UHGV virus genome: UHGV-1543656
DNA: 25,891 nucleotides
Source of the DNA: a virus
Direction: 5' to 3' (one strand)
In this document: positions 1-25,891 of the stretch, piece after piece
Numbering within the stretch: the first letter of the stretch is position 1
Layout of the letters: every line of letters starts with the position of its first letter
Position numbers and translations under genes: made by a program
Notes under the pieces: generated by a model
Told to the model about the DNA's origin: nothing
Seen by the model: only the letters and a program-made list of their open reading frames with translations
Databases searched by the model: none

Positions 1-52
1 ACAAACTCCCTTTAAAATGGCCGATGGCACCTGTCTATGATAGGTGGCAAAT

Positions 53-403
53 TCAGAAAAGAGAAGATTGCTGTGGAATAGCCGGAACTGCTCCGATCTC
101 TGGAAGCGTTTTACGTAAGTCTTCCCACAGGGTATGTACCAGTTCCGGGGCCTGGGCAATATCTGGCGTATGTAAAAAAAGATAAGGCGTAGTGGTCTGA
201 TGCCACTGTGCTAATTTTTGTAACCAGACCTGAAATAACTCCCGGTTTTGCGTCATATCATCACTACCGATAAAACGGATCAGTGGATTTTTCGCCGTCA
301 GTACAGCATGTACCGGAACTTTAGGTTTTTTTCGTTGAGCGTCGCGAATAGCTTCACTGTGTGGACGTGCTGCATGAACCGGGCGGCTGTCTAAAATCAT
401 CAA
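53..403 (-). pseudogene. yecE: 3' (C-terminal) fragment of a host DUF72-family gene, separated from its 5' part by the ~11.2 kb insertion
   Basis: Track ORF 53..403. Same strand as the 11579..11980 fragment. Joining the two across the AAAATCA core gives an in-frame read VNRVI-LDSRPVH. DUF72/yecE assignment is from memory of the VEGNTT-YALP motif and of yecE as a known lambdoid/Stx phage integration site; not searched. Confidence 0.6.
393..399. repeat. attL core (AAAATCA) of the serine-integrase element
   Basis: Junction read gtctAAAATCAtcaagg: host sequence to the left, element sequence to the right. Confidence 0.6.
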
Positions 404-415
404 GGTCTAAATACA

Positions 416-438
416 CTATGAGGTTGATTCCTAGAACA
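416..438. repeat. 23-bp repeat ctatgaggttgattcctagaaca, copy 1 (abuts attL)
   Basis: Its perfect reverse complement is at 767-789 and a degenerate third copy at 1173-1204. Confidence 0.7.
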
Positions 439-754
439 TACCTGTTAATAACAGGACATAAACAGGTTAGTACCTATGCAATTTAACGGTGTATTTATGC
501 GCTATCTATGCAATTCTACACAGATTCTATGCAGTATCAGTATAGTCTCTTTTTACCCTAACTTATTGAAATATATAGAGAATCTGTGAAGTCTCTTTTC
601 AGGGTAAACTGTATCGTGTTAGTCGTCCCTCTCTCGACTCCTAGAAAAGTGCTATATACAGGAGTATATAACGCTATTCATGCAGTTGGTCACCATACGT
701 TACAGTTGCAAGAGATAACAATCAGCTACGTGAAAGTTAGAAAGTGATGGTTAC

Positions 755-789
755 AGTTGATTCGGTTGTTCTAGGAATCAACCTCATAG
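755..789. repeat. Inverted copy of the 23-bp repeat, extended 5' by agttgattcggtt
   Basis: tgttctaggaatcaacctcatag is the exact reverse complement of 416-438. The related copy at 1173-1204 shares both ends (agttgattcggtt ... aacctcatag). Confidence 0.7.
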
Positions 790-1519
790 TTACCTTGTCA
801 AATCTTCGTAGTCCCTTCTTAAAAAATCACTTACAGACACCTTAATATCTATACAGATTTCATGTAGAACACGATTAGTGCGTAAAACAGCTATTATGTT
901 AAAAACGTACTGTATATGTATCAGTACTGATTTATAAGGGTTTTATGTATTTGAAGATAAGAGGCTATACAGCACCTTGAGAGCATGTCTTGTAAGTCAT
1001 TGATACATAAGGTCACAGAAGTTTGTGTCTGTTAAAGAGAAAACTGGGGAGGACTTCACAGGACTATAAAATGTTACAGCTATTGATAGGTTAAATCTTC
1101 TTGATAGATGCTGTGAAATGTGATGAAGGTTTTTTTGAGGTGGAGCTAACAGATGCTATGAAGAAAGTCAATAGTTGATTCGGTTTATCGAATAAACCTC
1201 ATAGATATTTTAAAATTCTGCAAAGGGGGTCACATAGCTGGTGTGACGGGTACTTAGCAGCTACAGACATCTGTCAGATATTTTCGAAGTTTTTTAGAAG
1301 GGGAATTTGAAGAGGGGCTACTACGATTTTATAAAAATTTTCAGAGTCTGAAAAGTTACTGTACAGATTTAATACAGATATCTTTAAAGTATCTGTAAAA
1401 ACTTTTAAGATAAAAGATAGATATCCCAGAAAGGATATCCGTTTAAAAAACCTGTTAAGTATCTCTTAAAAGAGAGTAAACCTTGTCAAGAGTGATTGCA
1501 ATAAAAAATTTTATTTCTT

Positions 1520-2182
1520 ATGTCAATTGAGCATATTTTAATCGGGAAGCATCATGGTGGTTCTGATGACTGGCGTACACCGTATCGTTTATTTCGTAAC
1601 CTGCATCGTGAATTTGGTTTTTCGATGGATGGTGCTGCAACTAAGCATGACGCATTGCTACCACGGTTCACCGATGATATCCACAATCAGTCATGGGTTG
1701 GTGAAAAGGTATTCTGTAACCCACCATACAGCGATATTCCGTCGTTCCTCTTAAAAGCGTCTGAATCAGATTTAGCGGTATTCCTGATACCGTACCGACC
1801 CCACACCACATACTGGCTTAAGCACATCTTCACAAACCCGCTTTGCCATGAAATCCGTATTCTTCATCGCGCAGTTAAATACCTTCCACCAGCAGGGCAT
1901 AACGGGCTTACTACTAGGTCACCGTTTGCTGCTGCAGTCGTTGTTTTTAAAAAAGAATCACGCAGGCATGAAATTACGCAGATGGTTTGCTGTGCTGACA
2001 CGCTATTACCGTTAACCATCATTAACCGTGGTGGACTAAGAGGAAGACCCACCATTTACCCACCTGAGACGCTCGACAGCTTCATAAAGCTATACAGGCA
2101 AGGAAAACCCATTAAGTGCATTGCAGATGCTCTCAGAATGCCTCTGAGCACGTCATACAGGATTGCTCAAAGGTTGGGCTAA
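1520..2182 (+). CDS. Phage-type N6-adenine DNA methyltransferase (Dam family) with C-terminal HTH
   Basis: DDWRTPYRLF...EFGFSMDGAAT...ALLPRF...FCNPPYS matches the catalytic NPPY motif and the upstream pattern of phage Dam methyltransferases. C-terminus IKCIADALRMPLSTSYRIAQRL looks like a resolvase-type HTH. Confidence 0.75.
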   Translation: MSIEHILIGKHHGGSDDWRTPYRLFRNLHREFGFSMDGAATKHDALLPRFTDDIHNQSWVGEKVFCNPPYSDIPSFLLKASESDLAVFLIPYRPHTTYWLKHIFTNPLCHEIRILHRAVKYLPPAGHNGLTTRSPFAAAVVVFKKESRRHEITQMVCCADTLLPLTIINRGGLRGRPTIYPPETLDSFIKLYRQGKPIKCIADALRMPLSTSYRIAQRLG

Positions 2183-2565
2183 AATTCTCATAAATATGGT
2201 CATTTACAAGACAGGCGATTCAGATATTAAGAAGTATTCCTGTGAACAATAAATGACCAATCAGTAATTATTCTGTGAAATAATTGTTGCAATTTATAAT
2301 CACACATGGTATAGTTTCATAGTGGGCTGATAAAAGAACTCAGAACATTAAGAGGTTACAACGTTGGGAGGCGTCAGGGTATTGACGGATTTTCACGGCC
2401 TCTTATTCAATCAAGGCTTTTCCTTTTGCTGTTAATACTCGCGTAATCACTTAGATTTCTGGGTTCCTTTATCAGTCCATCTTCTAATTAATTCACTCCC
2501 TCTGGGGTTGGTCACTATACGTGGTCAGCCCTTTCTTTGTTTTATTTTTAAAAAGGAAAATATAA

Positions 2566-3527
2566 TGGAAAAATTTCACATGTTTGATGACCGTATTTAT
2601 CAGATGACTAATGGCGTTAAAGCTGCCGACCGTATTATTTACACTGTCATGTTGAATGAACAAAAGTTTTATCACGATAAGGGGCAATATTATACCCCTT
2701 CATATGCTCATCTTGGTCAGTATGCTGGAATCACAAGAACATCCGTGATTGCATGTATGAAACGACTTGAGGCACATGGTTTAATCAAGAAAACTAACGT
2801 TGCAAGCAATCAGTGTGTTATTAAAGTTTATTCACTTGATGAAGTACCGGAAGTTTTAACAGAGCTTACAGCTAAGGAAGCCAGAAAGGCAAAGCTGGAG
2901 TCTAAAGTTACTCAGTCAGTCAAGAAAGATGACCCACTGAGTCAAAATTCTTTACCCACTGAGTTAAAATTTTTTACTCAGTCAGTCAAAATCTTTGACA
3001 CGTATAATAACAGTAATAACAAGAAAGAACTTATTAATAACAATAAAGAAGATGACTTTGAAGAAGAATCTCTTAAGAAGGGAGCTTCGCTCTGTGATTC
3101 ACATGAATGTGATTCTCTTGATATTGAAGAGGCTATTAAAGAGACTGTTAAAACATCTGACTTAGATGACCTTGATAGTGAAGCTACTAAAGAGGCTGTT
3201 AAAAAGGAAGATAAAATCTCTGATGTGAATGAAGTTAGTGACCAGCAAGATACACCTTGCCGCCTCGAATCAACTGATGATGAATTACCGGATGTTGACC
3301 TTGATGATGAAGAAGACCCTGAAGAGGAATTGAAACGTGAACAGCGTAAAGCAGAAATTAAAGAAAGATTCAGAAAGGCTAAGCTAAAGAACAGAATTGA
3401 TGAACTTGATGACTTTGATGATAGTGACGATGATGACTTTTCTTTCACACCAAAAAAGAAAACCCACACTGAACCGAAGAAAGAAAAAGTGAAAGTAAGA
3501 CGTATTTATGCTGGAGGTATGCGCTAA
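2566..3527 (+). CDS. Winged-helix DNA-binding protein (replication-initiator or regulator-like) with long acidic low-complexity C-terminal region
   Basis: Track ORF 2508..3527; start moved to the in-frame ATG at 2566 (MEKFHMF), which has an AAGGA-like RBS. N-terminus ...AGITRTSVIACMKRLEAHGLIKK resembles a wHTH. C-terminal ~180 aa are D/E-rich with K-rich stretches. Confidence 0.45.
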
Positions 3528-3817
3528 TGAAAGAATTTCACGGTGAAAAACGATACAAAGATTACCTGTTAAAGCGTTACAGCATTTCTCGTGAGGGTCA
3601 CCTTATGAAGGATACTTATGGGGAGGTTTACCGGATTCGACCGAAGAAAGAAGGGAGGGATTATTATTTCGTCGATGGTGTGACAGATTTAAAGATTGAC
3701 GCTTTGAGGTTTGCAGTGCTGTATCATTATGATATCTGGGATTCAGTCCACCAGCTACGATTAAAAGACGGTGACCCCGGTAATCTGAGGGCCACCAATA
3801 TCATCACAAAACGTTAG
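3527..3817 (+). CDS. Hypothetical protein, possibly HNH_3-like nuclease fold
   Basis: Start overlaps the upstream stop, suggesting translational coupling. YYFVDGV...VHQLRLKDGDPGNLRATN weakly resembles the HNH_3 / NUMOD-type pattern. Low certainty. Confidence 0.35.
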   Translation: MKEFHGEKRYKDYLLKRYSISREGHLMKDTYGEVYRIRPKKEGRDYYFVDGVTDLKIDALRFAVLYHYDIWDSVHQLRLKDGDPGNLRATNIITKR

Positions 3818-4071
3818 TTTGTTTTACCATCATCAATCGTAATTGTGATTTCATATTTGAAAAGCTTAATGCTGAAATTGAATCGTGTACTTTTGGCGAT
3901 AATCATTTTTAAAAGCTGATACACCAGAAGCACCAGAAACACAAAGCAACCTAAGCTTGCGAATCTGTGAGATTCAGCAATTGTTTCAAGAAAACCCATT
4001 AACTCCCCTTATTTATCAAAGGGAATGACCTGTATCAGCCCCTATAACCATATTAACATGTAAATGAGTTG

Positions 4072-4100
4072 TTGACAATATGTTAAATATATGTTAAGAT
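4072..4100 (+). promoter_or_regulatory. Sigma70-like promoter with a direct-repeat operator in the spacer
   Basis: TTGACA (4072-4077), 17-nt spacer, TAAGAT (4095-4100). The spacer carries the direct repeat atatgttaa / atatgttaa. Followed by RBS TAAGGAG (4121-4127) and ATG at 4136. Confidence 0.5.
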
Positions 4101-4135
4101 TGTAGTATGAGTAAGAGATTTAAGGAGATTTTACA

Positions 4136-4426
4136 ATGACTCACACAGTTACACGCCTTTTGCCAGAGGCATTTGAACGACTGGCAGCAATCAAAGCTAA
4201 ATATCCCGATATGAAGCACACAGCGCTTGTTGGAGAGCTTTTAAAAGAGTCGGTATCCCTGACCCCTTTCGATAACGTTAAGGGTGTTGCAGAGGGTTCT
4301 AAGGCCATCAGAATCACAACGGGCCAACTGGAACTACTCAAAGCACAGTCCGCAGTAGCAGGTTGCTCAATGATTCAGGTGTTGAGTGCTAAGGTCCATC
4401 AACTGGCGGATAAATTGGAGGTTTAA
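4136..4426 (+). CDS. Small regulator, ribbon-helix-helix-like
   Basis: Strong SD TAAGGAG. N-terminus TRLLPEAFERLAAIKAKYPDMKHTALVGELLKESV fits the beta-strand plus two helices pattern of RHH (CopG/Arc) proteins. Confidence 0.45.
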   Translation: MTHTVTRLLPEAFERLAAIKAKYPDMKHTALVGELLKESVSLTPFDNVKGVAEGSKAIRITTGQLELLKAQSAVAGCSMIQVLSAKVHQLADKLEV

Positions 4427-4647
4427 TGTGTTACAGGTTCCAATATTCCACACTTGGCAGCCACCTAATCAGACAGAATTTAGCAGATGCTGAATTTGAA
4501 GATGTGACCCTCAAAGCAAACAAACGATTAAAACCCTCTCAAATCCACCAGCTTAAACACGAATTAAAGCCACTGGTAATACTCGACTATAACGACCCTG
4601 AACAGCTTGAGCAGGGAATTAAGCTTATTTCTGAATGGGGTGCTTGA
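4426..4647 (+). CDS. Hypothetical protein
   Basis: ATG overlaps the upstream stop (TAATG); GGAGG sits 4 nt upstream. Confidence 0.5.
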   Translation: MCYRFQYSTLGSHLIRQNLADAEFEDVTLKANKRLKPSQIHQLKHELKPLVILDYNDPEQLEQGIKLISEWGA

Positions 4648-4862
4648 TGAAAACTATCACAGTACAACTTCAGACTAATAAAGCATTTCGTTATTTTGAA
4701 AACTTGCTTGAGTTATACGAAGGATGGGGAAGCATCCACGGCAAAGATGATATCTATCTTCACTTGTCAGCCCCTAACTATTCTCTGAAGGCTCCGGTTA
4801 AGCAAAGCTGGTTAAAAGACTACGGTCACCAGATGGGGCTATTAGTCTCAGACTTGAGCTAA
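4647..4862 (+). CDS. Hypothetical protein
   Basis: Track ORF 4635..4862; start moved to the in-frame ATG at about 4647 (MKTITVQ), where the start and the upstream stop overlap. Confidence 0.45.
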   Translation: MKTITVQLQTNKAFRYFENLLELYEGWGSIHGKDDIYLHLSAPNYSLKAPVKQSWLKDYGHQMGLLVSDLS

Positions 4863-5008
4863 AAACAGTAAAACATATCTCTCAGGCTTTACCAGACGAA
4901 TTCTAAGCGATTTTAAGCCCCTAATCAGGGTAACTTAGGGAATCGCCTTAAGTGGTCTAAAAAAGGGGTTAAAACGTCTTAGAATGCGATACAGGAAGGA
5001 TTTTAAAA

Positions 5009-5314
5009 ATGAATTATTCAATGCAAGTTATGGTTGACCAAGAAACTATGAATTGGCTTAATGACCTGAACAGGTCGGGCTTTAATATCTATTTCATGCA
5101 TTGTTTTGAAGCGTCAACGTATATTGACAAGCATATAATCAACGAAATTAAACTTGGTGACTTTGTTCATAAACTGGAAGTAACAGACCCAGACTACAAG
5201 AGATTTATCACAAGCGAATGCAACCGACTTGATTTAAGCCCGGAGCAATTATTGAAGCTGAATGTATTCTTGACCTATCAGAATGAATTAAACCCTTACA
5301 GTGAGGTGATGTAA
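5009..5314 (+). CDS. Hypothetical protein
   Basis: Track ORF with GGAAGGA-like RBS upstream. Confidence 0.5.
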   Translation: MNYSMQVMVDQETMNWLNDLNRSGFNIYFMHCFEASTYIDKHIINEIKLGDFVHKLEVTDPDYKRFITSECNRLDLSPEQLLKLNVFLTYQNELNPYSEVM

Positions 5315-5391
5315 TGACACTCGTTATTCTCTGGACGGTTTTAGGGCTATTTGTTGGTTGCTGGGTAGGTAATACGGTAAATAAGAATTAA
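5314..5391 (+). CDS. 25-aa hydrophobic peptide (MTLVILWTVLGLFVGCWVGNTVNKN), small membrane peptide
   Basis: Below the track length cut-off. ATG overlaps the upstream stop (TAATG) and has a GAGGTGA RBS 4 nt upstream. One predicted transmembrane helix with a polar tail. Confidence 0.45.
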   Translation: MTLVILWTVLGLFVGCWVGNTVNKN

Positions 5392-5415
5392 TGTTACCAA
5401 TCTGTTAAAAAGCTG

Positions 5416-5444
5416 TTGACAAATAACCTTAAGCATGACATAAT
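5416..5444 (+). promoter_or_regulatory. Sigma70-like promoter (TTGACA-17-CATAAT)
   Basis: TTGACA at 5416-5421 and CATAAT at 5439-5444 with a 17-nt spacer. Confidence 0.4.
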
Positions 5445-5450
5445 TTTAAT

Positions 5451-5645
5451 TATAGAGAGAATTGCTCTCTTATTTCTTTCAACAATTCCATCTACATCTA
5501 GGGATAGTTATTCTGAAAGGTGCAATGCTTTTCGCTACATGGCCTCTTATATAACCTGAGAGGTCATCTCGAAAAGTGCTTAATCATTCATTCATTGAAC
5601 CCTTTACAGCTTTGCCCTAATCATGATTAGGGCTTTCTTTAAGAG
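5451..5645 (+). ncRNA. Candidate small non-coding RNA, promoter to terminator with no ORF
   Basis: Starts just downstream of the promoter above. 5' hairpin agagag-aattg-ctctct at 5454-5470. Ends at the terminator 5614-5640. Longest internal ORF is under 10 codons. Confidence 0.25.
5614..5640 (+). terminator. Rho-independent terminator
   Basis: Perfect 20-bp palindrome gccctaatca/tgattagggc followed by TTTCTTT. Confidence 0.65.
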
Positions 5646-5886
5646 TTTTTAAACAGAACTTTTAAAGAAAGTTTTTCCTGAAACTTCGTTAACGTTATAA
5701 AGCAAACCTCCAAAGCCCTTCACAGATAAGGATGATTCCATGAATATCCGAATCACCTATGTTTAGGGCTTTTTCAGCTTTTAAAAAGCATACTTGGCAA
5801 ACCGCCTTTTAAGTCTCTTCTAAGTTTAGATAGGCTGTCAGGTGTGCTTTTTAAAAACTGAATATTACTTAGAAGAGGAAAATGAA

Positions 5887-6594
5887 ATGGAAAATCTATA
5901 TATTAACGGTAAAAAGATTGATAGCTTCGGTGACTGGTCACCACAGACTGAACATCCAGCTATCGCTATTCAGCGCAAAGAGCACGATGAAAGAATTGCA
6001 CTTGAGCAAGAGTTAAAGATGTCACCAAAGGAAATCATCTTTGTGACTCCTGAACCTCAAGAGATGCCTGATGTATGCAAAACTGAATCATTACTTGAGC
6101 TTGAGCGTGAATATTACCCACTACTGAAAGCACAAAGAATTAAACTTGATATTGCTTACGATGCGGTTAAGAACTTCGAAGAAACCTCGAAACCTTCAGA
6201 ATATGATATTGCTTACGAGATTAAGTCAAACCCGTTTATCTATTATGAAGGAAACTTTAATGATGGTTTTGGTACAGCGATTGAAGACGTTCCTAAAGTT
6301 CTTCAAAGTATCCCTGAAGGGTTCCGGTTAATTGATGTCAGACAAGCATTAAGGGGTTCTGGTCAATTTATTTTGACGACTGATAAAACAGATGAAGAGA
6401 TTCTTCAGTTAGCTGAAGCTAATTTGACTAAGCATTATTCCGGTAAACTGGATAAGTTAAAGCAAAAGCTTAAAAAAGAACTTGATAGCATGAAAGCGAT
6501 TATTAGTGACTATGAAACGCAGAAGAAGGTTGCTATGCAGGCTGATATTGAGCAGTTAACGAAGATTTCTCAGAAATACAGCAAAGCACTTTGA
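5887..6594 (+). CDS. Hypothetical protein
   Basis: Track ORF 5842..6594; start moved to the ATG at 5887 (MENLYING), which has an AGAGGAAA RBS. Confidence 0.55.
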   Translation: MENLYINGKKIDSFGDWSPQTEHPAIAIQRKEHDERIALEQELKMSPKEIIFVTPEPQEMPDVCKTESLLELEREYYPLLKAQRIKLDIAYDAVKNFEETSKPSEYDIAYEIKSNPFIYYEGNFNDGFGTAIEDVPKVLQSIPEGFRLIDVRQALRGSGQFILTTDKTDEEILQLAEANLTKHYSGKLDKLKQKLKKELDSMKAIISDYETQKKVAMQADIEQLTKISQKYSKAL

Positions 6595-6617
6595 TTATGA
6601 ATTAAAAGAGGTGATTA

Positions 6618-6827
6618 ATGTTTGAAGAACGTTTAGAGACTATTCGGTCTGTTTGTGAAAACTTAAAGTTACAAACTAAGCCAGCCTTAAGAATTAAAAC
6701 CAAACATCAAATTATCACCTCACGCAAACCAAAAACACGCAAGATTCCAAAGTGGTGTATCGACCGTATCCCTTCCGATGCTCAAATTATAGGTGAAACG
6801 GAACTACATTATCTTGTCAGGCATTAA
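6618..6827 (+). CDS. Small basic hypothetical protein
   Basis: Strong RBS AGAGGTGA just upstream of the ATG. Confidence 0.5.
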   Translation: MFEERLETIRSVCENLKLQTKPALRIKTKHQIITSRKPKTRKIPKWCIDRIPSDAQIIGETELHYLVRH

Positions 6828-6876
6828 AAAAGATTGGTTGGGTGTATGAGATAGGTTCTATCGAATCTATAACACG

Positions 6877-6918
6877 GGGAGAGATTATCGATATTATTCG
6901 GTAGTTTCTCCCTTTTTT
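6877..6918 (+). terminator. Terminator-like hairpin followed by a T6 run
   Basis: gggaga ... tctccc then tttttt. The loop is long, so this is uncertain. Confidence 0.35.
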
Positions 6919-6925
6919 GTATGTG

Positions 6926-6996
6926 TGCTACGTGAAATCTTCTGAACAGATATACCCACCAAAAATTATTTTTTACGTAGCTCACGCTTAACAGAG
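6926..6996 (+). promoter_or_regulatory. Conserved 71-nt cis-element, copy A, upstream of the tape-measure-domain gene
   Basis: Terminal blocks tgctacgtgaaatct and cacgcttaacagag are identical to copy B at 9071-9141, with the same 57-nt offset between blocks. Internal blocks atacccac and ttacgta are shared. Confidence 0.55.
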
Positions 6997-7010
6997 GTGA
7001 AATATGAACA

Positions 7011-9059
7011 ATGGCACAATTTAAAGTTGATAGTTTTATCGTTGAGCTAGGCTTCAGCGAGAACGTTATTAAGGGCTTGCAAAGAGTTGAAAAGGCAGCT
7101 TTGCAGTCAGCACAAAGAATTGAACGTAATTTGAATAGAGCGTTTAAGGTCGATACCAAGCAACTTGACAGCAATCTGACAAGTTCTTTAGGGCAACTTG
7201 AAAGGAAGTTTAATAAGACCTTTGACAAGATTGAGCAGCGTCTTAAAAACACTAGAGCGTTTAAGATTAAAACGGAAATTGAGGATACTTTAAAGCCACT
7301 TAGACAGCCAAGACAGCCACGAATTAGCGGCAACAGAGCAATCACAGCGGCTTATTCAGCGAATATGTCTAAGCTGAAAGGTCTTAACCCAATTGTCGAG
7401 AAATACATTAAGAGTCAGTTTTACGCATTAAGTAGTAAATCCAAGACACTTGGAAACGAAGCTTTTAATCGTGAGTTAGCAAAGTTAAATCAAAATCTAC
7501 GTGAAACACTTTCTAAGTTTAACAAGACCACCAGCAAAAATAATCACAGTGAAAATGCTTCAAATGGTTTAGATGTACTAGCTTCAAGTGCAATTAAAGC
7601 GGGTACGGCTATTTACACTTTTCAAAGTGCTTTGGCAGCTTATCAGCGAGTAATGGAAATTGGTTTACAGCGTGCAAGTGCTGAACGTTCAATTGATTTC
7701 GTATTTGATAAAGATGCAGGTCAGGTAAAAGAGTTCACAAAGTCATTAGCTCAAACAACGGGTTTAGATATCGCTGAACTGCAATCACAGTTTGCTGGTT
7801 TCGGTGCTTCAGCTAAAGAGTCTATGGGTATTCAAGGTTCTGAAGAACTTTTTAGAAGTATGATTGGCTATTCTCGTCTGATGGGTCGAAGTGAAGAAGA
7901 GATTAAGCGAGCACTGACAGCATTATCACAGATGGCTGGTAAGGGTCAGGTTATGGCTGAAGAGCTTAAGGGGCAACTAGCTGAAGCTGTTCCTGGTATG
8001 GTTCAGGTATTCGCTAAAGCAACCGGAAAGACTGAACAGGAATTATTTGATGCCATGAAGAAGGGGGCTTTAAAATCTGCCGATACTCTTCAGAAGGTCA
8101 CTCAGGAACTGAATAGACAAATCACCGCTAAAGGTGGCTGGAAAGCTATTTCAGAAAGTACACAGGCACAATTAGGGAACCTGAAAAACTCTTGGAATAC
8201 CACGCTTGATAGTATCTTCAGAGGTTCTGAAAGTGGTCTGCAAGATTTTACAAGAAGCTTAACAACGCTTTTAAACGCTCTTGGTGGAAGTGGTAAAAGT
8301 CTTGGTGAATCTCTTGGTAGCTTGATGACTGATATGTCACATGGTGTCGATAGTCTGGCCGATATTAGTTACAAGGTGCGAGCGTTCTTTGATGAGGTGA
8401 CATTAGCTTATCGTGGTTTAACCGATGAACAAAAGAAAGTTGTTGATGCTTTAGGTTCTGGCTTGATTAATAGTTTAAAAGTCTTGGCTGGTGTTATTGC
8501 TGTAAATAAAGTTGTTGGTGTAACCAGAAGTATTTACGGGCTTATGACTGCTATCACAAGATTAGGTCAGGTTGCTGATACTACAGCGGATAACGTGAAT
8601 AGAAAGAATGGGAAACCATCAAGACTGAATCTTGGGAATATGCTATTAGCTGGTAGCGCTCTCTATGCAGGTTATGAAAGACTAGCCTCTACACCTGAAC
8701 GAATGGAAGCACAAGCTAAATTACCAGAGTTAGCTAAAGAATCTGGACTTAAGCCAGTATTTACTATGGACGATGTGAAAGGTTGGTTTAATAGTGCAGC
8801 TATGAATCTTGCTAACTTCCAGCATCCAGAATTAATCACCATGAGACAAGATGCGGCATTAACGAATACGGATATCCAAAGCCTGAGAGATGAAATTAGT
8901 GCTTTGAGCAAACGTATTCAGGAGCCTGTGAAAGTTTCACTTGGTGGTGAAGTTGCCATTAAACCAGATGAAACCAGCTTTATGACCTTTAGCAGTAATA
9001 TCTACGACCAATACGCAGAAGCTACGCTATTAAGTTCATCATTCCCAGAAGATGATTGA
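7011..9059 (+). CDS. Protein with phage tail tape-measure-type domain
   Basis: 682 aa. Central segment SEEEIKRALTALSQMAGKGQVMAEELKGQLAEAVPGMVQVFAKATGKTEQELFDAMKKGALKSADTLQKV matches the tape-measure domain signature as I recall it. N-terminal part is predicted coiled coil. Confidence 0.55.
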   Translation: MAQFKVDSFIVELGFSENVIKGLQRVEKAALQSAQRIERNLNRAFKVDTKQLDSNLTSSLGQLERKFNKTFDKIEQRLKNTRAFKIKTEIEDTLKPLRQPRQPRISGNRAITAAYSANMSKLKGLNPIVEKYIKSQFYALSSKSKTLGNEAFNRELAKLNQNLRETLSKFNKTTSKNNHSENASNGLDVLASSAIKAGTAIYTFQSALAAYQRVMEIGLQRASAERSIDFVFDKDAGQVKEFTKSLAQTTGLDIAELQSQFAGFGASAKESMGIQGSEELFRSMIGYSRLMGRSEEEIKRALTALSQMAGKGQVMAEELKGQLAEAVPGMVQVFAKATGKTEQELFDAMKKGALKSADTLQKVTQELNRQITAKGGWKAISESTQAQLGNLKNSWNTTLDSIFRGSESGLQDFTRSLTTLLNALGGSGKSLGESLGSLMTDMSHGVDSLADISYKVRAFFDEVTLAYRGLTDEQKKVVDALGSGLINSLKVLAGVIAVNKVVGVTRSIYGLMTAITRLGQVADTTADNVNRKNGKPSRLNLGNMLLAGSALYAGYERLASTPERMEAQAKLPELAKESGLKPVFTMDDVKGWFNSAAMNLANFQHPELITMRQDAALTNTDIQSLRDEISALSKRIQEPVKVSLGGEVAIKPDETSFMTFSSNIYDQYAEATLLSSSFPEDD

Positions 9060-9070
9060 TAATAGTCGAA

Positions 9071-9141
9071 TGCTACGTGAAATCTGTAAAGCTAATACCC
9101 ACACTGAAAAATAGAATTTACGTACAACACGCTTAACAGAG
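9071..9141 (+). promoter_or_regulatory. Conserved 71-nt cis-element, copy B, upstream of the 264-aa gene
   Basis: See copy A. The 11-mer GCTACGTGAAA also occurs at 726-736. Confidence 0.55.
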
Positions 9142-9216
9142 AAAACACTTATATATCAAAGGCTTGGTTAAAAATGATTAAAATACACTAAGCCTTTGAA
9201 ATCAAAGGGGAATTTA

Positions 9217-9990
9217 ATGATTTACTCTAACCAAATCAAATATAGTGGCAAAGACGGCATCTATTTCCACTTAAGAGATAATGTAGATGCCTTCTTAACC
9301 TTATCAGCAACTGAAAACATGGAATTTGATAGTCCTATGCAGGTGACTACACAGAACATGCAATCAGGACAAACCGTTACAGATAATGTGCAAAGAGCAC
9401 CCAGAACAATCACTATTAGTGGTGTCGTTGTAGTTGGCTATGAAGGAAGCTTATTATTAACTCGTCAGGGTCAATTAGTAGAAAACTTCATCGACACTCT
9501 TGAAAGCTGGCGTGACCAGAAACAGATTATTTCGGTCATCTGTAAAGACGGAATTAAAATTGACGATTCCATTATTACGAGTTTTAAAGCCTCTAAAGAT
9601 GTGGGGATTTCAAACGGTCTAAGAATCCAGCTAACTTTTCAGGAAATTAACTTCAAAGCTATTGTTGGTCAGACTGATATTTCTGCTGCAACTGGAAAGA
9701 CTGCTACCACGAATGATGGTGGTGCAACTTCTAAGAAGAACACTGGTAACACTACGACAAGTCTAGGTAATGGTATGTTGCTGTGTCAGGAGCTATATAA
9801 TCGCTCTACGAGTGAACTCACTAATGAGCAACTTCAAGCCCGTATCAATTGTGGTAAAAGTGTCAAAGTTGAGAATGGAAAAAGCACCTTCTCAGATGCC
9901 GCTAATGCGCAAGCTTCAAAGGTGCTTAATAATGCTGGTACAGGTAGTACTTTGAAGAAATTTTCTGTGAATCCTAACAAGCGATTCTGA
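9217..9990 (+). CDS. Hypothetical protein, possibly virion or tail-tip associated
   Basis: Track ORF 9196..9990; start moved to the ATG at 9217 (MIYSNQ), which has an AAGGGG RBS. Beta-rich N-terminal half and a Thr/Gly/Asn-rich linker. Functional guess rests only on its position after the tape-measure-domain gene. Confidence 0.4.
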
Positions 9991-10004
9991 CGATAGAATC
10001 TCAA

Positions 10005-11528
10005 CTATATGATAACCTCATCAACATCTATCAACCCCCTCTCAGTGACTTCAGAAAGCGACTGTATAGCCTCTGTAACGTCCTCTGAGGGGGTTTCTGT
10101 TATTGGTAGGGTGATTGACTTACTATTGTGAAAAGTTACTTTACAGCGACGTTTAGCAGTATTTAAAATGACCTCTTTAACAGCACTTTTGATTATCAGT
10201 TGTGCTTCAATCCTTCCCGCCTTTGTAGTCAAGTCACAATCAGACAAACAACCAACATCAATAGATTTAAGGCGTTGTGTCTCCTTCTCGATATCCGCAT
10301 CAACCTGTGATAGCTCACCTTTTAACTGTTTTAGTTTGCTGGTAATAGCGGACAAGTCTTCAATTTCAAGTGATAGCTGTACCAGCTTTTCAATATTGCT
10401 TGAGATGTGTTCACGGTGTAGCTTCAGTGTGTCTATGGTATTCGTCATATCGCTATCAAATCGGTCTATACGGGATAGCAGGGCAAGCAATGTACCATCG
10501 GTTTGCTTACGTGAAAGTCCTTTAGCACTACAACGGTTTTCATTACGAAGAGGACAACGATAAATCCCGTTTCTTGTATCGCTAAAGCCTGTGATAATCA
10601 AAGCATGACCACATTCAGAACAACGGATAACACCTTTGAAAAGATTCACACTCAATGGTTTATCTGAAGCAGGCTTTCTTCCATAACGAGAATATGATAG
10701 TTGCTGGACTTTGTAGAAATCAGTCTCAGGGATGATAGGGGGGAAATAACCAGCTATCTCCTCACAGCCTTTAGGTGTGAAGTAACCAATTACAGAGCGA
10801 TTTTTCAGAAGGTCTTGCACTGAGGTTTGACCAAACTTACCTGCTTTGTACTGGTTAAGTGTCTGGTGACCTTCATCATTAAGAGTCCTGACAATCTCCC
10901 AAATAGACTTACCCTCTAACCGTAATTGAAAGCACCTCTTCACAGTTTCTACCTTCTCAGGTATCACAGAGAAGGTCTTACGGTCATCATTAAGCTTAAG
11001 CCATGCAGGACAACGCTTATAAATCTTGATACCGGCTTTAGCAGCTTCTTTCTTTGCATCCCATGCAGCTTGGATACGTTCAGATTTACGCAAACTCTCC
11101 TCATGCGACCGCTGCATTATCAAAATGCTTTTAATCAGAGCTAACGGGTCTTTTAAGCTTTCCTTTGTGTAATGTTCACCATCGGACAAGGTGACCACAT
11201 CTACACCAGAGCGAAGAATGTTTCTGAGTAGCTCACTTGCTTGGTCTACATCTTGACGTGACAGACGGTCAAGAGATTCTATCAAGAGCGTATCACCAGC
11301 TTTAACAAGCCCTTTCTCGATAGCGGTTAAAAAGTCACCTAAGCCACCTTTCAAGTGCTTACCAGTGAACCCACTCACCCCCAAATCACGAAAAGATAAA
11401 TCTTGGTCAAGGTAGTACTCAGGATGAGCCTTAAGCCAGTCATTAACCATCTTAGACTGTCGGCGTAATGAATCACCTCGGGATTGCTTCTCAGATGAAA
11501 ACCTGATGTAAGAAATGGCACGTTTCAT
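10005..11528 (-). CDS. Large serine recombinase (integrase)
   Basis: N-terminal resolvase-type catalytic domain (YIRFSSEKQ with the catalytic Ser, then SLDRLSR). Followed by a recombinase domain, a Cys-rich zinc ribbon (CSECGH...YRC) and a C-terminal coiled coil. Sits next to attR. Confidence 0.9.
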   Translation of the reverse strand: MKRAISYIRFSSEKQSRGDSLRRQSKMVNDWLKAHPEYYLDQDLSFRDLGVSGFTGKHLKGGLGDFLTAIEKGLVKAGDTLLIESLDRLSRQDVDQASELLRNILRSGVDVVTLSDGEHYTKESLKDPLALIKSILIMQRSHEESLRKSERIQAAWDAKKEAAKAGIKIYKRCPAWLKLNDDRKTFSVIPEKVETVKRCFQLRLEGKSIWEIVRTLNDEGHQTLNQYKAGKFGQTSVQDLLKNRSVIGYFTPKGCEEIAGYFPPIIPETDFYKVQQLSYSRYGRKPASDKPLSVNLFKGVIRCSECGHALIITGFSDTRNGIYRCPLRNENRCSAKGLSRKQTDGTLLALLSRIDRFDSDMTNTIDTLKLHREHISSNIEKLVQLSLEIEDLSAITSKLKQLKGELSQVDADIEKETQRLKSIDVGCLSDCDLTTKAGRIEAQLIIKSAVKEVILNTAKRRCKVTFHNSKSITLPITETPSEDVTEAIQSLSEVTERGLIDVDEVII

Positions 11529-11578
11529 TGTTCACCTCAAAACTGATGCCCTAGATTGTATCGTTTTAGATGGTGTAT

Positions 11579-11980
11579 TTAAACGTGTCTAATAAAAATC
11601 ACCCGATTAACGCCGCGCTGATGTAAACCGCGATTAAGCGTTTGTTCCTCTTCCCCTTTGGCGAAAAACTGTGGATGGCGGACTTCCACCCCATAATTAA
11701 ATTCACCGGGAAGAGAATCGAGAAAATGCCAAAGCGCAGGCAGCTCCCGTGGGCCGAATGTGGCAGGCAGTTGCAGCCAGTATTGTCCAATGCGCGGAGC
11801 CAACGGTGACATGCGGGTCAAAAATTCAGTCACTAAATCATCGCAATGCCGTAATGCTGCCTGATGCGAAATGGTCGCCGGAAACTTAAAACAGAAGCGG
11901 AAGTCATCTGTGGTCTGCTCACGCCAGCGCAGGACAACCTCGGGTTTCGGCAGGGCATAAAGCGTGGTGTTACCCTCCAC
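11579..11980 (-). pseudogene. yecE: 5'-proximal fragment of the host DUF72-family gene, truncated at its 5' end by the prophage and at its 3' end by the serine-integrase element
   Basis: Track ORF starts at a GTG. The in-frame upstream sequence has no ATG back to a stop at about 12038. NCVEGNTTLYALP matches the conserved N-terminal motif of DUF72 proteins. It continues in frame into 53..403 once the insertion is removed. Confidence 0.6.
11595..11601. repeat. attR core (AAAATCA) of the serine-integrase element
   Basis: Junction read aataAAAATCAcccgatt: element sequence to the left, host sequence to the right. Confidence 0.6.
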
Positions 11981-12006
11981 GCAGTTAACATGACGGGTAT
12001 TAAGGA

Positions 12007-13320
12007 TTAACTTACTGATTTTAATAAGCCTCTGGTGTCACTTTGGTGACTATGGGGCATCATTGGGACATAATCTGTCAGCTTCTGATTCAGCATTGCG
12101 ATCTGTTCTGCATTGCTGTCAGTCATCCATGCTCCGTATACATTGAATACCATCTGGGCACTTGCATGGCCCATCTGGCTGGCAATGAAGCTTGGGTTTG
12201 CTCCGGCAGATAATGACCAGCACGCATAAGTGTGTCGTGACTGGTATGCCTTTCGATGCCTGATCCCTGCACGCTTAATGGCTGTTTCCCATGAGTCACC
12301 TACAGAATCGACTTTGTAGACAAAACCTACCTGTTCGCTTTTTCTAACCACTTGAGGGTTAAACACGAAAGTACATTCATGGTTCACTGAACGTCCATAT
12401 TCACGTAGTTGCACCTTGATGTTGTACTGCTTACCCAGTCTTGTCATTTCAGCCTGATTTTTCAGGACACTGATAGCGGGCTGGATAAGGTGCACAACCC
12501 TGTTTGTGCTTGCTTCAGTTTTCGGTAGAGTGAACTCACCAAGTTTCGTATAATTGCGCCTGATGGTAATTGTTCCTGCCTTCAGATCGATATCTTCCCA
12601 GGCCAGGGAGACCAGTTCACCGTGACGCATTCCTGTGTACACAGCCAATGACCACAGGTTTTTCGTCTGCTGATGTCGGCAAGCATCTATCAGGCGAATA
12701 AATTCGTCACGAGTTAGCGGATCTGGCTCTGCCCTGGCTCTTTTAAGAGGCTTAATTCCCTGGAAGGGATTTGCTTCTAAGTAACCGTGATCTGCAGCAA
12801 ACTGAAACATTCCAGCGATTGTCGTCATGTAATAATTTACAGTAACGACGCTCCGTCCTTTTGCTGCTGCTTTGTTTTTCGTTGAATTCTGATACCCGGT
12901 CAGCAAATCTTTCCTGATATACAGCAATTCCTCTTTGGTTACCGATGACACCAGTTTACTGCCTCCAATTTTCGGAACCATCGTTCTTGCAACGGATTCA
13001 TAGCGATTGAATGCATTTGCAGAGATTTCCATTCGTTTCAGATCCAGCCACTTTTCTTCAAGTTCCTTCACCGTAATTTCTTTTTTACTTACCCCAAAAG
13101 CCTGAAGGTTGGGGGAGTCAGGGAACTGTGCAGCATAATCAAAGCTTCCTGTGCGGATGGCAAAACATACTGATGTCCGCAGTTCCCCGGCGATCTTCCT
13201 GTTCTTGGCAGTGTCAGGGACACCAAGATTTTCCCTGACACGTTTACCTTTAAAATTAAACCAGATGCGTAATGTGCCGCCGTGGTTTTCGACGCCTGTT
13301 GGATATTTGACTTTATCCAT
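12007..13320 (-). CDS. int: Tyrosine-type phage integrase
   Basis: C-terminal catalytic region HRKAYQSRHTYACWSL...GHASAQMVFNVYGAWM carries the R..HxxR..Y signature. Located at the prophage end next to xis. Confidence 0.9.
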   Translation of the reverse strand: MDKVKYPTGVENHGGTLRIWFNFKGKRVRENLGVPDTAKNRKIAGELRTSVCFAIRTGSFDYAAQFPDSPNLQAFGVSKKEITVKELEEKWLDLKRMEISANAFNRYESVARTMVPKIGGSKLVSSVTKEELLYIRKDLLTGYQNSTKNKAAAKGRSVVTVNYYMTTIAGMFQFAADHGYLEANPFQGIKPLKRARAEPDPLTRDEFIRLIDACRHQQTKNLWSLAVYTGMRHGELVSLAWEDIDLKAGTITIRRNYTKLGEFTLPKTEASTNRVVHLIQPAISVLKNQAEMTRLGKQYNIKVQLREYGRSVNHECTFVFNPQVVRKSEQVGFVYKVDSVGDSWETAIKRAGIRHRKAYQSRHTYACWSLSAGANPSFIASQMGHASAQMVFNVYGAWMTDSNAEQIAMLNQKLTDYVPMMPHSHQSDTRGLLKSVS

Positions 13321-13375
13321 CGATACCTCCAGACGCCCAAGAGCGATACGAGCTTACATATTTCATGATATTAAA

Positions 13376-13612
13376 TCACCTGGGTTGTTTGTTTTTCATT
13401 GAGGCGACCCAGGCATCTATTGCTTTTCTGTTATACATACATTCACTGGAAGGCTTTGGATTACCGTCTGGTGATACGTGAATATACTCTCTTCCAACCA
13501 TCCAGCATTCTTTCCGGGCCCGAAGAATTGTGCCTGGTTTGAGCCCGGTAATTGCGATAAGAACGCTTTCACAAACCCATTCATTGGGAGCCAGTTGAAT
13601 CACATTGCCCAT
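13376..13612 (-). CDS. xis: Excisionase-like protein
   Basis: 78 aa, immediately upstream of int. WVCESVLIAITGLKPGTILRARKECWMVGREY resembles the small excisionase family of E. coli lambdoid prophages. Confidence 0.7.
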   Translation of the reverse strand: MGNVIQLAPNEWVCESVLIAITGLKPGTILRARKECWMVGREYIHVSPDGNPKPSSECMYNRKAIDAWVASMKNKQPR

Positions 13613-13620
13613 GTATTACC

Positions 13621-13767
13621 TCACACAACACTCAGCCCACGGCAGTGGCACCACACTTCAAACATTCGTTTCACAATTTCACGACAGTAGAAGCCGTCAA
13701 CATCTCGCGTCAGGTCATAGCGATTGCCGTAACGCTGGCGCACCCATAGCTCAAACGCTTTATTCAT
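13621..13767 (-). CDS. 48-aa Cys-rich small protein (MNKAFELWVRQRYGNRYDLTRDVDGFYCREIVKRMFEVWCHCRGLSVV)
   Basis: Below the track cut-off. AAGGAAG RBS 6 nt upstream. Its stop overlaps the xis RBS (GTGTGAGGTAATACATG). Confidence 0.4.
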   Translation of the reverse strand: MNKAFELWVRQRYGNRYDLTRDVDGFYCREIVKRMFEVWCHCRGLSVV

Positions 13768-13770
13768 TCT

Positions 13771-14010
13771 TTACTTCCTTTTCATGGCCCGTAATTTTTT
13801 CAGATGAGCCTCCTGCTCTGTTTCTGCCAGAATTTGTCGGTATTCCTGGTGATCAATCCGTTCAAACAGTTCATTGAAATCGTTTATTTTTACTGACTGT
13901 GTTCGCCCATCAATTCTTCTGTACAACACAGTGTTGTTTATGCAGCGAATAATTATTACCGGGTAACCGGCACTGTCGGTATACAGTTGTCCCTGATTAA
14001 TCAAAGCGAA
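13771..14010 (-). CDS. Hypothetical protein
   Basis: Track ORF 13771..14136; start moved to the internal ATG (MFALINQ) with an AGGAG RBS, which removes the overlap with the upstream gene. Confidence 0.5.
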   Translation of the reverse strand, partial: FALINQGQLYTDSAGYPVIIIRCINNTVLYRRIDGRTQSVKINDFNELFERIDHQEYRQILAETEQEAHLKKLRAMKRK

Positions 14011-14044
14011 CATTTTTTCTCCTGCTCTCTGAATAGTGAGAACT

Positions 14045-14350
14045 TCAGAGCCGTATGTTTGTAGCGGGTTCAATACTGATAATTTCTGCTGAGATAAGCA
14101 TCCCGGCAAGCCAGAGCTCTCCGGACAGGTCTTCATCCTGGCATGTCAGTTCGCCAATATTAATGGTGGCCATGATATCTGTTTCCCCTGTACGCTCATC
14201 CTCGACTTCTTCATAAGGCAGCGTTGCGTACAGGCTTTCAATAGCGCAACTGATAACATCGAGTCCGGTCAGGTTGCCACCGACAGTGACTTCGAATGTT
14301 TCGCGGTATTCCCATTGCCCGAAAGTTAATCGAACGGTTTGTTTCGCCAT
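14045..14350 (-). CDS. Acidic hypothetical protein
   Basis: Track ORF 14045..14386; start is likely the internal ATG at 14350 (MAKQTV). Confidence 0.45.
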   Translation of the reverse strand: MAKQTVRLTFGQWEYRETFEVTVGGNLTGLDVISCAIESLYATLPYEEVEDERTGETDIMATINIGELTCQDEDLSGELWLAGMLISAEIISIEPATNIRL

Positions 14351-14457
14351 GCGTCCGCATGACGTCAGATTTGGGTCATAGTTCATTATTTGCGGTTGAG
14401 TATTATGAGTGTTTATCTGCTTTTCCCTTAGCCCGACGGCCTGCCGGGCATATTAAG

Positions 14458-15285
14458 TTATTTAACCTGGATAAATGGTGTATTGGCACCGCTGGTCATG
14501 TATTGCGGCAGCGTGCCGTTCCATTTATTGATGGCTTCCAGCTCCATAACACCGGGGTTCTGACGCAGAGCTTCACCGCGTAAACGAATAGCATCGGCTT
14601 CAGCCTGGGCTTTTGTGCGAATCGCATCAGCCTGTCCGGCAGCTTCCGCGCGCAACATGTTGGCTTCCGCTTCGCGCTGTTTTACTTCCTGCTCGCGTTG
14701 CAGAGTTTTCTGGTTCGCCGTGACTTTGGCATTAATGCTGTCGATAACAGTAGGCGGGTACTCCGGCTTACCCACATATGAGAGGCTTATTACCTGAATA
14801 CCGATGGGCGTCATTTCTTCCTGAATGTCTTTAAGAGCTGCATCCAGCAGCTCAGACTTGCCGCCGTCGATAAATTTGTCGGTGGTCATTTTGCTGGCCA
14901 GTCGGTTGAGTGCGTCGGCTATCTTCTGGCGCAGGTCGGTGTCGGTAATGTCGTCCACGCCTTTGCGGTAGGTCTGAAAGACTGTGGTAACTTTGGATGG
15001 ATCAACCTTGTAGGCTACTCCGATGTGGTAACCAATGGTTGTTCCATCGCTCATCTGGAAACTGAATGGATCATCGTAGGTCTTCATCTGCTTAAAGGTC
15101 GGGAAGATATAAACTTCAGTGTTCCAGCCTGTCCAGTAGCGACCAACACCGACCACTTCACCGACGCCTTTGTCGTCGCCAAGTTTGTTGACTTTGATGC
15201 CCACATTACCAGGCTCAACACGATCACAACCGACAAGGCCAATGGCAGGCAGAACAATGGCTAAAGAAAAAATAATTTTTTTCAT
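14458..15285 (-). CDS. SPFH/band-7 (prohibitin-family) lipoprotein
   Basis: Signal peptide with lipobox LVGC. SPFH-like core beginning VEPGNVGIKV, followed by an Ala/Glu/Arg-rich helical tail. AAGGA RBS. Confidence 0.75.
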   Translation of the reverse strand: MKKIIFSLAIVLPAIGLVGCDRVEPGNVGIKVNKLGDDKGVGEVVGVGRYWTGWNTEVYIFPTFKQMKTYDDPFSFQMSDGTTIGYHIGVAYKVDPSKVTTVFQTYRKGVDDITDTDLRQKIADALNRLASKMTTDKFIDGGKSELLDAALKDIQEEMTPIGIQVISLSYVGKPEYPPTVIDSINAKVTANQKTLQREQEVKQREAEANMLRAEAAGQADAIRTKAQAEADAIRLRGEALRQNPGVMELEAINKWNGTLPQYMTSGANTPFIQVK

Positions 15286-15470
15286 CTTTTATCCTTAGTG
15301 AAAGAAAGCCCCTTATAAATGGTATAAATACATGGCGGGGTTAGAAACGTCAGTGCAAAGCCAGAAATCACCGCTACCGTATCCTTCATTGATATCAGAA
15401 ACGGGACGAGCAATCCGTAAATACATGCGATAATTGCCAGTGATATAACTATTCTGAAATAAATGTTCAT
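15282..15470 (-). CDS. Small membrane protein (two predicted TM helices), translationally coupled to the SPFH gene
   Basis: AGGAGG RBS. Its stop overlaps the SPFH start codon (ATGA). Confidence 0.6.
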   Translation of the reverse strand: MNIYFRIVISLAIIACIYGLLVPFLISMKDTVAVISGFALTFLTPPCIYTIYKGLSFTKDKR

Positions 15471-15530
15471 GGTCCTCCTGCTGTATTCAGCTTGCCTTAT
15501 TTAATTGCGTCATGGTTAATTTCGTTTACG

Positions 15531-15923
15531 TCAGAATGGTTTTGTTGCCATCAGTTCGTAATATCCGGCGCTCCATGTGTCATATTTTCTGAACCATTTT
15601 TCTGTATACTGTTTCCTGGCGATGAGTCTGCGCAGTCGTCTGATTGTTCGCTGGTGTGCGCGGGTGTACTCTGTGGTTGATTCTCCACGTTTCCATATTT
15701 CATTCCCGTTGAAGATAAAACGCTTGTCAGGATGGCGTTGTCGGAATCCTGAACGTTCAAAAGCGCGGGTGGTCATAAAGAATGCCAGGTAACGAATTGC
15801 CGTTTTTCGAGTGAGGCATTTTTTTGTTCTTCCGTGATGTGTTACAAAAAATAACGGGCCGACGGGTGTATCATGTTTCTGTAATGCCTGGTCAATGGCG
15901 CTGGCGGTGCGGTTGTCGATCAT
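15531..15923 (-). CDS. Basic hypothetical protein
   Basis: Track ORF; Arg/Lys-rich C-terminal half; sits inside the leftward operon. Confidence 0.45.
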   Translation of the reverse strand: MIDNRTASAIDQALQKHDTPVGPLFFVTHHGRTKKCLTRKTAIRYLAFFMTTRAFERSGFRQRHPDKRFIFNGNEIWKRGESTTEYTRAHQRTIRRLRRLIARKQYTEKWFRKYDTWSAGYYELMATKPF

Positions 15924-16138
15924 TTCTTTATTTCTCCCGAATAACGTTCATGACTCATTATTTCCCAGTTCCGGCCGTCGTCTTTCGATAACAGCCGCCA
16001 GCGACGGTTAACCTTCAGACTGAGATATCCGTTGCGCTGTATCCGATGCGGGAATATACGTCGGCATCTGTACCGCCGCAGGACCAGCAACGCCTGCTGG
16101 TGGACCCACTCAGGAATTCGCGTTGCTGTTAATGTCAC
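15920..16138 (-). CDS. Hypothetical protein (uncertain)
   Basis: Stop overlaps the downstream start (ATGA). Arg-rich, and its 5' end overlaps the upstream gene. Confidence 0.3.
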   Translation of the reverse strand: MTLTATRIPEWVHQQALLVLRRYRCRRIFPHRIQRNGYLSLKVNRRWRLLSKDDGRNWEIMSHERYSGEIKK

Positions 16139-16325
16139 TGGTTTCCTCCTGAGCAGGTGCTGTTATCTGATACCCCGCTCTTTCTGCCAGCCATATGAAT
16201 GTATCCATGCTGGCAATCAGCTCTCCATCGCGGACTTTGCAGACATCTGTTACCTGGCCATTTTCAATTGTCATAACGATCTGCACTTTTTCGTGCACAA
16301 CAGATACAGGGGATAAATTAGCCAT
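16110..16325 (-). CDS. Hypothetical protein
   Basis: GGAGG RBS. Start overlaps the upstream stop (TGATG). Confidence 0.5.
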   Translation of the reverse strand: MANLSPVSVVHEKVQIVMTIENGQVTDVCKVRDGELIASMDTFIWLAERAGYQITAPAQEETSDINSNANS

Positions 16326-16684
16326 CAGTTAATTCCTCCGCTGATATATTTTTCTTTCGCGTAATCAATAACCTCTTGTAAAAGGTTGTCTATAATTAAC
16401 TTTCCGGTTTCAGCCTGGTATTCAGTATGTTGATTAATCCCGATGGCATTCTGGTATGCAGTTCGGAATTCTGTTTCACCCTCCACTCGACCCAATTCAC
16501 CACGGGTAATATCTTCAAAGCGCAACAGCAACTGGTTTATAAACTGTTCTGTTATTTCTATGGTCGTAATGTTCCCATCCAGAAGGTCAACAATAAGCAG
16601 ATCACCACCTGTTTTACGTTTTATTCGATGGAGTGCTGCAACAGCTATACGGCGACGATATGTATTAATGGGTTCATGTGTCAT
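16325..16684 (-). CDS. Hypothetical protein
   Basis: Track ORF within the coupled leftward operon. Confidence 0.5.
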   Translation of the reverse strand: MTHEPINTYRRRIAVAALHRIKRKTGGDLLIVDLLDGNITTIEITEQFINQLLLRFEDITRGELGRVEGETEFRTAYQNAIGINQHTEYQAETGKLIIDNLLQEVIDYAKEKYISGGIN

Positions 16685-16687
16685 TTG

Positions 16688-16801
16688 TTATTTCCCGTAT
16701 GCTTTACGCAGAAATAAGCAGGCAATATGCATGTAATTTTCACCGTATTGTGCAATAAGACAGGCGGTCTTGTGTGATGCCATATTCTTTATAAAAGTCA
16801 T
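16688..16801 (-). CDS. 37-aa small protein (MTFIKNMASHKTACLIAQYGENYMHIACLFLRKAYGK)
   Basis: Below the track cut-off. Strong CAGGAGGA RBS 7 nt upstream. Its stop lies 3 nt before the next start. Confidence 0.35.
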   Translation of the reverse strand: MTFIKNMASHKTACLIAQYGENYMHIACLFLRKAYGK

Positions 16802-16879
16802 AATAAATCCTCCTGTGGATTAAGATTGTAACAATCCCCGGCGATAAAACCGCAATAAACGTTCAGAGCATATTTGTTG

Positions 16880-17245
16880 TTATTGCGCTAATTCTTTTTC
16901 GGCAGCAGTTTTTGCATACTCACATGCAAAATTCAGAATTTCGCTGCCGAGTGTTTTCGTTTCGTGATTACTGGACATATGTAATACCTGTGTTGCATGC
17001 AATAAATGATAAACATTTACCGCAAATGAATCAGGCTCCAGACAAATGCCTTCGTAATTATCTTGCTGTGAGGTTGTTTCTGTCATTGCTTCTGAAGTGC
17101 ATGCGAGCCTGTTTTTGACAATTCTCTTTCCTCTAATCACTATATCGGCAACATCTATTGCCTTTACAACCTCCGGGAGAAGTTCCGGGTTTGTATAATC
17201 AAAGTCATCAACATGGAGAACAGTTATGTTTTCGAACTTTTTCAT
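16880..17245 (-). CDS. Hypothetical protein
   Basis: Track ORF in the leftward operon. Confidence 0.5.
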   Translation of the reverse strand: MKKFENITVLHVDDFDYTNPELLPEVVKAIDVADIVIRGKRIVKNRLACTSEAMTETTSQQDNYEGICLEPDSFAVNVYHLLHATQVLHMSSNHETKTLGSEILNFACEYAKTAAEKELAQ

Positions 17246-17424
17246 GGCTTCCTCAGCTGACTTATATGTCCTGCTATATAGCGAGTCTCAGAAGTGTTTT
17301 CATATTGAGACTGTTTCCGCAATGATTGATAATCAGTTACCGGATGCTTATCCGTGTCCGGCGCACGACCACACGTAGCCGCGTGTTGGTCCCCATTTTC
17401 AATTCAGCTCTCAATGGAGGATAA

Positions 17425-17652
17425 ATGATTAACGCAGAGCAACTCGAAAAAGAGATTTCAGAACTCAAAAAAGAATTAATTTGGCACAAAGTTGCTATCT
17501 CCGCATTAATTCGTCAGGTAGTTTCACCTGAAGATAAAGTAAAGTTTATGAAGCAGTTCTCATCTTCATCAAAGGAGTTTTTCACTGACGAGGTTCATCC
17601 AGAGGCTGGATTTTGGATCCGTCAATTATTTTCGCAAGATAAGCGTAAATAG
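17425..17652 (+). CDS. Hypothetical protein on the opposite strand to the surrounding operon
   Basis: Strong GGAGG RBS 5 nt upstream. Its 3' end overlaps the 3' end of the convergent gene 17582..17823 by about 70 nt. Confidence 0.45.
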   Translation: MINAEQLEKEISELKKELIWHKVAISALIRQVVSPEDKVKFMKQFSSSSKEFFTDEVHPEAGFWIRQLFSQDKRK

Positions 17653-17823
17653 CGTCATCAATACTCGCGTCGCTCTTGAATTTAAGAGCGATGCTCTTTA
17701 TATCCTCTGAAATTATTACCAGATCACCATATGTTATATTTTTATTATTGCGCGCAGTGCTTTTTTGTATGAAATCAAGCAATTCACCAATGAGACAAAT
17801 ATGGTAAGCATCACAGTTTTTCA
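17582..17823 (-). CDS. Hypothetical protein
   Basis: Track ORF 17582..17866; start moved to the internal ATG (MKNCDAY), which overlaps the upstream stop (ATGA). Confidence 0.4.
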
Positions 17824-18237
17824 TGCGCAGATATCCTTTGCTGCCGTTTCGCCAGTTAACAGCCACATCGGATCGCAGCCAAGAATATTTGCCAGTGGGA
17901 TAAGCATACTGATAGTTGGTTCATACTCTCCGCTCTCCCACTGGATGATAATTTCTTCATCGAGATCGAGCAGCCTGGCGAGTTCGGCGGTTGTTAAGCC
18001 GCAGGCTTCGCGTTGGGTGCGAAGACGGTTGTTGATTGCAGAATTTTTGTTCTGTAAAAGCATTGCTGACGATAGCTTTCTGGATATGCTATTTGTCATA
18101 TCCCATGCCAGTCCTGCGCATGACTCTATATCGCTAGAGAGCGTAGCATCAGGTGTTGCTTTTGCTATTAGTGTAATGAGGCTGCCGAGGTTTTTCAGTT
18201 CTTCGAGACAGTCAAGAGTTGTAGCTTTATTGATCAT
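17821..18237 (-). CDS. HTH (XRE-type) DNA-binding protein, first gene of the leftward early operon
   Basis: C-terminal half ...EACGLTTAELARLLDLDEEIIIQWESGEYEPTISMLIPLANILG is a classic XRE helix-turn-helix. It occupies the position that gene N holds in lambda. Confidence 0.6.
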   Translation of the reverse strand: MINKATTLDCLEELKNLGSLITLIAKATPDATLSSDIESCAGLAWDMTNSISRKLSSAMLLQNKNSAINNRLRTQREACGLTTAELARLLDLDEEIIIQWESGEYEPTISMLIPLANILGCDPMWLLTGETAAKDICA

Positions 18238-18241
18238 GAGA

Positions 18242-18320
18242 TGATACCTCAGTTACGAACTTTGTTTTATGGTAACTAAGGTATCAAGGTGTGGCAAGTG
18301 ATTTTTGATACTTTGGTTTC
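18242..18320. promoter_or_regulatory. Left operator/promoter region (OL/PL-like)
   Basis: Three sites of the GATAC-N3/4-GT(A/T)AC / TTGATACTTTGG family at about 18242-18256, 18272-18286 and 18305-18316, matching the sites to the right of cI. Confidence 0.5.
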
Positions 18321-18340
18321 TTTTTGTGTTTTGTGTCTGG

Positions 18341-18997
18341 TTAGAAAATATCCCACCTGGCATCAACCACAACACCTACTATTTCGCAATCATTGTCCAT
18401 TTCTATGATTGGATATTGTGGATTAAGGGGCTTTAGAAACGCCTTTCCCATTTCAGAAATATATTTTTTGAATGTTGCTTCATTGGTAGATTTTTTTCTG
18501 GCGATGACGTAACACCCTGAAAAAACTTCTTTATCTGGGTTGACAAGGATCGACATTCCTTCAGGAAATGTTATTCCTACGGGCGAAGTCATTGAGTCTC
18601 CGTGCACTTCCAGCCAGAACCCCCTCTCACCAGCGTATTTTACAGAATGCCTCCAATTATCCTGATCATACATGTTGTAGTCATCACCAGAAGTTGCGAA
18701 TAATCCTGCCTGAACCCAGTTAATTACAGGGTAAGAGTATGCTGTGTCTCTCTGTGGGCAGCTCTTAACATTATTTTCCCAATGCTTATCTTTTTCATCT
18801 CCGTTCTGAAGCCACTGCGGTGAACACTGCAGTGCAGCTGCAACTTTAAAAAGGGTGTCACCGTTGAAACTTTTTGTAAGGCCTTGCTCGGCTTTACTGA
18901 TTGCAACTCTGGTGACCCCAGCTTTTTTAGCCAACGCATCTTGTGTTAACCCAGCTTTTTGCCGTGCGTTGATGAGACGTTCACCTAAAGACTTCAT
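18341..18997 (-). CDS. cI: CI-like phage repressor (HTH plus S24 LexA-type autopeptidase domain)
   Basis: N-terminal HTH (LTQDALAKKAGVTRVAISKAEQG). C-terminal S24 fold with GDSM and a conserved Lys (VIARKKS). Start placed at the ATG at 18997 (MKSLGER) with a GAGAGGAGAAG RBS; the track start at 19072 would lie inside the operator region. Confidence 0.85.
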   Translation of the reverse strand: MKSLGERLINARQKAGLTQDALAKKAGVTRVAISKAEQGLTKSFNGDTLFKVAAALQCSPQWLQNGDEKDKHWENNVKSCPQRDTAYSYPVINWVQAGLFATSGDDYNMYDQDNWRHSVKYAGERGFWLEVHGDSMTSPVGITFPEGMSILVNPDKEVFSGCYVIARKKSTNEATFKKYISEMGKAFLKPLNPQYPIIEMDNDCEIVGVVVDARWDIF

Positions 18998-19017
18998 TTT
19001 TCTTCTCCTCTCATGGC

Positions 19018-19095
19018 TGTTGATACTAAAGTAACAGAATTTCTTGATACTTTGGGTTCCTGTGGTTAACATCGTTGGATAACAAAGTATCTGGT
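19018..19095. promoter_or_regulatory. Right operator/promoter region (OR/PR-like)
   Basis: Operator sites tGATACtaaaGTAAC (19021-19035), TTGATACTTTGG (19044-19055) and GATAACaaaGTATC (19078-19092). Rightward promoter TTGATA (19044-19049), 17-nt spacer, TAACAT (19067-19072). Confidence 0.55.
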
Positions 19096-19108
19096 GTGAG
19101 ACTAAAGA

Positions 19109-19336
19109 ATGACCCTTTATGAAATATTAAAAATTCAATTTAAAACCAATGCCGCTATTGGTCGCAGGTTCCCAAAGAAAGGAAGGCCTCGTGGCAGTCA
19201 AGGTGTTGGAAAGTGGAAAACGCGAGGTGTTCCGGAGGATGTTGCCATTCTTTGTCATCTGGATACGAGCATTCCATATACACACCCAAGTCTAGCGAAT
19301 ACAGAAGATGACAAGCCCACAGGAGACCAACAATGA
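19109..19336 (+). CDS. Hypothetical basic protein at the cro position
   Basis: First rightward ORF after the predicted PR. No recognisable HTH and a weak RBS, so the call is tentative. Confidence 0.35.
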   Translation: MTLYEILKIQFKTNAAIGRRFPKKGRPRGSQGVGKWKTRGVPEDVAILCHLDTSIPYTHPSLANTEDDKPTGDQQ

Positions 19337-20040
19337 ACACCGCAATTTTTAACGGCAAAGCATCCATGACCAGCGTTGAAATTGCAGAGCTGGTGGGTAA
19401 ACGTCATGACAATGTGAAACGCACTATTGAAACATTAGCCAAAGGTGGCGTTGTCCGGTCTCCTCAAATTGAGGTTTCCGAAAGAATCAATAACTTAGGT
19501 TTTAAAGTTCAATATGAGCATTACCTGTTTGAAGGAGAACAAGGTAAGCGCGACAGCATCATTGTCGTCGCACAGCTCTGTCCTGAATTCACTGCTCGCC
19601 TGGTAGATCGCTGGCGCGAACTGGAAGAACAGATCCGTAAGCCAATGAGCGAAATCGAAATGGTTGCCGCGATGGCTCTTGAAGCAGTTCGTCAGCAGAA
19701 ACGGATCACTCAGGTGGAAGAAAAAGTCAGCCACGTTGCTGAAACAGTCGAGCAAATTAAAAAGGGCACTATTCGTGAGGGCTATGCCGGATATCGCCAA
19801 CTGAAAGCAAAAACCGGTTTGTCAGATGATAAATGCCGCAATCTGGTGAACGCCTATCAGATTCCTACAGACACCCATGAGTTCATGACGCCGGACGGAT
19901 TGTTGTCACGTCGCGCAATTGTTGCTGTGGAACCGTTTATGGCTGCTTTTTATCGGGTTATGGAGGAAGCAGAACCGCGAGGGACTCGCTGGTATCACCC
20001 GAAAATGGGGTTATTTCAGGTTATTGGTTGGCAGCGGTGA
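19333..20040 (+). CDS. Rha-family phage regulatory protein
   Basis: N-terminus MTSVEIAELVGKRHDNVKRTIETL matches the Rha domain signature. Confidence 0.7.
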   Translation: MNTAIFNGKASMTSVEIAELVGKRHDNVKRTIETLAKGGVVRSPQIEVSERINNLGFKVQYEHYLFEGEQGKRDSIIVVAQLCPEFTARLVDRWRELEEQIRKPMSEIEMVAAMALEAVRQQKRITQVEEKVSHVAETVEQIKKGTIREGYAGYRQLKAKTGLSDDKCRNLVNAYQIPTDTHEFMTPDGLLSRRAIVAVEPFMAAFYRVMEEAEPRGTRWYHPKMGLFQVIGWQR

Positions 20041-20066
20041 AAAAAAGCCGGGAGTAACCCGGCTCA
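20040..20066 (-). terminator. Rho-independent terminator acting on leftward transcription
   Basis: Hairpin GCCGGG-agtaa-CCCGGC (20047-20063). On the minus strand it is followed by a run of seven U; on the plus strand there is no U-tract. Confidence 0.55.
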
Positions 20067-20314
20067 CTCAACATCAATAACGGGGAGCTGTTTCGCATAA
20101 AACGGCTCCGAAACATCCAAGAACAGTTCTAAAGATATCAGCAGCTATATGATCATTTCAAGACCAAATATTGATTCTGCAATTTCGGGACGTTACACTG
20201 TCTCCGCACCTTATAAAGCGGGTGCCGGGATTGGCGTCCTGAAATTGATTACTGAGCATAACCGCGCTCATGCGGTTTTTTCGTGTCATGAGCATTGCTA
20301 CGCCCAAATTATGG

Positions 20315-20430
20315 TGGGGCGTACAGGGCCGACTTCGGTCGGGCCGGGTTCGGTAGTCTCCGGTAACGCCAACCCTGTACGTCTCACCACCTCTGTGATT
20401 GGCGTCCCATGTGGTGAGTTTTCTAAAAAA
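20315..20430 (+). promoter_or_regulatory. Structured GC-rich leader RNA upstream of the second Rha gene
   Basis: Hairpin with a cUUCGg tetraloop (gggccgacTTCGgtcgggcc, 20326-20345) enclosed by a long-range stem gcgtacaggg/ccctgtacg (20319-20329 with 20373-20381). Terminator-like stem ctcaccac/gtggtgag plus TTTTCT at 20384-20424, about 30 nt before the ATG at 20452. Confidence 0.4.
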
Positions 20431-20451
20431 CTGACTACCGGGGCTGTCACT

Positions 20452-21015
20452 ATGACTACTCTCCCAACCCTCTCTCAACCTGAAATTGCCATCGTTGATG
20501 GTCAGGCTGTTACATCTTCTTTGGCTGTTGCTGACTTCTTCTCTAAACGTCATGACGATGTTCTGAAAAAGATTCGCATTTTGGATTGTTCTCCAGAGTT
20601 TTGTGCCCGCAATTTTGCGGAGACATCGATTTCGGTAAATCAACCGAACGGCGGTACACGCAAGCTCCCTTGCTATCAAATCACACGAGACGGTTTTGCA
20701 TTTCTTGCTATGGGTTTCACGGGTAAACGTGCTGCCCGGTTCAAAGAGGCATACATCAACGCCTTTAACCTGATGGAGAAGAGTTTATCAGGTGCCGATG
20801 CGTCTGATATGTCAGCTGTCGCACGAAACGCCAGAGGCGTATACCTGCATTTGCGTGAAATCCATCAAATCTGGACAAGCCAGCTTTATCCAATGCTTAA
20901 GGCCGTTGAATCTCCGCTGGCTAGCAAACTGTACGACCGTGTTGGTGATGCTGTTTTTGGCGCTGCACTTGTTGATTCTAGGCTGAATGGTTCTGACAAG
21001 GAGGTTCGCCCATGA
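20452..21015 (+). CDS. Rha-family phage regulatory protein (second copy)
   Basis: Track ORF 20149..21015. The Rha domain begins at the internal Met (MTTLPTLSQPEIAIVDGQAVTSSLAVADFFSKRHDDVLKKI); the upstream 300 nt is treated as structured leader. Confidence 0.65.
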   Translation: MTTLPTLSQPEIAIVDGQAVTSSLAVADFFSKRHDDVLKKIRILDCSPEFCARNFAETSISVNQPNGGTRKLPCYQITRDGFAFLAMGFTGKRAARFKEAYINAFNLMEKSLSGADASDMSAVARNARGVYLHLREIHQIWTSQLYPMLKAVESPLASKLYDRVGDAVFGAALVDSRLNGSDKEVRP

Positions 21016-21206
21016 TTAGTTACGAAATCATCATCTCCACTACGGAATACAGAAACGATGTATCAGTTCGCACGGATGTATCTGTCTGGCACCGTCGCTA
21101 TAAATCCAGAAAAACAGCGGAACTGAAAGCGGCAGAGATGTGTGAAACCATCTCAATGAAAGGTAGCCCGGTTAAATACGTAACTACGGCGGAGGTGCGT
21201 CCATGA
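21012..21206 (+). CDS. Small hypothetical protein
   Basis: Start overlaps the upstream stop; part of the coupled rightward operon. Confidence 0.45.
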   Translation: MISYEIIISTTEYRNDVSVRTDVSVWHRRYKSRKTAELKAAEMCETISMKGSPVKYVTTAEVRP

Positions 21207-21427
21207 TCCGCCACATCGTTAATTCCCTGTATCACCGATACAACCGTTGCCCCCGAGTGGGGCAGTGGTTTACCACCAGCAACGGCCTCGTTCTGCGGGT
21301 TTGCCTGGTCAATGCAGAAAGTCAGAAGGTTGTCTGCCAGGTGCAGGGGCGTACTTATACCCTGAGTTACCCGCTGGTGGCGTTTCAGTCCGGAAAAATG
21401 TTTAAGCGTCTGGGAGGTGTCGTATGA
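21203..21427 (+). CDS. Small hypothetical protein
   Basis: Start overlaps the upstream stop; part of the coupled rightward operon. Confidence 0.45.
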   Translation: MIRHIVNSLYHRYNRCPRVGQWFTTSNGLVLRVCLVNAESQKVVCQVQGRTYTLSYPLVAFQSGKMFKRLGGVV

Positions 21428-22350
21428 GTAGCAAGATCCTCGGTAATGTCTGGGATGCATGCGCAGCATATGGCGTCAAAGGTGCAAAACTGATGATTAT
21501 GGCGCGCCTGGCTGATTATTCGAATGATGACGGGGTGTGCTACCCGGGTGTTGAAACCATATGTCGACAGCTTGGATTGGGAGAAAGTACAGTCAGAACG
21601 GCAATCTCCGAACTGGAGGCTGATGGCTGGCTGACGCGTCAGTCACGCCGCAAAGGTAACCGTAATACGTCCAATCTTTATCATCTGAATGCTGATCGGC
21701 TTGAGCAGCTTGCCAGAACTGAGCGGGATAAGGTTGCAGAACTGAAACAGCAGCGCAGACTTTCAGTATTACGTGACCCTTCAGATTCTGAACCTTCAAA
21801 ATCTGAACCGTCAGAATCTGTATGTTCAGGCGTGTTTGACCCTTCAGATTCTGGCAAAAATACGCGTTTGACCCTTCAGAATCTGACTCCAGATCCACAA
21901 GGTTTAAAACATGAACCACCAGTAAATTCAAAACATGAACCGCAAGATATTGGCGCATCCGCTGACGCGTCTGCACCAGCGCGTTCTGCCAGACAGGAAT
22001 ATTCACCGGAATTTGAACAGGCCTGGCAGGAATATCCCAAACGTGCTGGTGGCAATTCCAAATCAGCAGCCTTCAAAGCCTGGAAAGCCCGTATCAGGGA
22101 GGGAATAAAACCGGAGACCATGCTTGATGGCGTGAAGCGGTATGCCGCCTGGGTACGTGCTACAGGAAATACCGGCACACAGTTCGTGAAGCAGGCTGCG
22201 ACGTTCTTTGGACCCGATCGTCACTTCGAAGATTACTGGCAACAGCCAGCCGCTCACGGAGGTGGGCGACAGCGACAGGTCGATGTCCTGGCTGGCCTGG
22301 GAGCCATGTCTGACAAATTCGGTAAATCCAGTAACAAATTGACATTCTGA
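21424..22350 (+). CDS. Phage replication initiator / replisome organiser (O-like)
   Basis: N-terminal HTH-like DNA-binding region. Iteron repeats lie inside the coding sequence. Sits directly upstream of the helicase loader and helicase genes. Confidence 0.6.
   Translation: MSSKILGNVWDACAAYGVKGAKLMIMARLADYSNDDGVCYPGVETICRQLGLGESTVRTAISELEADGWLTRQSRRKGNRNTSNLYHLNADRLEQLARTERDKVAELKQQRRLSVLRDPSDSEPSKSEPSESVCSGVFDPSDSGKNTRLTLQNLTPDPQGLKHEPPVNSKHEPQDIGASADASAPARSARQEYSPEFEQAWQEYPKRAGGNSKSAAFKAWKARIREGIKPETMLDGVKRYAAWVRATGNTGTQFVKQAATFFGPDRHFEDYWQQPAAHGGGRQRQVDVLAGLGAMSDKFGKSSNKLTF
21775..21885 (+). repeat. Iteron array (putative phage origin) inside the O-like gene
   Basis: Five copies of about 15-16 bp, (G)ACCCTTCAGA(A/T)TCTG, at 21775, 21791, 21806, 21838 and 21870. 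Confidence 0.6.
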
Positions 22351-22351
22351 G

Positions 22352-23260
22352 GTGACAGCGATGATGACGATTGACCAACGTGAGAAACAAACAAGACTAC
22401 AGGCGCGAATGGATGAGTTACGGGCAGAAATGGATGAGTTACGGGCAGAGATTGCATTTGCTCAGAAGGGCGAAAAGCCATGGCCTTATCGTTCCTGCCT
22501 GATGCGTGAAGGTCGCGGATATTGCGAAAAACACGGTAAATATCGTACGCATATACTGGTGTGGATCGATCGTAATGGCGAGGACAGAGAAAAAATTTCA
22601 TGCTGCCCTGACTGCTTGATCGCTGAGGCCAGTGATTTGACCATGGAACTGTCGTCCCTCAAGGCGGAAGAACTGACTGATAACGCCGGAATTGCTCTGC
22701 GTTTTCGGGACTGCGAGTTTGATAATTATCTGGAGGTTAATCCTGACGCAGCCAGAAATCTTGCGGCCTGTCGCCGCTATGCGGAGAACTGGCCAGATAT
22801 GCTGGAGAACGGTACCAGTCTTGTTATGACCGGCAGTTGCGGTACCGGGAAAAATCATCTGGCGGTATCAATGGCAAAACACATCATCCGTAACTATCTG
22901 GCCAGTGTGGAGATCACCGACGTGATGCGCCTTACCCGGGCTGTGAAAAACTGCTGGCGGAATGACAGTGAAAAAACAGCGGATGACGTCATTGAGCATT
23001 ATGCGTCACTGGATTTGCTGATTGTCGACGAAGTCGGCGTTCAGTTTGGCAGTGCGGCTGAAATGGCCATTTTGCAGGAAATTATCAATGCCCGGTATGA
23101 GGGTATTTTGCCAACTATCCTGATCAGCAACCTTTCACCGGAAGAATTGTGGGCGTTCATCAGTCCCCGGATTGCCGACAGAATCACCGATGGCGGGCGC
23201 AACTGGTTGTCGTTTAACTGGCCCAGCTACCGTTCTCGTATCGGAGGTGTTGCCGCATGA
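22352..23260 (+). CDS. DnaC/IstB-like helicase loader ATPase with N-terminal Cys-rich region
   Basis: Walker A GSCGTGKNHLA and Walker B LLIVDEVG. Contains a perfect 21-bp tandem duplication at 22408-22449. Confidence 0.8.
   Translation: MTAMMTIDQREKQTRLQARMDELRAEMDELRAEIAFAQKGEKPWPYRSCLMREGRGYCEKHGKYRTHILVWIDRNGEDREKISCCPDCLIAEASDLTMELSSLKAEELTDNAGIALRFRDCEFDNYLEVNPDAARNLAACRRYAENWPDMLENGTSLVMTGSCGTGKNHLAVSMAKHIIRNYLASVEITDVMRLTRAVKNCWRNDSEKTADDVIEHYASLDLLIVDEVGVQFGSAAEMAILQEIINARYEGILPTILISNLSPEELWAFISPRIADRITDGGRNWLSFNWPSYRSRIGGVAA
22408..22449 (+). repeat. Perfect 21-bp tandem duplication (aatggatgagttacgggcaga x2)
   Basis: Encodes the duplicated heptapeptide MDELRAE in frame. Confidence 0.8.
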
Positions 23261-24657
23261 CCAGCCAGAACACCCCGGCATGGCGTAACGATGACCTGGA
23301 AGGCGCTGTCATCGGTGCGTTTTTTCTGCGTGGGGCCGATCCGGAAGTGATGGATATTCTGGCCACACTTCCGGCGGATGTATTTTTTGTGCGTCAGTAC
23401 CGGGATATTTACGCGGGGATTTGCAGACAGGCTAGCATATCCGGCGTCATTGACCCCGTACTGCTGTGCAATGAGATGCCGGAACTTGCCCCGGTGATTA
23501 CCGACACCGGACGCAAAACCTGGGTGAAGTCTTCACTGGAGCACTATGTCGCAGCGTTGCGGCGCAATGCCGCACTGCGCGATGCAGAAAAAACACTGAC
23601 TGAAGCATTACAGAATTTACGTGATGCGTATACCTGTGAAGCAGCCGAGGATGCCCTGAAGGATGTGCAGAACATGATGGCCTCACTGTCGACCGGAAAG
23701 GGCGTCATTCAGCCGGTTCACATTGATGATGTCCTTCCGGAAGTGGTCGACCGTGTTGAATGCCGCAATCAGGGACTGGAGAAATCCAGGGCGCTGATGA
23801 CCGGTATTGATGAACTGGACGCAAAAACGGGCGGTATGGAGCCCGGAGACCTGGTATTCATTGCCGCCCGTCCTTCGATGGGGAAAACCGAACTTGCGCT
23901 GGACATCATCGACAAGGTGACTGAGCAGGGGCATGGCGTGCTTCTGTTCACCATGGAGATGGCGAACATCCAGATTGGTGAACGTATGGTGTCTGCTGCC
24001 GGTGGAATGCCGGTATCCCGTCTTAAGTCTGTTGCCCGTTTTGAAGATGAAGACTGGGCGCGTTTCTCGCAGGGCGTGGGACGAATGACGGGGCGTAATA
24101 TCTGGATGGTGGATCAGGCAAACCTGACCATTGATGAGATATGTGCAACCACGAAGCACCACCGGATGAAACACCCGGAAACGGCGCTGGTGGTGGTCGA
24201 TTACCTCGGTCTGATTAAAACCCGCAGCACGGGGCGTCACGACCTTGCTGTGGGGGAAATCTCAAAGGGACTTAAAAGCCTGGCAAAATCCGGCGGTTTC
24301 CCGCTGATTGCTCTGAGCCAGCTCTCCCGAGGCGTGGAATCCAGACCCAATAAACGTCCCATGAACTCAGACCTGAAAAACTCCGGGGAAATAGAGGCTG
24401 ATGCCGATATCATTCTGATGCTTTACAGGGATGAGGTGTATAACCCGGATACACAGGCCAGAGGCATAGCAGAAATCAACATCACGAAACAGCGTAATGG
24501 CACACTCGGGACCATTTACCGGCGTTTTCATAACGGACATTTTCTGCCTGTGGACCAGGAGAGTGCCCGGGTTCTTTCCACTCCCATGACGCCGGGCAAT
24601 CCGCGCAGATACAGCAATAACCGCATGTCGGGCAGTAAAACGGAGCGTTTATTTTGA
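23257..24657 (+). CDS. DnaB-family replicative DNA helicase
   Basis: C-terminal RecA-like domain with Walker A (ARPSMGKTE) and DnaB-type motifs (VVVDYLGLI, ALSQLSRGVESR). Confidence 0.85.
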   Translation: MTSQNTPAWRNDDLEGAVIGAFFLRGADPEVMDILATLPADVFFVRQYRDIYAGICRQASISGVIDPVLLCNEMPELAPVITDTGRKTWVKSSLEHYVAALRRNAALRDAEKTLTEALQNLRDAYTCEAAEDALKDVQNMMASLSTGKGVIQPVHIDDVLPEVVDRVECRNQGLEKSRALMTGIDELDAKTGGMEPGDLVFIAARPSMGKTELALDIIDKVTEQGHGVLLFTMEMANIQIGERMVSAAGGMPVSRLKSVARFEDEDWARFSQGVGRMTGRNIWMVDQANLTIDEICATTKHHRMKHPETALVVVDYLGLIKTRSTGRHDLAVGEISKGLKSLAKSGGFPLIALSQLSRGVESRPNKRPMNSDLKNSGEIEADADIILMLYRDEVYNPDTQARGIAEINITKQRNGTLGTIYRRFHNGHFLPVDQESARVLSTPMTPGNPRRYSNNRMSGSKTERLF

Positions 24658-24911
24658 ACAACAGAACAATCACTGTTTCACCGGAACAACTTCGTCGGCA
24701 GGCGCAGGAGATGCTTCGTTGTGCTGAACAGATGGAAAAAACGAGCGTGAAAAAAGATACGCTCCGCAAGCAGCTTACTCCGGCGCTTCGTGATCTGCTG
24801 CAGGCAAAACACCGCACACAAAAGGCGGTGGATGAGCTGGTGGATTGCGTGGCGGAACTGGAAGGACAGGTAAGCCAGTTTGAAATACTGGTGAAGGAGT
24901 TTACTGCGTGA
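24654..24911 (+). CDS. Small hypothetical protein
   Basis: Track ORF; start overlaps the helicase stop. Confidence 0.45.
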   Translation: MNNRTITVSPEQLRRQAQEMLRCAEQMEKTSVKKDTLRKQLTPALRDLLQAKHRTQKAVDELVDCVAELEGQVSQFEILVKEFTA

Positions 24912-24932
24912 TGACTGAGTTTTTTTCTCTGT

Positions 24933-25891
24933 ATGCATTCAATATCGTTTGCTGAGGTGACCGTGAGAGCACTGCTGACCCCTGAAATTGCCCCGCGTAT
25001 GGGGATTGTATTGTTCAGGCCCGGTTCAGAGCTGATGCCCCTGTTTATGCAGGGGCGTGTCCTGCTGGAGCCTGAGCCGGAACGTTATTCATCTTTCGCC
25101 AGCGGTGCCGTTCCGGCGGCATCACAACCGCTGGCGGATGATCCTGCCGTTCGGGCCGTGTTCCGCAATGAGGCAGTGATCCGTCGTGCTGGTGGCGTGG
25201 AATGTCTTGAAAGCTGGTTACTTCGTGAAAAAGGCTGCCAGTGGCCTCATTCCGACTGGCACAGCGAGAACATGACCACAATGCGACACGCTCCGGGTGC
25301 AATCCGTCTGTGCTGGCACTGCGATAATCAGCTGCGCGATCAGTTCACGGAACGGCTGGAATCAAGGGCAACGGATAACTGTGCCCGCTGGGTGTTGTCT
25401 GTTGTGCGTCGGGATCTCGGTTTTGATGACAGTCACGTTGTGACAATGCCGGAACTGTGCTGGTGGCTGATTCGTAATGATCTGGCGGATGCCTTACCGG
25501 AAAGTGCAGCCCGTAAGGCACTGAGATTACCGAAGCCTGTTGTGCCGACTGTTACCCGGGAAAGTGACCTTGTGCCTTCGGTTCCTGCCACCAGCATCAT
25601 CCGGGATAAGGCGAAAAAGGTGCTGGCGCTGAAAGTGGATCCGGAGTCGCCGGAGTCTTTTATGTTACGCCCAAAACGTCGCCGCTGGGTTAATGAAAAG
25701 TACACGCGCTGGGTTAAGACGCAGCCGTGTGCATGTTGTGGAAAGCCTGCTGATGATCCCCACCATCTGATAGGCCACGGTCAGGGGGGAATGGGTACAA
25801 AAGCGCATGATCTCTTTGTGTTGCCTTTGTGCAGAAAGCATCACGACGAGCTGCATGCGGATACCATGGCATTTGAAGAGAAGTATGGCTC
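24933..25891 (+). CDS. DUF968-like protein with C-terminal HNH-like Cys/His motif (partial, runs off the window end)
   Basis: Open frame to the window end. C-terminus CACCGKPADDPHHLIGHGQGG...LPLCRKHHDELH. Start codon uncertain: ATG at 24933 or GTG at 24963. Confidence 0.5.
   Translation, partial: MHSISFAEVTVRALLTPEIAPRMGIVLFRPGSELMPLFMQGRVLLEPEPERYSSFASGAVPAASQPLADDPAVRAVFRNEAVIRRAGGVECLESWLLREKGCQWPHSDWHSENMTTMRHAPGAIRLCWHCDNQLRDQFTERLESRATDNCARWVLSVVRRDLGFDDSHVVTMPELCWWLIRNDLADALPESAARKALRLPKPVVPTVTRESDLVPSVPATSIIRDKAKKVLALKVDPESPESFMLRPKRRRWVNEKYTRWVKTQPCACCGKPADDPHHLIGHGQGGMGTKAHDLFVLPLCRKHHDELHADTMAFEEKYG

Follow-up and report, generated by a model that had tools for sequence, protein, structure and literature searches.

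An IsrK-C4-type RNA immunity module very probably forms the leader of the second Rha-family gene in a lambdoid Escherichia coli prophage

What precedes the second Rha-family gene in this prophage? In the 25.9-kb stretch of viral DNA that we analyzed (hereafter the window), the open reading frame at 20149-21015 on the plus strand is 288 codons long, and its Rha-type start is codon 102, the ATG at 20452-20454. An earlier note on this DNA had remarked that the frame begins 101 codons before the Rha part, as it does, and had read the intervening stretch as a structured leader, perhaps an attenuator, an antitermination RNA or a riboregulator, rather than coding sequence. We conclude that this leader is very probably an IsrK-C4 RNA immunity module of the P1 immI / P4 / Gifsy-1 type, and we are equally confident that the module fronts the gene for a Rha-family regulator of a lambdoid E. 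coli prophage. The IsrK-C4 system itself is already described, and what is new here is another member. Of the earlier proposals the riboregulator stood, having two full-length Rfam matches and covariation of both stems and targets, while a classical attenuator is very unlikely. The stretch 20041-20470 as a whole folds with z = -8.6.

The module opens with a predicted sigma-70 promoter (20171-20199, plus strand), which we read from the sequence as a -35 element TTGATT (20171-20176), a 17-nt spacer and a -10 element TACACT (20194-20199), with the predicted start at G20206. A simple promoter scan with a threshold of 9 left this promoter out because it matches the sigma-70 consensus at only 8 of 12 positions. 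The -35/-10 pair recurs at an unchanged distance in 41 homologues, which come from divergent taxa and have otherwise different flanks. Its counterparts by homology are the annotated P1c4 promoter of P1 and the promoter of isrK in Gifsy-1 (PMC4825925). Given a conserved promoter at 20171-20199, the stretch 20149-20205 is promoter DNA and not transcribed leader. A search for operator-like repeats common to the cI-cro region and the module promoter found nothing convincing. In P1, the corresponding promoter is controlled by C1.

Beginning at the predicted start, the Rfam isrK model (RF01394) matched 20206-20282 on the plus strand over its full length, scoring 59.3 bits against a gathering threshold of 50. 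Two 5' hairpins (20206-20225 and 20226-20241) are followed by an intrinsic terminator, which a terminator scan placed at 20260-20277 plus a U-run at 20278-20281; the T-run is invariant among the homologues, and hairpin 1 is 97.6% paired, with compensatory changes in six of six pairs. The earlier note overlooked the conserved terminator (20260-20281) as well as the promoter. Two decoy sites lie in this 77-nt isrK-like RNA, a1 (ATTGGCGT, 20230-20237) in the loop of hairpin 2 and b1 at 20247-20257. The Rfam model c4-a1b1 (RF03163) gave a weak, overlapping match to the same region, 23.9 bits where gathering is 46.7, yet a1/b1 complementarity is present and co-varies (see below), which indicates that the region is homologous and that the isrK model simply fits it better.

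About 30 nt beyond the isrK-like RNA, the Rfam C4 model (RF01695) matched 20307-20394 on the plus strand from position 1 to 87 of 87, with 82.3 bits (gathering 45) and an E-value of 5e-15. The minimum free energy structure of this 88-nt piece is the Rfam structure, and its energy of -47.7 kcal/mol (z = -6.0) was matched by none of 200 shuffles. A long closing stem of 17 bp (20312-20328 with 20373-20389) surrounds two hairpins, of which the first (CCGAC-UUCG-GUCGG, 20329-20342) is the GC-rich cUUCGg hairpin, nested in a long-range stem, that the earlier note had rightly described. Hairpin 2 (20343-20364) bears the effector loop b' at 20348-20359, and the single-stranded effector a' (ACGCCAA) follows at 20366-20372. 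The closing stem is 99% paired among homologues and 12 of its 17 pairs show compensatory changes; hairpin 1 is 100% paired, with compensatory changes in all five pairs. By homology to the annotated P1 c4 RNA, the mature C4 RNA is predicted to span 20313-20391.

Both exposed effectors find exact complements downstream on the plus strand: a' (20366-20372) in a2 (20399-20405, within the ATTGGCGT target site at 20398-20405), and the b' loop (20349-20358) in b2 (GACUACCGGG, 20433-20442, in a target site reaching to 20443). The b2 site overlaps the Shine-Dalgarno GGGG (20440-20443) that lies 8 nt before ATG 20452, placing one of the two effectors over the ribosome-binding site of the next gene. The same effectors b' and a' are complementary to the decoys b1 and a1 in the isrK-like RNA. 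In the entire window ATTGGCGT has just two exact copies, a1 and a2, and GACTACCG has a single exact match per strand, namely b2 and its complement in the C4 loop. The duplex between the C4 loop and b2 is predicted at -20.5 kcal/mol, compared with -12.9 +/- 2.7 for shuffled targets; single-sequence duplex energies were only moderately better than those of shuffled targets (z about -1.7 to -2.8). An RNAduplex all-against-all matrix of C4 effectors and target regions was set aside, being blurred by conserved stem sequence in the segments.

For covariation we used 41 distinct homologues from Enterobacterales, Aeromonas, Vibrio and Endozoicomonas, counting pairs column by column against slid controls and running searches for complementary runs alongside. 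All stems and all four long-range pairings co-vary. The intramolecular structure is 93% paired, with 28 of 44 pairs compensatory (score 0.416, slid controls 0.06-0.09); the pairings of C4 with its downstream targets, taken together with an alternative helix described below (25 pairs), scored 0.475, and the pairing of C4 with the isrK decoy sites 0.711, both against controls of 0.06-0.13. Five of five core pairs of a'-a2 have changed on both sides, and all eight core pairs of b'-b2 co-vary. The homologues have 32 distinct loops and 23 distinct a' segments, and nearly every one has its exact complement at -20 to -6 (loop) or about -50 to -44 (a') from the ATG and again in the isrK-like RNA; a cognate a2-type site at -50 to -44 is present in nearly every homologue. 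For b2, the longest complementary run averages 9.95 for cognate and 5.13 for non-cognate combinations. Homologues had been suggested earlier as the place to check the leader, and there its base pairs vary compensatorily and it lacks codon-level conservation. A pattern scan for the C4 core also returned 24 viral-contig loci, none of which resembled the window module by nhmmer. Phage 1720a-02, by contrast, has 98.9% identity across the module, and locus L087 carries modules in tandem.

Closer to the Rha gene a further stem pairs CUCACCAC (20383-20390) with GUGGUGAG (20411-20418) and is followed by UUUUCU, 28-34 nt before the ATG; its 3' strand and the tract occupy 20411-20424, plus strand. This helix uses the 3' strand of the C4 closing stem and is an alternative to the C4 fold (-13.8 kcal/mol, z = -2.5). 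It is 94% paired in the 41 sequences, with four of eight pairs compensatory, and it is also present in P1. The stem and U-tract that the earlier note saw some 30 nt before the ATG do exist, and the helix is conserved, but they are not a conserved terminator: the U-tract varies among relatives, and the terminator scan did not flag 20383-20424. We also considered a hairpin over the Rha initiation region (-24.2 kcal/mol, z = -4.1) and rejected it, as the whole lacks covariation support (61% paired versus 59% in shuffles) and just its 4-bp anti-SD core is usually pairable.

Could the leader then be a classical attenuator or antitermination leader, in which alternative hairpins choose between termination at a U-tract and read-through with no trans-acting RNA? 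We regard this as very unlikely, although several features speak for it: a conserved intrinsic terminator (20260-20281), 170 nt upstream of the gene, does lie within the leader and must be read through to make C4 and the Rha mRNA, the C4 closing stem has a competitor in the conserved alternative helix, and the P4 CI RNA system, which Forti reportedly described in 1999, works through premature termination. However, the proximal stem (20383-20418) is conserved while the U-tract behind it is not. The three-way covariation of a' and b' with two sets of targets is moreover the signature of an antisense specificity determinant. Trans action of the antisense RNA is well established in P1, P7 and P4, against a leader that would act with no trans-acting RNA. 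Trans action has likewise been shown in Gifsy-1, in a paper that also discusses premature termination in P4 (PMC4825925), and Rfam classes the families as antisense RNA and sRNA. The regulatory logic would be antisense occlusion of a ribosome-binding site, not classical attenuation.

We compared the module with three reference phages, Gifsy-1, P4 and P1, in all of which isrK, c4-a1b1 and C4 matches occur in a common order, with scores of 79, 48 and 69 bits in Gifsy-1, 60.8, 44.1 and 74.9 bits in P4, and 35, 51 and 68.8 bits in P1. At a1/b1 of P1 isrK is below threshold and c4-a1b1 above it, the reverse of what we found here. In P4 (seqA - CI RNA (seqB) - seqC), the isrK and C4 models match at the seqA and CI RNA positions, and the module is upstream of replication functions as in the present phage; P4 differs in its cargo and in being a satellite, where the host element here is a lambdoid prophage. 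The documented effect in P4 is that transcription of the long left operon, in which kil/eta are translated first, ends prematurely in an immunity-specific manner.

The immI region of P1/P7 (c4-icd-ant1/ant2), reportedly described by Citron and Schuster in 1990 as a c4 antisense RNA operon, likewise has a homologous promoter, an a1/b1 region, C4 RNA, a2 and b2, with b2 adjoining the SD of the next gene as here, and the principle is the same, in that processing of the leader yields an RNA by which the following gene is repressed at the level of translation. It differs in what follows b2. There icd (73 aa) comes first, with ant coupled to it, whereas here the cargo follows directly: between C4 and ATG 20452 we found no separate icd-type ORF, and b2 and the SD immediately precede the Rha start. 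A P1-type ANT/KilAC antirepressor was not found as cargo either, the product here being Phage_pRha and P1 Ant1 being PF03374 ANT. The promoters, a1, b1, c4 RNA, a2 and b2 are annotated in the P1 record NC_005856 (Lobocka et al. 2004).

The isrK-orf45(STnc1160)-anrP region of Salmonella Typhimurium Gifsy-1 has the same succession, equally spaced, of promoter, 77-nt IsrK with terminator, spacer of about 30 nt, C4-type RNA starting AAUUAUGG, a2, GGUGGUGA element, b2 with SD, and ATG. Both modules reside in lambdoid enterobacterial prophages and they share the specificity of the a segments (ACGCCAA / TTGGCGT). Their cargoes, an ORF6N-domain protein in Gifsy-1 and Phage_pRha here, have no detectable similarity; the Gifsy-1 module adjoins the Q antiterminator, whereas this one is between cro/Rha1 and the replication genes; and in Gifsy-1 the orf45 frame closes at a stop of its own that overlaps the start of anrP (ATGA), whereas here the frame enters the cargo stop-free. 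Experiments in Gifsy-1 showed that the promoter is active, that the terminator is read through, that the downstream gene is translationally silent, that IsrK, tested with compensatory mutations, activates in trans, and that a stable RNA, STnc1160, is processed from the position of C4 (PMC4825925). Within the family that Rfam names isrK Hfq-binding RNA, Hfq binding and trans action of the short form on its own read-through mRNA have been shown only for Gifsy-1 (PMC4825925). Barquist et al. (2013) wrote of an 'IsrK-C4 immunity system' in P4 and lambdoid Salmonella prophages, equating IsrK with seqA and C4 with CI RNA (PMC3632133).

By homology with P1, P4 and Gifsy-1, we propose that most transcripts would stop at the 20260-20281 terminator and yield the short decoy RNA, and that those reading through would be cut by RNase P at U20312/G20313 to give stable C4. 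C4 would then block the Rha ribosome-binding site in trans (and in cis), and the untranslated Rha message would probably be shortened by Rho. With that, expression would also be lost from the genes further downstream, which overlap tightly, as far as the replication genes (from 21424 on). The isrK-like RNA, with its a1 and b1, would compete for the effector sites of C4, and this competition is proposed to relieve repression; the variable a and b sequences would determine which phages cross-repress. Published models differ here, C4/CI being a repressor in P1 and P4 and IsrK an activator of a self-inhibited mRNA in Gifsy-1. As no icd-like or separate orf45 gene stands between C4 and the cargo, the coupling step of P1 and Gifsy-1 cannot work identically in this phage.

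The true coding sequence of the second Rha-family gene is 20452-21015 (plus strand, 187 aa). Pfam Phage_pRha matched residues 21-110 of the 187-aa product with 93.9 bits, so the domain starts 21 residues past this ATG, and every homologue keeps the ATG and the codons after it and has GAGG/GGGG 8-9 nt upstream. Variability at the three codon positions is 0.56/0.45/1.01 in the Rha CDS, where third positions vary roughly twice as much as the other two, and 0.67/0.72/0.71 in the leader.

This comparison bears on the reading found in the databases, in which the leader is the N-terminal 'Ash' protein domain of a 288-aa Rha/Ash fusion starting at ATG 20149. PGAP annotates 20149-21015 as one CDS (WP_001538847.1), many phage records draw still longer 'antirepressor' CDSs over the Ash/leader region, and a paper on Stx phages took Ash to be a protein domain of unknown function (PMC8951638). 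The translation of 20149-20451 aligns to positions 1-92 of 107 of Pfam PF10554 (Phage_ASH) with 40 bits, above the cutoff of 26, and the frame is open across the whole module in 34 of 35 distinct enterobacterial relatives whose frame is fused to the cargo. Even so, we find this reading scarcely credible. ATG 20149 is upstream of the conserved promoter and of the predicted start at 20206, and the leader lacks the third-position excess that is two-fold in the adjacent Rha CDS. In Gifsy-1 and in locus L012 the nucleotides are kept and the frame is shifted, which changes the peptide; the Gifsy-1 authors likewise report conserved nucleotides with a shifted frame (PMC4825925). The leader frame has stops in Aeromonas, Vibrio, Endozoicomonas, Phlomobacter and P1, where the RNA is intact, and the changes that it shows compensate one another within base pairs. 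Very long in-frame extensions upstream at other loci (up to 1224 nt), which we considered as real fusion genes, were rejected as antisense shadows of minus-strand genes.

The Pfam family itself points the same way. PF10554 also matches ST64B Sb41, an Stx1 phage 'Ant' and P4 'cI ORF137', and this last, its namesake region in P4, is an old ORF overlapping the CI RNA. Established P4 genetics, reportedly from Ghisotti in 1992, Deho in 1992 and Forti in 2002, makes the CI RNA the immunity factor. Some papers equate P4 epsilon with Ash; this helper-derepression protein matches another family, PF25738. NCBIfam has no model for the leader translation. With no codon periodicity, with frame shifts and with stops in relatives, PF10554 does not behave as a protein domain, and the conserved object here is the RNA, not a polypeptide: the 288-aa PGAP protein and the Pfam 'Ash' domain are translations of this RNA.

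The earlier claim that the leader is not coding accordingly holds in so far as it has no codon periodicity and ATG 20149 is upstream of the promoter, but that it is never translated cannot be claimed for its last 47 codons, which are open in most enterobacterial relatives and whose equivalent is translated in Gifsy-1. Frame analysis of relatives identified an orf45-like reading frame (20311-20451, plus strand) that begins with AUG 20311 at the 5' edge of C4 and runs for 47 codons into the Rha ATG with no stop. Of 49 distinct relatives, 35 have this frame joined stop-free to the cargo, and in them it measures 135, 138, 141 or 144 nt. The frame has neither amino-acid conservation nor codon periodicity. 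It is possibly translated on unprocessed transcripts.

This suggests a reading that adds to the IsrK-C4 explanation rather than replacing it, with RNA processing and translation as alternative fates of one transcript. Transcripts that escape RNase P would be read from AUG 20311 through C4 into Rha, and would give either a 234-aa isoform or a Rha start opened by ribosome transit; we consider such bifunctionality, and either outcome of it, a tentative possibility that we would not bet on. AUG 20311 is invariant in all 41 sequences, but it is just as invariant in sequences whose frame soon closes, after 8-18 codons (Endozoicomonas, Aeromonas and P1, where it closes after 14), and its conservation may reflect nothing more than the pairing of UGG with the CCA-like 3' end of C4. 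The four length classes of the fused relatives are all multiples of 3, and by shuffling we put the chance of such open frames at about 1e-4.5 to 1e-6 over 6-13 clusters; the fused sequences, however, were chosen for lacking stops and are phylogenetically related, and frame +1 of the part after C4 is stop-free too in 8 of 13 clusters. AUG 20311 has no Shine-Dalgarno before it, and the want of codon periodicity also counts against this reading. Gifsy-1 orf45, which starts at the same AUG, was seen as a tagged protein and is required for anrP translation (Hershko-Shalev et al. 2016, PMC4825925).

In P1 the first nucleotide of the c4 RNA is the G of the conserved AUG, and processing would therefore destroy the start codon. 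RNase P would likewise cut inside the AUG here, so that processing or initiation at one codon would decide between repression and expression. That the 141 nt of 20311-20451 serve twice, as C4 repressor with its targets and as 47 codons or a runway for Rha, we think rather doubtful. In this phage lineage a direct in-frame fusion may have replaced the separate leader peptide (orf45 in Gifsy-1, icd in P1). If the dual use is true, Pfam 'Ash' would be the trace left by selection to keep a frame open across an RNA gene, and no protein domain.

For annotation, the IsrK-C4 reading means that pipelines and Pfam call an RNA a protein, under names such as 'Rha/Ash domain protein' and 'ash family protein' or as long 'antirepressor' CDSs, and published comparative work has passed on the reading of Ash as protein. 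Re-annotating the starts of these genes and flagging PF10554 would end a systematic error. For the phage, it means that a second layer of immunity, made of RNA, appears to lie atop the LexA-like cI repressor of the prophage, and that this layer would control the Rha-family regulator and probably also the replication genes behind it. We found the module in 1429 of 5426 complete E. coli genomes (about a quarter), and it is also in many Shiga-toxin phages; being this common, it is relevant to prophage induction and to the cross-immunity of co-resident phages.

The earlier note had read the 300 nt upstream of the second Rha gene (Rha2) as a structured RNA regulator rather than coding sequence, and the features on which it drew were all present. 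The ORF at 20149-21015 has its Rha-type start at codon 102 (ATG 20452-20454), with the onset of the Pfam Phage_pRha domain 21 residues after that ATG, and the region 20041-20470 folded with z = -8.6 against dinucleotide shuffles. A GC-rich hairpin (CCGAC-UUCG-GUCGG, 20329-20342) is nested in a 17-bp stem (20312-20328 with 20373-20389), and a second stem, CUCACCAC (20383-20390) with GUGGUGAG (20411-20418), is followed by UUUUCU. The observation was correct and careful, and its target is an already-known RNA regulatory system. Rfam searches matched the C4 antisense RNA (RF01695) at 20307-20394 (82.3 bits, gathering threshold 45) and isrK (RF01394) at 20206-20282 (59.3 bits, threshold 50), both at full length, while c4-a1b1 (RF03163) scored 23.9 bits, below threshold, overlapping the 5' half of the isrK match.

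The same families occurred in the same order in all three reference phages examined: Gifsy-1 (isrK 79, c4-a1b1 48 and C4 69 bits), in which the module lies immediately 5' of the antirepressor-like gene STM2616/anrP; P4 (60.8, 44.1 and 74.9 bits, respectively), at the positions of seqA and the CI RNA; and P1 (c4-a1b1 51, isrK 35 and C4 68.8 bits), whose record annotates promoters, a1, b1, a 77-nt c4 RNA, a2 and b2. Judged by these matches, the 'orf45 / STnc1160' region of Gifsy-1 is a C4 RNA, and the isrK and c4-a1b1 models describe a single homologous element in two ways. Barquist et al. 2013 (PMC3632133) had already used the name 'IsrK-C4 immunity system' for P4 and lambdoid Salmonella prophages. 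The cargo differs, being ANT/KilAC in P1, ORF6N in Gifsy-1 and Phage_pRha in the window, and the window adds to this known kind a module that carries Rha as its cargo, lacks an icd/orf45 spacer gene and has a leader ORF in frame.

In P1 nomenclature, the module opens with a predicted promoter (-35 TTGATT, 20171-20176; 17-nt spacing; -10 TACACT, 20194-20199; predicted start G20206), which has 8/12 consensus matches and was unlisted by the promoter scan; the -35/-10 pair keeps its spacing in homologues with otherwise unrelated flanks, including those of Vibrio and Endozoicomonas. There follow hairpin 1 (20206-20225), hairpin 2 (20226-20241) with a1 (ATTGGCGT, 20230-20237) in its loop, b1 (20247-20257), an intrinsic terminator found by the terminator scan (20260-20281) and, from terminator to C4, a 29-nt spacer. 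C4 itself (20307-20394) carries the effector loop b' (20348-20359) and the single-stranded a' segment ACGCCAA (20366-20372), and downstream of it lie a2 (20398-20405), the GUGGUGAG element (20411-20418) and b2 (GACUACCGGG, 20433-20442), which overlaps the Shine-Dalgarno GGGG (20440-20443) of the Rha2 start codon (ATG 20452). The a and b 8-mers had no further occurrences anywhere in the 25.9-kb window.

Searching with the Rha protein retrieved 54 genomic loci and 80 viral contigs, and the whole ~290-nt module was found 5' of a Rha homologue in Edwardsiella, Serratia, Citrobacter, Pantoea, Izhakiella, Symbiopectobacterium, Erwinia, Aeromonas, Vibrio and Endozoicomonas. The 84 unique module sequences held 41 distinct C4 effector segments (32 loops and 23 a' segments, in many and varied combinations). 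In nearly every type the exact complement of the loop lay at -20 to -6 from the ATG and that of a' at about -50 to -44, and both complements recurred in the isrK-like RNA. Pair counts on the alignment (n=41 sequences) gave 93% of cells paired and 28/44 pairs compensatory for the intramolecular stems (covariation 0.416; slid controls 0.065-0.086), 85.5% and 19/25 for C4 with a2/b2 and the alternative helix (0.475; controls 0.06-0.13), and 87% and 14/18 for C4 with a1/b1 (0.711; controls 0.06-0.13); none of 500 shuffles matched the observed score of any of the three structures. To judge from the alignment, this is the pattern expected if an antisense RNA and two sets of its targets evolve together at the specificity determinants, and, on the yardstick set by the earlier note, homologues conserve base pairs rather than codons. 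The translation-initiation region forms a self-hairpin that is stable in the window sequence, yet it had no covariation support. The alternative helix (20383-20390 with 20411-20418) competes with the C4 closing stem, is 94% paired with compensatory changes and is present in P1 too; we found no described role for it in the literature.

The module was present in 1429/5426 complete E. coli genomes and 260 phage records. Related prophages carry tandem isrK-C4 modules, two or three complete within ~3 kb and each preceding a short gene (loci L087, 1255-3151; L105, 47-1446; L116, 236-1445; also L015, L054 and L019); a/b specificities vary among modules within one locus, a pattern suggestive of orthogonal RNA switches set in arrays. 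In the window there is a single module, and the first Rha gene (19333-20040) has none. Directly 3' of the latter is a strong bidirectional terminator-like hairpin (20045-20066), which caused a weak, spurious sroD match there; a second, 10-bp hairpin without a U-tract (GGGGAGCUGU...ACGGCUCC, 20081-20110) comes next, before the module promoter.

The immunity mechanisms of P1/P7 and P4 are established. Given the observed parts of the window module, their homology to P1, P4 and Gifsy-1 and their co-variation, we infer its steps from those phages. As in P1/P7, P4 and Gifsy-1 (PMC4825925), the promoter would be active in the lysogen, the terminator would end most transcripts to yield a ~77-nt RNA with a1/b1, and C4 would be processed from read-through RNA. 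Pairing of C4 with a2/b2 would then block the Rha ribosome-binding site, with Rho probably terminating the untranslated message, and the a1/b1 RNA would compete for C4 and relieve the block. Start-to-stop gene overlaps 3' of Rha2 (21012 and 21203) lead towards an HTH replication-initiator-like gene (21424) and an IstB/DnaC-like ATPase (22352) followed by a helicase, and thus repression may reach replication, as in P4. We looked for an operator-like repeat common to the module promoter and the cI-cro region and found none; the LexA/S24-type cI repressor gene (18341-19072, minus strand) has a longest ORF of 243 aa, which PGAP starts 25 codons later (218 aa, 657 nt). Elsewhere in the window, a DUF72 (yecE-like) gene is in two pseudogene halves (about 53-403 and 11579-12025; 161-508 and 11705-12133 in locus L165), separated by an ~11-kb insert with a serine recombinase, a DNA adenine methyltransferase, and tape-measure and baseplate genes. 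The start of the lambdoid prophage's tyrosine integrase immediately adjoins the 5' fragment, and there are therefore two mobile elements at one locus.

Within the leader, the AUG at 20311, at the 5' edge of C4, was invariant (41/41 sequences), and its frame was stop-free to the Rha ATG in 35/49 distinct relatives, with open lengths of 135, 138, 141 and 144 nt, each a multiple of three. Gifsy-1 orf45 opens at the equivalent AUG and closes in an ATGA overlap with anrP; its tagged protein was detected and it is required for anrP translation (PMC4825925). Shuffling put the chance of such an open frame at 1e-4.5 to 1e-6 for 6-13 sequence clusters, a set chosen as open with related members, and frame +1 of the post-C4 part was also without stops in 8/13 clusters. 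Conservation of the AUG may be due simply to UGG pairing with the CCA-like C4 3' end. In P1, the annotated c4 RNA has the G of the corresponding AUG as its first nucleotide, so that, by analogy, RNase P processing and initiation there would be mutually exclusive. We consider translation from 20311 possible, if rather doubtful, and compatible with the C4 antisense model.

Database annotation makes the leader a protein-coding N-terminus. PGAP calls a single CDS (20149-21015), but the conserved promoter sits downstream of ATG 20149; in other records the module is covered by 'antirepressor' genes that are longer still. At some loci, the very long upstream extensions are shadows cast by genes on the minus strand. 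Such a small overlapping minus-strand pair, which looks like a toxin-antitoxin pair, lies 5' of the module in Izhakiella (L012, 2013-2646) and Edwardsiella (L008, 1998-2685), and its antisense shadow gives in-frame Rha ORF 'extensions' of 900-1200 nt. The translation of 20149-20451 does match Pfam PF10554, 'Ash protein family' (40 bits), yet codon-position column entropy was flat in the leader (0.67/0.72/0.71), whereas the adjacent Rha CDS at the same loci had a coding signature (0.56/0.45/1.01). Some relatives, for example Gifsy-1 and L012, retain the nucleotides with the frame shifted, giving a different peptide, a change likewise noted by the Gifsy-1 authors (PMC4825925), and stop codons interrupt the frame while the RNA is intact in Aeromonas, Vibrio, Endozoicomonas and Phlomobacter sequences and in P1. 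From the promoter position, flat entropy, frame shifts and stop codons, we therefore concluded that the 'Ash domain' looks like a translated RNA gene. PF10554 (NCBI 'ash family protein') matches the translated isrK-C4 region in four phages (window, 20149-20451; P4, L163, 8168-8584; L003, 2183-2782; L002, 2311-2781). The P4 match is to the old 'cI ORF137', a frame overlapping the CI RNA, and the family's matches include the corresponding translations in ST64B and an Stx1 phage. The epsilon protein of P4, which has at times been identified with Ash and was sought with PF10554 in a P4-satellite survey, belongs to another family, PF25738. The chief practical value of the finding is the systematic mis-annotation that it brings to light.
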